The notes under the pieces: model-generated
What the model was told of the DNA's origin: nothing
Database searches by the model: none
The model's input: only the letters and a program-made list of their open reading frames with translations
Part shown: positions 1 to 64,000 of the stretch, one piece after another
How the letters are laid out: each line of letters starts with the position of its first letter
Numbering within the stretch: the stretch's first letter is position 1
Source: an uncultured Spirochaetota bacterium
GTDB lineage: Bacteria; Spirochaetota; UBA4802; UBA5550
Direction: 5' to 3'
NCBI GenBank assembly: GCA_963827275.1
Contig: CAWHAA010000006.1
Location: 249,144 to 313,143, forward strand
Length of the DNA: 64,000 bases
Program-made: the position numbers and the translations under genes

Positions 1-2
1 GA

Positions 3-1433
3 GCTGCCGGAGGCAGATATTCCGCTTATCCGATTCACGCCGAATTTGACGGTTCATACTCCGGCTACCGGCGCAGGTTGACCCATGCAATGGTCCACTC
101 GTTTCAACTGGATATACTGGCTGACGGCGGTAAAACGGTCCCGCTGCTCTCGTCTCTCCGCCTGCCGCTCTGGATAGCGGAGGGTATGGCTGAATATATT
201 GCCGGCGGGGGCGAACAACCCTGCAGCCAAGTCATCCAATACTGCATGAAAAAAAACCAATATGCACGCCTGAAATATAGTGACGGCTCGTATTTCAACC
301 ATCCTCTTATATATCGTGCGGCAGGGTACTCTTTTTGTTCATTCATTGAACAACGTTACGGTAAAGAACTGTTCAGCGGGATGATACGGGATTTTCGCGA
401 CCTGGGCTACATGGATGATGTCATACGCGCCGGTACCGGCAAGAGCATGGAAGAGGTCGATGAAGAATGGGTTGAATTCATGCGATCAGCCGTCCATGAT
501 CAGGGTAGTTCCCTGACCGGGTCCGGCGTTTCATATATAGCACGAGAAGAGTCGGCAATGAAGCATCTGGTTGCAGCCGTGTCACCTGACGGGACCATGA
601 TCGCCTACATGTCTGAGAAGGACGGTTTACCCGTGTTAAAGGTCGCCAGGTATGGCCGGGGAGTAGCGGTCGGGGGGCGTAGTGCCGCTACTCTCATCGA
701 TACTGGCGGGTGTGTCCCGCCCGTTCCGATCCGGGCTTCCGGGAATTCCCCTGCATGGTCGAATGATGGGCGGACTATTATAATGCCTTCAGGCCGCGGA
801 ATAGAAAGCGGCCTGCTGTTTGCTGATGCGGGATCGGGTCGTATCACGTCAAGGATACCGCTGCCGTTCGCTGCGGTGCTGAATCCGTCTGTTTCGCGCA
901 ACGGACGGTACATTGCCTTTTCCGGCGTTGCCGGCTCCGCCGAGGACCTCTATCTCTATGACAGGTCTGACGGCACGCTCGTGCGCCTTTCCGACGACAG
1001 CTTCTCCGACCGGTGTCCCGTTTTCATGCCCGATGGGAAAAGCGTGGTGTTTGCCTCAAACTGGAACAGGGAAGGTGATATTTTCCGCGGCAACTATTCA
1101 CTATACCTCATTGATATTGCGACCGGGACACGCACGAAACTCGCCGGCGGTGAGAGTATGAGCGCAATACAGCCGGACATTTCCCCCGATGGCAAGAAAA
1201 TGCTCTATGTCAGCGATGCAAGCGGAACAAACAATGTCTGGCTGTATGATTTCACCACAAAAAGACACGCGCGATTAACCGACAGCGCCGGCGGTGCGTA
1301 TTATCCCCGGTGGCTCCCCGACGGCAGGCGGTTCGTTGTTTCTGTCTACCGGGACCACGGGTTTGAACTGCGCATGAATGAAATCGGCACTGCCGTGATC
1401 CCGGGCAATGACATGCCGTCCATCAGGTCGTAA
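3..1433 (+). CDS. Peptidase MA-like N-terminus plus TolB-like PD40 beta-propeller protein (5'-truncated by window edge)
   Basis: Frame is open from base 3. It has a zincin-like THAMVHSFQ...PLWIAEGMAEY segment and repeated SPDG/PDGK PD40-type motifs. Confidence 0.7.
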   Translation, partial: AAGGRYSAYPIHAEFDGSYSGYRRRLTHAMVHSFQLDILADGGKTVPLLSSLRLPLWIAEGMAEYIAGGGEQPCSQVIQYCMKKNQYARLKYSDGSYFNHPLIYRAAGYSFCSFIEQRYGKELFSGMIRDFRDLGYMDDVIRAGTGKSMEEVDEEWVEFMRSAVHDQGSSLTGSGVSYIAREESAMKHLVAAVSPDGTMIAYMSEKDGLPVLKVARYGRGVAVGGRSAATLIDTGGCVPPVPIRASGNSPAWSNDGRTIIMPSGRGIESGLLFADAGSGRITSRIPLPFAAVLNPSVSRNGRYIAFSGVAGSAEDLYLYDRSDGTLVRLSDDSFSDRCPVFMPDGKSVVFASNWNREGDIFRGNYSLYLIDIATGTRTKLAGGESMSAIQPDISPDGKKMLYVSDASGTNNVWLYDFTTKRHARLTDSAGGAYYPRWLPDGRRFVVSVYRDHGFELRMNEIGTAVIPGNDMPSIRS

Positions 1434-2535
1434 CGAACCGGCGTTTCCTGCCGCGTACGTACCGCTCTCCGGGGACCTCTTCCGGCGGTACGGCGACGGC
1501 ATCAGGCCGGAGCATCTCAGGATCAACGCCGAGGGCTCAACCGGCGGCTCCTCGGTGTACGCGCGCCTCGACCTGTCAGACATGCTTTCACGTCATCGCC
1601 TCAGGCTTGCATCGAACTACATGCGCGAGTCGAAACAGGATGACCTCAGCGCCGGCCTTTCGTATCGTTACGCGGCTGGCGCATGGGACCTCGGCTGCGG
1701 TATTTTCAGGCAGGCCGGGCCCCTTGACGCCATGTCGCTCGAGACGGGGAACGGCCCGGCCGAACAGCCCGGTGCCGGGCGTAACGCCGGTAGCGCCCCT
1801 TATTACGGCGGAGCCCTGGGTTTTTCTTATACCTTCTTTCGCCATGTCACCTTCGCAATCAGGATTGAAGCGGGAGGACATCAACAACGGTTCAAAGAAT
1901 ATGAAATGCGGAAAGACCATGCTGCCGGCCTTGGCAAGCTGACCGCTTCGCTCGAATATGACTCCCTGCTCAGGGGCGCGATGGTCCCGGTCAGGGGACT
2001 CTGGTGCCGTATCAACGCCGAGCAGACCATCGGCCTGGACCGTGGAAACACCTTCACCGGCCTCGCGGCCGACATCCGGTACTACGCGCATCCGGACAAG
2101 CACTGCATCGTGATGCTCCGCGGGGCAGGGGGCACCAGGATCGGAAGCGCAATGGGGGATATCACATACCATATAGGCGGCTATGCCAGCCTGAGGGGCT
2201 TCGATCTTCTCAGCCTGAGCGGCAACAACATGTTTTTCTTCAACGCGGAGCTGTGGCTGACCCCCGGGGACTGGAGATTATTCGGTATGCCGCTATCGGG
2301 TCCCTCCGGCTCTATCGGATTTGTCCTGTTCATCGACGCAGGCGCCGCCTGGACAGGCTCTTTTTCCCTGCTCGATAAGAGCGGGAGGTTTGATGACTTA
2401 AAAATTGATTTTGGATTCGGTATTCGTGCAGCAATATCACCTGTTTTATTTTTAAAACTTGACTTTGCCTGCCCCTTTGATAAAAAGTCGTTCAAAGAAA
2501 ATAAAATTCTGTTCAGCATGGGCTTCGATTACTAG
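1408..2535 (+). CDS. BamA/TamA (Omp85)-type beta-barrel domain, probably the C-terminal part of the upstream gene split by a frameshift
   Basis: YHIGGYASLRGF, FIDAGAAW, DFGFGIR and terminal FSMGFDY motifs. No signal peptide; overlaps the upstream ORF. Confidence 0.7.
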   Translation: MTCRPSGRNEPAFPAAYVPLSGDLFRRYGDGIRPEHLRINAEGSTGGSSVYARLDLSDMLSRHRLRLASNYMRESKQDDLSAGLSYRYAAGAWDLGCGIFRQAGPLDAMSLETGNGPAEQPGAGRNAGSAPYYGGALGFSYTFFRHVTFAIRIEAGGHQQRFKEYEMRKDHAAGLGKLTASLEYDSLLRGAMVPVRGLWCRINAEQTIGLDRGNTFTGLAADIRYYAHPDKHCIVMLRGAGGTRIGSAMGDITYHIGGYASLRGFDLLSLSGNNMFFFNAELWLTPGDWRLFGMPLSGPSGSIGFVLFIDAGAAWTGSFSLLDKSGRFDDLKIDFGFGIRAAISPVLFLKLDFACPFDKKSFKENKILFSMGFDY

Positions 2536-2620
2536 GAATGATCCGATGCGGCATTGTATCTAACGAACCGTGAAGCAGTATGCCGATAATAAAAAGAAAG
2601 CACAACCAGGCGGTTTGAGA

Positions 2621-3211
2621 ATGGAACGAAAAGGTACTGTCACCAGGAAGACCAAAGAGACTGACATAACAGCCGAAGTAATCCTCGACAGCATACAGAA
2701 ATCCGAGATCGAGAGCGGCGTCCCCTTCTTTGACCACATGCTGGAAGCCATGTCGAAGCATGGCAGGATCCGTATGAAACTCCATTGCGCCGGCGACCGT
2801 GAAATTGACGACCACCATTCAGTTGAAGACATCGGTATCGTGCTGGGCCAGGCGGTAAAACAGGCACTTGGCGACAAGTCGGGCATCACCCGGTTCGGCG
2901 ATGTAACAATTCCCATGGATGACGCTCTTACCATGGTGGCGGTGGACCTTTCCGGGCGCCCGTATTACAAATATACCGGGCCCCGTCTTGCGGGTGCGGT
3001 CGGCTCATACGACGAGGAACTTACCGATGAATTTTTACGGGCATTTGCGATGAACGCGGGGGTCAACCTGCACGTAACGGTGTTCTACGGCCAGAACAAG
3101 CACCATGTCCATGAAACCATATTCAAGGCGCTGGGCCTTGCGCTCTGCAGGGCCGCCTCAATTGATCCGGCCCTGAAAGGCGCGGTGCCGTCAACAAAAG
3201 GGACGATATGA
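2621..3211 (+). CDS. hisB: Imidazoleglycerol-phosphate dehydratase
   Basis: RKTKETDI, FFDHML, DDHHSVED, HHVHE and VPSTKG motifs. Confidence 0.97.
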   Translation: MERKGTVTRKTKETDITAEVILDSIQKSEIESGVPFFDHMLEAMSKHGRIRMKLHCAGDREIDDHHSVEDIGIVLGQAVKQALGDKSGITRFGDVTIPMDDALTMVAVDLSGRPYYKYTGPRLAGAVGSYDEELTDEFLRAFAMNAGVNLHVTVFYGQNKHHVHETIFKALGLALCRAASIDPALKGAVPSTKGTI

Positions 3212-3816
3212 TTACTGTCATTGATTACGGGATGGGCAACCTGCGGTCGGTCGCCAAGGCGGTCGAGAAGTATACCGATGAGGTGGCCATTTCTGACGAT
3301 CCATCTTCAATTGATGGATCGGACGGGCTTATAATGCCCGGTGACGGCGCGTTCGGCATGGCGATGCAAAACCTTACAGAACGCGGATGGATAGAACCGA
3401 TACATGACTTTATCAGCAACGGCGGCCATTTTTTCGGCATCTGCCTCGGCTTCCAGCTCCTTTTTTCAGAAAGTGATGAATTCGGCTCGCACCGCGGCCT
3501 TGACATCATCCCGGGCTCAGTCGTCCGTTTTAAGCCGGGCAGCCTCAAGGTGCCGCACATGGGCTGGAACACGGTCGAGTTGGAACATGAAGCGCCGTGC
3601 CTTGCCGGCGTCCCGTCGGGGAGCTATTTTTATTTCATTCACTCCTATTACCCGCAAGTGCGCGACCTGAGCTGGGTCATAGGTGAGGTTGAGTATGGCG
3701 ATCGTTTTCCCTGCATCGTGGGAAAGGGCAACGTGATCGCGACACAGTTCCATCCCGAGAAGAGCCATACAACAGGCCTCAGGATCATTGAAAATTTCGT
3801 GAGAACGGTATGCTGA
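3208..3816 (+). CDS. hisH: Imidazole glycerol phosphate synthase, glutaminase subunit
   Basis: IDYGMGNL, GICLGFQ, VPHMGWN and QFHPEKS motifs. Confidence 0.97.
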   Translation: MITVIDYGMGNLRSVAKAVEKYTDEVAISDDPSSIDGSDGLIMPGDGAFGMAMQNLTERGWIEPIHDFISNGGHFFGICLGFQLLFSESDEFGSHRGLDIIPGSVVRFKPGSLKVPHMGWNTVELEHEAPCLAGVPSGSYFYFIHSYYPQVRDLSWVIGEVEYGDRFPCIVGKGNVIATQFHPEKSHTTGLRIIENFVRTVC

Positions 3817-4529
3817 TCATCCCTGCCATTGATATCCGCGGCGGCAACTGCGTGCGGCTCCTCCAGGGCGACCCTGACCGCCAGACCGTGTATTCAGCCG
3901 ATCCGGTCGATATGGCAAAACGCTTTCAGGACGCGGGTGCGAAACTGATCCACGTGGTGGACCTTGACGGCGCGTTTTCAGGCGCACCGGTGAACCATGC
4001 CATCATAACCGCCATGGCGGGGTCCGTATCAGTTCCGATCGAGGTGGGCGGCGGCATACGGAGCGAGGAAAGCATACGCAGGTACGCGGACAGCGGCATC
4101 CGGCGTATCATCGCCGGCACCGTTCTGCTCGGCGATTCGTTCAGGGGCAGCATCGAGCGCTACAAGGACCTGATCATCGCAGGGATCGACGCGAAAAACT
4201 CGATGGTGGCCACGCATGGCTGGAAGAAGGTTTCGGATATGCGGGCGACGGACATGATCCGGCATTACCATGGCATGGGGATACGCGAATTCATATACAC
4301 GGATATCGCCACTGACGGCATGCTGACCGGCCCGAACCTGGCCGCAATCACGGACATATTGACCGAGGTCCCCGGCATCGACCTCATCGCCTCGGGTGGG
4401 ATATCGTCACTGGACGACATCGACCGCCTCACGCGGATAGCGGTGAAAGGCGTAAAGGGGTGCATCACCGGCAAGGCCATCTACGACGGCAGAATTGAAC
4501 TTAAGGAAGCAATTGCCCGTTTCGGGTAA
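3810..4529 (+). CDS. hisA: ProFAR isomerase
   Basis: IIPAIDI, HVVDLDGA, GGGIR and TDIATDGML motifs. Confidence 0.97.
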   Translation: MLIIPAIDIRGGNCVRLLQGDPDRQTVYSADPVDMAKRFQDAGAKLIHVVDLDGAFSGAPVNHAIITAMAGSVSVPIEVGGGIRSEESIRRYADSGIRRIIAGTVLLGDSFRGSIERYKDLIIAGIDAKNSMVATHGWKKVSDMRATDMIRHYHGMGIREFIYTDIATDGMLTGPNLAAITDILTEVPGIDLIASGGISSLDDIDRLTRIAVKGVKGCITGKAIYDGRIELKEAIARFG

Positions 4530-4538
4530 GGTGTCAAC

Positions 4539-5597
4539 ATGAAGCGCAGACTCGACAACGATTTAAACTTCTCCTTTCCCACGGAGATTGAGCAGTACGA
4601 GCGTAAGATTTACGACCTCCGGCAGCTCATAGAGATCAGCAAGGGACTCAATTCGACGCTGGAATATAACATCCTCATCGATTCCATCCTGCTTACCTGC
4701 ATGGGCCAGATGCAGCTTCTCATGGCCGGGATATTCCTGAAGAAGGGCATCGGAAATGAAAACTACGCCCTGCATCGTAATTATAAAGGCTTCGACGTTG
4801 ACCATTCGATCGATTATGAGCTTGACCCGGATTCAGAGCTCGTCAAGTTCATGGAACGCGACTTCAAGTGCTATTCCCCGGAAGAGCTCGATGCCGGCGT
4901 CGGGAACGACCGCTCTTTAGGCATTCTGAAGATGCTCAAGCCGTCGCTGATTGTCCCGCTCATGAGCAAGGGCACGCTCAACGGCATCATCATACTGGGG
5001 GACCGCATCAATTCGAAGGACTTTTCAGAGAGCGAAAAAGAATACCTCATGGACATCGCCTCCCTTGCGGGCATCGCGATACACAATGCGTCCCTTTACG
5101 AGATGGCCACCACGGACATGATGACGCGCCTCAAAATACACCATTACTTTCACACGCTCCTCGTGGACGAGGTTGATCGCGCCCGGCGTCTCTCGAGGCC
5201 TCTCTGCGTCATAATGGCCGATATCGACCACTTCAAGATCGTCAATGATATGAACGGGCACCAGGCAGGCGACATGGTGCTTATAAACGTGGCGAAAATA
5301 ATACGGGACAGCATCCGCCATATTGACGTGGCGTCCCGCTACGGCGGCGAGGAATTCGCCGTCATACTCCCCGGCACGGAGATCCATGAGGCCCTTGTCG
5401 TCGCGGAACGGATCCGTCAGAATATCGAAAAATCAATGGTCGTATACGACGGCAGGGAGATCGGGGCGACGATATCGATCGGGGTCACCCAGTATGACCC
5501 GGACCTCGATAAAACAAAAAACACCCTGATAGAGCGGGCCGACAAGGCCCTCTATATATCGAAGCGAAACGGCAGGAACCTCGTCTCGTTTATTTAA
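4539..5597 (+). CDS. GAF-GGDEF diguanylate cyclase
   Basis: N-terminal GAF-like region, DIDHFKIVND, RxxD I-site (RHID) and RYGGEEF. Confidence 0.92.
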   Translation: MKRRLDNDLNFSFPTEIEQYERKIYDLRQLIEISKGLNSTLEYNILIDSILLTCMGQMQLLMAGIFLKKGIGNENYALHRNYKGFDVDHSIDYELDPDSELVKFMERDFKCYSPEELDAGVGNDRSLGILKMLKPSLIVPLMSKGTLNGIIILGDRINSKDFSESEKEYLMDIASLAGIAIHNASLYEMATTDMMTRLKIHHYFHTLLVDEVDRARRLSRPLCVIMADIDHFKIVNDMNGHQAGDMVLINVAKIIRDSIRHIDVASRYGGEEFAVILPGTEIHEALVVAERIRQNIEKSMVVYDGREIGATISIGVTQYDPDLDKTKNTLIERADKALYISKRNGRNLVSFI

Positions 5598-5702
5598 CAG
5601 GCTCTACTCGCCCGTTCCCGCCCCGGTTCCTGAAGCGCCATGGACCGGCAAATAATTTCTTGACATAAATCGACTTGTTATATTAATTGACTTTCTAAAC
5701 AA

Positions 5703-5776
5703 GGGCCCATAGCTCAGTAGGTTAGAGCATCTGACTCATAATCAGAGGGTGAAAGGTTCGAATCCTTTTGGGCCCA
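5703..5776 (+). tRNA. tRNA with CAT anticodon (likely Ile2, possibly elongator Met)
   Basis: GGGCCCA/TGGGCCC acceptor stem, TCTGA-CTCATAA-TCAGA anticodon arm and GGTTCGAATCC T arm. Confidence 0.9.
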
Positions 5777-5813
5777 TTTTATCGAAACAGAACGAATTAA
5801 GGATAATAACAGT

Positions 5814-6128
5814 ATGTACGCAATAGTGGAAATAGCAGGCAAGCAGTACCGGGTTGAAAAAGACACGACCATCAATGTTGATAAACTCGAAAAAAACGCG
5901 AATGACGATCTGGTCATCGATAAGATACTGATGGTGGCGAACGGCGACACGATCCTTGTCGGACAGCCGTACGTGAAAAACGCCAAAGTCACCGCGAAGG
6001 TGCTCGGCGACATCAAGGGCGAAAAGGTGCGGGGAATAAAGTTCCTCAAACGCAAGCGTCATGAGCGGACCATCGGCCACCGCCAGAATTATTCGCAGAT
6101 CATTATCAGCGAATTGTCGGTCGGCTAA
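5814..6128 (+). CDS. rplU: 50S ribosomal protein L21
   Basis: MYAIVEIAGKQYRV, GQPYV and GHRQ motifs. Confidence 0.97.
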   Translation: MYAIVEIAGKQYRVEKDTTINVDKLEKNANDDLVIDKILMVANGDTILVGQPYVKNAKVTAKVLGDIKGEKVRGIKFLKRKRHERTIGHRQNYSQIIISELSVG

Positions 6129-6136
6129 AAGCGGAG

Positions 6137-6541
6137 TTGATAACTGTAACGTTAACTAATATACAGTATGATGAAGAGCTGGTCCTGGTCGAATCGGACA
6201 GCGGATTTGTCGGTTTGACCGTTGAAGGTCATGCGTTGTTCGGAGGCGGCCCGGCCGGTATAGACGCCGCGGGAAGCCGGAAGGGTGAAAACATTGTCTG
6301 CTCTGCCGTTTCCTTTTCGGCGCTGACGATGCTGAAATCGATCACCTTGATTGCCGGCGTCAAACCGGAATATAACGTACGAGAAGGGTTCCTGGATTTC
6401 AGGATACGCATAAAGGAACTGAGCGCGGAAACGAAGAACATACTGCGGGTATTGCTTGAATCCTTCATGATAGGCATTCTCGACATGAAGCGTGCATATC
6501 CCGGATTATTCGCCGTGCGCGGTGTTACTCAAAACAAGTAA
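6137..6541 (+). CDS. prp: Ribosomal-processing cysteine protease Prp family
   Basis: Lies between rplU and rpmA; GHA and IVCSAVS catalytic His/Cys motifs. Confidence 0.85.
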
Positions 6542-6561
6542 GATACACAGAGGAGAATATC

Positions 6562-6819
6562 ATGGCACACAAAAAAGGCGGCGGGTCCACCAGAAACGGG
6601 CGCGATTCACAGCCCAAGATGCTCGGCGTCAAGAGATATGGCGGCCAGCTCATAAAAGGCGGGACAATCATCGTCCGTCAGCGCGGGACAAGGATACACC
6701 CGGGCAACAATGTCGGCTGCGGACGGGACTTTACCCTCTTCGCGCTGGTTGACGGCGTAGTTACTTTCGAGCGGTTCGGGAAAAAAAGGAAGAAGGTTTC
6801 CGTCTATCCACAGGCGTAG
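6562..6819 (+). CDS. rpmA: 50S ribosomal protein L27
   Basis: [16 protein letters not shown] and [13 protein letters not shown] Shine-Dalgarno site upstream. Confidence 0.98.
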
Positions 6820-6846
6820 CAACACTATCCCAGGCCTGAGAACATG

Positions 6847-6882
6847 AATCGCGTATTATAAACAATACGCGATTTGTTTTTT
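6847..6882 (+). terminator. Intrinsic terminator after rpmA
   Basis: AATCGCGTATT/AATACGCGATT 11-bp stem followed by a T-rich run. Confidence 0.65.
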
Positions 6883-6951
6883 AAAGAGTGCGGCATGCAG
6901 CGGCGTGACGGAGGCCTGCCGGTATAAACGATATCATAGAGAGATCACCCC

Positions 6952-7959
6952 GTGCCAAAGTTCACCGATACAACATTCATACGCATCAAGGCCGGCAACG
7001 GCGGCCGCGGCGCGGTCACGTTTCACAGGGAAAAATTCATCGCCTGGGGCGGGCCTGACGGCGGGGACGGCGGCAAGGGCGGCGATGTGTACATTGAGGC
7101 AGACCCGCGCCTCCATAATCTCTCCCACCTTTTCAGAGACCGCCTCTACCGGGCGGAAAACGGCCACCAGGGCTCGGGGAACAACAAGCATGGGAAAAAC
7201 GGCGCAGACATGACCGTGAAGGTGCCCCCGGGGACGCAGGTGATCGATTATGAGACTGAAGAAGTGCTGGCGGACATGGTGGAGGAGGGCGCCCGCATCC
7301 TCATCGCGGAGGGCGGTATCGGCGGCAAGGGGAACGCCTTCTTTAAATCGTCCACCCACCAGACTCCCCGCTACGCCCAGACCGGCATCCCCACTGAGGA
7401 GCGGAGGATCACGCTGAACCTGAAGCTCATAGCGGACATAGGGCTCGTGGGCCTTCCCAACGCGGGCAAATCAACCCTCCTTTCGGCGATCACCAACGCG
7501 AGGCCGAAGATCGCCGATTATCCCTTCACGACCCTGATACCGAACCTCGGCGTAATAGAAAGAGCTGACGGGTCGGTATATAAGATAGCCGACATTCCCG
7601 GCATCATAGAGGGAGCGCACCGCGGCCAGGGCCTCGGGCTCTCCTTCCTGCAGCACATCGAGCGTGTCAGGGCGATACTGTTCATACTCGATATAACCGG
7701 CGATGACCTTGAATACACGCTCAACCTCCTTAAATCGGAGCTCGATTCTTACAACAGGGAGCTTACCTCCAAGCCCTGCTTTATATTGCTGAATAAAATC
7801 GACCTCATGGCGGAAGAGGAGATATGGGAAAAGAGAAGGCTCCTTACCGAAGAAAATGTTCTTCCCATTTCGGCTGAAAGGGGCGACAATATACATGAAT
7901 TGCTGAAGATTCTTGACCAACTCATGGAGACGGGCGGTGCCGAGGAAAAACGCGGTTAA
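6952..7959 (+). CDS. obgE: GTPase ObgE/CgtA
   Basis: GGPDGGDGGKGG, GLPNAGKST, YPFTT, DIPG and NKID motifs. Confidence 0.97.
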   Translation: MPKFTDTTFIRIKAGNGGRGAVTFHREKFIAWGGPDGGDGGKGGDVYIEADPRLHNLSHLFRDRLYRAENGHQGSGNNKHGKNGADMTVKVPPGTQVIDYETEEVLADMVEEGARILIAEGGIGGKGNAFFKSSTHQTPRYAQTGIPTEERRITLNLKLIADIGLVGLPNAGKSTLLSAITNARPKIADYPFTTLIPNLGVIERADGSVYKIADIPGIIEGAHRGQGLGLSFLQHIERVRAILFILDITGDDLEYTLNLLKSELDSYNRELTSKPCFILLNKIDLMAEEEIWEKRRLLTEENVLPISAERGDNIHELLKILDQLMETGGAEEKRG

Positions 7960-9043
7960 AAATGTAAAAAGAATAGTCGTCAAGGTAGGCTCCTCGTCCG
8001 TGACGAAGAACGGCGTCATTTCCGGGTACAAGATTTCCGCAATTGTCAATGATGTCGCCGGCCTCGTCAGGCGCGGCTATCAGGTCGTTATCGTCACCTC
8101 CGGCGCCGTAACAACCGGCGCGGGTACCATGGGAAAACGCGTCAAAAATCTCACCATCCCCGAAAAACAGGCCTGCGCAGCGGTGGGCCAGACCATTCTG
8201 ATGAATGAATACCGGAACCGGTTCAAAAAACTCGATCTGCACGTCGGGCAGATCCTTCTCACCGAGGACGATGTCAGGCACCGCACGCGGTTCCTGAACG
8301 CCCGCCACACGCTAGAGACGCTTCTGCACCTCGGCATAGTCCCGATTGTCAATGAAAATGATTCGGTGGCGGTCAATGAGATCAAATTCGGGGACAATGA
8401 CATGCTCTCCGCGCATGTCGCGAGCCTCGTCAACGCGGAGCTGCTTATCCTTCTCTCCGACATCGACGGCTTTTACATGGACCTGGACGATCCCGAGCCG
8501 GTGGAGGAAATTTACGCCATCAACGAGCATATAATCGGTCGCGCCGGGGGCTCCGGCTCCGCGTACGGCACCGGCGGCATGATGTCAAAAATACGCGCGG
8601 CCGAGATTATTATCCGGTTCGGCGAAAAGATGGTCATCGCGAACGCGTCCACGAAGCGCGTGCTGAACAGGATCCTTGACGGCGAAAAGATTGGCACCAT
8701 TTTTATCGGGAAAAACCGTCAACTCACCGGCAAAAAGAGATGGCTTGCGCTGCGCAAACCCGCCGGCACGCTGGTGCTTGACGATGGCGCGGTAAAAGCG
8801 ATACGAATCGGGAAGAAGTCCCTCCTTGCCTCCGGGATCATCAGCACCAGCGGCGATTTCCGCATGGGCGACATCGTTGAGCTGTCGGGGCAGGACCGTA
8901 AAAAGATAGGCAAGGGGATCGTCAATTACAGCTCTGAAGAACTGGCGACAATAAAGGGCAAGAGGTCATCGGAGATAAAAAAGATCCTCAGCGATAATGT
9001 TTTCGACGAAGTCATCAACCGCGACAACCTGATCGTCTATTAA
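7937..9043 (+). CDS. proB: Glutamate 5-kinase with PUA domain
   Basis: VVKVGSS, NENDSV, FGDND and GTGGM motifs; start codon uncertain. Confidence 0.96.
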   Translation: MPRKNAVKNVKRIVVKVGSSSVTKNGVISGYKISAIVNDVAGLVRRGYQVVIVTSGAVTTGAGTMGKRVKNLTIPEKQACAAVGQTILMNEYRNRFKKLDLHVGQILLTEDDVRHRTRFLNARHTLETLLHLGIVPIVNENDSVAVNEIKFGDNDMLSAHVASLVNAELLILLSDIDGFYMDLDDPEPVEEIYAINEHIIGRAGGSGSAYGTGGMMSKIRAAEIIIRFGEKMVIANASTKRVLNRILDGEKIGTIFIGKNRQLTGKKRWLALRKPAGTLVLDDGAVKAIRIGKKSLLASGIISTSGDFRMGDIVELSGQDRKKIGKGIVNYSSEELATIKGKRSSEIKKILSDNVFDEVINRDNLIVY

Positions 9044-10578
9044 CCCCGCGTTTTATAATACATTACTATCGATTCAACAAGGCCTTCAATAGTGTGCCGT
9101 TCAGCAGAAACATTGATCCGGTACCCGAGTTCGCGCGCCTTTTCCGCGGTAACGGGGCCGATCGCGGCGCAGGAAAAGGTGTCCGTATCGGCCATGGCGA
9201 TTTTTTTGACAAGTTTGTCGAAATTCTGCACGGTGGATGAGCTGGTGAACGTGACCATGTCAAACCGAGCATTTTTGATGGTCTCCCTGACAGCGGGGTC
9301 GTTGGAAAGGTCGTCTTCAACGGTACGGTACACGGTAATATCGTCGATCGCGGCTGCTCCACCGGCTTTGAGCCCCTCGGTCAGTTCGCGTGACGCGATA
9401 TCGGCGCGCGGCAGCAGGAAGGACTTGCCGCTGACCTGGCCGGCGCCGGCAAGTGCGCTGAGTATTTCCGAGCTGATGAAACGCTCCGGCACCATGTCGG
9501 GCCTGATACCGTACGTTTTCAGCCGCTCGGCCGTTGCAGGGCCGATAGCGCAGACCCTGGCGCTGCCCAGCCTGCGCGCGTCAAATCCCAACTCGAAGAG
9601 GTACAGGAAGAAGTAATCAACGCCGTTTACCGAGGTGAAAATGATCCAGTCATACGTTCCTGCGCGCGTGATGGAATCGCGCATGCGGGGGGAATCCTCC
9701 GGGGCGACGGTCCGTATGACCGGAGTCTCTATCACGGACGCACCCAGCTCGGTGAGGCGAGACGTCAGCTCGGAGGCCTGTTCCCTCGACCTGGTCACCA
9801 CGATTGATTTTCCGAACAGGGGACGCTTCTCGAACCAGTTTATCCTGTCGCGCAGCGCCACGACGCTCCCTATCACTATTATCGAGGGCGGTCGTATGCC
9901 GGCATTGTGCACCAGGCCGGCGATGGTCGCGAGAGTGCCGGCAACGGTGCGCTGGTGCGGCTGGCAGCCATTCTCAATTACCGCGGCAGGCGTGTCGGCA
10001 CCGAGACCGTTTTGCCGCAGTTTCTCAATTATCAAAGGCAGGTTCTTTACACCCATCAGGAACACAAGGGTCTGCACGCCGGTCGCGAGCCTGTCCCACC
10101 GGATATCGCTTTCCAGCTTGGTCGGGTCTTCGTGCCCGGTTATGAAGGCGACAGAGGCGCTGTATCCGCGGTTGGTGACCGGTATACCCGCGCTGTTCGG
10201 CACTGCGAAAGCGGAGGATATGCCGCTGACAACTTCAAATTCGATCCCGTTCTCGGCGCAGAAGAGCGCCTCCTCTCCGCCGCGGCCGAATATGTACGGA
10301 TCGCCGCCCTTCAGCCTGACGACCATCTTGCCCTCCCTGGCCTTATCGACGATGAGCCTGTTGATGTCTTCCTGTTCCATGGTATGCGACGCGCCGCTCT
10401 TGCCCACGTAGATTTTATCGCAATCCTCCGGCGCGAACGAGCGGATGATCCTGTCGTTCACCAGGTTGTCGTATATGAGGGTGTCGCATTTTTCAATCAG
10501 CTCTTTGCCCCGCAGCGTCAGGAGACCGATGTCACCGGGGCCGGCGCCGACCAGGTAAACCTTTCCGTTTTCGCTCAT
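9040..10578 (-). CDS. cobA: Uroporphyrinogen-III C-methyltransferase / uroporphyrinogen-III synthase fusion (CobA-HemD)
   Basis: VYLVGAGPGD and RLKGGDPYIFGRGGEE, followed by the HemD part FTSVNGV, LLPRA, FTSSSTV. Confidence 0.95.
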   Translation of the reverse strand: MSENGKVYLVGAGPGDIGLLTLRGKELIEKCDTLIYDNLVNDRIIRSFAPEDCDKIYVGKSGASHTMEQEDINRLIVDKAREGKMVVRLKGGDPYIFGRGGEEALFCAENGIEFEVVSGISSAFAVPNSAGIPVTNRGYSASVAFITGHEDPTKLESDIRWDRLATGVQTLVFLMGVKNLPLIIEKLRQNGLGADTPAAVIENGCQPHQRTVAGTLATIAGLVHNAGIRPPSIIVIGSVVALRDRINWFEKRPLFGKSIVVTRSREQASELTSRLTELGASVIETPVIRTVAPEDSPRMRDSITRAGTYDWIIFTSVNGVDYFFLYLFELGFDARRLGSARVCAIGPATAERLKTYGIRPDMVPERFISSEILSALAGAGQVSGKSFLLPRADIASRELTEGLKAGGAAAIDDITVYRTVEDDLSNDPAVRETIKNARFDMVTFTSSSTVQNFDKLVKKIAMADTDTFSCAAIGPVTAEKARELGYRINVSAERHTIEGLVESIVMYYKTRG

Positions 10579-11507
10579 AGCTTTCTCCCGTATATCTGCT
10601 CGAGGATCTCCCGCGCGCCGTCATCAAGCAGCTCCCGCGCGCACCGCTGCGCCATCGCGTACATGCCTGAAACCGGTCCCGCGGCCGTCGTCCTGAATAC
10701 TTTTGTTCCGTCAAGGCGCGCCACCATTCCGGTAAGGGTGACGGTATCGCCGTTCACGCGGGCGAGAGCGGCTATCGGCACCTGGCACCCGCCGCCGAGC
10801 TCCGAGAGGAATGCCCGCTCACAGGTTATGGCGATCCTGCTCTCCCTGTCGTTCAGGGGCGCGATAATCGCTTCCATCGCGCTGTCGCCCTCGCGTATCT
10901 CTATGGCAAGGGACGCCTGGCCGACGGCCGGGAGGATGACCTCTTCCGGGACAGTCTCGGTCACGATACCGAGGTCTCCCAAACGCTCCAGGCCGGCACG
11001 CGCGAGGATGATCCCCTCAATGGCGGGATTTTCCTGCATCTTTTTCAGCCTCGACTGGACGTTTCCCCGCATATCAACAATATTCAGGCCTGGCATGAGC
11101 GCCATCACCTGCGCCCTGCGCCTGAGGCTGCCGGTAGCGATGGTATCGCCCGCCTGCAGCTCGCGCAGCTTCTTGCCGTTTCTCGAGATAAATACGTCCC
11201 CGGGGTCGAGCCGTTTCGTGACAGCCCCGATCTTCAGGCCGCGGGGCAGTTCCGTGGGCATGTCTTTCATGGAATGCACGGCAAGGTCAACCGATCCATC
11301 GAGGAGCTCCTTTTCGATCTCCTTGGTGAACAGGCCCTTGTCGCCGATCTTCGAGAGCGGCGCGTCGAGTATCCTGTCGCCGGTTGTTTTTATCGTGACG
11401 ATTTCGATTTCGGCCCCCGGGTTCCGGGCTTGCAATTGATCGCGGACATGCTGGCTCTGGACAAGCGCAAGCCTGCTGCCCCGGGTACCGATTCTGATTG
11501 TTTTCAT
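10575..11507 (-). CDS. hemC: Hydroxymethylbilane synthase
   Basis: GTRGSRLA, KGLFTKE, AVHSMKD and GGCQVP motifs. Confidence 0.97.
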   Translation of the reverse strand: MKTIRIGTRGSRLALVQSQHVRDQLQARNPGAEIEIVTIKTTGDRILDAPLSKIGDKGLFTKEIEKELLDGSVDLAVHSMKDMPTELPRGLKIGAVTKRLDPGDVFISRNGKKLRELQAGDTIATGSLRRRAQVMALMPGLNIVDMRGNVQSRLKKMQENPAIEGIILARAGLERLGDLGIVTETVPEEVILPAVGQASLAIEIREGDSAMEAIIAPLNDRESRIAITCERAFLSELGGGCQVPIAALARVNGDTVTLTGMVARLDGTKVFRTTAAGPVSGMYAMAQRCARELLDDGAREILEQIYGRKL

Positions 11508-11722
11508 ACCGTGCTAACGCCGTTAATACAGATCAAGTTAAAAAATATCATGCCATATCATAGATATAACGGTTAATTTGTAAAGTATTCTTCATTCGGA
11601 GAATAATTACACAGTACCGGCCCGAGGTCAATAATTGACCTGCGTCAATGAAATAAATTCTTGCCAAATATACTATTATTGTATGGAATTACCAGAACTA
11701 TAGAATTGCGGGTAAAACAACC

Positions 11723-12694
11723 ATGCCAGGCAACCAGCGACCGCGCAGAAACAGAGCGTCCCACCTTATCCGTGACATGGTCGCGGAAACGGTGGTCGAC
11801 AGGCGAAAACTCATCATGCCGCATTTCATCCTCGAAGGACAGCACCTGCGCGAGCAGATAACGTCCATGCCGGGGATACACCGGGTCTCCTGCGACAACC
11901 TGCTCAAAGACATTGAAGCCGACTACAAGCTGGGTATCGACAAAATACTCCTCTTCGGCATACCTGACAAAAAAGACGAGCAGGCGAGCGGCGCCTACGA
12001 CCGCAATGGCGTCGTTCAGCGCGCCCTCAGGGACATAAAGAAGCACCTTCCCGGCATCCTGGTGATCACGGACGTGTGCCTCTGCGAATACATGTCTCAC
12101 GGCCATTGCGGCGTGGTGGACAATGGAGAAATCCTGAACGACCCCTCCCTGGAGCTCCTGGCCCGTACCGCTCTCTCGCACGCTGAATCCGGCGCCGACA
12201 TGGTCGCCCCATCGGACATGATGGACGGCAGGGTGCGCTCTATCCGGGCGAAGCTTGACGCGGGCGGGTTTTACGACCTGCCGATTCTCGCGTACTCGGC
12301 GAAATACGCGTCGGCGTTTTACGGGCCGTTCCGCGAAGCGGCGGGCAGCGCGCCGCAGTTCGGCGACCGCAGCAGCTACCAGATGGACTGCCGCAACACG
12401 ATTGAAGCTGAAATGGAAGTGCTGCTCGATATCGAGGAAGGCGCTGATATTGTCATGGTGAAGCCCGCGCTGTCCTACCTCGACGTCATCTACCGCGTGC
12501 GTCATATCGCCCGCGTTCCCCTGTGCGCCTATAACGTGAGCGGCGAATATGCCATGGTCAAGGCCATGGGCAAGCTCGGGTACGGAGACGAAGAGCGGCT
12601 GACCAGGGAGGTGGTCACGTCGATATTCAGGGCAGGCGCCGACATGGTCATATCGTATCATACCCGCGATATCTACAGGAATGACTGGCTCTGA
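11723..12694 (+). CDS. hemB: Porphobilinogen synthase
   Basis: DVCLCEYMSHGHCG, PSDMMDGR, FYGPFREA and MVKP motifs. Confidence 0.97.
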   Translation: MPGNQRPRRNRASHLIRDMVAETVVDRRKLIMPHFILEGQHLREQITSMPGIHRVSCDNLLKDIEADYKLGIDKILLFGIPDKKDEQASGAYDRNGVVQRALRDIKKHLPGILVITDVCLCEYMSHGHCGVVDNGEILNDPSLELLARTALSHAESGADMVAPSDMMDGRVRSIRAKLDAGGFYDLPILAYSAKYASAFYGPFREAAGSAPQFGDRSSYQMDCRNTIEAEMEVLLDIEEGADIVMVKPALSYLDVIYRVRHIARVPLCAYNVSGEYAMVKAMGKLGYGDEERLTREVVTSIFRAGADMVISYHTRDIYRNDWL

Positions 12695-12695
12695 G

Positions 12696-13988
12696 ATGAT
12701 CATCGAAAAATCAAAAAAGCTCTATAAAAAAGCGCTGCGCCTTATGCCGGGAGGGGTGAGCTCGCCGGTCCGGGCCTTCAGGGCCGTCGGCGGGGACCCG
12801 CTCTACATAAAAAAAGGGAGCGGCTCGCGCATGCAGGACGAGGACGGCAATGAATTCATTGACTACTGCATGTCCTGGGGCCCCCTCATTCTCGGCCATG
12901 CTGATCCGGACGTAATCAGCGCCGTCAGGAAGACCGCCAAAAACGGCACGAGCTTCGGCACTTCCAGCAAGTACGAGGTCCAGCTGGCAAAGCTCATCAC
13001 CGGTCGTTTCCCCTCTGTCGATATGGTGCGCTTCGTAAACTCCGGCACCGAGGCGGTCATGAGCGCGATCAGGCTTGCCCGCGGCCACACGGGCAGGGAA
13101 AAGATCATCAAGTTTGACGGGTGCTATCACGGACACGCCGACCAGATGCTCGTTGCCGCAGGCTCCGGCCTGGCCACCTTCGGGACGCCGGATTCCGCCG
13201 GCGTCACCGCCGGGGCGGCGAACGATACCATCGTGGCCCCATTCAACGACATCGAAGCGCTTGCCGCCATTCTCGCGAAGGAGCATGCCTCCGTGGCGGC
13301 GGTTATCATGGAGCCGGTCCCGTGCAACTACGGGCTCATCATGCCGAAAAAGGAATTTTTACGTGAGGTGAGGGCGCTCTGCGACAGGCACGGGGTGCTC
13401 CTCATATTCGACGAGGTGATAACCGGCTTCCGGCTCGCACCTGGCGGGGCGCAGGAATACTTCGGCGTGAAGGCGGATATCACCACCATGGGCAAGATCA
13501 TCGGCGGCGGGCTCCCCGTGGGCGCGTACGGGGCGTCACGCACGATCATGAAGAACATCTCGCCCCTGGGAAAGGTTTACCAGGCAGGCACGCTTTCCGG
13601 GAACCCCCTCGCGATGGTCGCAGGCATCCATACGCTTAAAAAGCTTGAAAAGGCTGACGGCTACAATACGTTGCGAGAGAAGGGACGGCTCCTGGATGCC
13701 GCCCTGCAGCCGATACTCGCTCCATACAAGGGCCGGGTCCTCTACACCAGGCTCGAATCCATATTTGCAATTAATTTCACCGCTGCCGCCGCCATTGATT
13801 CGCTTGACGGGATACGTGCATGCGATATGAATGCCTTTTCGGCCTTCCACCGGGGAATGCTCGCCCGGGGCGTCTATCTTGCGCCCTCCGGCTACGAGGT
13901 GGGGTTCCTCTCGACGGCGCATACCGAGGACGATATTGCGGCAACCGCCCGTGCCGCCGCAGAGACGCTGGAACAAATGTTTCGATAA
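12696..13988 (+). CDS. hemL: Glutamate-1-semialdehyde 2,1-aminomutase
   Basis: PGGVSSPVRAF, NSGTEA, GCYHGH, FDEVITGFR and GKIIGGG motifs. Confidence 0.97.
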   Translation: MIIEKSKKLYKKALRLMPGGVSSPVRAFRAVGGDPLYIKKGSGSRMQDEDGNEFIDYCMSWGPLILGHADPDVISAVRKTAKNGTSFGTSSKYEVQLAKLITGRFPSVDMVRFVNSGTEAVMSAIRLARGHTGREKIIKFDGCYHGHADQMLVAAGSGLATFGTPDSAGVTAGAANDTIVAPFNDIEALAAILAKEHASVAAVIMEPVPCNYGLIMPKKEFLREVRALCDRHGVLLIFDEVITGFRLAPGGAQEYFGVKADITTMGKIIGGGLPVGAYGASRTIMKNISPLGKVYQAGTLSGNPLAMVAGIHTLKKLEKADGYNTLREKGRLLDAALQPILAPYKGRVLYTRLESIFAINFTAAAAIDSLDGIRACDMNAFSAFHRGMLARGVYLAPSGYEVGFLSTAHTEDDIAATARAAAETLEQMFR

Positions 13989-14000
13989 GACGAAGGGACC

Positions 14001-15314
14001 ATGAACAGGCGAGACGAAATATCAGAGATCATACTGGTTGGATTGAGCTACAAGACCGCCCCCCTCGAGATACGGGAGAAATTCACCTTTGACGGTGACC
14101 TCCTGAAGCGGTTCCATGAAAAGGCCAAAGCCTCGGGCATCAATGAGATCGTATACCTCGCCACCTGCAACCGCGTGGAGATCTATTTCACGGCCCATGA
14201 TATCCAGCGCTCGATCGAGCGGCTCACGGGAATACTCGAGGAATTCACCGGCCTCACGATGGAAAAATTTTCCCAGTACATTTACAAAAAATATTCCCGG
14301 GATGTGGTGCTTCACCTCCTGACCGTGGCATCGTCCCTCGATTCAATGGTCATCGGCGAAAACGAGATACTCGGCCAGCTGAAGCAGGCGTACCGGGACT
14401 CGGTGCTTCATCAAAACAGCGGCATATTGCTCAACCGGCTCTTCCACCAGTCCTTCAATACGGCGAAAAAGGTACGTACGGAAACGGGAATAGCACAGAA
14501 CCCGCTGTCGATCGCTTTCATCGCGGTGGAAAAAGCGCGGGAAATGTTCAACGGCGATCTCTCGCAGCGTTCGGCCCTGCTCATCGGAGCGGGGGAGATG
14601 GGCGAGCTGATCCTGAAATACCTTACAAAAAACAATATCAGGGACATCACCATAGCGAACAGGTCCATTCCAAACGCGGAGACCATTGTCGAGCGGATCA
14701 ACAAGTGCGCCCATATCGTTCCGCTGGGCGAAATATCGACGGTCGCGTCTCAGGTTGATATCATTATCACCTCGGTCACGTGCCATGACTACCTGCTGAC
14801 TTACCCCCTGATACGGTCAATGATGGAGAAGAGGAGTGACCGGCCGCTCTTCATGATCGATATAGCGGTGCCGCGGAACGTCGATCCCGATGTCGCCTCA
14901 ATTGACAACGTCACCCTCTATAACATAGACGACCTCAAGACCATTGCGGACGAAAATTTAAAGAACAGGCTCAACGAAGTCGAGGCGGCGATGCGGATCG
15001 TCCACTCCGACGCGGACGAGATGATCGAGTGGTACGAAGGCCTCGAGATGGTGCCGATGATCGTCCATATACAGGAGAGCTTCGATAAAATCAGGGAGCA
15101 GGAGCTGTCAAAGTGCCGGCGGCGGCAGTTAAAGCACCTGTCAGACGAAGAATTCCAGCATATTGACGATCTTACGAGGCAGATTATATCAAAAATATTA
15201 CACAACCCGATAATGACCATTAAAAAGAACAAGGCGCTGCACATCGACGGGTACCACGATACGGAGGAGATCAAGCAGAAGATCAAGATTATCGAGGAAC
15301 TCTTCAAGATATGA
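14001..15314 (+). CDS. hemA: Glutamyl-tRNA reductase
   Basis: TCNRVE, SLDSMVIGENEILGQ, GAGEMG and DIAVPR motifs. Confidence 0.97.
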   Translation: MNRRDEISEIILVGLSYKTAPLEIREKFTFDGDLLKRFHEKAKASGINEIVYLATCNRVEIYFTAHDIQRSIERLTGILEEFTGLTMEKFSQYIYKKYSRDVVLHLLTVASSLDSMVIGENEILGQLKQAYRDSVLHQNSGILLNRLFHQSFNTAKKVRTETGIAQNPLSIAFIAVEKAREMFNGDLSQRSALLIGAGEMGELILKYLTKNNIRDITIANRSIPNAETIVERINKCAHIVPLGEISTVASQVDIIITSVTCHDYLLTYPLIRSMMEKRSDRPLFMIDIAVPRNVDPDVASIDNVTLYNIDDLKTIADENLKNRLNEVEAAMRIVHSDADEMIEWYEGLEMVPMIVHIQESFDKIREQELSKCRRRQLKHLSDEEFQHIDDLTRQIISKILHNPIMTIKKNKALHIDGYHDTEEIKQKIKIIEELFKI

Positions 15315-16375
15315 AGATGGAAAATATCCCCAGGCTGATATTCTGGGAATTGACGAAAGAATGCAACCTCCATTGCATCCACTGCCGTGCTGAAGCCGAA
15401 AGCGCCCGTTTTGAAGGCGAGCTCTCGCTTGGCGATATCCAGCGCGTCATACAGGACATAGCATCGCGCTATAAACCGATCCTTGTCCTCACCGGCGGCG
15501 AGCCGCTTTACCGGAAAGACATCTTCGAGATAGCCGGGGCAGCGCGGGACGCCGGCCTTCCCACCGCGCTCGCGTCAAACGGCACGCTCATAGACGCGCC
15601 GATCGCTTCCAGGATCAAACATGCCGGCATCCGCCGCGTGAGCATTTCAATTGACGGGAGCAGTGCCGCCGCCCATGACGATTTCCGCGGTATTCCCGGC
15701 TCCTTCGAGCAGGCACTGCGCGGCATACGCCATCTCCGGGACGCCGGCGTCGAATTCCAGATCAATACCACGGTATCGAGAAGAAACGCCGACGATATCG
15801 AAAAGATCCTCGCGCTTGCGGAGGACCTGGGCGCCAGGGCACTCCATATATTCATGCTTGTCCCCGTGGGCTGCGGTGTCGAGATCGCCGAGTCGGAGAT
15901 GATATCCAAGGAAAAATACGAAAGCTTGTTAAACTGGTTCTATGACAGGTCAAGGGAAACGGCACTCGAGCTGAAAGCGACCTGCGCGCCGCACTATTAC
16001 CGCATCATGCGCCAGCGCGCCCACGCGGAAGGAAGGACGATTTCATACGAGCAGGACGGGATGTCCGCGATGACGCGGGGGTGCCTCGCCGGGACCGGCG
16101 TATGCTTCATCTCGCACCGGGGGGATGTCCAGCCATGCGGCTACCTCCCGCTCGTCGCGGGAAACGTCCTCAAACGCCCCTTCGCGGAGATATGGGAATC
16201 CTCTGAATTATTCGTTTCACTGAGGGACCTCGGCAACCTCACCGGGAAATGCGGCGTTTGCGAATACCGCTCGTCGTGCGCCGGGTGCAGGGCGCGGGCC
16301 TTCTATGAAACAGGGGACTACCTGTCCGACGAACCCTACTGTGTGTATATCCCCGCGAGGACGAAATCCCGATGA
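15311..16375 (+). CDS. ahbD: Radical SAM/SPASM heme b synthase (AhbD-like)
   Basis: WELTKECNLHCIHCRA, KATCAPHYYR, GCLAG and SPASM cysteines; heme cluster context. Confidence 0.85.
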   Translation: MKMENIPRLIFWELTKECNLHCIHCRAEAESARFEGELSLGDIQRVIQDIASRYKPILVLTGGEPLYRKDIFEIAGAARDAGLPTALASNGTLIDAPIASRIKHAGIRRVSISIDGSSAAAHDDFRGIPGSFEQALRGIRHLRDAGVEFQINTTVSRRNADDIEKILALAEDLGARALHIFMLVPVGCGVEIAESEMISKEKYESLLNWFYDRSRETALELKATCAPHYYRIMRQRAHAEGRTISYEQDGMSAMTRGCLAGTGVCFISHRGDVQPCGYLPLVAGNVLKRPFAEIWESSELFVSLRDLGNLTGKCGVCEYRSSCAGCRARAFYETGDYLSDEPYCVYIPARTKSR

Positions 16376-17421
16376 ACTTCACCGCACTCGAGGCACGGAT
16401 CCTTGACAGGATCCAGCGCGATTTCCCCTCTACCGCCACCCCCCTGGCGGACATGGCCGTCGAGCTCGGGATGCCGGAACGCGACTTTCTATCCTCCCTC
16501 GGAGAGCTCAAGTCGGACGGTATCGTGCGAAACATATCCGGGATTTTCAATGCCTCCCGCCTCGGGTACGCATCCTGTCTTGTGGCCTTTATCGTGCCGG
16601 AAAAAGGCATTGAGCAGGCGGCTGCGCAGATAAATATGCATCCCGGTGTGAGCCATAACTACCTGAGGGACCACCATTACAATATATGGTTTACCATAGC
16701 ATCCGATTCAGAAAAAAGGCTTGATGAGACCGTAAAAATCCTTGCCGGGAGATGCGGCGCTTCGGATTATATTCAGCTCAGGAACGAACGGCTCATCAAG
16801 ATCGGCCTGATGCTGCCTGTCGGCGAATCAGGCGGCCCTGAAGCGTCCCCTGCGGCCGTATCAGAGCATGACACGGATACAGCGGAGCCAGCTGACCGGG
16901 CATACGATTTTTCTGACAGGGAAAAGGAATCCATCAGGCTTTTACAGATGGACCTGCCGATAGAGGAGGAACCGTTCGTCGTCCTTCTGAAATCCGCCGG
17001 AAGCGCCATCGGGGCTGATGCGCTTGTTGAGGACATGATAAAATTCAAGAAACATAAAATACTTCGCCGCTATTCCGGCGTGCTGCGCCACAGAAAGGCC
17101 GGGTACCGGTCAAATGCCATGACCGTATGGAAGCCGGTGAAAGACGCTGATATGTCCCGGATTTCAGAAGTTTTTTCCCGGGTACCTTCCATATCGCACC
17201 TCTATCTCCGGACCGTGCATCCCGGCAGGTGGGAATATCCGCTGTTTGCCATGATACACGCCCGTTCTGACGGAGAGCTGGAAGGCATCACTGAAAAACT
17301 GGCGCGTGAATCGGGGATTTCAGACTACAGGTCCCTCAGAACACTGAAGGAATTCAAGAAAGAGCGCGTCGTCTATTATTCACCACATTTCAAGGAATGG
17401 GACCGCCAGGCGGGATTATGA
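16372..17421 (+). CDS. Siroheme decarboxylase, fused AhbA-AhbB (two Lrp/AsnC-like halves)
   Basis: First half IQRDFP...PGVSHNYLR...YNIWFT; second half LQMDLP...HRKAGY.SNAMTVW...WEYPLFAMIH. Confidence 0.85.
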   Translation: MNFTALEARILDRIQRDFPSTATPLADMAVELGMPERDFLSSLGELKSDGIVRNISGIFNASRLGYASCLVAFIVPEKGIEQAAAQINMHPGVSHNYLRDHHYNIWFTIASDSEKRLDETVKILAGRCGASDYIQLRNERLIKIGLMLPVGESGGPEASPAAVSEHDTDTAEPADRAYDFSDREKESIRLLQMDLPIEEEPFVVLLKSAGSAIGADALVEDMIKFKKHKILRRYSGVLRHRKAGYRSNAMTVWKPVKDADMSRISEVFSRVPSISHLYLRTVHPGRWEYPLFAMIHARSDGELEGITEKLARESGISDYRSLRTLKEFKKERVVYYSPHFKEWDRQAGL

Positions 17422-18689
17422 TCGATATAGGAAAACTTTACTGCGGCGGCACATCAACCGGTGATTCGCTCCGGTACGGGACAACGGCCGGCCCCGACTG
17501 CCACGGAAACCGGCCCCATGAACCGGTCCGGCTGGCGTCGGAGCGCAGGCCAATCGTGGTGTGGAGCACGACGCGCACCTGCAACCTCAAGTGCGTCCAT
17601 TGCTACACCGATTCGTGCAATACGAAGTACGAGGGGGAGCTGACGACCGATGAAGCGCGCTCCATGATCCGTGATCTTGCCGGGTTTAAAATACCTTCGC
17701 TCCTTTTTTCCGGCGGCGAGCCGCTCATGCGGAAGGACCTCCTCTCACTGATCGAGTTTGCCGCCAACAACGGTATCCGCCCGGTCCTCTCCACAAACGG
17801 GACGCTCATCGACCGTCAGACCGCGCAGAGCCTGAAAGACGCGGGAATAGTCTACGTCGGGATAAGCCTTGACGGCATGGAAGAGGTGAATGACCTTTTC
17901 CGCGGGGTTACGGGCGCCTACAGCAAGGCCATGAAGGGCTTTGAGAACTGCACCGCGGTAGGCCAGAGGGTCGGCCTGCGACTTACCCTGACAAAGCGCA
18001 ATTATGCCGACCTCAATCGCATTTTTGACTTCATAGAAAAAGAGAGCATCAACCGTGCGTGCTTCTACCACCTCGTTTATTCCGGCAGGGGAGGGGAGAT
18101 GCATAAAGACGACCTCACCCACCGCGAATCGCGCGACGCAATGGACATCATCCTTGCCCGGACCGATGATTTTTTCAGGCGCGGCCTCGACATCAATATT
18201 CTGACGGTCGACAACCACGCTGACGGCGTGTATCTCTACCTCAAGCTGAAGGAACGCGGCAGCAGCAAGGCGGACGAAGTCCACCGGCTCCTTTCATGGA
18301 ACGGCGGCGCAGCATTTTCATCCGGCGTGGGAATAGCAAACATTGATTTTTTCGGCAACGTCCACCCGGACCAGTTCTGGCAGGACTATACGTTCGGGAA
18401 CGTGCGTGAGCGCAATTTCGGAGATATATGGATGGATGAGGGCGATCCGCTCATGCGCGGGCTCAAGCACAAGGCGGACTACATACGCGGGCGCTGCAGG
18501 CTGTGCCGCTACCGCGACCTGTGCACCGGCTCAATGCGGGTGCGCGCTTTCAGAACATACGATGATCCGTGGGCGCCTGACCCGCAGTGCTACCTGACAG
18601 ATGATGAGATCGGCATCGACGCGGAACAACGCGCCAGGCTCGAACGCGACGGCGAACGCTACGACATGCCGGAGGAGCTGACACGATAG
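17418..18689 (+). CDS. ahbC: Radical SAM/SPASM Fe-coproporphyrin III synthase (AhbC/NirJ1-like)
   Basis: PIVVWSTTRTCNLKCVHCY, FYHLVYSGRG, LTVDNHADG and HPDQFW motifs. Confidence 0.85.
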   Translation: MIDIGKLYCGGTSTGDSLRYGTTAGPDCHGNRPHEPVRLASERRPIVVWSTTRTCNLKCVHCYTDSCNTKYEGELTTDEARSMIRDLAGFKIPSLLFSGGEPLMRKDLLSLIEFAANNGIRPVLSTNGTLIDRQTAQSLKDAGIVYVGISLDGMEEVNDLFRGVTGAYSKAMKGFENCTAVGQRVGLRLTLTKRNYADLNRIFDFIEKESINRACFYHLVYSGRGGEMHKDDLTHRESRDAMDIILARTDDFFRRGLDINILTVDNHADGVYLYLKLKERGSSKADEVHRLLSWNGGAAFSSGVGIANIDFFGNVHPDQFWQDYTFGNVRERNFGDIWMDEGDPLMRGLKHKADYIRGRCRLCRYRDLCTGSMRVRAFRTYDDPWAPDPQCYLTDDEIGIDAEQRARLERDGERYDMPEELTR

Positions 18690-19346
18690 ATGACACTGTA
18701 TCCCGTCATGCTGAACATCTCAAACCGCAGGGCCGTCGTCATCGGCGGCGGGACTGTCGCGCTCAGAAAAATTGAGGACCTTGTCAGTTGCGGCGCTTCC
18801 GTGACCGTGATCGCGCCGGACATACACGAATCGATACATGCGATACGGGAGGCCAACCCGGGGACGGTCAGTATCGAACGGAGACCGTACCGCAGGGGCG
18901 ATTGTGACGGCGCACATATTGTCTTTGCCGCATCAGGTGACGAAAAGGTAAACAGGGAAGTCTTTCTCGAGGCTGATGAAAAAAACATATTTATCAACGC
19001 GGTGGACGACCCGCCCAACTGCACATTTTTCGTGCCGTCATGGTTCAACCGGGACGGCCTCGTGGTGTCGGTGTCAACCAGCGGCGCTTCGCCGTCATTG
19101 GCGGCAAAGATACGGAGAGAGATCGAAAAGATCATCCCTGATTCAATCGGAGAAACCCTTGCGGCGATGAAGGCAGTCCGCAGCATGCTCCGGGATGATG
19201 GCGACTTCCGGGAACTTTCGTCGCACCGCCGGGGGCTCCTGTTAAAGCGTATCGCCGATGACGGCGACCTGCTCGCCGGACTGGTCAGAAGCAGGAACGA
19301 AGGCTCGCTGAAAGATTTTATAAAAAAATTACTGGAGACGGAGTAA
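18690..19346 (+). CDS. Precorrin-2 dehydrogenase / sirohydrochlorin ferrochelatase (SirC/Met8/CysG-N family)
   Basis: YPVML, VIGGGTVALRK, NAVDDP and STSGASP motifs. Confidence 0.9.
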   Translation: MTLYPVMLNISNRRAVVIGGGTVALRKIEDLVSCGASVTVIAPDIHESIHAIREANPGTVSIERRPYRRGDCDGAHIVFAASGDEKVNREVFLEADEKNIFINAVDDPPNCTFFVPSWFNRDGLVVSVSTSGASPSLAAKIRREIEKIIPDSIGETLAAMKAVRSMLRDDGDFRELSSHRRGLLLKRIADDGDLLAGLVRSRNEGSLKDFIKKLLETE

Positions 19347-19351
19347 CAGCG

Positions 19352-19612
19352 TCATTCGCCGTTTCTTTTTGGACGCGCGACATTGACCCTGATGTTACGG
19401 CCCTCAACGTCCGTTCCGTTGAGCTTCTCTATGGCCGAGTCCGCTTCGTTATCATTGGTCATCTCGACAAACCCGAAGCCCTTTGACTTTCCGGAATCAG
19501 GATACCGGATAATTTTTACCGCTGAAACATCGCCATGCTGCTGGAACAGGCTCCGGAGGGCATCGTCTGACATCTGATACGAGAGATTCCCCGCGTAAAT
19601 TTGTTTAGACAT
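19352..19612 (-). CDS. RRM-domain RNA-binding protein
   Basis: RNP2 IYAGNL and RNP1 KGFGFVEM; GAGGTG Shine-Dalgarno site upstream. Confidence 0.93.
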   Translation of the reverse strand: MSKQIYAGNLSYQMSDDALRSLFQQHGDVSAVKIIRYPDSGKSKGFGFVEMTNDNEADSAIEKLNGTDVEGRNIRVNVARPKRNGE

Positions 19613-19892
19613 ATCACACCTCATGAAAATATTGTATGGTAAACCGGTCCGCTGAAATGAGCGGATAGGTGTATACGTGCTGCTGAGCTATGATATATAT
19701 GTATTGAGACTGGTAACCTGATCGGGAGGGGAAATCCGCGTATTCGTTGACTTGAGACGTATAGGTAGAGATACTTGACTCTACAGTGATGACCGGTCCT
19801 TTAACTCCCCAATGCCCCCTCTATGAACCCCTGCATCCTCTGTAATGGATCTCCGTATTAGCGGAGTATTGTACAATTAATGTAATTTGTTA

Positions 19893-19921
19893 TTTATAGG
19901 ACAGATCGCAAAATTCGTCAA
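19893..19921 (-). promoter_or_regulatory. Sigma70-type promoter for the RRM gene
   Basis: TTGACG-17 nt-TATAAA on the minus strand. Confidence 0.6.
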
Positions 19922-20039
19922 GAATCTTTTTTGTATGACAAACATATAAATCAAATTTTTGCTGCGCTATATTATACTTGATAATCGCAGCACCTCATGC
20001 ACTCTGGGAACATCATTATCGGAGAAGCACCGTCACACG

Positions 20040-20438
20040 ATGAAAACAGTTCCCGAAGAGAGGAAATTCTCCCCGCAGCATGTCTGGATCAAGATGCAGG
20101 ACGAATTTGCGGGGAGGTGCGGGATTTCCGACGGCAAGCAGACCGGGCTCGGCACCATCGTTTTTGTTGTTTTTCCAGAGACAGGCATTGAAGTCAGGGC
20201 AGGTGAAAAGGTCGGCACGCTCGAATCCGAAAAGGACTTCTTCAGTATAAACACGCCCGTATCCGGAGTAATCATCGAGATCAACCGCAACCTTGAATCC
20301 AACCCTGACTTGATAAACAGCGATCCGTACGGTGACGGCTGGATATATGCAATTGACGTCAAGGAACCCAACGAGTTTCATGACCTGCTGGATGACAGTG
20401 AATATGAAGACGTGCTGCTATCGGAAGGAGACATATAA
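20040..20438 (+). CDS. gcvH: Glycine cleavage H-like lipoyl carrier protein (divergent)
   Basis: LESEK (lipoyl Lys), TPVSG and INSDPYGDGWI motifs. Confidence 0.8.
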   Translation: MKTVPEERKFSPQHVWIKMQDEFAGRCGISDGKQTGLGTIVFVVFPETGIEVRAGEKVGTLESEKDFFSINTPVSGVIIEINRNLESNPDLINSDPYGDGWIYAIDVKEPNEFHDLLDDSEYEDVLLSEGDI

Positions 20439-20559
20439 CCGCGCCGTATTTTATTCAGTTAAAAAAATGCACTTGATTTTTTACCCTGATATTTGTAAGC
20501 TATTTTTGATAGATGAAAAACAGCAGCCTTGATAAAATATCACCAATGGGGAGCCAAGT

Positions 20560-20874
20560 ATGAAATTTGAAATCCTGATCCAGAACGTGTTCATCCTCCT
20601 TGTTATTGCCGTAATCATGGAGTCTTGCGTGATGGCTATTTTTTCCCTGACAGCCCTCAAGGATACATCGGAAACAAGGCCGGTGCAGATTGCCCGTGAC
20701 ACCATTATAGTCCTGCTCGCCGTCGTGCTCTGTTACAAGGTGGCGATATTCAGCCTGTTCCGGGGAACCGGTATCGAGCTGCATAAATATCTTGATACCG
20801 CGATAAGCGCCCTTATGCTTGTGCGCCTTACAAACCTGATCGGCGACTTCTTCAACAGGCTCAGGCGCGGATAA
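20560..20874 (+). CDS. Small hypothetical membrane protein
   Basis: 104 aa with about three hydrophobic segments; GGGAG upstream. Confidence 0.6.
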   Translation: MKFEILIQNVFILLVIAVIMESCVMAIFSLTALKDTSETRPVQIARDTIIVLLAVVLCYKVAIFSLFRGTGIELHKYLDTAISALMLVRLTNLIGDFFNRLRRG

Positions 20875-20942
20875 CCAGCAACTTCCGATAAGATATATTA
20901 TGTCTCATAGTGATTTTTATCTTACCGGGACATACTGCATGG

Positions 20943-21428
20943 CTAACAGCCGGTTTTCACCAGCGCCACCGAGTAGCACGCAATACCTTCCCCCCTGCCG
21001 GTAAACCCGAGGCCTTCGGTGGTCTTTCCCTTTATTCCGATGCGCTCAGGTGCGATCCTGAGCGCGGCGGCTATGTTTCTTTTCATGTCATCGACATGCG
21101 GCGCAATCTTCGGCTCCTGGCACACCACGACAGAATCAATATTGATGACCGATATACCGAGACCGGTAATCCTTGACCCGACATCCTCGAGGAGCACTAT
21201 GCTGCGTATATTCTTGTAGCGCTGGTCGTGATCGGGAAACAGCCGGCCTATATCCTCCAGACCCGACGCGCCGCACAGCGAATCTATGATCGCATGGACG
21301 AGTACATCCGCGTCTGAATGGCCGCCGAGACCGAACCGATGATCGATTTTTTTTCCGCCGAGGACAAGATCGCGTCCCAGTACAAACGGATGAACGTCGA
21401 AGCCGTTTCCTATCCGGATGTCTTCCAT
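20943..21428 (-). CDS. ispF: 2-C-methyl-D-erythritol 2,4-cyclodiphosphate synthase
   Basis: RIGNGFDVH, HSDADV and KTTEGLGFTGRGEG motifs. Confidence 0.97.
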   Translation of the reverse strand: MEDIRIGNGFDVHPFVLGRDLVLGGKKIDHRFGLGGHSDADVLVHAIIDSLCGASGLEDIGRLFPDHDQRYKNIRSIVLLEDVGSRITGLGISVINIDSVVVCQEPKIAPHVDDMKRNIAAALRIAPERIGIKGKTTEGLGFTGRGEGIACYSVALVKTGC

Positions 21429-21434
21429 CGTTGG

Positions 21435-21749
21435 CTACATCTCGAATACATCGGAAAGTGAGCTTAATTTCAGGACATTGAGGACTTTCGCGCTGACCTT
21501 CTTAATGTTGAGTGATTTTCCCTTCTTCTTCTGCAGCTTCAGGAGGCTGATTAAAACACCGACCCCGGAAGAGTCTATATAATCCACCCGTGACAGGTCT
21601 ATTTCAATGTTCTTGTCCGTGTTATGACCGATTTCAAAAAGCTTTTCCTTGAAATTTTTGATAGTCATCATTTCCACATCGCCTGAAACGCTCACGTTGA
21701 CAACAGTGGCGTCTTCTTTGATTTCAATATCCATTGGGAAAATCTCCAT
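21435..21749 (-). CDS. STAS-domain anti-sigma factor antagonist
   Basis: DLSRVDYIDSSGVGVL motif. Confidence 0.9.
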   Translation of the reverse strand: MEIFPMDIEIKEDATVVNVSVSGDVEMMTIKNFKEKLFEIGHNTDKNIEIDLSRVDYIDSSGVGVLISLLKLQKKKGKSLNIKKVSAKVLNVLKLSSLSDVFEM

Positions 21750-21975
21750 AATCGGTTTTTATTGAACGGAGGAAGCAACACGGTCTCCGTTCATTGCTGC
21801 CGTACCATCCATGGGTTGGCCCGTTACCATTTTTCAAAGACTATATATAAATGATACAGTTGGATTATATTGATGCTAAACGCCCTTTTTATCCTATCAA
21901 TAAGATAATATTTCTTATTATACAACAAGTCAAACAGAAATTTTTACAAAAAGATCATTTTATTGACATTATTGA

Positions 21976-24024
21976 TTATTCGTCCGAATAATTGAGGGTC
22001 AGCAGTATCATGCGAGGAGAAACCGAGCCGTTATACCTGTTGTTTTCAAGACGGTACACGATGTCCAGGGGACGCCCATCCTCGAAATACTCCTTCATTA
22101 CAGGGCCCATTCCCCATCCGATCGCCGTCAGTGGATTTACTTTTGATACGATATATTTTCCGTGCCCGTTGCCGAAATGCATAAACGAGTCAAATCGGGC
22201 ACGCCTCGTCATGAAGACAGGCTCGGTATTGCCGCTGCCAAAGGGCTCCATGCGGCCAAGGTCATTGATGAACGCGGCATCGATCACGTCCATATCAAGC
22301 TCGCGCTCTATGACCTGTGGGACCGCGCATCCAAGGCCGTCCCGAATTGACCGCTCGATTGAGGAGATACAATCATCAAGTCGGTCGGTATGGGCGGTAA
22401 ATCCGAACGCATTTTCATGCCCCCCGATCCTTTCAAACCCCTCATGTAACCCGTCTATCAGGCTGAAGAATTTCATGCCGCTTCTTGACCTGCCGGAGGC
22501 CTTTATAAGCCCGTTTTTACCGGGAAATGCGGCCACGATAACCGGCTTGCCTGTCGAATCAGCGATGCGGTTCGCGATAAGGCCGGCATACCCGTCAGGG
22601 ATATTGTCAGTCCTGATGTAGATAAGCTTTCCCGATGACTCGATATCCCCGCTGCGTATATCATCCAGGGTCCTGGCGCAGAACTCGTTGATAAAAGTCC
22701 TCCTGCTTTCGTTCAGGGATTTTATCTCCTGTATAATCGCGCGCCGGGAGGCAGCGTTATTCTCTATGAAGAAGTTCACCGTCAGGTCAGTCTTCCCGAG
22801 GCGGCCGGGCGTATTGAGGAGTGGCGCAATCGTCCATCCGATTGAACGCGGAGTTATTCGTTCGTTGTTGACCAGCGCTGTCAATGCATGGTGCTTCACC
22901 CGGGAGAGAGCGTCAATGCCGGTCTTTACAAGTACGCGGTTTTCTTCAACAAGGGGGACAACATCGGCTATTGTGCCGATGGACACGAGCCCTATGACGG
23001 AATCGATAAAATCGGCGATCTTGTCGGAGCCGGCAAGCTGGGCCTCAAGGAACAACCTGTTGAGAATGGAAATGCCGCGTCCGTGGATCTGCTCGCTGAC
23101 GCCTGCGGCCGCACTGACCCCCTCGATGCTCCGGTCGCCGGCTTTCAGTATTTTCCCGATAAACTCAATGCACGGAACGATCCTTTTTGATGCGTGGAGA
23201 CTTTTCAGTGCCGGCGCCAGCACCTCGTCGTTTACAAGGGCCGTGTCCTCATTATCCATCGAAGCGATGCGTTCTTCCAGCCGCTCCCTCGAAATACCGG
23301 TCTCAATTGCCTCAATGACGCAATTGCGGATAGTGGAAACCGAATACCCCGCATCATCAGGAGTGATGATATAGAAGAGCCTGTTATACGATGGCAGATA
23401 ACTCATCAGGAGCGCGTGGCACAGCTTGAAGGCGACGCCGACTCCCGCAAGGTGACTGAATGGATACCCGCATCCCGCGATGCGCGGGTTCAGCATGATC
23501 GCGGGAGGCAGCTCGATGTCCTGCTCATGGTGGTCGGTCACGATCACATCGATGCCGAGGGAATGCGCATAGTTTATCTCGGCAACGTCCCTCGTTCCCG
23601 AATCAACCGTGATGACAAGGGACACCCCGTTGCTTTTAAATTCGTCAACCATAGCGGCGGTAAGTCCGTAGGTCTCATCGTCCTTCAGGTACCTGAGAAA
23701 CGGGGTGATTTTCATCCGGTCAAGCAGGGTGTATATGACCGCGAGCGAGGTAATGCCGTCAAGGTCGGAATCAGCGAAGATCCCGATATGCTCGCCGCTT
23801 TCGACGGCCTGCCTGATACGCGCCACGGCCCGGTGCATGCCTTCGAGTAAAAAGGGGCTGTGCAGGTCCGACAGACGCGGGTTGAGGAAGGAATCGATCG
23901 CCCCCGGGGAATCGATGCCCCTCGAATGAAGGATTTCGATGATGAGCGGATGCAGGCCGAAAAGTTCAGAATGGGCTTCAGCACTGCCGCTCCCTGCCGT
24001 TGATCTGACGCTCAGGGTGTTCAT
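21976..24024 (-). CDS. recJ: RecJ-like DHH family ssDNA exonuclease with internal insertion
   Basis: DSDLDG, TVDSG, TDHH, LAGVGVAFK, GTIADVVPL, ASGRS and GGH motifs; start uncertain. Confidence 0.88.
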   Translation of the reverse strand: MNTLSVRSTAGSGSAEAHSELFGLHPLIIEILHSRGIDSPGAIDSFLNPRLSDLHSPFLLEGMHRAVARIRQAVESGEHIGIFADSDLDGITSLAVIYTLLDRMKITPFLRYLKDDETYGLTAAMVDEFKSNGVSLVITVDSGTRDVAEINYAHSLGIDVIVTDHHEQDIELPPAIMLNPRIAGCGYPFSHLAGVGVAFKLCHALLMSYLPSYNRLFYIITPDDAGYSVSTIRNCVIEAIETGISRERLEERIASMDNEDTALVNDEVLAPALKSLHASKRIVPCIEFIGKILKAGDRSIEGVSAAAGVSEQIHGRGISILNRLFLEAQLAGSDKIADFIDSVIGLVSIGTIADVVPLVEENRVLVKTGIDALSRVKHHALTALVNNERITPRSIGWTIAPLLNTPGRLGKTDLTVNFFIENNAASRRAIIQEIKSLNESRRTFINEFCARTLDDIRSGDIESSGKLIYIRTDNIPDGYAGLIANRIADSTGKPVIVAAFPGKNGLIKASGRSRSGMKFFSLIDGLHEGFERIGGHENAFGFTAHTDRLDDCISSIERSIRDGLGCAVPQVIERELDMDVIDAAFINDLGRMEPFGSGNTEPVFMTRRARFDSFMHFGNGHGKYIVSKVNPLTAIGWGMGPVMKEYFEDGRPLDIVYRLENNRYNGSVSPRMILLTLNYSDE

Positions 24025-24028
24025 GCGT

Positions 24029-24700
24029 CTACTGCGAGGCCTTCTTCGCAAGGTAATCAGCCTTGTCGTTCTGGCCGCGTGGTATATGCTCGATTTTGCA
24101 GTTTTCAATCGTTTTCATAAGTGATTTCGCCTGGTCGTACAGACGTTTCATCTGGTCGTTTTTCACCAGGAATTCGCCCTGCAACTGTTTCACGATCAGC
24201 TCAGAATCGGTGCGGATCTTCAGTTCCTTTACTTTGAAATAATGAGCGATCTTCAGTGCCCGTATCAACGCCGTGTATTCGGCGAAGTTGTTCGTGCGTT
24301 TTCCTATGTATGACGATATCTTACCGACCTGCCTGCCCTCGTTATCGAAAATCACAATCCCGATGCCCGCGGGCCCGGGGTTGCCGCTGGAAGCGCCGTC
24401 TATGTACATGGTAAGGGTCGAATTGAGCGGGACCGACGACAGTTCAGCTCCCTCGAACAGGACATGCTCCGGTGATTTTTCATCCTGTCCGCCCTCCTCT
24501 CCGTCCTCCCCGGCATCGTGGGACTTTTTGAGGATTACTTTCTTGTGACCGACCTGCTTTTCATACCTGTTTATCATCGATATTGCCGATTCAATAACAT
24601 CGACAACATCTTTTACTTCACAATGAGCCAGTTCGGAGATCTTTTCAAGGCTTTTGCCCTCTGCCAGGAGCTTCAAGACCCTGTCGATACTTAGCAGCAT
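24029..24700 (-). CDS. RNase HI-family protein with N-terminal extension
   Basis: DGASSGNPGPAG, TNNFAEY, TDSEL and NDKADYLA motifs. Confidence 0.88.
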   Translation of the reverse strand: MLLSIDRVLKLLAEGKSLEKISELAHCEVKDVVDVIESAISMINRYEKQVGHKKVILKKSHDAGEDGEEGGQDEKSPEHVLFEGAELSSVPLNSTLTMYIDGASSGNPGPAGIGIVIFDNEGRQVGKISSYIGKRTNNFAEYTALIRALKIAHYFKVKELKIRTDSELIVKQLQGEFLVKNDQMKRLYDQAKSLMKTIENCKIEHIPRGQNDKADYLAKKASQ

Positions 24701-24777
24701 ATATAAGTCCTTTTTATAGTTGAATCATTTCTTGTATATTAATTTTAACCGGCAACGCGCCGGCATTTATTTTAAAT

Positions 24778-25476
24778 TTATTTATAAATATACTTACCGC
24801 AGTTGGTGCATATCACCACTTTTTCCCTGTTCCCCGCATCAATGGCCAGGTGGGAAGGTATTTTGAAATTACAATTACCGCAAATCTCGCCATCGACCCT
24901 GGCAATGCCGGTGCCGTCTTTTGACTTTATCATTTTTAAAAATTTTGATTTATACAGGGGATTAAGCGATTCCACTATTGCGTTGAATTTTTCTTCGTTA
25001 TCACGAACTGTCACTTTATGTCCAGCCGTCTCTTTTTCAAAGACCAGTTTTTCTTCCGAAAAGACCCTCTCTTTTTCTTTAATTGATTCCCCGATCGCGG
25101 CCCCTTGTCGAGACATGGCGTCGAGGTCGTCGATCATACCGAGGGTCTTATCCTCCAGCGCGCTTATATCAAGCGTGATGAGATCGATCTCTTTTTCAAG
25201 CGCCTGCAGCTCTTTCTCCGTGTGGATAATCGTTTTCCGTTCCTCGAGTTTGAGCTTACGGTTTGACATCTCGACCAGAGACAGCTCATCCTGTTTCACC
25301 GCGCTTTTCATCTCTTTGATCTTTTTCTCGCTTGCGGACATGGCGGCTTTCTCCGCGTCCAGCTCCTTTTCAAGCGAATGTACCCGAACCATGGCTTTTT
25401 CTATCTGTGCCCGGGACGAAAGAACCCTGTCCCAGTATCCCTGCAGCTTTATCATGATCTCGATATCTTTATTCAT
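24778..25476 (-). CDS. Coiled-coil / C4 zinc-ribbon protein (DUF164/CT398-like)
   Basis: Long coiled coil followed by CGNC...CTNCGKYIY. Confidence 0.85.
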   Translation of the reverse strand: MNKDIEIMIKLQGYWDRVLSSRAQIEKAMVRVHSLEKELDAEKAAMSASEKKIKEMKSAVKQDELSLVEMSNRKLKLEERKTIIHTEKELQALEKEIDLITLDISALEDKTLGMIDDLDAMSRQGAAIGESIKEKERVFSEEKLVFEKETAGHKVTVRDNEEKFNAIVESLNPLYKSKFLKMIKSKDGTGIARVDGEICGNCNFKIPSHLAIDAGNREKVVICTNCGKYIYK

Positions 25477-25693
25477 TCTACCGCCACTTTCCAACTATAT
25501 GTTCCTATAATCCTGGTTGTCAGCATTAATGACAGCAATCAGGCTGCTTCCGGATCTTTTACATCGATATACGATTATGACCGGGTCCCCGTGAAATATT
25601 TTTTTATTCCAGCGGGATTTAATCATCAACAGTTCTATTATGTGGTCAACTGGAGTGTGTCAATATAAAAATTATGTCTTATGCAATTAGTTG

Positions 25694-26731
25694 TCAGAGG
25701 ATTAACATTGCATCGCCATAGGAAAAAAAGCGGTATTTTTCACGCACTGCTTCACGGTAAGCGGCCATTATGGCGTCATATCCGGCGAATGAAGCCACGA
25801 GCATCAGGAGCGTTGACCGGGGTGTATGAAAATTCGTTATCAGGCAGTCCGCTGAAAGGACCCTGCGCGGCGGGTAGATGAAGATGTCGGTCTCCCCTGC
25901 CCCGGGAATGTTCATGCCGCCATGGAAGGTGCTTTCAAGTACGCGCAGCGACGTGGTCCCGACAGCAATGATGCGCCCCTTGCCATTCCTGGCGCGGTTT
26001 ATGATCTCGGCGGTCCCGTCGCTTAATACATATTTCTCGCTGTGCATCTGGTGCAGCGAGATATCATCCTCCCTCACCGGCTGGAAGGTGCCCCACGAAA
26101 CATGGAGCGTGAGAAATACAGGCTGCACGCCCCTGTCCCTGATACTGGCGAGCAATCCGTCGGTGAAATGCAGTCCCGCAGTCGGTGCGGCTATCGCTCC
26201 GCTCTCCCGCGCATATACCGTCTGGTACCGCACGCGGTCTTCCTCTGCTGCGTCCCGCCTGATGTAGGGCGGGAGCGCAATCGAGCCGATGTTGTCCAGG
26301 TCATTGTCTGCAAGCTCCCTGTTCGATTTCAGCTCCAGGATGCCGCCTGACTTTTTGATTATGATGAACCCTATGGAGGGATCATTCACCGGGTAGAGTG
26401 TTTCACCCGCCTTGCAGCGTTTTGTACGGTTGGTAATCCCGGTCCACCTGGCGGCATCGAGCCTCCCGGTAAGGAGGAGCTCCAGCACGCCGCCCGAACT
26501 CCTTTTGCACGGTATGCGGGCGCTGATGACCTTCGTGTCGTTGAGCACCAGGACATCACCCTGTTTCAGAAATTCAGGCAGCCGTGAAAAAGCGCTGTGC
26601 ACGTGGGTGCCGTCATGGCGGTTGAGGACAAAAAGACGTGATTCATCGCGTGCCTGCTCCGGATACTGCGCAATCAGCTCCGGCGGCAGATGGAAGTTGA
26701 AGTCATCAAGCGTGAAACCGTCGGTCCGCAT
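25694..26731 (-). CDS. queA: S-adenosylmethionine:tRNA ribosyltransferase-isomerase
   Basis: LPPELIAQ, LPPYI, YQTVYA, AAPTAGLHFT and YRFFSYGDAM motifs. Confidence 0.97.
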   Translation of the reverse strand: MRTDGFTLDDFNFHLPPELIAQYPEQARDESRLFVLNRHDGTHVHSAFSRLPEFLKQGDVLVLNDTKVISARIPCKRSSGGVLELLLTGRLDAARWTGITNRTKRCKAGETLYPVNDPSIGFIIIKKSGGILELKSNRELADNDLDNIGSIALPPYIRRDAAEEDRVRYQTVYARESGAIAAPTAGLHFTDGLLASIRDRGVQPVFLTLHVSWGTFQPVREDDISLHQMHSEKYVLSDGTAEIINRARNGKGRIIAVGTTSLRVLESTFHGGMNIPGAGETDIFIYPPRRVLSADCLITNFHTPRSTLLMLVASFAGYDAIMAAYREAVREKYRFFSYGDAMLIL

Positions 26732-26734
26732 GGA

Positions 26735-27907
26735 TTACTGGAAGGAAAATGGATTTCTGATTTTCGATGCGATATACCCGCTGCGCATGTCCGTTACCGT
26801 GATGCCGGTATAGTAATGCTTCAATATATCACGGTACCCGAACCCTTTGCGCGCCATGCCCCGGGCGCCCCACTGGCACATCCCCACGCCGTGGCCCCAC
26901 CCGTTGCCCGTGAGCAAAAGCCCGTTCTCAGTTTTTTTTGAAGTGAAATATAAACTCATGATTTTATCGGACGGGAACATGAGTCGGAAATTATTACCGC
27001 TTACGGCTATGACCCCCTCAGAATGCCGGATGACCACATCGGTGACGCGGTCATTTTTTCTGCGGAAGGTTACATTACGGATACTGCCGATCCCGGGGTT
27101 CTGCCGGGAAAGATGGTTTCTGATTTCATCAAGCCCAAGGCGTGTTTCCCACCTGAATTTCGTCGAATCCTGGCAAAAGCCGCACCGCACGCTGTTTAAA
27201 TAGGGCATCTGACTGCCGTTCCACACATACTTGTCGTCTGAGGTCTTGCCGCCGCAGGTGGAATGGAAATACGAGAGTATGGGACGCCCCCCATACTCCA
27301 GTATCTCTCCGCTCGTGTCGAGCACCGCTTCTGTGGTGCTCTTTTTTTCATCGGCGATCCCGCGGTATACCTGTGACTGCGCGGTCGCATCGATATCGTA
27401 CGGTAAACCCTCTTTTCTGCCGTTGATCAGGTGGTAGCAGGTATAGGTCCGTGATGCGACGGCCTGGGCTTTGAGGGCGTCATGTTCCCAGCCCGAGGGT
27501 ATTTCCCCCGGTACAACGCTTGACAGGTATTCATCGATTCTCAGTATATTAACGACATGTATCGTTCCATTGAGAGAAATAATTTCAAGTGACCCCCGGT
27601 ACGGGTTTCCGTTCAGCATGAGGGGAGAGCCTCCCGGGACAACCTGAATCCTGCTGCGTATTTCAGCCGGCCTGAAAACAACCGACCTCTTTCCTTCCGC
27701 GTCGTTTTTTCCGGATATCCTGAACGCCGCCTGCGAGGAGACGGTAAAATCGGCTTGCGCCCTGAGCAGCAGGACACGGACCCGGGTAGAGTCAGGTCCG
27801 TTCCCGAAATTATTTTTCACCATGAACTGCGCGCAGGAGGTAAGCAGCAGCACACATAGCACTGAAAGCGCGCAACGAAATTGTCCGTACCGCGTCCGGA
27901 GAACCAT
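26735..27907 (-). CDS. SpoIID/LytB-domain lipoprotein
   Basis: Lipobox-like LTSC; ALKAQAVASRTY and GHGVGMCQWGA motifs. Confidence 0.9.
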   Translation of the reverse strand: MVLRTRYGQFRCALSVLCVLLLTSCAQFMVKNNFGNGPDSTRVRVLLLRAQADFTVSSQAAFRISGKNDAEGKRSVVFRPAEIRSRIQVVPGGSPLMLNGNPYRGSLEIISLNGTIHVVNILRIDEYLSSVVPGEIPSGWEHDALKAQAVASRTYTCYHLINGRKEGLPYDIDATAQSQVYRGIADEKKSTTEAVLDTSGEILEYGGRPILSYFHSTCGGKTSDDKYVWNGSQMPYLNSVRCGFCQDSTKFRWETRLGLDEIRNHLSRQNPGIGSIRNVTFRRKNDRVTDVVIRHSEGVIAVSGNNFRLMFPSDKIMSLYFTSKKTENGLLLTGNGWGHGVGMCQWGARGMARKGFGYRDILKHYYTGITVTDMRSGYIASKIRNPFSFQ

Positions 27908-27908
27908 A

Positions 27909-28835
27909 TCAGCTCTTCGGATGGTGCTTCTTGTGGATTTCCTGGAGCTTTTTCTTGGCCAGGTGCGTGTAGACCTGGGTGGTCGATATGTCCATATGAC
28001 CCAGAAGCTCCTGGACGGACCTGAGATCGGCCCCGTTTTCTATGAGATGCGTCGCAAATGAATGCCGCAGCGTGTGCGGGGTGATATTTTTCTTGATCCT
28101 GGTCCTTGTGACGTAATTTTTGAGCAGGCGCCATACGCTTTTACGGTTGAGGCGGGACCCTTTCTTGCTGATAAAGAGGTATTCGCTTTCACGCTTGCCG
28201 CAGATATCCGGCCGCGATTCCTGCAGGTATTTTTTCAGGAGGCGCTTCGCTTCATCGCCTATCGGCGCGAGACGCTCCTTGTTCCCCTTCCCGATGATGC
28301 GTATGAGTGAATTTTCAAAATCGACATTGTCATGAAGAATTTCTATCGCTTCACTGATCCTCATGCCGCATGAATACAGAAGCTCGAATATCGTCTTGTC
28401 CCGTAATTCATAGACGTCGTTTTCTGATATTGATATGAAAAGCGTGTCGACTTCCGCGATGTTGAGAAAATCGGGAAGCGTCTTTTCCACATGAGGAGAT
28501 TCAATCTTGGTCGTCGGGTTGTCGATCTCGTCCATTTTGTCCGAGATAAAATTATAGAACTGGCGTATCGCGGCGAGCGATCGTGCCTGTGTACGGGTGG
28601 AGTTTTTCTTTTTATTCTTCTCGAAATTCAGGAATTGCTGAATATCGTCCTGCGTTGCGGTAAGGATGTCCTTGTTATTGGAAGACATGAAATCGCTGAA
28701 CTTCTTCAAGTCATAGGTGTAAGAATAAATAGAATTCTCCGAAAGACCCTTCTCGACCTGCAAAAACCTTTTAAACCGATTGATTGCTTGAACTTCTTTC
28801 ACGTCTGATCTCCTGAGTGGTTGTTTTTTTTCCAC
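27909..28835 (-). CDS. xerD: Tyrosine recombinase XerD
   Basis: LYSCGMRISE, GKGNKER, HTLRHSFATH, LLGH and TTQVYTH motifs; no mobile-element context. Confidence 0.9.
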   Translation of the reverse strand: MEKKQPLRRSDVKEVQAINRFKRFLQVEKGLSENSIYSYTYDLKKFSDFMSSNNKDILTATQDDIQQFLNFEKNKKKNSTRTQARSLAAIRQFYNFISDKMDEIDNPTTKIESPHVEKTLPDFLNIAEVDTLFISISENDVYELRDKTIFELLYSCGMRISEAIEILHDNVDFENSLIRIIGKGNKERLAPIGDEAKRLLKKYLQESRPDICGKRESEYLFISKKGSRLNRKSVWRLLKNYVTRTRIKKNITPHTLRHSFATHLIENGADLRSVQELLGHMDISTTQVYTHLAKKKLQEIHKKHHPKS

Positions 28836-29084
28836 TCCTACTCGTTATGAAAAAAATTCACCAGGTATGTTATATTAATTAATGTATGAGTCTCTTCAAC
28901 ATTTACAAATTAATTATCGGACATATAAGATTATGTCTTTATAAATTGAGTGAAAAGTTTATATTTTATATAAAAAAAATGATTTATTTTAAAAAAAATT
29001 TTTATATTTGGTCTTTAATAGGGGGCTGCGGATAGAAGTGAAGGGAAATTATCAATTATGTCGCTTGGATGAGCAAAAAACCAA

Positions 29085-29828
29085 TCATAGCTTTCCTTTT
29101 TTCAAAGATACCGGCCTTTTTCCGGACTTTACGACGGGCGCGTCGGTAATGATCTTTCCGTCCTTGAACACGACTTTGCGGTCCGTATACTCCGCCACGT
29201 CCGACTCATGGGTAACCATGATAATCGTTATGCCGATTTCCTTGTTGAGGCGTGTGAAAAGCTCCATGATTTCTCTGGTGTTCGTCGAGTCAAGATTTCC
29301 CGTGGGCTCGTCAGCAAGGATGATGGCGGGATCGTTTACCAGGGCCCGGGCTATAGCCACCCGCTGCTGCTCCCCGCCGGAGAGCTTGTTGGGGTAATGG
29401 TCCTCACGGCCCGAGAGGCCGACTTTGGCCAGGAGTTCCCGTGCCTTGTCGGTCTGCGATTTTGCGGTTAATTCACCGCTATAAAACAGGGGAAGCTCAA
29501 CATTTTCAAGCGCCGATGTCCTCGACAGGAGGTTGAAGCCCTGGAAAACAAACCCGATTTTTTTATTCCGTATTTCCGCCTTCTGGTCGCTGTCAAGGTT
29601 GCTCCCGTCGATGCCGTCGAGGATATATTTGCCCGCGGTGGGAGTATCAAGAAAGCCGAGCACGTTCATGAACGTCGATTTCCCCGAGCCGGAGGCCCCC
29701 ATGATAGCGATATACTCGCCGCGGGTTACGTCCAGCGATACGCCCTTCAGCGCCCGTACCTGCACCTCTTCACTCAGATAGAACGTCTTTTCGAGGCCTA
29801 TTATCTCAATGAGCTTTTCCTTCATCAC
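29085..29828 (-). CDS. ABC transporter ATP-binding protein (MacB/LolD-like)
   Basis: GASGSGKST, LSGGEQQR and ADEPTGNLD motifs. Confidence 0.93.
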   Translation of the reverse strand: MMKEKLIEIIGLEKTFYLSEEVQVRALKGVSLDVTRGEYIAIMGASGSGKSTFMNVLGFLDTPTAGKYILDGIDGSNLDSDQKAEIRNKKIGFVFQGFNLLSRTSALENVELPLFYSGELTAKSQTDKARELLAKVGLSGREDHYPNKLSGGEQQRVAIARALVNDPAIILADEPTGNLDSTNTREIMELFTRLNKEIGITIIMVTHESDVAEYTDRKVVFKDGKIITDAPVVKSGKRPVSLKKGKL

Positions 29829-30931
29829 TTTCTGGAGCCCTTGCCGGATTTCACGAACTTGACAAGGACCATGTCGCCTTTTTTGAGGTTCTTCTTTATC
29901 TCGGTGAAGCTGTCGCCGCGAAGGCCCACTTCCACCACCACCCTTTCAACGGGCAGCTTGCCGCTAACCTTCCCTGCCTGCTTCCATATGATATTCTTCT
30001 CGCCCTCGGTCCGTCCCTCTACCGGGTTGACAAGGAGCGCCTGGTTCGGTACCCGCAGGACCTTATCGACCTTGCTTATTTCAATGGTCGCCGTGGCAGT
30101 CATGCCGGGTTTGAGGATCTGCTCGCTATTATCACATGAGACGATAGATTCGTAGGTAACCAGGCCGCCCTTCACAACCGGTGTGATCCTTACCTGCTCG
30201 ATCTTTCCTGAAAACGTCTTGTTCTGGAACGCGCTTACGGTGAACGTCACGCTCTGCCCCTTTTTCACGAGGCCTATGTCAGATTCGTCAACCGTTATGG
30301 TGAGGGACATTTTTTTCAGGCTCGGGGCGATCAGGAACAACGGCGTGTTGATAGCGACGGGCGCGTCTTTGATGGCGGTTATCTGCAATATGACCCCGTC
30401 GATCGGGGACGTGATGCGGGTGTAGGCTTTCTGCTTCCTGGTGATCTCATAATCAACGATGACCTGCCGGTATCTCAATTGCGCCGATTTATAATTGAAT
30501 TCGGCCCGTTCCATGCCCTTTTCGGATATCAGGTTCTCCTTGAACATGCTCTTTTTGCTTTCGTAGTCCTCTTTCGCAATGATCATTTCAAGCTTGGAGC
30601 TCTCGAGCTGGGCGACGATTTTGCTCAGCCGCTGGTCTATCTCGGTAGCGTCGATTACCGCGAGAAGCTGGCCTTTTTTAACTACCTGGTTGAAATCGAC
30701 CGGCACGTTCACGATTATGCCGTTCGCCTTGCTCAACACATGTATCGTGCCGGAGACTTCGAGCATCCCGGTCACGGATATGGTCCGGAGCACCTGCCCG
30801 ACAGTGACTTCGCTGTATTCGAACTTGTCCTCTCCTCCACTGTTGCAGCCGCGTATTATACCAAAAAAAATAAGCGCTACCGCGCATATGACGACAATTG
30901 CGATTACTTTCTTGCGTGTTACTTTTTGCAT
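29825..30931 (-). CDS. Efflux periplasmic adaptor (MacA-like MFP)
   Basis: N-terminal TM segment; VKKGQLLA, SPIDG, VDESDIG and LKPGMTA motifs. Confidence 0.9.
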   Translation of the reverse strand: MQKVTRKKVIAIVVICAVALIFFGIIRGCNSGGEDKFEYSEVTVGQVLRTISVTGMLEVSGTIHVLSKANGIIVNVPVDFNQVVKKGQLLAVIDATEIDQRLSKIVAQLESSKLEMIIAKEDYESKKSMFKENLISEKGMERAEFNYKSAQLRYRQVIVDYEITRKQKAYTRITSPIDGVILQITAIKDAPVAINTPLFLIAPSLKKMSLTITVDESDIGLVKKGQSVTFTVSAFQNKTFSGKIEQVRITPVVKGGLVTYESIVSCDNSEQILKPGMTATATIEISKVDKVLRVPNQALLVNPVEGRTEGEKNIIWKQAGKVSGKLPVERVVVEVGLRGDSFTEIKKNLKKGDMVLVKFVKSGKGSRK

Positions 30932-32337
30932 AGAGTGTCTTCTCCTAAACCGACAAAGCTTGAAATCCTGGCCATCGTCATCATGTAATCGAACTTCAAG
31001 CGCAGATAGTTCAGCTCGGCATTGGCGCTTGACATGTTTGCATCATGAAGATCGAGAATGGTGGTCGAACCGGCGTCATACATCTTTTTAGCGAGCTTCA
31101 GGTGCTTCTCCGCGTTTTCACGCATGATTTTCGCGGTATTCATCTGCGTGATGAGCTCCTGGAGCGAAGTGTAATTGCTCTGGATAGTCATCTGCAAATT
31201 CACCAGCGCGTCCTTTTCCTTGTAAACGGACTTGTTGTATTCCGCGACGGCCGCATCAATTTTTCCCTTGACCATGCCACCCGAATACAGGTTAAGCCTG
31301 GCGACAAAACCGACGTAACCGGTCGCCTTCCAGTTTGACCCGTCAAAAAAATTCTTTTCGAGCTGACCGTTTTCATACCCGATACCCATCTGCACGTTCA
31401 CTTCGGGATAATGCCCGCCGGTCTCAAGACCGACCTTGACCCTGCTCATCTCCGTCTGCAGCCTCGCGAGCTGGATGTCGGGATAATTCTGCTCGGCAAG
31501 CCGCACAAGCTGGTCAGACGTGTATTCCAGCTCGGGTATTTCTTCCTTCTTCTCGAGCTCGAACTGGACATCGGGATCGTTGACGCCGAGCACGCGGAGG
31601 AGGTCCAGCCGGGAGGTGCGCTCCATGTTCTTCGCTTTTTGAAGCTCGAGCTGGGATTCGCTCAGGTCGACGGTCACCTTGCTGAGATCGAAAATCTGCT
31701 TCTGGGCATTTTTATACAACAGGTGCGTTATCTTGTACCTGTCTTCGTTGTACTTCAGGATCAATTCCCTCAACGCGACGTTTTCACGCGAAAGTATGTA
31801 CGAGTAGTATGACTTCTTGACGTTCAAAATCACGTCGTTGACGACCTTGCGGGACTGCACGTTGGTCATTTTTTTGCCTGTCCGCGCGGATTCAACCATC
31901 CTGTTCGCCTTCTCGTTGTAAAGGCTTATGCCGGCCGACACGCCCATCGAAATACCGATGGTATAATACTTCGAAAGCTTGTCGAAAAAATTTTCAGCTT
32001 TCCTGCTGTCATTGTACTTTTTAATGGCATAGGCGTTTTTTAATTCATCGCTCGAAGAATAGGGGACGAAGGCTTCCCAGTCCTCTGTCTCGCCCACGCG
32101 GGGATACTGGCTGGTTTTTACCTCGGCGTTCACGAAGGGAAGCCGCTGGGCATTGGCAATGCGGTACTCGGCGCATGCTTTTTTCTTGTCTTCCTCCGTG
32201 GCTTTGATCGCAGGGTTGTTTTGCATGGCAATGTTTATGCACTCGTTAAGGCTTACAATCCTGGGCGTACCGGCTGGATACGCCGGGGACCCGGCAAGAA
32301 AGAGTCCAATTGTCGCTATTAGTATGGTCTGCTTCAT
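30919..32337 (-). CDS. TolC-family outer membrane efflux protein
   Basis: Signal peptide and two OEP-like repeats; operon with MFP and ABC genes. Confidence 0.85.
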   Translation of the reverse strand: MKQTILIATIGLFLAGSPAYPAGTPRIVSLNECINIAMQNNPAIKATEEDKKKACAEYRIANAQRLPFVNAEVKTSQYPRVGETEDWEAFVPYSSSDELKNAYAIKKYNDSRKAENFFDKLSKYYTIGISMGVSAGISLYNEKANRMVESARTGKKMTNVQSRKVVNDVILNVKKSYYSYILSRENVALRELILKYNEDRYKITHLLYKNAQKQIFDLSKVTVDLSESQLELQKAKNMERTSRLDLLRVLGVNDPDVQFELEKKEEIPELEYTSDQLVRLAEQNYPDIQLARLQTEMSRVKVGLETGGHYPEVNVQMGIGYENGQLEKNFFDGSNWKATGYVGFVARLNLYSGGMVKGKIDAAVAEYNKSVYKEKDALVNLQMTIQSNYTSLQELITQMNTAKIMRENAEKHLKLAKKMYDAGSTTILDLHDANMSSANAELNYLRLKFDYMMTMARISSFVGLGEDTLCKK

Positions 32338-32742
32338 TGTTAATCCTGATACTATCGGCATTCAAAAGATTACGGATATTCAGTGGTATCACATCGCAGC
32401 GATAACACTGCTAAGCATAACATCGCACCAAACCGCATATCTTCTTAATTAATTTTTATAGTTAAAAACAATCATTTAATTATTTATAACCATTGCTGTC
32501 AAGAAATTAAATAGTGCACCGGTGATATATCCAAAACAATCACTTTCCCGAGCCAATTATTTTAGATATGTTTATTAAGTAAAGTAAAAGAATCAAAATT
32601 ACCGATTTCAAGATAGGACCACGGTGCGTTGAGTATGTTACGTACTACGGACAATCAATGAAACGGATGTATTAAAATAATAAAAATAAAAAAATATTTG
32701 ACAGTTGGTGATGTTAAATTAATAAAGGAAATTCAATTTACC

Positions 32743-32815
32743 GCTGGCGTAGCTCAATCGGTAGAGCAGTTGATTTGTAATCAACATGTTGGGGGTTCAA
32801 TTCCTCTCGCCAGCT
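32743..32815 (+). tRNA. tRNA-Thr(TGT)
   Basis: GCTGGCG/CGCCAGC acceptor stem and GTTGA-TTTGTAA-TCAAC anticodon arm. Confidence 0.95.
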
Positions 32816-32828
32816 CTTTTAAAGTTAT

Positions 32829-32910
32829 GGTGAGGTTCCCGAGCGGCCAAAGGGAGCAGACTGTAAATCTGCCGGCGTAGCCTTCGATGGTTCGAATCCA
32901 TCCCTCACCA
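32829..32910 (+). tRNA. tRNA-Tyr(GTA)
   Basis: GGTGAGG/CCTCACC acceptor stem, GCAGA-CTGTAAA-TCTGC anticodon arm and long variable arm. Confidence 0.95.
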
Positions 32911-32915
32911 CAGAA

Positions 32916-32957
32916 CAGACAGGGAAGCGGTGCCATGAGGCGCCGCTTTTCTGTCTG
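32916..32957 (+). terminator. Hairpin (probable terminator) after the tRNA pair
   Basis: CAGACAGGGAAGCGGTGCC / GGCGCCGCTTTTCTGTCTG inverted repeat. Confidence 0.55.
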
Positions 32958-33057
32958 CCCCCACCCCGGAAGCTCCAGGTGCGCACCAATTTTTTTCTGG
33001 ACAATATCTGCACGGAACTGTTAAATACAATGATCAATACATATTCGGGGAGATTGC

Positions 33058-33789
33058 ATGCTTTCTGATGATGAAATCGGGCTTTACACGCGGCAGCTGG
33101 GAATTGCCTCCTGGGGCGAATCTGCACAGGAACGGCTGAAAAAATCCAGGGTCTTCGTCGCGGGGGCCGGCGGACTGGGGAGCGCGGTTATCTATTATCT
33201 CTCGGCAGCCGGCGTCGGCGAAATCACCATCTGCGATTCCGATTCGGTGGAGCTGTCGAACCTCAACCGGCAGATCCTGCATCGTTATGACCGGATCGGC
33301 ATGAAGAAATCAGATTCAGCCCGTGTATCCGCGTCCGGGTTAAACCCGTTCATAACCATTACGTCCCTTACCGCAACAATCGACAAAAACAACGCGGAGG
33401 ATATTATCGGGGAACCTGACCTTATCCTTGACTGCCTCGATAATTTTGACACACGCTTCGTCTTGAACCGGGTGTCCGTGACGAGACACATACCGATGAT
33501 CCATGCCGGGGTGTCGGAATTCCAGGGGCAGATAACGTTTCTGCATCCGCCCGAGACGCCATGCCTTGAATGCTTCATCAAACGGGATGTTAAAAAGAGC
33601 GGCAAAAATATCGCAGGGATGACGCCCGGCATCATCGGGTCGATGCAGGCGCTGGAGGCGGTAAAATATCTTTCAGGTATCGGCGCGACGCTTAAGAACA
33701 GGCTTGTTTTCTGGGACGGCCTTGCCGTACGCCTTGAAAGCATCGCTTTAAAGCGGGACCCCGGATGCAGCGTCTGCAGAACTATTTGA
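33058..33789 (+). CDS. ThiF/MoeB/HesA family adenylyltransferase
   Basis: GAGGLGS, SNLNRQ, DCLDN and two CxxC motifs. Confidence 0.92.
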   Translation: MLSDDEIGLYTRQLGIASWGESAQERLKKSRVFVAGAGGLGSAVIYYLSAAGVGEITICDSDSVELSNLNRQILHRYDRIGMKKSDSARVSASGLNPFITITSLTATIDKNNAEDIIGEPDLILDCLDNFDTRFVLNRVSVTRHIPMIHAGVSEFQGQITFLHPPETPCLECFIKRDVKKSGKNIAGMTPGIIGSMQALEAVKYLSGIGATLKNRLVFWDGLAVRLESIALKRDPGCSVCRTI

Positions 33790-33878
33790 TATGGTGCCGC
33801 AGCAGGAACATAAAGGCGGGTCGTATGGCATTATTTTAAACATAATCTTTGCTTTATAAATTTCAACAGGAGAACCAC

Positions 33879-34205
33879 ATGCCGTCAATCAAACGTATCG
33901 CTATCATAATTTTAATCACGGTCATTGCCGGAACGGGCATTTTCGTGTATTTCAGGTACTTCTTCACGTACGAGCAGAGACAGCAGGTCAAGAGATCGAT
34001 AGATTCCGTGACCGGCCAGAACCTGACGATTACCGTTTTCGGGTACGACGGCAGGATTATCAAACGGTGGGTCGGCATCGAAAAGATAACCTCCGGCCGC
34101 GACAGGTCGGGGACCGGCGAGCGCAATTACACGTATTTCTACACCAAGGACGGCAAATACGTGCAGATCCCGGACTCGGTGTGGTATATAGCTGAAGAGG
34201 AATAG
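33879..34205 (+). CDS. Hypothetical protein with N-terminal membrane anchor
   Basis: AGGAG Shine-Dalgarno site and hydrophobic N-terminus; abuts recG. Confidence 0.65.
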   Translation: MPSIKRIAIIILITVIAGTGIFVYFRYFFTYEQRQQVKRSIDSVTGQNLTITVFGYDGRIIKRWVGIEKITSGRDRSGTGERNYTYFYTKDGKYVQIPDSVWYIAEEE

Positions 34206-34206
34206 C

Positions 34207-36306
34207 GTGCTGACTGACCCCATAACCGTTCTCAAGGGGGTCGGCCCGAAAAAGGCCCTGGTACTGAAGCAAGAAGCGGGCATTGAAACGATCGAAGACC
34301 TCCTCTACTATGTGCCGCGCAGGTACATCGATCGCTCTCATTTCAAACAGATAAAAGACTGCTTTGTCAATGACCTGGTGACAATATCCGGCACGATTAC
34401 CGACGTATCGGTCACGAGACGCAGGAAGCGTATACTGGAAGTGGTCATCGACGACGGGACCGATACCTGCACCGGCGTTTTCTTCGGTGGTATTGAATAT
34501 TTTCAGAAAATTTTCGCAGTCGGCGATACCGTCATGTTTTCCGGAAAAATCAATGTTTTCCGGGTAAAGCAGATCACCCATCCCGAATTTGACATCATCG
34601 GCGACAGCGCAACCGCCCCGCAGCAGGCGATACATACCGGCCGCATCATACCGCTGTACCATTCAACTGAGGCACTGAAGGGCCTGGGCCTTGATTCCCG
34701 CGGGTTCAGGCGGATCATAAAGCCGGCGCTGGACGCCTATTCCGCGCTGATCACCGAGACCATGCCCCCCGAGACCATCGCACGGCATGCCCTTCCCGGC
34801 CTCAGGGAGGCCCTGTACGCGATACACTTTCCCGAGACGTTCGAGCAGGCGGAACGCGCACGAAAGAGGCTGGCGTTCAACGAGCTCTTCTTTCACCAGT
34901 GGTACCTTTCTATTTCCCGTCGCCTTGCCCGCGAAACAGGGAAAAAGAGAGCGGGCGACATTGACCCTGCGGTGTTACGCGACTTTTCAGCGTCCCTCCC
35001 ATTTGAGCTGACCGTGGACCAGCGGGCCGCGGTAGATGAAATCAGGCGCGACATGTCCTCTCCCTTTCCCATGAACCGCCTCCTCCAGGGGGACGTCGGT
35101 TCGGGTAAAACCGTCGTTGCCATGGCGGCGTCGCTCCTTGCAAAAAGCGCCGGCAGGCAGACCGCGGTAATGGCGCCGACGGAGCTCCTCGCGCGGCAGC
35201 ACCATATGAATTTCATCAAGTTTCTCGGTGGAAGAACACGGACTGTGCTCCTCACCGGCGGCATGACCTCCGGCGAAAAGCAGGCGGCCTGCGCGATGAT
35301 AGCATCCGGCGCGGCGGACATAGTCATCGGCACCCACGCCATCATACAGGAACATGTATCGTTCAAAAACCTCGGCCTTATCGTAATAGACGAGCAGCAC
35401 CGGTTCGGGGTTGAGCAGCGCGCCGCCCTCAGAAAAAAGGGCGACGATTCCGACCTCCTCGTGATGACGGCGACGCCCATCCCGCGCTCGCTTTCCCTCA
35501 CCATATACGGCGACCTTTCCGTGACATCGATACGCACCATGCCGGCGAACAGGGTGGCCATCAAAACGATGGCCTTCCCCGAATCGCGCCTGAAAGGGGT
35601 CTACAATTCAATCGGCAAATACATTGCCCAGGGACTGCAGGTGTATTACGTTCTTCCCCTGGTCGAAGACTCTGAAAAAATCGACCTCAAGTCCGCCATC
35701 GGGGTGTACGAGCATCTGAAAAATGACATTTTCACCGACCGGCGCGTCGAGCTCCTGCACGGCAGGATGAAGCAGGCGGAGCGCGATTCAATCATGGAGC
35801 GGTTTAAAAACGGCGAAATAGACATCCTCGTCGCCACCACGGTCATCGAGGTTGGCATAGACGTCCCCAACGCCGCCATCATCGTGATCGAGCACGCCGA
35901 GCGGTTCGGCCTCGCGCAGCTCCACCAGCTCAGGGGCCGCGTCGGCCGCGGCGACCGCCAGTCCTTCTGCATACTGATTACGCCGGACGACATACCGCCG
36001 GAGAGCAGGATGCGGATCGAAACCATTGTTTCCACCCTGGACGGATTCGTTATCTCGGAGGAGGACCTCAGGCAGCGGGGCGCGGGTGAATTGATCGGGG
36101 TGCGCCAGCATGGCCATGGCGCTGAATTCGAATTCGCCGACCTGTCACTGGACATGGAGCTCATACTGTATGCCCGGGAGATGGCCGAGAAAAGCGTGTC
36201 GGGGATTCCCGACATAGCCGCGTTGTGGAAGGATTTCGCGAACAGGAGATACGTCCCGCTCCTTGCAGGGATCAGGGACAAAAAGATACTTTCGCTGCTG
36301 TCATAA
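34207..36306 (+). CDS. recG: ATP-dependent DNA helicase RecG
   Basis: LQGDVGSGKT, DEQHRFGV, MTATPIPR and QLHQLRGRVGRG motifs. Confidence 0.97.
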   Translation: MLTDPITVLKGVGPKKALVLKQEAGIETIEDLLYYVPRRYIDRSHFKQIKDCFVNDLVTISGTITDVSVTRRRKRILEVVIDDGTDTCTGVFFGGIEYFQKIFAVGDTVMFSGKINVFRVKQITHPEFDIIGDSATAPQQAIHTGRIIPLYHSTEALKGLGLDSRGFRRIIKPALDAYSALITETMPPETIARHALPGLREALYAIHFPETFEQAERARKRLAFNELFFHQWYLSISRRLARETGKKRAGDIDPAVLRDFSASLPFELTVDQRAAVDEIRRDMSSPFPMNRLLQGDVGSGKTVVAMAASLLAKSAGRQTAVMAPTELLARQHHMNFIKFLGGRTRTVLLTGGMTSGEKQAACAMIASGAADIVIGTHAIIQEHVSFKNLGLIVIDEQHRFGVEQRAALRKKGDDSDLLVMTATPIPRSLSLTIYGDLSVTSIRTMPANRVAIKTMAFPESRLKGVYNSIGKYIAQGLQVYYVLPLVEDSEKIDLKSAIGVYEHLKNDIFTDRRVELLHGRMKQAERDSIMERFKNGEIDILVATTVIEVGIDVPNAAIIVIEHAERFGLAQLHQLRGRVGRGDRQSFCILITPDDIPPESRMRIETIVSTLDGFVISEEDLRQRGAGELIGVRQHGHGAEFEFADLSLDMELILYAREMAEKSVSGIPDIAALWKDFANRRYVPLLAGIRDKKILSLLS

Positions 36307-36326
36307 CGCGCGTTGCGGAAATTCGA

Positions 36327-37292
36327 TCACATGAATATCGTGCCGCCGAGGAAGCGCCGGTAGATTTCTATGTTCAATTGGCCGAACCATTCGACGCCCT
36401 TCAGCTGGAACAGCTTACCCCTGCTGATGCTCTTTTCAACGCCCAGCTTCTCGTTCAATTGCTCGAGGCGCCCGTTGAATATCTTCAAATCGTTATAATA
36501 TTTCGAGGAAACGATCTTTTTTATATCCTCGAACTTCTGGATGCTGTCGTAGGGGAGATCGAGCGAATTGATGTTCTCCTCGAACCATTTCATGACGATC
36601 TCTTTGATGAACTCATCGGGAAAATAACGCGACGCCTTGTTCCCGGGCAGGTACTTGTAGCAGTACCCGTATTTTTTACCGTAAAACATGTCGCGTATAT
36701 ACTTGTAAAAGGTCAGCGGACCGGCGTGGAAAATAAACAGCTTCTCAGTCTCACGGTCAAGCTTGAAGGCTTTGGACAGGCTGCCGACCGAGGAAATGAT
36801 GATTTTATTGATGAACGAAACATAGCGCTCGGTGATATGATCGGCGGGCCTCCTGAGGAACGCAACGATCTCCTGCTTTATCTTCTGCTTTATCTCTTCA
36901 GGGCTGGTGGGTGCTTCCACGAAATAGAATGATTTTTCAAGGCTTTCCGTGTCGCCCTTCAATGCATCGGGATTGATCCGTATCAGGTACGGCTCACGCG
37001 TATTCCATGTCTTCGTCCCCTTCAGGGTAAAGGGGCCGATATTCTCTGCCGGCGGCACGGCCGCGGTATCGTCAACCGCAGGCACGGGCTGCTCTGGCGC
37101 AACGGGCTGTTCAGGCAGGGGCTGCGTTTCCGCCTTCCTCTCTTCCTCCCCCTCCGCCTCGTGCGACCCCGCAAGGGAATCGATCAGCTTTACAATCTCA
37201 TCGTTTTTCCTGCTTTCCGGGCCGGCATCGTTGAAGAGCTTCTCATCGTTATCCTTGTCGATATTCGACAGAATTTGTTCGATTTCATTCAT
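36327..37292 (-). CDS. Hypothetical protein (acidic, Pro-rich N-terminus)
   Basis: 321-aa ORF directly downstream of ftsH on the same strand; no family recognised. Confidence 0.7.
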   Translation of the reverse strand: MNEIEQILSNIDKDNDEKLFNDAGPESRKNDEIVKLIDSLAGSHEAEGEEERKAETQPLPEQPVAPEQPVPAVDDTAAVPPAENIGPFTLKGTKTWNTREPYLIRINPDALKGDTESLEKSFYFVEAPTSPEEIKQKIKQEIVAFLRRPADHITERYVSFINKIIISSVGSLSKAFKLDRETEKLFIFHAGPLTFYKYIRDMFYGKKYGYCYKYLPGNKASRYFPDEFIKEIVMKWFEENINSLDLPYDSIQKFEDIKKIVSSKYYNDLKIFNGRLEQLNEKLGVEKSISRGKLFQLKGVEWFGQLNIEIYRRFLGGTIFM

Positions 37293-37307
37293 GTGCGCAC
37301 CGGAACA

Positions 37308-39239
37308 TTAATTTTCGTCGGCGGATTTTTCTTCATATTTAACCTTAACCGGCTCCTGTGGTTTGGTCTTTTCCTCGATGCCCTGTGGCGGCGGGAGCTT
37401 TTTACCCTCCATGATAAGGTTAATCTCCGCCCCGGTCAGCGTCTCGCGCTCAATGAGGCTCTGAGCGATACGGTCGAGCTTGCCCATGTTTTTCTTCAGC
37501 AGGCGCTGGGCGTTTAGCTTGCATGCCCCCATGATGGCGTTCACCTCGTCGTCGATCACCTGCGCGGTTGCCTCGCTGTAGTCCCGGTGCTGCGATATCT
37601 CCCTTCCGAGAAAAATCTGTTCGTTACGCTTGCCGAAGGTGATCGGCCCGAGCTTTTCGCTCATGCCCCATTCACAGACCATGTTGCGCGCTATATTTGA
37701 CGCCCGTTCAAGATCGCTGCTCGAACCGGTGGTGACCTCCTTGAACTTTATCGCTTCGGCGAGGTGCCCGCCGAAAAGAACCGTTATCTGGTTCAGCAGG
37801 TATTTTTGTGAATTCAACCGGCGGTCTTCCTTGGGAAGCTGCATCGTGATGCCGAGCGCCCTTCCCCGCGGGATTATCGTCACCTTGTGTACCGGGTCAG
37901 AACCGGTCAGGACGCCGAGTATCGCGTGACCGCCCTCGTGGTAGGCGGTTATCTCCTTTTCCTTGTCGGAAATGAGTATTGACCGCCGTTCGGGTCCCAT
38001 CAGCACCTTGTCTTTCGCGTCCTCCATTTCCTCCATGCTCACCCGCTTCTTGTTCCGTCGCGCCGCGAGGAGCGCCGATTCGTTGATGAGGTTCGCCAGG
38101 TCAGCGCCGGTAAAGCCCGGCGTTCCCCGGGCGATTATCTTGAGGTCCACTTCACGCGAAAGGGGTATCTTCTTGGAGTGCACGGCGAGGATCTTTTCCC
38201 GTCCCCTGACGTCAGGGATGTCCACAACCACCTCGCGGTCAAAACGTCCCGGCCGGAGCAGCGCCGGATCAAGGACATCGGGCCTGTTGGTCGCAGCAAT
38301 GATAATAACGCCCTCATTGGTCTCAAAACCGTCCATTTCAACCAGCAGCTGGTTCAGGGTCTGTTCGCGCTCATCATGACCGCCGCCAAGCCCCGCGCCG
38401 CGGAGGCGTCCCACGGCGTCTATCTCGTCAATGAAGATGATGCAGGGAGCGTTCTTTTTTCCCTGGTCAAACAGGTCACGCACGCGTGACGCGCCGACGC
38501 CGACGAACATCTCCACGAAATCCGACCCGCTTATTGAAAAGAACGGCACCCCCGCCTCACCGGCGATGGCGCGCGCCAGGAGGGTCTTGCCGGTGCCCGG
38601 AGGGCCCATGAGAAGAACGCCGGTCGGGATCTTCGCGCCTATGTTGATGAATTTTTTCGGTTCTTTCAGGAATTCAACGATTTCCTTAAGCTCCTCCTTT
38701 GCCTCATCCACGCCCGCCACGTCGGCGAAGGTCACTTTCTTTTTTGTTTCCGGATTGAGCTTCGCCTTGCTTTTACCGAAGGAGAGCGCCTTGTTCCCTG
38801 TCGATTGTATCTGCCGGATCATGATGAACCAGATGAATCCGAAAAAGAGGAGCCAGGGGAGGAAACTGAGTACGCCGTTGAGCAGCTTGTTGTCGTCATC
38901 ATCCTTGCCGTCGACCTTTATCCCGCTGGAAATGAGCGTCTTGATGAGCTCCGGGTCCTCATAGGGGATTATCGTTTCAAAATCCGGCCCCTCCTTTTTT
39001 GCGAACCCTTTAACGTCGGGCTTCTTGATTTCTTCAAGTTTACTGATGCTGTAATACCCGAGTATTTTCTTGTTATTTTCTATTGTTACACGCGAAATTT
39101 CTTTGGCCGAGACCTTCTGCAGAAACTCGCTGTAACTCAGGGTCTTCTTGTCGCTGCCGGTCTGGTTCAGCTGAAATATCGCTATAATTATCAGCCCGAT
39201 GAGAAGAAGGAGGGCTATCTGCTTTGCGGTCTTATTCAT
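37308..39239 (-). CDS. ftsH: ATP-dependent zinc metalloprotease FtsH
   Basis: Two TM segments; [23 protein letters not shown] and HEGGH motifs. Confidence 0.98.
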
Positions 39240-39263
39240 TTATATCTCCTGGTTCGTTGTCTT

Positions 39264-40685
39264 TCAGAGTCGGTTTTTAATGACAGCAATTACTTTTTTT
39301 GAATTTTTGTCTACAAGAAAATCGGAGGACACCCTGTTCGGCGCATCAAGCAGAAAGCCGGGCATGCACGCAGCAACCGCATCCCCTGTTGCGATGAGCG
39401 GCACGCGGTCTTTCGTGGAGGCGTCAAGCTTCATCTCTATCATCAGGTCTTTTATTTTTTTCGTACCCTTTGCCGTCCGGATACGGTCGCCGGCTCTCCT
39501 GTTCCTAATATATATTGTTTCATCGTTATTTTCCACCGCCATGAATACATAACCGCTATTTTTAAAATATTTTTCAAAATAACCGTACTCAACCAGACGC
39601 ACCGTCACGGAGATGCCGATTTCACGGAGATCCAGCTGCGCTTCCCGAAAATTTTCAAGATCGACGCGGTACTCCCATGCCGTGTGGCGGGATGCCTGCT
39701 GCGCGCGAGGTGAGATCACGAGCCGGCTCTTTCCATCCCTGAAAATCTTTTCAACATTGATTTTACTGTCGGTATAGATACGGACGTTTGCACGCGGGAT
39801 CCCGTACTTCCCGTATAGTTCATCCAGCATGGCGCGGTTCACCGCGTGACCGAAGCGCTCACGCATGGTCCTCGAAACGATATGGCAGAAGGCGGGGTAA
39901 TCGTTCATCAGTATATCGGCGTCGATATGCACCCCCTCCCCGACCGCCCGTACCGGGTCACCGTATTTCTCAAGCAGGAGTCGGTCAAGAAGCGAGATGG
40001 TATCGGCCGCCACCTCGCCCAGCGAGCGCACAGAGTTCGCGATCATGGGAAACTTCTCCCGCGCGAGGGGGAGCACCCGCTGGCGGATAAAGTTCCTGGC
40101 ATACGAGATATCGCTGTTCGACGCGTCCTCGCGCCATGCGATGCCATGCTCTTCAAGGAACCCGTATATCTCGGCGGCGGTTATCGACAGGAGCGGCCGT
40201 ATGATCGCGCCGCGGCGCGGCGGGATCCCCTGCAGGCCGTGAATGCCGGTCCCACCGAACACGCGCATCAGTATCGTTTCCACGCTGTCATCAAGGGTAT
40301 GGCCGGTCGCGATCCTGTTGAACCCGTGCGCCGATGCGATATCCGAAGCGGTGCGGTACCTGACGTTCCGCGCGTGCTCTTCAAACGACGTGCCGGGGTG
40401 ATCGTCGAAGGTAAAATCATGCCGGCGCGCGAACAGCTCCATGCCGCAGGCGCGTGCGCATTCGGCAAGATGTTCCTCGTCCCCGTCTGAATCGGCCCCG
40501 CGCATCATGTGGTTCAGGTGGAATATGCCTGTTTCAAAGCCGCGCTCACGACCGATGGAGCGCAGCGCGTGGAGCAAAAACATGGAATCCTTGCCGGCCG
40601 AAAGCGACATAAGCACGCGGTCGTTTTTTTCTATAAGCCCATGCCGGTCGATATAATCGCCGACACGTACAATGAGATCGCTCAT
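39264..40685 (-). CDS. tilS: tRNA(Ile)-lysidine synthetase
   Basis: SAGKDS PP-loop, HLNH, ATGHTLDD, IIRPLL and EDASN motifs; upstream of ftsH. Confidence 0.93.
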   Translation of the reverse strand: MSDLIVRVGDYIDRHGLIEKNDRVLMSLSAGKDSMFLLHALRSIGRERGFETGIFHLNHMMRGADSDGDEEHLAECARACGMELFARRHDFTFDDHPGTSFEEHARNVRYRTASDIASAHGFNRIATGHTLDDSVETILMRVFGGTGIHGLQGIPPRRGAIIRPLLSITAAEIYGFLEEHGIAWREDASNSDISYARNFIRQRVLPLAREKFPMIANSVRSLGEVAADTISLLDRLLLEKYGDPVRAVGEGVHIDADILMNDYPAFCHIVSRTMRERFGHAVNRAMLDELYGKYGIPRANVRIYTDSKINVEKIFRDGKSRLVISPRAQQASRHTAWEYRVDLENFREAQLDLREIGISVTVRLVEYGYFEKYFKNSGYVFMAVENNDETIYIRNRRAGDRIRTAKGTKKIKDLMIEMKLDASTKDRVPLIATGDAVAACMPGFLLDAPNRVSSDFLVDKNSKKVIAVIKNRL

Positions 40686-40829
40686 GTTCTCATTGTATGG
40701 CGCAACGGCAATCCTGTCAAATATATTCGGTCCGGAGGCGCCGGGGACGCTGTTCCGATGAATATTTTTCTTGACTGAAAGTTCCCCGGACATGATTCTA
40801 CTATATCAACATTTCCACCGGGGTGCGGC

Positions 40830-42581
40830 ATGAACGATGAAATACGCAAAAAAATTGATGAATGGACCCGGCCTCCCTTTGATTTAGGCACCATAGACGA
40901 AATCGAGGGACTCATTTCAAAAGGCGACGACAAGGAGCTGACAGAACGGTTCCACCGCACCCTCGAATTCGGCACCGGCGGTCTGCGCGGAATCATCGGC
41001 GCGGGCACCAACCGCATGAATATATACACTGTGGGGATGGCCACCCAGGGCCTGGCGAACTACATACGCTCGACTGCCTCCTCCGGGACCGGCGTCGTCA
41101 TAGCCAGGGACTCGAGGCGGTTTTCCGACATCTTCGCCCTCGAGGCGGCCGCGATCCTCGCCGGGAACGGCATCCCGGTTTACCTGTTCCGCGACATCAC
41201 CCCGACGCCGATCGCATCGTATGCCATACGCCATCTCGGCGCCGTCTCCGGCATCGTGATCACCGCGAGCCACAATCCCCCGGAATACAACGGGTACAAA
41301 GTCTACTGGGACGATGGCGGGCAGGTCACCCCGCCCCACGACGAGCGGATCATAGCGGAAGTAAGCCGCGTCACCTCAATAGCGGACATCAGGCGCCTCG
41401 ACATAAAAAAAGGCCTTTCATCGGGCGCCATCAGATATCTCGCCGACGAGATAACCGACGCGTACATTGCCGACCTCGAAAAGGTCGCGCTCAGGCCCCC
41501 GCTTGAATCCACGGTAACGATTGCCTATACCCCTCTCCACGGGACCGGCCACCGGATCATACCGGCGGTGCTCCGTCATTTCGGCTTCACCAACCTGCTG
41601 GTGCAGAGCGAGCAATCGCTCCCGGACGGGGACTTCCCCACGGTCAAGTCACCGAACCCGGAGGAAAAAGAGGCGCTGGAGATGGTCACGCGGCTGGCCC
41701 GGGAAGAAAACGCCGACATCATCATGGCCACCGATCCCGACGCGGACCGCATGGGGATCGGGTTCAGGGGGCCGGACGGCGAAATCATGCTGATCAACGG
41801 CAACCAGATCGGCACCATGCTCGAGTATTACATCCTTTCGCGCTCCCGGGAAAACGGCACCCTCGCGAAAAACGCCGCGGTTGTAAAGACCATCGTCACC
41901 ACGGAGCTGCAGCGTGAGATCGCGGAAAGCTTCGGGTGCGGTATCCACGACGTGCTGACCGGATTCAAGTGGATCGCGCTGAAGATGAAGGAGTTCGACG
42001 ACACCGGCTCGTCGAAATTCGTCTTCGGCGGCGAAGAGAGCTACGGCTATCTCCCGGTGCCGTTCGTCAGGGACAAGGACGCGGTCAGCTCGTGTTATTT
42101 TTTCGCGGAGATGGCTGACTGGCTTGCGAGCAAAAACATGACCCTTTCCGGTTTCCTCGATGAAATTTACCTGACGTACGGCCTGTACCTCGAAGACCTC
42201 CACACCATCACGCTGAAGGGGATTGAGGGAAACGAACGTATACGCCTCATCATGGAGCGATTCCGCTCGGCACCGCCGTCTGAATTTTCATCGATACCGG
42301 TCGAGCGGTTTGACGACATACAGGGCCTCACCACGCGGGACATGGCGCGCGGCACGGTCGAGACGATAGCCGGCCTGCCCCCGTCGAACGTACTCCAGTT
42401 CTTTCTCGCCGACGGATCGAAGGTCACCATGCGGCCGTCCGGAACGGAACCGAAGATCAAGTTTTATTTCAGCGTGAAGGAGCGCGTTGACCGCGCGTCG
42501 CTTAATGACGGGAAGTCTCGGGCGAGGAAGAAGCTGGAAGCGATAAAAAACGACTTGCTGGACAAGATTCACGCGGTCTAG
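40830..42581 (+). CDS. Phosphoglucomutase/phosphomannomutase
   Basis: FGTGGLRG, TASHNP, DPDADR, GEESYG and RPSGTEPK motifs. Confidence 0.94.
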   Translation: MNDEIRKKIDEWTRPPFDLGTIDEIEGLISKGDDKELTERFHRTLEFGTGGLRGIIGAGTNRMNIYTVGMATQGLANYIRSTASSGTGVVIARDSRRFSDIFALEAAAILAGNGIPVYLFRDITPTPIASYAIRHLGAVSGIVITASHNPPEYNGYKVYWDDGGQVTPPHDERIIAEVSRVTSIADIRRLDIKKGLSSGAIRYLADEITDAYIADLEKVALRPPLESTVTIAYTPLHGTGHRIIPAVLRHFGFTNLLVQSEQSLPDGDFPTVKSPNPEEKEALEMVTRLAREENADIIMATDPDADRMGIGFRGPDGEIMLINGNQIGTMLEYYILSRSRENGTLAKNAAVVKTIVTTELQREIAESFGCGIHDVLTGFKWIALKMKEFDDTGSSKFVFGGEESYGYLPVPFVRDKDAVSSCYFFAEMADWLASKNMTLSGFLDEIYLTYGLYLEDLHTITLKGIEGNERIRLIMERFRSAPPSEFSSIPVERFDDIQGLTTRDMARGTVETIAGLPPSNVLQFFLADGSKVTMRPSGTEPKIKFYFSVKERVDRASLNDGKSRARKKLEAIKNDLLDKIHAV

Positions 42582-42582
42582 A

Positions 42583-43038
42583 TCATATCACGATGCTCTT
42601 CCATAATTCATCCTCTTTCTGGAGCATGACTTCCTCGTCCTCGTCGGACCGCTCATGGTCGTACCCGACCAGGTGAAGTATCCCGTGGATGATGAGCCGC
42701 TTCATCTCGTCGGTAAGCGAAACCCGGTATTCATGTGACTGCCGTTCCGCCTGTTCTATGGAGATGTAGATATCGCCGATCTCCTCCTGCGAGGCGTCTA
42801 TATCGGGGAACGGGTTGTCCCTGTTTGCGAACGATATCACGTCCGTGGGCCTGTCGATTGACCGGTATTCCTTGTTTATGGTGCGGATGTATGCGTCATC
42901 GGTGATGATTATGGTTATCCGGGCGCTATTCAACACGAGCCGGTCGGCCGCCGCCGCCGCTATTTTCTTTATTTTCTGCCGTGTCACTTCCCCGTAGGGG
43001 AGCTTAACGCCCTCGGTGAATACTTCAATCCGTGCCAT
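42583..43038 (-). CDS. ybeY: rRNA maturation endoribonuclease YbeY
   Basis: PTDVISF and HGILHLVGYDH motifs. Confidence 0.96.
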   Translation of the reverse strand: MARIEVFTEGVKLPYGEVTRQKIKKIAAAAADRLVLNSARITIIITDDAYIRTINKEYRSIDRPTDVISFANRDNPFPDIDASQEEIGDIYISIEQAERQSHEYRVSLTDEMKRLIIHGILHLVGYDHERSDEDEEVMLQKEDELWKSIVI

Positions 43039-45307
43039 TGCTCTTTGTCTTTTTCTTCTCGAGCTTTTTCAGGTCGTAGTCTTCCGGATACTCTATGCGC
43101 GAATGAAAAATCCCCTTCAGCAAAGAGAGGAAGGTCTCCTGTATGACCCTCAGATCGGTCATCGAAAGATCTGAAAACTCCAGCTCTCCTTCGTTCATCT
43201 TGTTGTAGATGATTCTCCGCACCAGTCCCTCGAGCTTTTCATACGACGGGTTCTGGAGCGAACGAGCCGCCGCCTCAATGGAATCCGCGAGCATGACCAC
43301 TGCCGATTCCCTGCTGCTCGGCCGGGGCCCCGGATACTGAAAATCCGACTTGCGGATGTTCTCGTTCTCCTCGGGATCAACGCCCTCAAGCGACTGGTGG
43401 TAAAAGAACGTCATTGTCGTCTGGCCATGGTGCTCGAGGATGAATTTAATCACGGTCTCCGGGAGGTCATTTTTACGCGCAATTTCAACGCCTTTATCCA
43501 CGTGCGAGATTATCAGTTTGGCGTACGCCAGTGGCGACAGCACCTTCGCCCGCGGATCAGTCACCCTGTTCTCGATATACATCCCGGCGTCAACCGTCTT
43601 GCCGATGTCATGGTAATAGGCGCCGACCCGGGCCAGCAGGTGGTTTGCCCCGATCTCCTTGCAGGCGGCCTCCGACATCGTCGACACGAGCATCGAGTGG
43701 TTATAGGTGCCGGGCGCCTTCATGAGCATCTCCTTGAAGATGTCCGCATTCAGGTCCGAAAGCTCGAGGAGCTTGAACTTCGTGGTGATGCCGAATATAT
43801 TTTCATACAGCGGCAGAATGCCGAGGACGAGTATGGAATTGATAAACCCGTTCGCGAACGCGATGCCCATGATCTTCAGGAAATTCGCGTTCAGCGCCTG
43901 GATCTCCTGTATGAGTGAAACCGAAGCGACGACGATGGCGTTCAGTATGCCGAGAATCAGCCCGCCTCGAAGAAACTCTGTCCTCTTATCTACGTTTTCA
44001 TTGACGAAGACCCCGATGAAGGCGGTGCTGAACGCTATGATCGCGGTCGATATGTAACTCCCGCCGATCAGGGTCGTGAAAAACACGATGAAGAGGCCGA
44101 TCATTATCGAAAGATACCTGTTGTAAAGTATGGAAACGATGATGGTCACGAACGATATCGGCAGCATGAAGGCGAACGTGAGCTTCGGGTTCACCGGGGA
44201 CTCGAGCCGCGACATGAAAAAGGCATAGACCATGAAGAGTACCACGAGGCTGAACATGATGATGGTGGCTTTTTTGTCCGGCAGGAATATCTTGTTAAAC
44301 TCAAAAAGGAAGTACCCGAAGATAAAGAAAAATACCGCCTGAATAAGCAGTATGCCGAATATGAAGCTTATGTTCAGTGATGCGGTCTGCTTGTTGTAAA
44401 TCGCTATTTTTTTCAGTATGTCCTGGGTTATCGTGTCGCCCTCGCGCACTATCGTCATGCCCCTCTTGAGCTTGTTCACCACCGGCGGAACTTTTTTTAT
44501 GACCGCGACGATCCGCCGCTTCGACTCTTCTAAATTAAAGGAAAGGTTCGGCTCCAGTATGCCGCCGATTATCGCGCTCACCGCCGGGACGGCGGTTTTC
44601 TGGAGGTCAGGGGCGACCATGGTGCACACGGCCAGCAAATTTCTCTTTATATCGTCCGCCGTTTTCAGGCTATCGAGGGTCCGGGAGACCTCGTCTGCCG
44701 CGTCCGGCGCGTTTATGAGGCGCACCGTCACGTTGTTATTGTTGATCATCAGGGGATTTTCGTACGGCTTGTCAAGGATGCCCATCTGTGGGTCATCGTA
44801 GATGTAGATCAGAATGCGGGAAACGATCTTTTTCAGTTTTGCGTGGTCCCGGTACCGGAGCACCTCGGACAGGACCGCGTCGTTGAAATGCAGGTAGCGC
44901 GGCATGCGCGATTTCATCGCGTATACCTGGAAATTAAAATCGTTTCCCGCGGGCGGGAACTGCTTCAGCGTCTCAATCGCGTGGTTGACGAGCGCGGCGG
45001 TGATGTTAAGCTTTCTCTGCAGGACCGAGGCGTCCTTGTCGAAGACGATGGGCACCGCCTCCCCTTCCCGCCTGCGCTCGATGTCGGTCTCCTGCTCGTT
45101 GACATACTCTATGTCGCGCGAAACCCGGATGTCCTCGTCGGCGATGTCGCCGACCTCGTACTCGTACGCTGTGCCGAAGAGATTAATGGACAGGAGGACC
45201 GTCGATATCAGTATGATCACCAACACCGATACCATCGACAACCTGATATTCCTGTTGTCGAAGGTCTTCCGCAGGGAATGCATGGCTTTGTTAAAAGATG
45301 ATTTCAT
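43025..45307 (-). CDS. 7TM-HD (HDIG) membrane phosphodiesterase, PgpH-like
   Basis: Extracellular domain and multiple TMs; APGTYNHS, YHDIGK, EHHG and LADSIEA motifs; between phoH and ybeY. Confidence 0.92.
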   Translation of the reverse strand: MKSSFNKAMHSLRKTFDNRNIRLSMVSVLVIILISTVLLSINLFGTAYEYEVGDIADEDIRVSRDIEYVNEQETDIERRREGEAVPIVFDKDASVLQRKLNITAALVNHAIETLKQFPPAGNDFNFQVYAMKSRMPRYLHFNDAVLSEVLRYRDHAKLKKIVSRILIYIYDDPQMGILDKPYENPLMINNNNVTVRLINAPDAADEVSRTLDSLKTADDIKRNLLAVCTMVAPDLQKTAVPAVSAIIGGILEPNLSFNLEESKRRIVAVIKKVPPVVNKLKRGMTIVREGDTITQDILKKIAIYNKQTASLNISFIFGILLIQAVFFFIFGYFLFEFNKIFLPDKKATIIMFSLVVLFMVYAFFMSRLESPVNPKLTFAFMLPISFVTIIVSILYNRYLSIMIGLFIVFFTTLIGGSYISTAIIAFSTAFIGVFVNENVDKRTEFLRGGLILGILNAIVVASVSLIQEIQALNANFLKIMGIAFANGFINSILVLGILPLYENIFGITTKFKLLELSDLNADIFKEMLMKAPGTYNHSMLVSTMSEAACKEIGANHLLARVGAYYHDIGKTVDAGMYIENRVTDPRAKVLSPLAYAKLIISHVDKGVEIARKNDLPETVIKFILEHHGQTTMTFFYHQSLEGVDPEENENIRKSDFQYPGPRPSSRESAVVMLADSIEAAARSLQNPSYEKLEGLVRRIIYNKMNEGELEFSDLSMTDLRVIQETFLSLLKGIFHSRIEYPEDYDLKKLEKKKTKSNGTD

Positions 45308-45313
45308 AACGAA

Positions 45314-46279
45314 TTATTCACCATAGCCGCTCTTTTCGTAGGCTGCAACTATTTTTTCGACTATCGGGTGCCGCGAGATGTCTTCCCTTGTGAAACGGAT
45401 GAAGCGTATGTCCCTGATGTCTTTCAGGATGCGCATCGCCTGGAGAAGGCCCGATTTCTTCGGCTTTTCGATGTCAATCTGGGTATCATCGCCCGAAATG
45501 ACGAATTTCGAATTATTACCCAGCCTTGTCAAAAACATCTTCATCTGGGAAATTGTCGTGTTCTGGGCCTCGTCAAGGATTATGAACGAATTATTGAGGG
45601 TGCGGCCGCGCATGTACGCGAGCGGCGCTATCTCTATGATGTTTTTTTCCATGAGCTTGGATATCTTTTCAAAGGGCTGCAGGTCAAAGAGCGCGTCATA
45701 CAGTGGACGGAGATACGGGTTGATCTTCTGTATGAGGTCGCCCGGCAGGAACCCGAGGTTTTCCCCCGCCTCTACCGCAGGCCTGGTGAGCACGATGCGG
45801 TCGACCTTTCCGGCCACAAGGCTCTTCAGGGCCATGACCACCGCGAGGTATGTCTTCCCGGTCCCTGCCGGCCCGGTCGCGATGGTGATCGGGTAGTTCT
45901 GCATGGCCGTTATGTAATGCGCCTGGTTGATGGTCTTCGGCGCTATAGACCTGCCGCTGTCCGGGAAGGTTATCTTGAGCCTGCTGATGTCCTCCGGCGT
46001 GAAGCTCTGGCCGTCGAAGACCGTCGAGGCGATGTACCTCAGGTCAAAATCGTCGATCTCGTAGGAGGCGCCGTTCGCATAGAGGAAATCGCTCAGCACG
46101 TGCAGGAGCTTTATCGCAAGCTCGTTTTTCTCCTTCACTGCCCTGACGATCAGGGTGTTTCCCCTCGGGATGATGTCAACGCCTGAAAGCTCCTCGATTC
46201 GCTTTAAATTGTTGTCCTTGAAACCGCAGATTCTCTTGAAAATGGATATGTCATCGATTTCAAATCTGTTTTCGATCAT
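45314..46279 (-). CDS. phoH: PhoH-family ATPase
   Basis: GPAGTGKT, RPAVEAGE, YMRGRT and DEAQN motifs. Confidence 0.93.
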   Translation of the reverse strand: MIENRFEIDDISIFKRICGFKDNNLKRIEELSGVDIIPRGNTLIVRAVKEKNELAIKLLHVLSDFLYANGASYEIDDFDLRYIASTVFDGQSFTPEDISRLKITFPDSGRSIAPKTINQAHYITAMQNYPITIATGPAGTGKTYLAVVMALKSLVAGKVDRIVLTRPAVEAGENLGFLPGDLIQKINPYLRPLYDALFDLQPFEKISKLMEKNIIEIAPLAYMRGRTLNNSFIILDEAQNTTISQMKMFLTRLGNNSKFVISGDDTQIDIEKPKKSGLLQAMRILKDIRDIRFIRFTREDISRHPIVEKIVAAYEKSGYGE

Positions 46280-46280
46280 G

Positions 46281-48057
46281 TTACTCTTCGACCACTTTGA
46301 GGTTGAGTTCCCTTAGCTGCTCAGGCGACACCGGCGAGGGCGCGTTGCTCATGAGGCACTGGCCGCGGGTCGTTTTGGGAAACGCGATGACGTCACGTAT
46401 CGACTTCTTCTTCAGCAGCAGCATCATGATGCGGTCCAGTCCCAGCGCCAGGCCGCCGTGCGGCGGCGCGCCGTACTTGAGCGCGTCAACCAGGAACGAG
46501 AACTTGATGTCGGCCTCCTCCTTCGAAATGCCCAGGAGCGCAAATATCTTCTGCTGCACCTCGGGGACGTTGATCCGTATTGAGCCGCCGCCGATCTCCA
46601 CGCCGTTCAGGACGACATCGTATGCCTGGGCGAGCACCGCGTCAGCCTGCTCCGGCCTGAGCGAATCAAGCGTGGTGATGAATTCAGGCTTCGGTGCCGT
46701 GAAGGGATGGTGCTTGGAGTAAAACCGCTTGTCCTGCTCGCTGTATTCGAACATCGGGAAATCCGTGACCCAGAGGAAGCTGAGCTTGTCGTCATCAATG
46801 AGCCCCAGGTCCCGTGCGACCTTTACCCGTGTGCTGGCGAGCGCTCCGCACACGGCATGGGAGGAGTCGGCCGCGAAAAAAACCGTCCCCTGCCCGGACA
46901 GGTCAAAGCGCTCGGCGAGCGCCTGGATATCGGCCGGCGTCAGGTATTTCGATATGCCGCCCTCCGCGGCGTTGTTGCTGTATTTAAACGTCGGGAGCCC
47001 CTTGACGCCGTAGGCCTTCGCCTCATCAACGTAGCGGTCAAGCATCTTGCGTGAGATCTTCCCGCCGTCATGCACCGCGAATCCCCGGACCACCCCGCCG
47101 ACCGCGAGGGCCTGGGCGAAGACGCTGAATTCAGATGTGCCGAAGATGTCGCCGCAATCGGCGATTTCAAGGCCAAAGCGGGTGTCAGGCGCATCAGTGC
47201 CATACCGGTCCATGGCCTCCCGGTAGGTCAGGTGCGTGAACGGGATGTCGATCTCCCTGCCGATCACGTCGCGCACCACTTCTTTCAGGAGGCCTTCTAT
47301 GACCGTCATGATGGTTGGCATGTCAATGAACGACAGCTCGAGGTCCACCTGCGTGAATTCAGGCTGGCGGTCGCCCCGTAAATCCTCGTCGCGGAAGCAC
47401 TTGACGATCTGGAAATACCGGTCAAACCCGGAGATCATCAGTATCTGCTTGAACAGCTGCGGCGATTGCGGGAGGGCGTAAAATTCCCCCTTGCTGATCC
47501 TGCTCGGGACGAGGAAGTCGCGGGCCCCTTCGGGGGTCGATTTGTTCAGTACCGGGGTCTCGATCTCGAAGAACCTGTTGCCGCAGAGATAGTTCCTGAT
47601 TGTCTGCATGGCACGGTGCCGCTTTACGATCGCGTCTCTCATCTCTTCGCGCCGGAGGTCGAGGAACCGGTACTTGAGCCTGGTCTCCTCGCCGATCGTG
47701 TCCTTCGCGTCTATCGGGATCGGCGGCACCAGCGACGAATTCAGCACCGTAATTGACCCGGCGAGCACCTCGATGTATCCCGTAGGCTGGTTCGGGTTCA
47801 CATTTTTCTCGTCCCTCTTCCTCACCGTCCCGGCGATCAGCACCACGAATTCGCTCCTCGCCTGGTCGGCGGTTTTCAGCATTTCCGGTGAAAGCGATGA
47901 ATCCAGCACGACCTGTACCGTGCCGCTCACGTCCCTGAGCTTGATGAAAATAATCCCGCCGAGGTTCCTGTTGCTTTCGACCCAGCCGGCAAGCTCGACA
48001 CGCCGGTCAACATCTGTTGAGCGTCAATTCACCGCAATACGATCTGTTCTTGAACAT
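46281..48057 (-). CDS. aspS: Aspartate--tRNA ligase (apparent frameshift near 48020)
   Basis: MFKNRSYCGEL in one frame, then LAGWV...NLGGIIFIKLRD, STPEGARD, FRDEDLR and PPHGG in another. Confidence 0.95.
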
Positions 48058-48220
48058 GGTTGCCGCTTCTTATACATAATAATTTAATACGACAAAAACG
48101 GAGAAACAAGATAATTGTTGTCATTACGGGGATTTGTCAAGCTGAAATTATATGGTTTGACGGGAGTGCCGGACCGGTCGTTGCCGTGCCCCGCGCCGGG
48201 GAACGGCCGCACGTCATGAG

Positions 48221-49579
48221 TCACCTGAGAAGTTTTTCGAAATGCCGGTAAATTGAATCCGCCTGCTGTGGGTCCTTCCCCTCGGCGATAATCCTGAATA
48301 TCGGCTCCGTGTTCGAGGGACGCAGGTGCACCCAGCCGCCGGCGAAGATGGCCCGCTTGATGAAATCGATCCTGAGGCCGTCGATGTCCGATATCATCTC
48401 GTCGGCGAATTCATTTTTAAGCCGGGGCAGAACCGACGGGTCCACGCCGGTGCCGGAGAGCTTGATGCTCCCCTTCTTCATCGCGTACCGGGGAAGCCCG
48501 GCGACCAGCTCCGAGATGCGCTTTGACCGGACAGCCATCATCTCAAGCACGTAGGCAATGCCGACAAGGCTGTCCCTGCCGAGGTGCACTTCGGGCGATA
48601 TGACCCCGCCGTTCCCCTCGCCGCCGATACGCGCGCCGCGCAGCATCATCTCTTCGACGACGTTGATTTCGCCGACGCGCGCGCGCGCCACCGGGGCGCC
48701 GTGCGATGCCGCTATATCCTCCACCGCCTTCGTCGTGGAAAGATTTATCACGACCCTGCCCGTCTTCTTGGAAAGCTGGTGTTCAACGACGAGGGCGATA
48801 GTGTATTCCTCGCCGATCGGCCTGCCGGTCTCATCCACGATCGCCAGGCGGTCCGCGTCCGGGTCCTGCGCGAACCCGATGTCCGCGCCCGCGTCCACGA
48901 CCGCGCGTGAAAGCATGGCAAGGTTTTCCGGGACCGGCTCCGCTCCCCTCGGAAAGATGCCGCTCATGTCGCAGTTGATCGGCACGACATCGCACCCGAG
49001 CTCATGTAAAAGCACCGGCGTGATCACCGAACCGGCGCCGTTCACTGAATCAAGCGCCACCCTGAACTTCATTTTTTTAATGATGTCCGTATTCACCGCG
49101 CCAAGCACCTTTTTGATATGGACGCCTTGTGCGCTCCCGTCGCTGACAACACCGCCGACACTGTCCCAGCGGCGATACGTGAAGTCACCTTCCATGAGGG
49201 CGAAGAATGTTTCAATCTGGCCCGCGGTCAGGAATGAGCCGTTGTTGCTGATCAGCTTGAACGCGTTCCATTCGACAGGATTATGGGAGGCGGATATGAC
49301 GATGCCGCCTGCGGCGCCGAGGTGCTCGACCATGATCTGCACGGTCGGTGTCGGAACGACGCCGATATTGATGACATTGCACCCTGAAAGAACCAGCGCG
49401 GACTCGAGGCCTTTTTCTATTGCCGGCCCGGTTGGCCTGCTGTCACGACCGATCACGATTGTGCCGCGGCCGCAGAATTCCGCGAAGGCGGAGCCGACCG
49501 CGTTGATCAGGGCCGGCGTCAGCGACTCTCCGACAATTGCGCGTATCCCGGACACGCTTTTCATCAGCGTCGAGGCCAT
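48221..49579 (-). CDS. Phosphohexomutase (GlmM/PMM family)
   Basis: SASHNP, DPDADR, GGEGNGG and RPSNTEP motifs. Confidence 0.9.
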   Translation of the reverse strand: MASTLMKSVSGIRAIVGESLTPALINAVGSAFAEFCGRGTIVIGRDSRPTGPAIEKGLESALVLSGCNVINIGVVPTPTVQIMVEHLGAAGGIVISASHNPVEWNAFKLISNNGSFLTAGQIETFFALMEGDFTYRRWDSVGGVVSDGSAQGVHIKKVLGAVNTDIIKKMKFRVALDSVNGAGSVITPVLLHELGCDVVPINCDMSGIFPRGAEPVPENLAMLSRAVVDAGADIGFAQDPDADRLAIVDETGRPIGEEYTIALVVEHQLSKKTGRVVINLSTTKAVEDIAASHGAPVARARVGEINVVEEMMLRGARIGGEGNGGVISPEVHLGRDSLVGIAYVLEMMAVRSKRISELVAGLPRYAMKKGSIKLSGTGVDPSVLPRLKNEFADEMISDIDGLRIDFIKRAIFAGGWVHLRPSNTEPIFRIIAEGKDPQQADSIYRHFEKLLR

Positions 49580-49581
49580 GG

Positions 49582-52347
49582 TTATCCCCTCCTGCTCCTG
49601 CGGCTCTTCTTCCGCTTGACGCCGCCCGTGGCGGCAGCCTGCGGCTCCTTTGCGGGACCAGCGGACCTGCGCACCGGCGCGGCCTGCGCCGCAACGGGTA
49701 TGCCGCCGGAGCCGAACTGGCCGACCTCGGGATGGTATTCGCTCCCGACGATCTCCGGCGCGGCCTGGGGCACCGGCTCCTCCTCGACGATGCGCTCCAC
49801 CTGCACCCGCATCATGTATTCAAGGATGTCTTCTTTCAGCGTGGCGAGCATGTCCCTGAACAGGTTAAACCCCTGTATCTTGTACTCGACAAGCGGGTTC
49901 CGCTCGCCGTAGCTCAGGGTCCAGATGCCGTCGCGCATCTCGTCCATGTTGTAGAGGTGATCGCGCCATTTCGTGTCGATGATCTGGAGCGATATCATGC
50001 GTTCGAGGGTGCGCATGTCCTTCGCGCCGAGCACCGCCTCTTTCGCCCGGTACGCGTCGGTAAGGGCGTTGATGATCCCCTCCTCGTACTCGCTGTATTT
50101 CAACTGCACCGGGTCGAGCCCCTTCTCGTCGAGATCGACGTTGAACTTGAAGCGCATCCAGTTTCTCAGCCCGTCGAGGTCCCATTCCTCCGGGTGTGTT
50201 TTTCCTTCGGTGAATACCTGCAGCTTCTCGCGGCAGACGTCACTGATATATTCAATGAACTTGTAGGAGATGTCCTCGCCGAGGAGAATTTCGTCCCGCT
50301 CGCGGTAGATGAATTCACGCTGCGAGTTCATGACGTCGTCGTATTCGAGCAGGTGCTTCCTGATGTCGAAGTTGCGCCCCTCGACGCGTTTCTGCGCGCT
50401 GGCTATCGCCTTCGTGACCATGGGGCTCTCTATCTCCTGCCCCTCCTCCATGCCGAGCCGCTGCATGATATTGCCGATCCGCTCCGAGCCGAAGAGCCGC
50501 ATGAGGTCGTCCTCGAGCGACAGGTAAAACCGCGACGAGCCGGGGTCGCCCTGGCGGCCGGAACGCCCGCGGAGCTGGTTGTCGATGCGCCGCGCCTCGT
50601 GCCGCTCGGTCCCGAGTATGTGGAGCCCGCCCGCTTCTACCACCTTGACGTGGTTCGTGTTCCATTCGCGTCCGTTCCGGATGATCGTCTTTGACTTGTT
50701 TTTGTCCTGGCCGGTCATCTGGTCGGACAGCACGTCGGCCCTGTCGAAATCGGCGGTGAGCACCGCCAGCTTGAAGTCGTTCCAGAGCTCTCAGGTCATG
50801 CACCGGCACGTGCTGCTCGAGCTCGTCGACGTACAGCCTGCGGCCGCCCAGGACAATGTCGGTACCGCGGCCGGCCATGTTCGTCGCGATGGTCACCGCC
50901 GCCGGCCGTCCCGCCTCCGCGATGATGCGCGCTTCCTGCTCGTGGAACTTCGCGTTGAGCACGTTATGCATGATCCCTTTCGCGTGGAGCAGGTGCGACA
51001 GCTTTTCCGACTTTTCTATCGAGATGGTGCCCACGAGGATCGGCTGGCTCTTCGCGTTCAGCTCGCGTATCTCGTTTACTATCGCGTCGAATTTCTCCTT
51101 TTCGGTGCGGTACACCTTGTCGGGATAGTCCCGGCGCACCATCGGCATGTTGGTGGGTATGACCACGACGTCGAGCTTGTATATCTTCTGGAACTCGACC
51201 GCCTCGGTGTCCGCGGTTCCGGTCATGCCGCCGAGCTTGTTGTACATCCTGAAAAAGTTCTGGAAGGTGATCGGTGGCCAGCGTCTGGCTTTCGCGCGCG
51301 ATGGTGACGTTTTCCTTCGCCTCGAGGGCCTGGTGGAGGCCGTCGGAATAGCGGCGACCCGGCATGAGGCGGCCGGTGAATTCGTCGACGATGATGACCT
51401 GGCCGTCCTTGACGATGTAGTCCTCGTCTATGTTGAAGAGGGTGTGCGCCTTCAGCGCCTGGTTTACGTGGTGGACGGTGTCGATGTGCCTGTTGTCGTA
51501 GAGGTTGTCGATCTTGAGAAGGCGCTCCACATGGCGCACGCCGTCCTCGGTGAGGGTCACGTGGCGGTCCTTTTCGTTCACCTCGTAGTCGGCCTTGTCC
51601 TTGAGGTTCAGGATGATCTTGTTGATGAGGTAATACTTCTTGGTCGATTCCTCGGTGGAGCCGGATATGATGAGCGGCGTCCGGGCCTCGTCTATGAGGA
51701 TCGAGTCAACCTCGTCGACGATCGCGAAATTGAGCGTCGCGCTGCACCCTGAGGCTCTGGTGCTCGACCATGTTGTCCCTGAGGTAGTCGAACCCGAACT
51801 CGTTGTTTGTGCCGTAGGTAACATCGCAGCGGTACGCGATCTGGCGCTCGCACGGGGCGACAGGTCATGCTGGATCACGCCCACTTCAAGCCCGAGGAAC
51901 TTGTAGATGGTGCCCATCCACTCCGAGTCGCGGCGGGCCAGGTAATCGTTGACCGTGACCACGTGTACGCCGTTGCCGCTGAGCGCGTTGAGGTAAACCG
52001 GGAGGGTCGCGACGAGCGTTTTACCTTCACCGGTCTTCATCTCGGTGATCCTCCCCTGGTGAAGCACGATGCCGCCCATGAGCTGCACGTCGAAATGCCG
52101 CATCCCGAGCGTACGCACCGAGGCCTCGCGGACCAGGGCGAACGCCTCGGGAAGGATGCTGTCGAGGCTCTCGCCTTTTTCGATCCGGGCACGGAACTGC
52201 GGAGGTCATGGCGCGCATCTCGTCATTCGTGAGCTTTTTCATGTCCGGCTCAAGGGCATTGATTTTATGCACCACCGGCCAGAGCTTCTTTACGTCCCGT
52301 TCATGCTTGGTGCCGAAAAATAGGCTTAATATTTTATCAATCATCAC
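49582..52347 (-). CDS. secA: Preprotein translocase SecA (several apparent frameshifts)
   Basis: Consecutive SecA motifs in different frames: [57 protein letters not shown]. Confidence 0.95.
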
Positions 52348-52523
52348 GCAATCCTTTCCAGATCAAGTATGGGATATTCACGTTATCAGTAAAATGACAT
52401 GAAGTGCTGTTGCCGTCTAATATTTCGCGGATATTTAACCGGCATAAAACTAATCCGTCAATAATAAATCTGCCGTGGAAATTTCAACCATTATATGGCT
52501 GACCTGCACGATCTCTGTACGCA

Positions 52524-52958
52524 TCAAAAATATTTGCGGAACCCTTTAACTTCCCCCGGATCAAACCCGGCTTCCTCGTAAAATGCATGGGCCCCGGTCC
52601 TGTACGAGGACGAACAGAACTGGAGGTAAATGCAATTCCGCTTGCGGGCGATTGATTCCGCTTCGCGGACGAGCAACGACCCGGCGCCTTTTCTCTGCCA
52701 CCCGGGGTCGATGACAAGATTTTCCATTACCATGAAGGGCCTGCCCCCGGTGGCAGGATCATGGCAAACTACCGCCATCACGGTCCCGACAAGATAACGG
52801 TCATCCGACCGTGCGCCAAGGAGATAATAATCATCATTCCCGCTGATTTTCCGGAAGGTCGCCGCAATTGTCCCCGTATCGACGCACTTCCCGGACAGGT
52901 GCCCGTACAGCTCGGAGAGCCGGGGAATGTCCCCGGCAGACAACGCATCAATAATCAT
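52524..52958 (-). CDS. GNAT family N-acetyltransferase
   Basis: VIDPGWQRKGAG and AHAFYEEAGF motifs. Confidence 0.9.
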   Translation of the reverse strand: MIIDALSAGDIPRLSELYGHLSGKCVDTGTIAATFRKISGNDDYYLLGARSDDRYLVGTVMAVVCHDPATGGRPFMVMENLVIDPGWQRKGAGSLLVREAESIARKRNCIYLQFCSSSYRTGAHAFYEEAGFDPGEVKGFRKYF

Positions 52959-54111
52959 GGTACTCCTCTCCGGTACGCGCCGCTGCGCTTTTGTCGATGC
53001 TGAAATAATCGTACAGATCCAGCATAGTCGCCTTCAGCTCATCAAGGCCCACGCCGCGCGCCGCGGACCCGATGATTGCGCCCGGGTAATTATTTATGAC
53101 CCTGTTCATCGCCGCCTCTCCGGCAAGAAGGTCCGCCTTGTTGAAGAAAAGGACCGATTTTTTCTCTCCGCACCCGAGCTCAAACAGCTCGCCGTTCACC
53201 GTGCGTATGTTCGAATCCATGTCGGGCGACGATATGTCTATGACATGTACGAGAAAATCCGCGTTCCGTATCTCCTCGATCGTCGATCTGAAGGACTCGA
53301 TGAGGCTCGACGGCAGGTTCTTGATAAAGCCGACCGTATCGACCATCAGGCATTTTTTACCATCGGCGAGAAACACGGTGCGGGTGTACGAATCGAGCGT
53401 CGCGAAGAGACGGTCCTCGACAAAGAGGTCGTCCCTCGCCAGGCAGTTGATGAGCGTCGACTTCCCCGCGTTCGTGTAGCCGACCACCGCGGCGATGACC
53501 TCGCCACGGCGGCCCTTGCGGACCGTGACGCGGTGCTTCTGTATCCTGTCGAGCTTCTGGTTGAGGGTCTTGATACGTCTCGATATATGGCGTCGGTCGG
53601 TTTCAAGCATCGTTTCCCCCGGCCCCCTGGTCCCGATCCCCCCACCGAGGCGCGAAAGGACGCCGCCCAGCCCCTTCAGGCGCGGAAGGATGTACTTGAG
53701 CTGCGCCATCTCGACCTGTATCTTCGATTCCGCGCTCCGCGCCCTGCGCGCGAAGATCTCCATGATGATCTCGGTGCGGCCGACGACACGGCACTTCAGG
53801 CGGTCTTCCAGGTTGCGCACCTGCGCCGGGCGTATCCCGTTCAGGTCGAACACGATAAGCCTGATGTCCCGGTCGCGGATCATCCCCGCCATGACGTCGA
53901 GGTATCCCTTCCCCACGATATAGGAGGCGTCGAGCGCGTCCCGGTTCACGATCTGCCGGTCTATGACGACAGCGCCCGCGGTCCTGACCAGGCGCTCCAG
54001 CTCGTCAAGGGAGCTCTCCAGCTGCTGCGGGTCGGCCCCGCGGATCCGTATCCCGAACAGCAGCGCGCGCTCGTCTTTTGATGAGGGTATCCTATTTACC
54101 GAGGCATCCAT
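52948..54111 (-). CDS. hflX: GTPase HflX
   Basis: GTRGPGET, GYTNAGKST, FATLD, DTVGF and NKAD motifs. Confidence 0.96.
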   Translation of the reverse strand: MDASVNRIPSSKDERALLFGIRIRGADPQQLESSLDELERLVRTAGAVVIDRQIVNRDALDASYIVGKGYLDVMAGMIRDRDIRLIVFDLNGIRPAQVRNLEDRLKCRVVGRTEIIMEIFARRARSAESKIQVEMAQLKYILPRLKGLGGVLSRLGGGIGTRGPGETMLETDRRHISRRIKTLNQKLDRIQKHRVTVRKGRRGEVIAAVVGYTNAGKSTLINCLARDDLFVEDRLFATLDSYTRTVFLADGKKCLMVDTVGFIKNLPSSLIESFRSTIEEIRNADFLVHVIDISSPDMDSNIRTVNGELFELGCGEKKSVLFFNKADLLAGEAAMNRVINNYPGAIIGSAARGVGLDELKATMLDLYDYFSIDKSAAARTGEEYHDY

Positions 54112-54619
54112 CTATGTCTATTCTGCAGCCTTCCGAGATATTGTTCGAGGTGAACCAGCCCCGGTTCACCTCGAGGGCGTAGAGTGCGGGCGCCGCCGAG
54201 GGGTACGTCACTGATATATCGAGCGGCTTCATGTCGTATATCTCTTTGATGACACCGTCTTTGCCGACAAACGCTATGCTGAGCGGCACCAGGGTGTTTT
54301 TCATCCAGAAATTCATCTTCTGCTCGCGGTCGAATATGAAGAGCATACCGCGGTCGCGGGGCAGCTCCCTGCGGTGCATGAGCCCCTTCATTCTCAGCGG
54401 CTCCGTATCAGCGACCTCAACGGTCAGGGCCACCGGGCGGTTGGCGGCGTCATGAATGCGCAGCGCGCAGACCCTGCTCCCTGACACCGCGGCAACGGAG
54501 AGGGAGGCCATAAAGAGGAGGCAGCCCACGCACCGCGATGCAGTGCGCGGGACGCGGCCGCCTGCCGTGCGACGCTGTTCCCGGTTACCGCCTGTTTTGT
54601 TCCAGGTTCTCTTTCTCAT
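54092..54619 (-). CDS. DUF192 domain protein
   Basis: VEVADT..RMKGLM, GMLFIF, FWMKNT and ALEVN motifs; start uncertain. Confidence 0.85.
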   Translation of the reverse strand: MRKRTWNKTGGNREQRRTAGGRVPRTASRCVGCLLFMASLSVAAVSGSRVCALRIHDAANRPVALTVEVADTEPLRMKGLMHRRELPRDRGMLFIFDREQKMNFWMKNTLVPLSIAFVGKDGVIKEIYDMKPLDISVTYPSAAPALYALEVNRGWFTSNNISEGCRIDIDGCLGK

Positions 54620-55781
54620 CCTCTATCCTGTTCAGCTTCTTGAGTTCTATGATCTCCTCCAGGTCCTCGATCTTTTTGTCGATGCTCTTGTGATACGGGT
54701 TGAAGTCCCTGGTCGTCTGGAATTCCTTGAGCGCGCCCTCGATGTCGTCGCCCACGTATGACTTGATCCCCCTCTTGTAGTGGTCCTCGGCGGTCATGCG
54801 GTCTTCCAGGGTGACGACCTTGGGGATCAGCTTGAACGAGATGTTGAAGGAATACGTGGGGGTGAAATCGCCCCCATCCGCGAAGGACGCGTCAATGGTG
54901 AACGACACGTTCTTGATGACATAGTTGAAGCCCAGGCCGACGGTATAGGTCCCGGTATCGTTGAAGCGCCATCCGCCCCTGATAAAGAGCAGGTCGATGT
55001 ACGACAGCTCGAGACCGATGTTCATCCTGAAACTTTCGTTGAAGCCGTGGGTGAAATCGAGCAGGTCGTCCGCCTTAATGCAGTTTTCTATGAGGTCGAT
55101 GTTCAGCCCCAGCCAGTTGAGCGGCTTATAGGACAACCCGAGGCGTATGTGCCGCGGAAGGGGGCTGCTCATGACCTTGGTCCCGAGGTTCAGGACCGAC
55201 AGGCCGATATGGAAGTTCCGCAGCGGGGCGTCGAACGGGGTCCACATCCGGAGTCCCTTCAGGATACCGATATCGACGCCGAACGCGTGGACCATTTTCG
55301 TGTCGATCCGCTGGTAGATATACTTCGCCGTTGCGCCCACGTACAGGTAGTCGAAGTCGTACCCGTACCCGACGGTGAGGCACCCGTTGTAGAACTGGAT
55401 GTCGCCGACGTTCAGCCCGTTGATATCCACCTTGTCGAACGCGGGGACCCAGAAGATCGAATTGGCCACGCCGAGAAAGCCGCGCTTGATCGGATAACAG
55501 AGGGTGAGGTTCTCGAGCCTGGAGTCCTCTATCAGCTCGTGGTGAAAGACGGAGAGCTGCGGATATTTCAACGAGCCGAGCCCCGCCGGGTTGAAATAGA
55601 TCGAGTTAATGTCCTCGACCTCGGCGGTAAAGGCCTCGCCCATGCCGAGGGCGCGGCTCCCGATCGCGTACTCGAGGAAGCCGGCGCCGGACGTGCCCAC
55701 TGTGCCGGCGGCGCGGAGCGCACCTGACGCGAGCAACACCGCGAGGAGGCCTGCATACAGTGTGATGTATCTTGTTTTCAT
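54585..55781 (-). CDS. PorV/PorQ-like (UPF0164) outer membrane beta-barrel with C-terminal TPR-like helices
   Basis: Signal peptide; FLEYAIGSRALGMGEAF and YFNPAGL motifs. Confidence 0.75.
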   Translation of the reverse strand: MKTRYITLYAGLLAVLLASGALRAAGTVGTSGAGFLEYAIGSRALGMGEAFTAEVEDINSIYFNPAGLGSLKYPQLSVFHHELIEDSRLENLTLCYPIKRGFLGVANSIFWVPAFDKVDINGLNVGDIQFYNGCLTVGYGYDFDYLYVGATAKYIYQRIDTKMVHAFGVDIGILKGLRMWTPFDAPLRNFHIGLSVLNLGTKVMSSPLPRHIRLGLSYKPLNWLGLNIDLIENCIKADDLLDFTHGFNESFRMNIGLELSYIDLLFIRGGWRFNDTGTYTVGLGFNYVIKNVSFTIDASFADGGDFTPTYSFNISFKLIPKVVTLEDRMTAEDHYKRGIKSYVGDDIEGALKEFQTTRDFNPYHKSIDKKIEDLEEIIELKKLNRIEDEKENLEQNRR

Positions 55782-55804
55782 TATATTTCAGCCGGTACTG
55801 CCGG

Positions 55805-57079
55805 TCAATTATTAACTATGAATTTCTGGATGATGTCCACCGAGTCCTCGAAATCCTTCGAAAAGAATTCGACGATGGTGAACTGGCCCTCAAATAGCCT
55901 GCTGTATTCGGTTATCTTCTCTTTTATCGGCCCGGCGATGTCGTTGCGCGTGAGTATGATGAGCGTGTCCTGTATAATATGGACGATCGCCGAATCAGAG
56001 TAGAGCGTGCTGCTCAGTTTTGATATGATGTATTTTATCAGGAACGGCAGGTTTGAATTTTCCCGTATCACCGATTTGATTATCAGGCCGGAGCGGTCCT
56101 TGCGAAGCAGGAACACGGTGAACAGGTAGTCGAGTACATCGTACACGTATTCCAGGTCCTCGTGGCTCTTTGCCGAAAAGACGAGCGACTGGCAGTCGTT
56201 GAGGATAAAATACGGGAGGGCGAGCTTCTGCCTGATGGTGCCGGTGATGACAGCCGGGTCCGCGGGTGAATCGGCGTCGGACAGCTCGATCATCAGTATC
56301 GCTGACGGCAGGAACGGCGACACGCTCGCCGTGCCCTCGAGGGGGAGATCCTTCATGATGCCTGCGGTGATGCCGCTCAGCATGTTGAAATATACCGGCC
56401 GGGGCGCCTCGCCCGTTTTATGGGCAAAGATCTTCGCGAGGAACGGGTCAAAATGGATCCGCTCATCATTGATTATTATCCCCTCGGGGTGCGACAGGAT
56501 CTCCCGGAAGAGCCCGTCCCTGAGGCTGACGGATATGTTCTCAACGCTGTAGGCGTCAAGGGTATGGATGGTCGGCGCGAACGCCTTCAGGGACACATTG
56601 TACGATAGGAGCGCAAAGGGAGAAAACGCGAGGTCGCGCATGCGCTCGACGATGTAGGTCGCCAGCGAATACTGTATAGACACATCGGCCGCTTCACGGT
56701 TCATTTCGAACGGGTTGAACGCGATGTTTATCTCTCCGTTGTCACGGAGCCCCCTGGCCTTGTAGTAGAGACGATAGAGCTCAAGCTCGAACGTGTCATC
56801 CGTCATGGAGACAGCCCGCCCGGGGTCAGCGACGGGGCCATCGACCGGGGGTTCGTTCACGCGTACCCTGTCCACCAGGGTCTTGAGCTCCGGGTTAAAG
56901 GTCCGTTCCCTGAGGAGGTTCAGCTGTTTCCTGGTGTCCTCCTCGAACGAGTCGGCAATCGACTCAGGAGAGGCGGGTCCGAGGTCATCAGGCGGCGGTA
57001 TCCGGCCCGCTCCCTCTTTTTTTTCTGGATCTTCAATGACATCCGCGGTGCGTTTTGATTCGGGCATAGTGAAGTCCAT
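55805..57079 (-). CDS. Hypothetical protein
   Basis: 424-aa ORF coupled to nadA (TAATG overlap); no family recognised. Confidence 0.7.
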   Translation of the reverse strand: MDFTMPESKRTADVIEDPEKKEGAGRIPPPDDLGPASPESIADSFEEDTRKQLNLLRERTFNPELKTLVDRVRVNEPPVDGPVADPGRAVSMTDDTFELELYRLYYKARGLRDNGEINIAFNPFEMNREAADVSIQYSLATYIVERMRDLAFSPFALLSYNVSLKAFAPTIHTLDAYSVENISVSLRDGLFREILSHPEGIIINDERIHFDPFLAKIFAHKTGEAPRPVYFNMLSGITAGIMKDLPLEGTASVSPFLPSAILMIELSDADSPADPAVITGTIRQKLALPYFILNDCQSLVFSAKSHEDLEYVYDVLDYLFTVFLLRKDRSGLIIKSVIRENSNLPFLIKYIISKLSSTLYSDSAIVHIIQDTLIILTRNDIAGPIKEKITEYSRLFEGQFTIVEFFSKDFEDSVDIIQKFIVNN

Positions 57080-57981
57080 TAATATGACAGCTCCAGCATG
57101 CGGTCAAGGGCCTTCCGGGCGGCCTCACGTACTTCCGGCGCTACCGTTACGACCGTTTTCTCTTCCTGGAGCCCGCGCAGCAGCACCGGGAGCGTTATCT
57201 TTTTCATGTTGGGGCATATAAATGAGCCGGCTGCAGGTATATATTCTATGTGGGGCGCGACGCTCTTCAGCTTGTGGATCATCCCTATTTCGGTCCCGAC
57301 GATAATCTTTTTCCTGTCAGTGGATTGCACGAATCTGACCATGTGACCGGTGGAGAGGACCTCGTCCGCCATGTCGATCACGTCCGGCCTGCACTCGGGA
57401 TGCACCATGACCAGGGCGTCCGGGTGCTGTTTTTTAACAGCGGCAAGGTCTTCCACCGTGAATTTTTCATGGGTAGGGCAAAACCCCTTCCAGGCGATGA
57501 TCTTCTTCTTGGTAAAGCGCTGCACATAGCTCCCGAGGTTTTTGTCCGGAAGGAAAAGGATGGTGTCAGCCTCGACCCGTTCAACGATTTTAAGCGCATT
57601 CGACGAGGTGCAGATGACGTCGGACTGCGCCTTGACCGCCGCGGTCGAATTGATATAGGTAACGACCATGGCGCCCGGATGCTCTCTCCTGAGCCTGATT
57701 ACGTCTTCGGCATCAACCATGTCGGCCATGGGGCAGCCTGCCGTCGGGTCCGGGATGATCACTTTTTTTTGCGGAGAGAGAATGGCGGCCGACTCGGCCA
57801 TGAAATGAACACCGCAGAACACGATCATGGACGCGTCGTTTTTCGCCGCGATCTGCGAAAGTTCAAGCGAATCGCCGCTGAAATCCGCCACGTCCTGCAC
57901 CTCGCCCACCTGGTAGTTGTGGGCAAGTATGATGGCATTTTTTTCCTTTGCCAGCTTTTTAATCTGTTCGGATATATTCAT
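57079..57981 (-). CDS. nadA: Quinolinate synthase
   Basis: LAHNYQ, CGVHFMAE, GCPMA, YINS, HPEC and CPNMK motifs. Confidence 0.97.
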   Translation of the reverse strand: MNISEQIKKLAKEKNAIILAHNYQVGEVQDVADFSGDSLELSQIAAKNDASMIVFCGVHFMAESAAILSPQKKVIIPDPTAGCPMADMVDAEDVIRLRREHPGAMVVTYINSTAAVKAQSDVICTSSNALKIVERVEADTILFLPDKNLGSYVQRFTKKKIIAWKGFCPTHEKFTVEDLAAVKKQHPDALVMVHPECRPDVIDMADEVLSTGHMVRFVQSTDRKKIIVGTEIGMIHKLKSVAPHIEYIPAAGSFICPNMKKITLPVLLRGLQEEKTVVTVAPEVREAARKALDRMLELSY

Positions 57982-58179
57982 CTCGCGGCCATTTTATAAT
58001 TTTATAAAAGTAACATTTTACGGCAATGGTCATTTTTTTTGATCGACAGTTATCAGTTTGTTTATAGTATTGTCGAGACATAATAAATTATCAACATAAA
58101 AATAGGCTGGAAAAACAAATTTTTCTAAAAAATAATTGACACCATTTATATGGGCAATCAAGTTACCTGAGAAATATAT

Positions 58180-58732
58180 TCCCCTGTAGCTCAGTCGGTA
58201 GAGTCCCGACAAGGTCGGGATTAACCACTGGACGAAGGTGAATGATGATGTGAATATTCCCCTGTAGCTCAGTCGGTAGAGTCCCGACAAGGTCGGGATT
58301 AACCACTGGACGAAGGTGAATGATGATGTGAATATTCCCCTGTAGCTCAGTCGGTAGAGTCCCGACAAGGTCGGGATTAACCACTGGAATCGAAGGTGAA
58401 TGATGATGTTGAGCATATTCCCCTGTAGCTCAGTCGGTAGAGTCCCGACAAGGTCGGGATTAACCACTGGACGAAGGTGAATGATGATGTGAATATTCCC
58501 CTGTAGCTCAGTCGGTAGAGTCCCGACAAGGTCGGGATTAACCACTGGACGAAGGTGAATGATGATGTGAATATTCCCCTGTAGCTCAGTCGGTAGAGTC
58601 CCGACAAGGTCGGGATTAACCACTGGATCGAAGGTGAATGATGATGTGAATATTCCCCTGTAGCTCAGTCGGTAGAGTCCCGACAAGGTCGGGATTAACC
58701 ACTGGATCGAAGGTGAATGATGATGTGAATAT
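58180..58732 (+). repeat. Seven tandem ~78-bp tRNA-Asn-derived units with a hairpin replacing the 5' anticodon arm
   Basis: Units start at 58180, 58258, 58336, 58419, 58497, 58575 and 58654. Consensus TCCCCTGTAGCTCAGTCGGTAGAG-TCCCGACAAGGTCGGGA-TTAACCACTGG-A(T)CGAAGGTGAATGATGATGTGAATAT. Confidence 0.97.
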
Positions 58733-58805
58733 TCCCCTGTAGCTCAGTCGGTAGAGCAAGTGGCTGTTAACCACTGGGTCGTAGGTTCGAGTCCTACCGG
58801 GGGAG
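58733..58805 (+). tRNA. tRNA-Asn(GTT), intact
   Basis: TCCCCTG/CGGGGGA acceptor stem, GTGG-CTGTTAA-CCAC anticodon arm and GTAGG-TTCGAGT-CCTAC T arm. Confidence 0.96.
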
Positions 58806-58812
58806 CATCCCT

Positions 58813-58843
58813 AAAGCAACGATCAATGATTGTTGCTTTTTTT
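58813..58843 (+). terminator. Intrinsic terminator between tRNA-Asn and the GIY-YIG gene
   Basis: AAAGCAACGATC/GATTGTTGCTTT stem followed by a T run. Confidence 0.75.
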
Positions 58844-58849
58844 ATTCCA

Positions 58850-59113
58850 ATGAAACAATATTACACCTACATCCTGCAATCTGAATCAACAGGCAAATAC
58901 TACATTGGCCACAGCCATGACCTGGAACAACGCATATTGCAGCACAATACCCATTCTTTCTCAGGCTCAGTTTCAACGAAAAGACTTATGGGCCCATGGA
59001 AACTGGTTTTTCAGGAATCTTATGATACGCGTTCAGAAGCGATGGACCGTGAAAAACAGATCAAGTCATGGAAAAGTAAACAAGCAATTCAAAGGCTGAT
59101 AGACAGTCGGTAG
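58850..59113 (+). CDS. Stand-alone GIY-YIG nuclease (87 aa)
   Basis: YTYIL...YYIGHS.DLEQRILQHN, GPWKLV and EAMDREKQIK (catalytic Tyr/Arg/His/Glu pattern). Confidence 0.92.
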   Translation: MKQYYTYILQSESTGKYYIGHSHDLEQRILQHNTHSFSGSVSTKRLMGPWKLVFQESYDTRSEAMDREKQIKSWKSKQAIQRLIDSR

Positions 59114-59171
59114 AGTCCCGACGCAGTCGGGATTAACCACTGGGTCGCAGGTTCGAGTCCTACCGGGGGAG
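59104..59171 (+). pseudogene. 5'-truncated, hairpin-substituted copy of tRNA-Asn
   Basis: CAGTCGGTAGAG-TCCCGACGCAGTCGGGA-TTAACCACTGGGTCGCAGGTTCGAGTCCTACCGGGGGAG; overlaps the GIY-YIG stop codon. Confidence 0.92.
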
Positions 59172-59296
59172 CATGGGCGCTTTTCGAACTCCGGAAAGCG
59201 CCTTTTTTATTTACCGACCATTATTGTAGCGATTATTGACAAAATGGTTGGTTCGAATACTGTCTTCCCGCTACATTACGATAAGACTCGAACTTC
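59163..59296 (+). repeat. Cassette-boundary repeat copy 0 (tRNA 3' end, terminator and module B)
   Basis: CCGGGGGAGCATGGGCGCTTTTCGAACTCCGGAAAGCGCCTTTTTT...CCGACCATT...AATGGTTGGTTCGAATACTGTCTTCCCG...GATAAGACTCGAACT. Confidence 0.9.
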
Positions 59297-59381
59297 ATAA
59301 TTTTTTCGGCAAGTATACCCTATTAGCACAAGGCGGCAATCCATCCCCCATTTCACAAATCAAGTAACATTGAAATAGTAA

Positions 59382-59419
59382 TTGACAGTCACATACATTA
59401 TGCATATATTATATGTATG
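59382..59419 (+). promoter_or_regulatory. Promoter/operator of TA cassette 1
   Basis: TTGACA-17 nt-TATATT with overlapping CATACAT/ATGTATG inverted repeat; ATG lies 6 nt after the -10 box. Confidence 0.65.
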
Positions 59420-59686
59420 CATAATTTTTCAAAGCATAGTCTGAATAGACTCGATGAGCGCAAATTTTCCAAGGAATCGATAGAATCAATCCTCAACAAA
59501 GAAGTTGATGTTGTTATTTACCCGAGCACGAGGGATGAAGACATTGACCTCTATTTCGGGAAATACGTAGGCATGTATATACTCGTTGTTTATAACCGTC
59601 AAACTTCAACTATCGTGACTGTCAGAAATATGAGGAAGAAGGAAAAAGAAATTTTCAATGAGGTGATGAGATATGAAAAAGAATAA
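59417..59686 (+). CDS. Putative toxin, DUF4258/BrnT-like
   Basis: FSKHSLNRLDER...ILVVY...IVTVR pattern; overlaps the downstream antitoxin-like gene. Confidence 0.65.
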   Translation: MHNFSKHSLNRLDERKFSKESIESILNKEVDVVIYPSTRDEDIDLYFGKYVGMYILVVYNRQTSTIVTVRNMRKKEKEIFNEVMRYEKE

Positions 59687-59951
59687 ACAGATTGATGCTT
59701 CATATTACGATAAAACTGATTTGTCCGGCATCATGATGCAAGCCGACAGAAAAAAGAAAGTATACAAAGCCAAAACAAAACGGATCACCATGAACATCAC
59801 ACACGAAGCCTACGAAGACGCCCATGATCTTGATCGGTTTATGGGAATGGGCTATCAGAACGTATTAAAAACTGCAATGGTTATGGGTTTGAAAGATCTT
59901 CATACTATCGTTCTGAGAGAAAAGAAGAAGAAACGGCAGACTGAAAATTGA
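59673..59951 (+). CDS. Putative antitoxin, CopG/BrnA-like ribbon-helix-helix
   Basis: YYDKTDLS, TKRITMNI strand and GMGYQNVLK helix. Confidence 0.65.
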   Translation: MKKNKQIDASYYDKTDLSGIMMQADRKKKVYKAKTKRITMNITHEAYEDAHDLDRFMGMGYQNVLKTAMVMGLKDLHTIVLREKKKKRQTEN

Positions 59952-59960
59952 CAATCACTA

Positions 59961-60162
59961 TTCCACCATCCAGATTATGAAATCCAGCAGGATATCATCG
60001 ACAACCTGGTTCGAATACTGTCTTCCCGTGGGAGCATGGGCGCTTTTCGAACTTCGGAAAGCGCCTTTTTATTTTCCGACCATTATTGCATCAAATATTT
60101 ACAAAATGGTTGGTTCGAATACTGTCTTCCCACAGCATTACGATAAGACTCGAACTCCTTTA
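59961..60162 (+). repeat. Cassette-boundary repeat copy 1 (modules A and B)
   Basis: TTCCACCA...AAATCCAGCAGGATATCATCGACAACCTGGTTCGAATACTGTCTTCCCGTGGGAGCATGGGCGC..., then terminator and module B. Confidence 0.93.
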
Positions 60163-60205
60163 TAGCCATCCATATCAAGCATTTTTCTATTGACCTTTTT
60201 GTATA

Positions 60206-60240
60206 TTTTTAATATCTTGACATTGTAAAGATATTAAAAA
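60206..60240. promoter_or_regulatory. Palindromic operator upstream of mqsR
   Basis: TTTTTAATATCTT-N9-AAGATATTAAAAA perfect 13-bp arms, overlapping a TTGACC-17 nt-TATCTT promoter. Confidence 0.7.
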
Positions 60241-60542
60241 TGGATAAATTCAAAGCACATTATTCACTGTTGCGGGTAAAGGTCCTGGTCAAAGAGGGTC
60301 GATATCGTATTACCGCTTCAGCCATGAAAAGCGCCTTCGAGGATTTTTCACTATTATCAGAAGATCTTGCTGAATGGGTGCTCAGGCTTGAAGCATCGGA
60401 CTTATACAAGTCAATGACGAGCCATTTTGATACAACCTTGTGGCAGGACGTTTATCACAAAAAGATTATTACCAGAATAGCCTATATTAAACTTCAAATT
60501 CTTGATGATGAAACGGTAATAATCTCATTCAAGGAGAAATGA
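60240..60542 (+). CDS. mqsR: MqsR-family mRNA interferase toxin
   Basis: HYSL, ITASA, YKSMTS...WQDVY, YIKLQ and IISFKEK motifs. Confidence 0.88.
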   Translation: MDKFKAHYSLLRVKVLVKEGRYRITASAMKSAFEDFSLLSEDLAEWVLRLEASDLYKSMTSHFDTTLWQDVYHKKIITRIAYIKLQILDDETVIISFKEK

Positions 60543-60543
60543 C

Positions 60544-60969
60544 ATGAAAGATAAAAAATGGATTGATTGCCCTTCCTGTGGGTCGAAAGGATCCATGAAA
60601 TACAAAAAAGGCATGTCGGAAACATACCGCAACCCCGGATATGAACCGATAACCGTCACCAACCTTGACGGATATTTCTGCTCTGCCTGCGGTGAAGGGA
60701 TATACAGCATTAAATCGAGTAAAATCATAACATCGAAACTGACAGATGAAAAAGCGCGCCAGGACTCAAAACGGGTCGTGGCCTCTGACCTCATTGATGT
60801 TGATTCGGTTGCGAAAAAGCTTTCGGTGACCAGGCAGCGAGTGCACCAGATGATGGATGAAGGTAAAATCTCATATGTGTATGTCGGGAAGCACAGATTC
60901 CCGGTCAGGGATAATGAAAGCTCGTATAAGAAGTTGAAGAAAAGAATACATACGATAGCACATAATTGA
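60544..60969 (+). CDS. MqsA/YgiT-type zinc-finger antitoxin with C-terminal HTH
   Basis: CPSC...CSACGEG zinc finger and VAKKLSVTRQRVHQM HTH. Confidence 0.8.
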   Translation: MKDKKWIDCPSCGSKGSMKYKKGMSETYRNPGYEPITVTNLDGYFCSACGEGIYSIKSSKIITSKLTDEKARQDSKRVVASDLIDVDSVAKKLSVTRQRVHQMMDEGKISYVYVGKHRFPVRDNESSYKKLKKRIHTIAHN

Positions 60970-60981
60970 TTATTTTTATAC

Positions 60982-61094
60982 TTCCACCACCCAAATCATA
61001 AAATCCAGCAGGATATCATCGATAACCTGGTTCGAGTACTGTCTTCCCGTGGGAGCATGGGCGCTTTTCGAACTCCGGGAAGCGCCTTTTTATT
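60982..61094 (+). repeat. Cassette-boundary repeat copy 2 (module A only)
   Basis: Near-identical to 59961-60072; similarity ends after the terminator T run. Confidence 0.93.
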
Positions 61095-61139
61095 CAGATT
61101 AGATTATGTGATGATTTTAATGACTGTATCGGACAGGGA

Positions 61140-61484
61140 TTAGTCTATCAGAGAACGTACTTTTGCGATTAATTCATCCATCGTCTCTTCATTTAAACAA
61201 TCAATGAATTCAGCATTACGAGTTTTCCAATCCAGGCTTTTAATTTGGTCTGAGAGAATTACACCGTTGATTTCGGATCTTGATTGAACAGTAACTTCAA
61301 ATGGGTAACCTTTTACCTTTGACGTTATTGGACAGAAAAGTGCGAGATTTGTTTTGGCATTATATGTCTTGGGAGAAATCACCACTGCCGGTCTTCTCCC
61401 ACGCTGTTCATGCCCTGATTGTGGTGTAAAATCCAGCCACACCATGTCTCCTCGCCCGGGAATATATGATTTTGACTTTACCAT
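61140..61484 (-). CDS. mazF: MazF/PemK toxin
   Basis: RGDMVWLDF.PQSGHEQRGRRPA, CPITS, YPFEV and DQIKSLDW motifs. Confidence 0.95.
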   Translation of the reverse strand: MVKSKSYIPGRGDMVWLDFTPQSGHEQRGRRPAVVISPKTYNAKTNLALFCPITSKVKGYPFEVTVQSRSEINGVILSDQIKSLDWKTRNAEFIDCLNEETMDELIAKVRSLID

Positions 61485-61717
61485 GATTCATTACCGGTTG
61501 AAGCGCCGCTGTCGGTCTCTGAATGGAGATTCGTACGCTTAATGCCCCGGAGCAGGTCATCAAGTTTATATTGTTTTTTTACCGGCTTGACAACCAACGA
61601 TTCATTGGTCACTTTAATATCCGCTACTGTGCCATTAGTAATTCCAGCATCCTTGGCATATGAAGAAGGAATTCGGATAGCCAGGCTATGTCCCCATTTT
61701 TGTACTTTTACTTTCAT
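61478..61717 (-). CDS. mazE: MazE/AbrB antitoxin
   Basis: VQKWGHSLAIRIP and YKLDDLL motifs. Confidence 0.92.
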   Translation of the reverse strand: MKVKVQKWGHSLAIRIPSSYAKDAGITNGTVADIKVTNESLVVKPVKKQYKLDDLLRGIKRTNLHSETDSGASTGNESW

Positions 61718-61824
61718 GGCACTACTCTTTTCTAATGTATCTTCTTTGAATATACATTTTAATCATGGTTGGTCAAGTATTTATTTGTGTTGCTCGTAAA
61801 ATTTATTTTAATTACTATTGAAAA

Positions 61825-62019
61825 TCCAAATCATGAAATCCAGCAGGATATCATCGATAACCTGGTTCGAATACTGTCTTCCCGGGGGAGCATGGGCGCT
61901 TTTCGAACTCCGGGAAGCGCCTTTTTTTTATTTTCCGACCATTTTATGCAATTATTGAAAAAATGGTTGGTTCGAATACTGTCTTCCCGCAGCATTACGA
62001 TAAGACTCGAACTCCTTTA
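61825..62019 (+). repeat. Cassette-boundary repeat copy 3 (modules A and B)
   Basis: Same as copy 1, but retains the tRNA-identical CCGGGGGAGCAT. Confidence 0.93.
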
Positions 62020-62126
62020 ATAACTTTTCATTTAATCCCACTATGAAGACCCTCGATGCGGAGAAAAAGTTCCCAAATTGGGAATTTCTTCTTGACGATG
62101 TTCGTCCCGGACTACTACTTTAACTT

Positions 62127-62429
62127 ATGAGGATAATTGCTAAAAGAACGATTGTCGAATTCTATAAGGACAAGCCGGAGTATTCTGACGCAAAGGGACA
62201 GCTTGAAGCCTGGTACGCTGAGGTTCGATCCGCACACTGGAAAAATCCGTCAGATGTGAAAGCCCTGTACCGAAGCGCCAGCATATTAAAATCCAACCGC
62301 ATTGTTTTTAACATATGCGGAAACAAATATCGATTGATCGTGAAGGTAAATTATCCGGCACAAATCGTTTTTATACGATTCATCGGCACTCACAAGCAAT
62401 ATGATTCAGTCAACGCCGAGGAGATTTAA
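62127..62429 (+). CDS. higB: HigB-family mRNA interferase toxin
   Basis: MRIIAKRT, RIVFNICGNKYRLIV and IRFIGTHKQYD motifs; TTCCCAA-A-TTGGGAA palindrome and TTGACG upstream. Confidence 0.92.
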   Translation: MRIIAKRTIVEFYKDKPEYSDAKGQLEAWYAEVRSAHWKNPSDVKALYRSASILKSNRIVFNICGNKYRLIVKVNYPAQIVFIRFIGTHKQYDSVNAEEI

Positions 62430-62431
62430 TT

Positions 62432-62789
62432 ATGAATATCAAACCGATCAAAAACAAAAAAGACTATGATGGCGCACTTAAAAGAATTGAGTCACTCATG
62501 GATGCAAAACGCAATTCTCCCGATTTTGACGAACTCGAAGTGCTTTCAATACTCGTTGAAAAATATGAAGATGAACACTTCCCTATCAAATCGCCTGATC
62601 CAATTGAATCTATAAAATTCAGAATGGAGCAGATGGGGTTATCCCAAAGTGATCTTGTGCCAGTCATAGGGAGCAGGTCAAAGGTATCAGAAGTGTTATC
62701 CGGGAAAAGAAGCTCTTTCTGTCAGGATGATACGTGCCCTGCACGATACGTTGAAAATTCCGGCTGACGTGCTGATTCAGGTGAAATAA
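62432..62789 (+). CDS. higA: HigA-family HTH antitoxin (apparent frameshift near 62712)
   Basis: IKPIK, LVEKYE, PDPIESIKFRMEQ and SEVLSGKR, continuing in another frame as LSVRMIRALHDTLKIPADVLI. Confidence 0.85.
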
Positions 62790-62800
62790 CCGTCTACATC

Positions 62801-63100
62801 ATGAATATAACAAAAAGAAAACCTGTGCATCCGGGGATCGTGCTTCTTGAAGATGTTATCAAGCCTCTTAATCTGACCATCACCAAGGCTTCTGAGTGTA
62901 TGGGAATATCCAGGAAAACCCTATCTGAGCTGGTGCATGGTCATTGTGTACTAACGCCCGAAATGGCCGTTCGAATAGGAGAAGCCACAGGTACCACCCC
63001 GGAAAGCTGGCTGGAAATGCAAAACAGGCTTTCTCTATGGGAAGCCAAACAGCATAAACCCCGAGTCAAACTATTGGCTGATATGTGTTGTGAAGCATGA
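62801..63100 (+). CDS. HigA/VapI-family addiction module antidote (orphan)
   Basis: PVHPGIVL, ISRKTLSEL, TPEMAVR and ESWLEMQ motifs. Confidence 0.88.
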   Translation: MNITKRKPVHPGIVLLEDVIKPLNLTITKASECMGISRKTLSELVHGHCVLTPEMAVRIGEATGTTPESWLEMQNRLSLWEAKQHKPRVKLLADMCCEA

Positions 63101-63139
63101 TAGATTTTAATCCTGTTTAGTATCCCACCATCCACATCA

Positions 63140-64000
63140 CCCCCGCCGTATCCCACCCGACGCAGCCCGACCCGGCGAGGACACCCGCCCCTGGCCCGTG
63201 GTCCTGCTCACCGCACTGGGACTGGCTGGCGGTGATTCCCCCTGATCGCCGTCATCGGCATGCTTCTGGGGACTGGATCGCCCGGGACCTCGGCGACTGC
63301 CTGATCGGGGGCCTGATCCTGGCCGGGGCCCTGGTCACCCTGCGCTCCCGAGGCCTGCCCCTGTTCGTGGAGCAGCTTGCCGTCCCGGCACTGCTGGTGG
63401 CTGGGAGCCTGGGCTTCGCCGTGGGGCGCGACCTGCCGAACGCCCTGGCGGCAGTAGCTCGGGGCCCTCGCACTGGCGCTGGCGGCGGCCCTGCCGGCCT
63501 GGTTGGGGTCCTCTTGGGGGCGGCGGCGGCCAGCCTGCTGACACTCGCCCTGATTCTGGCCCTGGAGGCCCGGACTGAGCCTTTGATGGCTCTGTGGGAG
63601 GGTCGGCATGCGGGCTGGGTCGCCCTGCACTGGCCCCTGGGGCCTGGCTGATCGGGCTCTGGGCTCAGCGGAATCTGCTGGGGCAGGGGGCGACCGCGGG
63701 CGCGGCCTCCGCCTCTGAGGCCATGGAGCCGGCTGGCTCCTGGCCGTCCTCGCCGGGCTCGCCCTGCACTCGGGCATGACCATGCTGGTGGGTGCGAGCA
63801 TCGATCCCATGCTTCGGGACCTGGCACAGGGGCTGAACGGGCGCCGCGGTTGGCTGGGCCTTCCCCTGGGCGCCGGCGGGATCGACCGTGCTGGTCTTGG
63901 CCGCGACCCTGTGGGGCGCCCGCGCCTGGCCTGGCCTGGGCCGGCCCTGGGTCCTGGGGGTCGGGGTCGGCATGGCCGCGCTCGCCTGGAGCAATGCGTG
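63140..64000 (+). other. Very GC-rich segment encoding frameshifted fragments of a membrane protein (DUF4401-like, from memory); probably foreign or chimeric sequence
   Basis: Abrupt composition shift; fragments RPWPVVLLTALG and LPLFVEQLAVPALLV lie in different frames. Confidence 0.5.

Follow-up and report, generated by a model that had tools for sequence, protein, structure and literature searches.

Hairpin-Plugged tRNA-Asn Copies beside a Small GIY-YIG Nuclease Gene: Probable Gene-Less Ends of a Selfish DNA Element in a Spirochaetota Genome

The window analysed here comprises 64,000 nucleotides from an uncultured Spirochaetota bacterium (GenBank assembly GCA_963827275.1, contig CAWHAA010000006.1, positions 249,144 to 313,143 of the forward strand); all positions given below count from its first letter. 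On its plus strand, seven gene-less tandem units (58180..58732) stand directly ahead of an intact tRNA-Asn gene and a small GIY-YIG nuclease gene, each unit being a copy of the first part of tRNA-Asn plugged by a 17-nt hairpin. On balance, we favour the view that the units are the tandem left ends, devoid of the gene, of a DNA element that is likely selfish and sits within the tRNA-Asn anticodon arm. Its nuclease is predicted to bind the hairpin when the DNA is single-stranded and to nick beside it, and host recombination via tRNA homology would rearrange the pieces.

The tRNA-Asn Locus

The units start at 58180, 58258, 58336, 58419, 58497, 58575 and 58654 and have lengths of 78, 78, 83, 78, 78, 79 and 79 bp. 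Each is composed of tRNA positions 1–24, the hairpin, positions 35–45, an eroded stretch of positions 46–54 and a spacer of 18–22 nt. In unit 1 the hairpin (58204..58220, plus strand) exhibits a 7-bp stem and a 3-nt loop, and identical hairpins begin at 58282, 58360, 58443, 58521, 58599 and 58678 on the same strand in units 2–7 according to the pattern match. The hairpin pattern occurs eight times in the window, compared to zero matches in 100/100 shuffles. Coordinates and anatomy given in an earlier note, made from the letters of the window, could thereby be verified: all seven units of 78–83 bp match tRNA-Asn positions 1–24 exactly, and the 17-nt hairpin swapped in stands for positions 25–34, after which positions 35–45 are exact again. 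The degenerate variable loop/T-stem form described there, ATCGAAGGT, is limited to the last two units, 6 and 7 (unit 3 contains an additional A), whereas units 1, 2, 4 and 5 read ACGAAGGT. In register as the eighth unit, as had been stated, follows the intact tRNA-Asn(GTT) gene (58733..58806, plus strand; ARAGORN call, Rfam RF00005 with 70.7 bits), the sole tRNA-Asn among 45 tRNA calls in a genome that is 92 % complete. The inventory of seven upstream hairpins was right as well, but an eighth one behind the GIY-YIG gene (59116–59132) had been overlooked, and it alters the interpretation.

The array exists. A 106-base contig of the public run X3 equals 58493–58598 across a unit junction without any difference, at a word depth of 83.9 compared to 33.5 for the flank (about 2.5-fold), and contigs leading from the flank into unit 1 occur in runs X1, X3 and X7 from three studies. 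The copy number of seven is taken from the assembly, as none of the short-read contigs reaches across the whole array; the sample sequenced in the best run may also be the one behind the assembly. A contig of X1 equals 58779–59175, that is the nuclease cassette, again without difference; its depth is 15.9 versus 34.5 for the flank. The cassette may be carried by part of the X1 population, contig depth being no measure of the share of cells.

A −35 hexamer TTGACA of the host tRNA-Asn promoter lies at 58136..58141 (plus strand), and the host's own leader continues up to 58179. This hexamer, already pointed out in the earlier note, is the conserved tRNA promoter of empty relatives, with the same spacing to the tRNA start in G009, G014, G016, G008, G027 and G021; in G001 it likewise stands ahead of the first unit. 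Between 58180 and 58850 no promoter-like site was found. Since the only called tRNA-Asn sits behind the units on the same promoter, transcription almost certainly runs through the units, which then form a long leader of the tRNA. The co-transcription formerly considered plausible thus gains support from the sequence context, and the unit RNA itself is likely a by-product. Among the public runs searched, no RNA run was listed as containing the stretch, and run X20 contained unrelated tRNA pieces only.

The working tRNA has a unit spacer in front and a terminator unlike that of the host behind. This terminator-like hairpin (58813..58845, plus strand) between tRNA and nuclease gene is part of the inserted block; it differs from the terminators of the empty relatives and resembles the one before the nuclease in locus L033. 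The nuclease gene P0001 (58850..59113, plus strand; 87 residues) ends in a stop codon formed by D-loop positions 20–22 of the downstream, right-hand dead tRNA copy (59100..59174, plus strand). This copy consists of a D-arm remnant, the eighth hairpin with the loop GCA instead of AAG, and the whole 3′ half of the tRNA (59133–59174, 41/42 identical). The following tRNA terminator (59175..59210, plus strand) predates the insertion and is located directly behind an intact tRNA in G011, without a nuclease there. The block runs from the first to the last hairpin, in place of tRNA positions 25–34 of the empty relatives. To its left stand the host leader and tRNA positions 1–24, to its right positions 35–76 and the earlier terminator, and inside lie an intact spare tRNA with foreign leader and terminator as well as the nuclease gene. 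The latter is the only ORF between the hairpins, and no integrase gene was found inside the block. As the leader and terminator bounding the block flank a plain tRNA-Asn in the empty relatives, a hairpin-bounded block has in effect taken the place of positions 25–34. That the spacer is a copy of the host leader was rejected at this locus, where agreement is confined to the last 4–5 bases.

P0001 matches Pfam PF01541 (E 3e-18, residues 3–77 of 87) as sole Pfam family, and Y7, Y18, G20, R28, H32 and E68 are invariant in an alignment with 36 homologues (n = 37). The structure model shows a single domain (pLDDT 86), and the nearest solved structures to the modelled fold are UPF0213 proteins and Slx1; NCBIfam TIGR01453 gives 21.7 bits versus a cut-off of 56. 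No DNA-binding domain such as NUMOD3 or a separate C-terminal part was found in P0001 outside the 87-residue core. A search with PADLOC gave no match below E 0.009, PHROGs weak homing-endonuclease matches only, and the nearest nuclease relatives come from records labelled Leptospirales. Judged by profile and model, P0001 is a DNase-fold protein and no RNase of the ToxN, CptN or TenpN type. The dN/dS values of 0.04–0.45 (median about 0.15, 12 disjoint pairs) indicate that the gene is under purifying selection; of 73 near-full-length copies, which had been selected for their coverage of the profile, a single one contains a stop codon.

Neighbouring Cassettes and Contig End

Downstream, at 59204–63129, a row of toxin-antitoxin genes is found (an unnamed 89/92-aa pair, MqsR/MqsA, MazE/PemK-MazF, HigB/HigA-like plus HigA). 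Between the cassettes lies a repeat of 110–200 bp, the last part of which is a degenerate 3′ end of a tRNA followed by a terminator, and the same cassettes occur in other orders in G007, G009, G010, G011, G015 and run contigs. A recombinase-like ORF stands directly behind tRNA-Asn in G009 and G007. The row looks like a shuffled cassette array that is independent of the hairpin element. In genome G000, a second MazEF and a nucleotidyltransferase-like pair were recognized by reading of ORFs (C10:774–3636), and C10 may continue the cassette array. The same cassette design is seen at a second tRNA: at C5:457098–458110 of G000, tRNA-Trp is followed by a PIN-like toxin-antitoxin pair (ORF reading) and a related junction repeat, which ends in a degenerate tRNA-Trp 3′ end. 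The HigA-like ORF of the window (62432–62767, 111 aa) has an end unlike that of the 118-aa copy in G015; with run X3 being one base short at 62714, this points towards a frameshift or a sequence error. The stretch 63130–64000 exhibits a GC content of 0.72–0.76 versus about 0.55 for the genome and matches nothing else in the genome. Positions 63232–63600 are covered by no run, and an X3 contig leads from 63129 into another cassette repeat. This end of the contig is probably misjoined.

Empty, Filled and Decayed Alleles

For comparison, 40 relatives were used and 20 loci were read. Empty alleles consisting of promoter, short leader, single tRNA-Asn and terminator occur in G009, G014, G016 and G008. 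G001 carries an array of its own up to the contig end, with different loop and spacer, and another of its contigs opens with the end of a nuclease 67 % identical to P0001. One decayed unit each, with a spacer related to that of the window, is present in G002 and G013, where no match to P0001 was found in genomes 88 % and 94 % complete. The arrays of G001, L027 and L033 are independent of that in the window. The number of upstream units ranges from 0 to 7, nuclease presence is patchy, with loss and decay within the genus, and the junction pattern occurs in 12 of 122 genomes of the class, compared to 0 matches of the control. In loci L004 (G011), L010 (G031) and L011 (G025), inserts of 50–60 bp with other inverted repeats are located in the tRNA-Asn leader, with no nuclease at the locus. 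The insert of G011 resembles the G001 spacer at its end and could thus represent a unit in decay.

Hairpin and Nuclease Families

The junction pattern was found in at least 121 metagenome loci, and with 13 from the class search 134 loci were analysed. The sets of loci share some members and include close relatives, and the counts given here are therefore not independent events. In viral contigs the DNA pattern of hairpin and junction had 0 matches, and neither a carrier nor an excised circle of the element was found. At least 500 bases on both sides are available for 50 of the 134 loci; tRNA-Asn occurs in 41 of these, the GIY-YIG gene in 30 and both in 23. A unit stands upstream of an intact tRNA in 60 loci, the window included, with the gene right behind the tRNA in 30, and at least 19 unit-plus-tRNA loci lack the nuclease gene despite at least 500 downstream bases. 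Units differ from their own tRNA by a mean of 2.3 mismatches in 35 nt, compared to 11.4 for other tRNAs, and this low mismatch indicates that they copy the resident tRNA, which is the best or joint best match in 48 of the 60 loci. On the 3′ side the match fades after 6–15 bases. Lineages differ in their spacers; what they have in common is the hairpin alone, without the remainder of the repeat.

In locus L178, two left-hand units still carry the nuclease gene, and the interrupted copies there represent another allele than the intact tRNA; L105 has six gene-less right-hand units. Taken together, both ends exist with and without the gene. The spacer, which reads ATG ATG ATG TGA, may be a collapsed nuclease ORF, an attractive idea given L178. 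Within a locus, the left hairpin equals the right one in only 5 of 18 cases, and the two differ in the window (AAG versus GCA). Such differences suggest that insertion of the block probably took more than a single step.

A check for covariance, proposed in the earlier note for homologous arrays, was carried out with 100 distinct hairpins, in which the first five pairs are largely fixed by the search pattern. Stem pairs 6 and 7 are Watson–Crick in 90/100 and 76/96 of them, compared to means of 45.7 and 55.0 and maxima of 62 and 68 in shuffles, which ignore relatedness. The two pairs covary, in accordance with RNA and single-stranded DNA alike, and the loop of 2–5 nt is free to vary. G-T versus A-C pairs (9 vs 6) were uninformative with respect to a preference for one strand or for RNA. 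ViennaRNA gives a plain hairpin that is stable as RNA (z about −2 to −2.5), and no Rfam family other than tRNA was found. Extra hairpins in the D-loop and T-arm of dead copies amount to 23 in 44.7 kb near units versus 20 in 190.7 kb farther off, about 5 times the density, with 7 of 30 rows set aside as imperfect ordinary units. A REP-like genome-wide repeat was ruled out, as 8 hairpins lie outside the locus compared to 10.3 expected from an order-3 Markov model.

When P0001 and its 36-homologue alignment were searched against the genome collection, at least 542 relatives were obtained among the first 600 candidate stretches, and the best 80 were kept. Among these best 80 loci, 65 show an ARAGORN call within 600 bp, and after removal of hairpin-bearing miscalls an intact tRNA remains within 700 bp in 64 (Val, Ala, Asn, Asp, Pro, Ser, Met, Gly and others). 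The nuclease gene is located downstream of the tRNA in 50 of the 64 and upstream in 14, and a hairpin replaces the anticodon arm by a strict rule in 44. Nine of the 16 tRNA-less loci have under 500 bases upstream; at least 6 of the 80 lack a tRNA yet have long flanks. Where the gene is downstream and at least 500 bases upstream are available (46 loci), upstream units number none in 22, one in 11 and two or more in 13, and a hairpin by rule is absent in 9. Counterparts of the array are thus common beside homologous nucleases, which bears out the link between array and nuclease drawn earlier, and in many phyla the parts are found again in either order, whether or not the gene is present.

In the commonest junction the hairpin replaces the whole arm (27–43) and has the same length as the arm; in the type of the window it replaces 25–34, and in some Asp, Gly and Pro loci it is located in the T-arm. 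Because of this equal length, and because the natural anticodon arms of some target tRNAs look like the hairpin, the latter may descend from the anticodon arm. With 2 changes among 45 labelled rows, the 25–34 junction occurs in just two supported clades; one of them unites Spirochaetota and Desulfobacterota and thus points to transfer. Arrays of two or more upstream units, by contrast, are spread over the tree and require 9 changes among 40 rows. As far as can be read from 86 alignment columns, with 25 of 80 inner forks open, no shuffle and clades that partly follow host taxonomy, junction geometry follows the protein tree. A supported clade of Patescibacteria nucleases (L054, L063, L064, L074, L102) has no tRNA nearby; two of its members show other hairpins, and the target of this clade may be tRNA-free.

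Origin of the Units

According to the explanation favoured here, P0001 would bind the hairpin in single-stranded DNA, be it at a replication fork, in the transcription bubble behind the tRNA promoter or in incoming DNA, and is predicted to nick the DNA beside it, by analogy with Ssn enzymes at NTS hairpins. Repair through the 24-bp and 42-bp tRNA homologies would insert, duplicate or collapse pieces, and outcomes lacking an intact tRNA-Asn would die. Unequal crossover or slippage on the tRNA repeats would multiply the gene-less left unit and shift the copy number (0 to 7), while the terminator ahead of the nuclease gene would keep expression low. The last option of the earlier note, DNA products of cutting and repair, is in accordance with this best explanation and supported by the sequence comparison. 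Against it stands that a nick 5′ of each hairpin alone leaves the hairpin at both ends unexplained.

A wider reading is put forward more tentatively, as a possibility that we would not yet call probable. An 80–95 residue nuclease together with a hairpin of 17 nt, the latter probably an anticodon arm that has been zipped shut, would constitute an undescribed cross-phylum class of integrase-free mobile elements. These would write hairpins into chosen tRNA arms, move as a hairpin-bounded cassette with a tRNA of their own for rescue and give rise to non-autonomous arrays like the one in the window. The proteins of each clade would recognize a tRNA-plus-hairpin junction particular to that clade, and the family as a whole would offer a large natural collection of minimal, site-specific nucleases for single strands.

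Among the alternatives, classical homing survives best, but it appears unlikely. The nuclease would then cut the intact tRNA-Asn gene of an empty allele as double-stranded DNA, the hairpin would be an immunity mark, and the upstream units would be repair scars that copied the hairpin and kept a spare gene. The right-hand copy with D-arm, hairpin and 3′ half would make a perfect repair donor, empty alleles are common, with the pattern in just 12 of 122 genomes of the class, and the intact tRNA of L178 differs in allele from the interrupted copies. Moreover, SegB homes via tRNA-gene cutting with a preference for tRNA-Asn according to its description (PMC2330249). However, an intact identical target stands beside the gene in 64 of the best 80 loci, P0001 lacks a DNA-binding domain beyond its 87-residue core, unlike SegB and I-TevI, and an immunity mark requires no paired stem, yet the stem covaries.

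Alternatively, the host could keep nuclease and dead copies as a domesticated guard of an insertion hotspot, which cuts or absorbs incoming DNA aimed at tRNA-Asn in the way that SsnA limits transformation. Purifying selection on the nuclease gene would be in accordance with such a role, as would the fact that tRNA-Asn is a hotspot in the genus, with recombinase-like islands and shuffled toxin-antitoxin cassettes behind it; a restriction of transforming DNA by SsnA is described in PMC11893778. A host function is nevertheless difficult to reconcile with the patchy presence, loss and decay of the gene within the genus and with the clade of Spirochaetota and Desulfobacterota, which points to transfer. 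In addition, G060 possesses a unit and still has an island-like gene behind its tRNA, and PADLOC recognized nothing below E 0.009. We regard this guard role as improbable.

By analogy with type III toxin-antitoxin loci, the transcribed units could function as RNA, be it as antitoxins, guides or decoys of tRNA, but this is improbable. The earlier note had based its parallel to ToxIN on the layout of promoter, repeats, terminator and nuclease gene. This order is present, but the intact tRNA gene lies between array and terminator. The units must be co-transcribed with the tRNA, the hairpin is stable as RNA at the above z of about −2 to −2.5, its covariation suits RNA as well as single-stranded DNA, and the right-hand copy could act as RNA partner, which is compatible with the counts of upstream units. 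The parallel nevertheless breaks down: P0001 has a GIY-YIG DNase fold and is no ToxN-type RNase, 22 of 46 nuclease loci have no upstream unit, and units persist or decay without the nuclease, as at least 19 loci with unit and tRNA have no such gene in a downstream stretch of 500 bases or longer. Furthermore, spacers differ and only the hairpin is shared between lineages, a hairpin is also located downstream of the gene, the extra hairpins wreck a tRNA-like fold, and Rfam gives tRNA only. This uncoupling of array and nuclease, the unconserved spacers and the non-ToxN protein together make the type III reading fail.

That the array is an assembly or basecalling artefact, as the misjoined look of the contig end (63130–64000) and the indels of 1–5 nt separating the units from one another might suggest, has a negligible probability, since the unit junction is kept in short-read contigs of other studies and related as well as independent arrays occur in many genomes.

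Significance

If the favoured explanation is true, the hairpin-plus-mini-nuclease principle of Ssn/NTS extends to a second, very widespread group (at least 542 relatives among the first 600 candidates) that inhabits essential tRNA genes without killing them. The element would explain a common source of pseudo-tRNA calls and of assembly breaks at tRNA genes, and suggests what the many genes annotated as 'putative endonuclease' might do. The locus is a clean test case, with empty, filled and decayed alleles in one genus and an 87-residue protein with intact active site, and the predicted substrate of P0001 fits one oligonucleotide.

Comparison with Known Systems

Genomic islands that integrate at tRNA genes insert into the gene, restore it and leave a partial duplicate at the far end. 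The locus described here shares the insertion in a restored tRNA gene and the partial gene duplicate at the far end. It differs by the absence of an integrase, the duplication of both 5′ and 3′ parts, a hairpin in every dead copy and a size of a few hundred bases.

Type III toxin-antitoxin loci are similar in the order of promoter, tandem repeats, terminator and nuclease gene. According to PMC5086642, the toxin of ToxIN, CptIN and TenpIN is an endoribonuclease that cuts its own pseudoknotted repeats (34–36 nt in ToxIN) and cannot stand without them. Here, in contrast, a DNase-fold protein, 78-nt tRNA-derived repeats and an essential tRNA in between are found, with no obligate pairing. As P0001 belongs to none of these toxin families and shows no obligate pairing with a conserved repeat, membership of type III was rejected. 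ViennaRNA folds a plain hairpin, by a method blind to pseudoknots, and the free loop of 2–5 nt argues against a pseudoknot.

SegB of phages T4/T6 is, like P0001, encoded by a free-standing GIY-YIG gene beside tRNA genes, is expressed from the tRNA transcript and drives tandem amplification; its cutting leads to amplification of a segment of tRNA plus nuclease, according to PMC2330249 and PMC13096335, the latter for the amplification. SegB is distinguished by a C-terminal DNA-binding part, a double-stranded cut at the T-arm and a phage-borne gene, and neither a signature hairpin nor dead tRNA copies appear.

Closest in predicted mode of action are the Ssn proteins. According to PMC11893778, SsnA (cd10448) cuts single-stranded DNA just upstream of its own hairpin and ignores RNA and double-stranded DNA, and a mobile-element origin of NTS-ssnA-NTS is proposed (Chenal et al. 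2025). Shared features with that description (PMC11893778) are a single-domain GIY-YIG protein of about 90 residues, oriented hairpins on both sides and a TCCCG/CGGGA core. Seven oriented hairpins flank the P0001 gene upstream and one downstream, and its 87 residues form a single domain with Y7, Y18 and E68. These residues are inferred to be equivalent to Y6, Y17 and E64 of SsnA, by position and by alignment to the SRM-flanked protein of locus L025. In contrast to Ssn, the hairpin here has no SRM flanks, occupies the site of the anticodon arm within tRNA sequence and shows no dispersal across the genome. The SRM consensus had 0 matches in 57900–63200 of the window and near 0 of 80 related genes, whereas the positive control L025 gave 4. 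The 81 tRNA-type rows split from the L025 protein (99/93), a flagged long branch with 36 % identity that is the sole stand-in for Ssn. Owing to the SRM mismatch and this separation, the Ssn analogy is one of architecture only.

Other small GIY-YIG genes in the genus (L023, L024, L025, L026) each have palindromic flanking repeats of their own, of which only those of L025 fit SRM; the repeat types of L023, L024 and L026 may represent further Ssn-like groups. As distant GIY-YIG genes are also flanked by repeats, pairing with hairpins seems to be a habit of such small proteins. A search of the literature, covering mainly the main texts of open-access papers, gave no description of a tRNA-nesting hairpin-nuclease element. 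The main text of PMC11893778 never mentions tRNA, and its tables may list such proteins. The element is widespread and apparently undescribed. It is for now best called a variant of the Ssn/homing kind, which would work most like Ssn/NTS and shares its niche with SegB.
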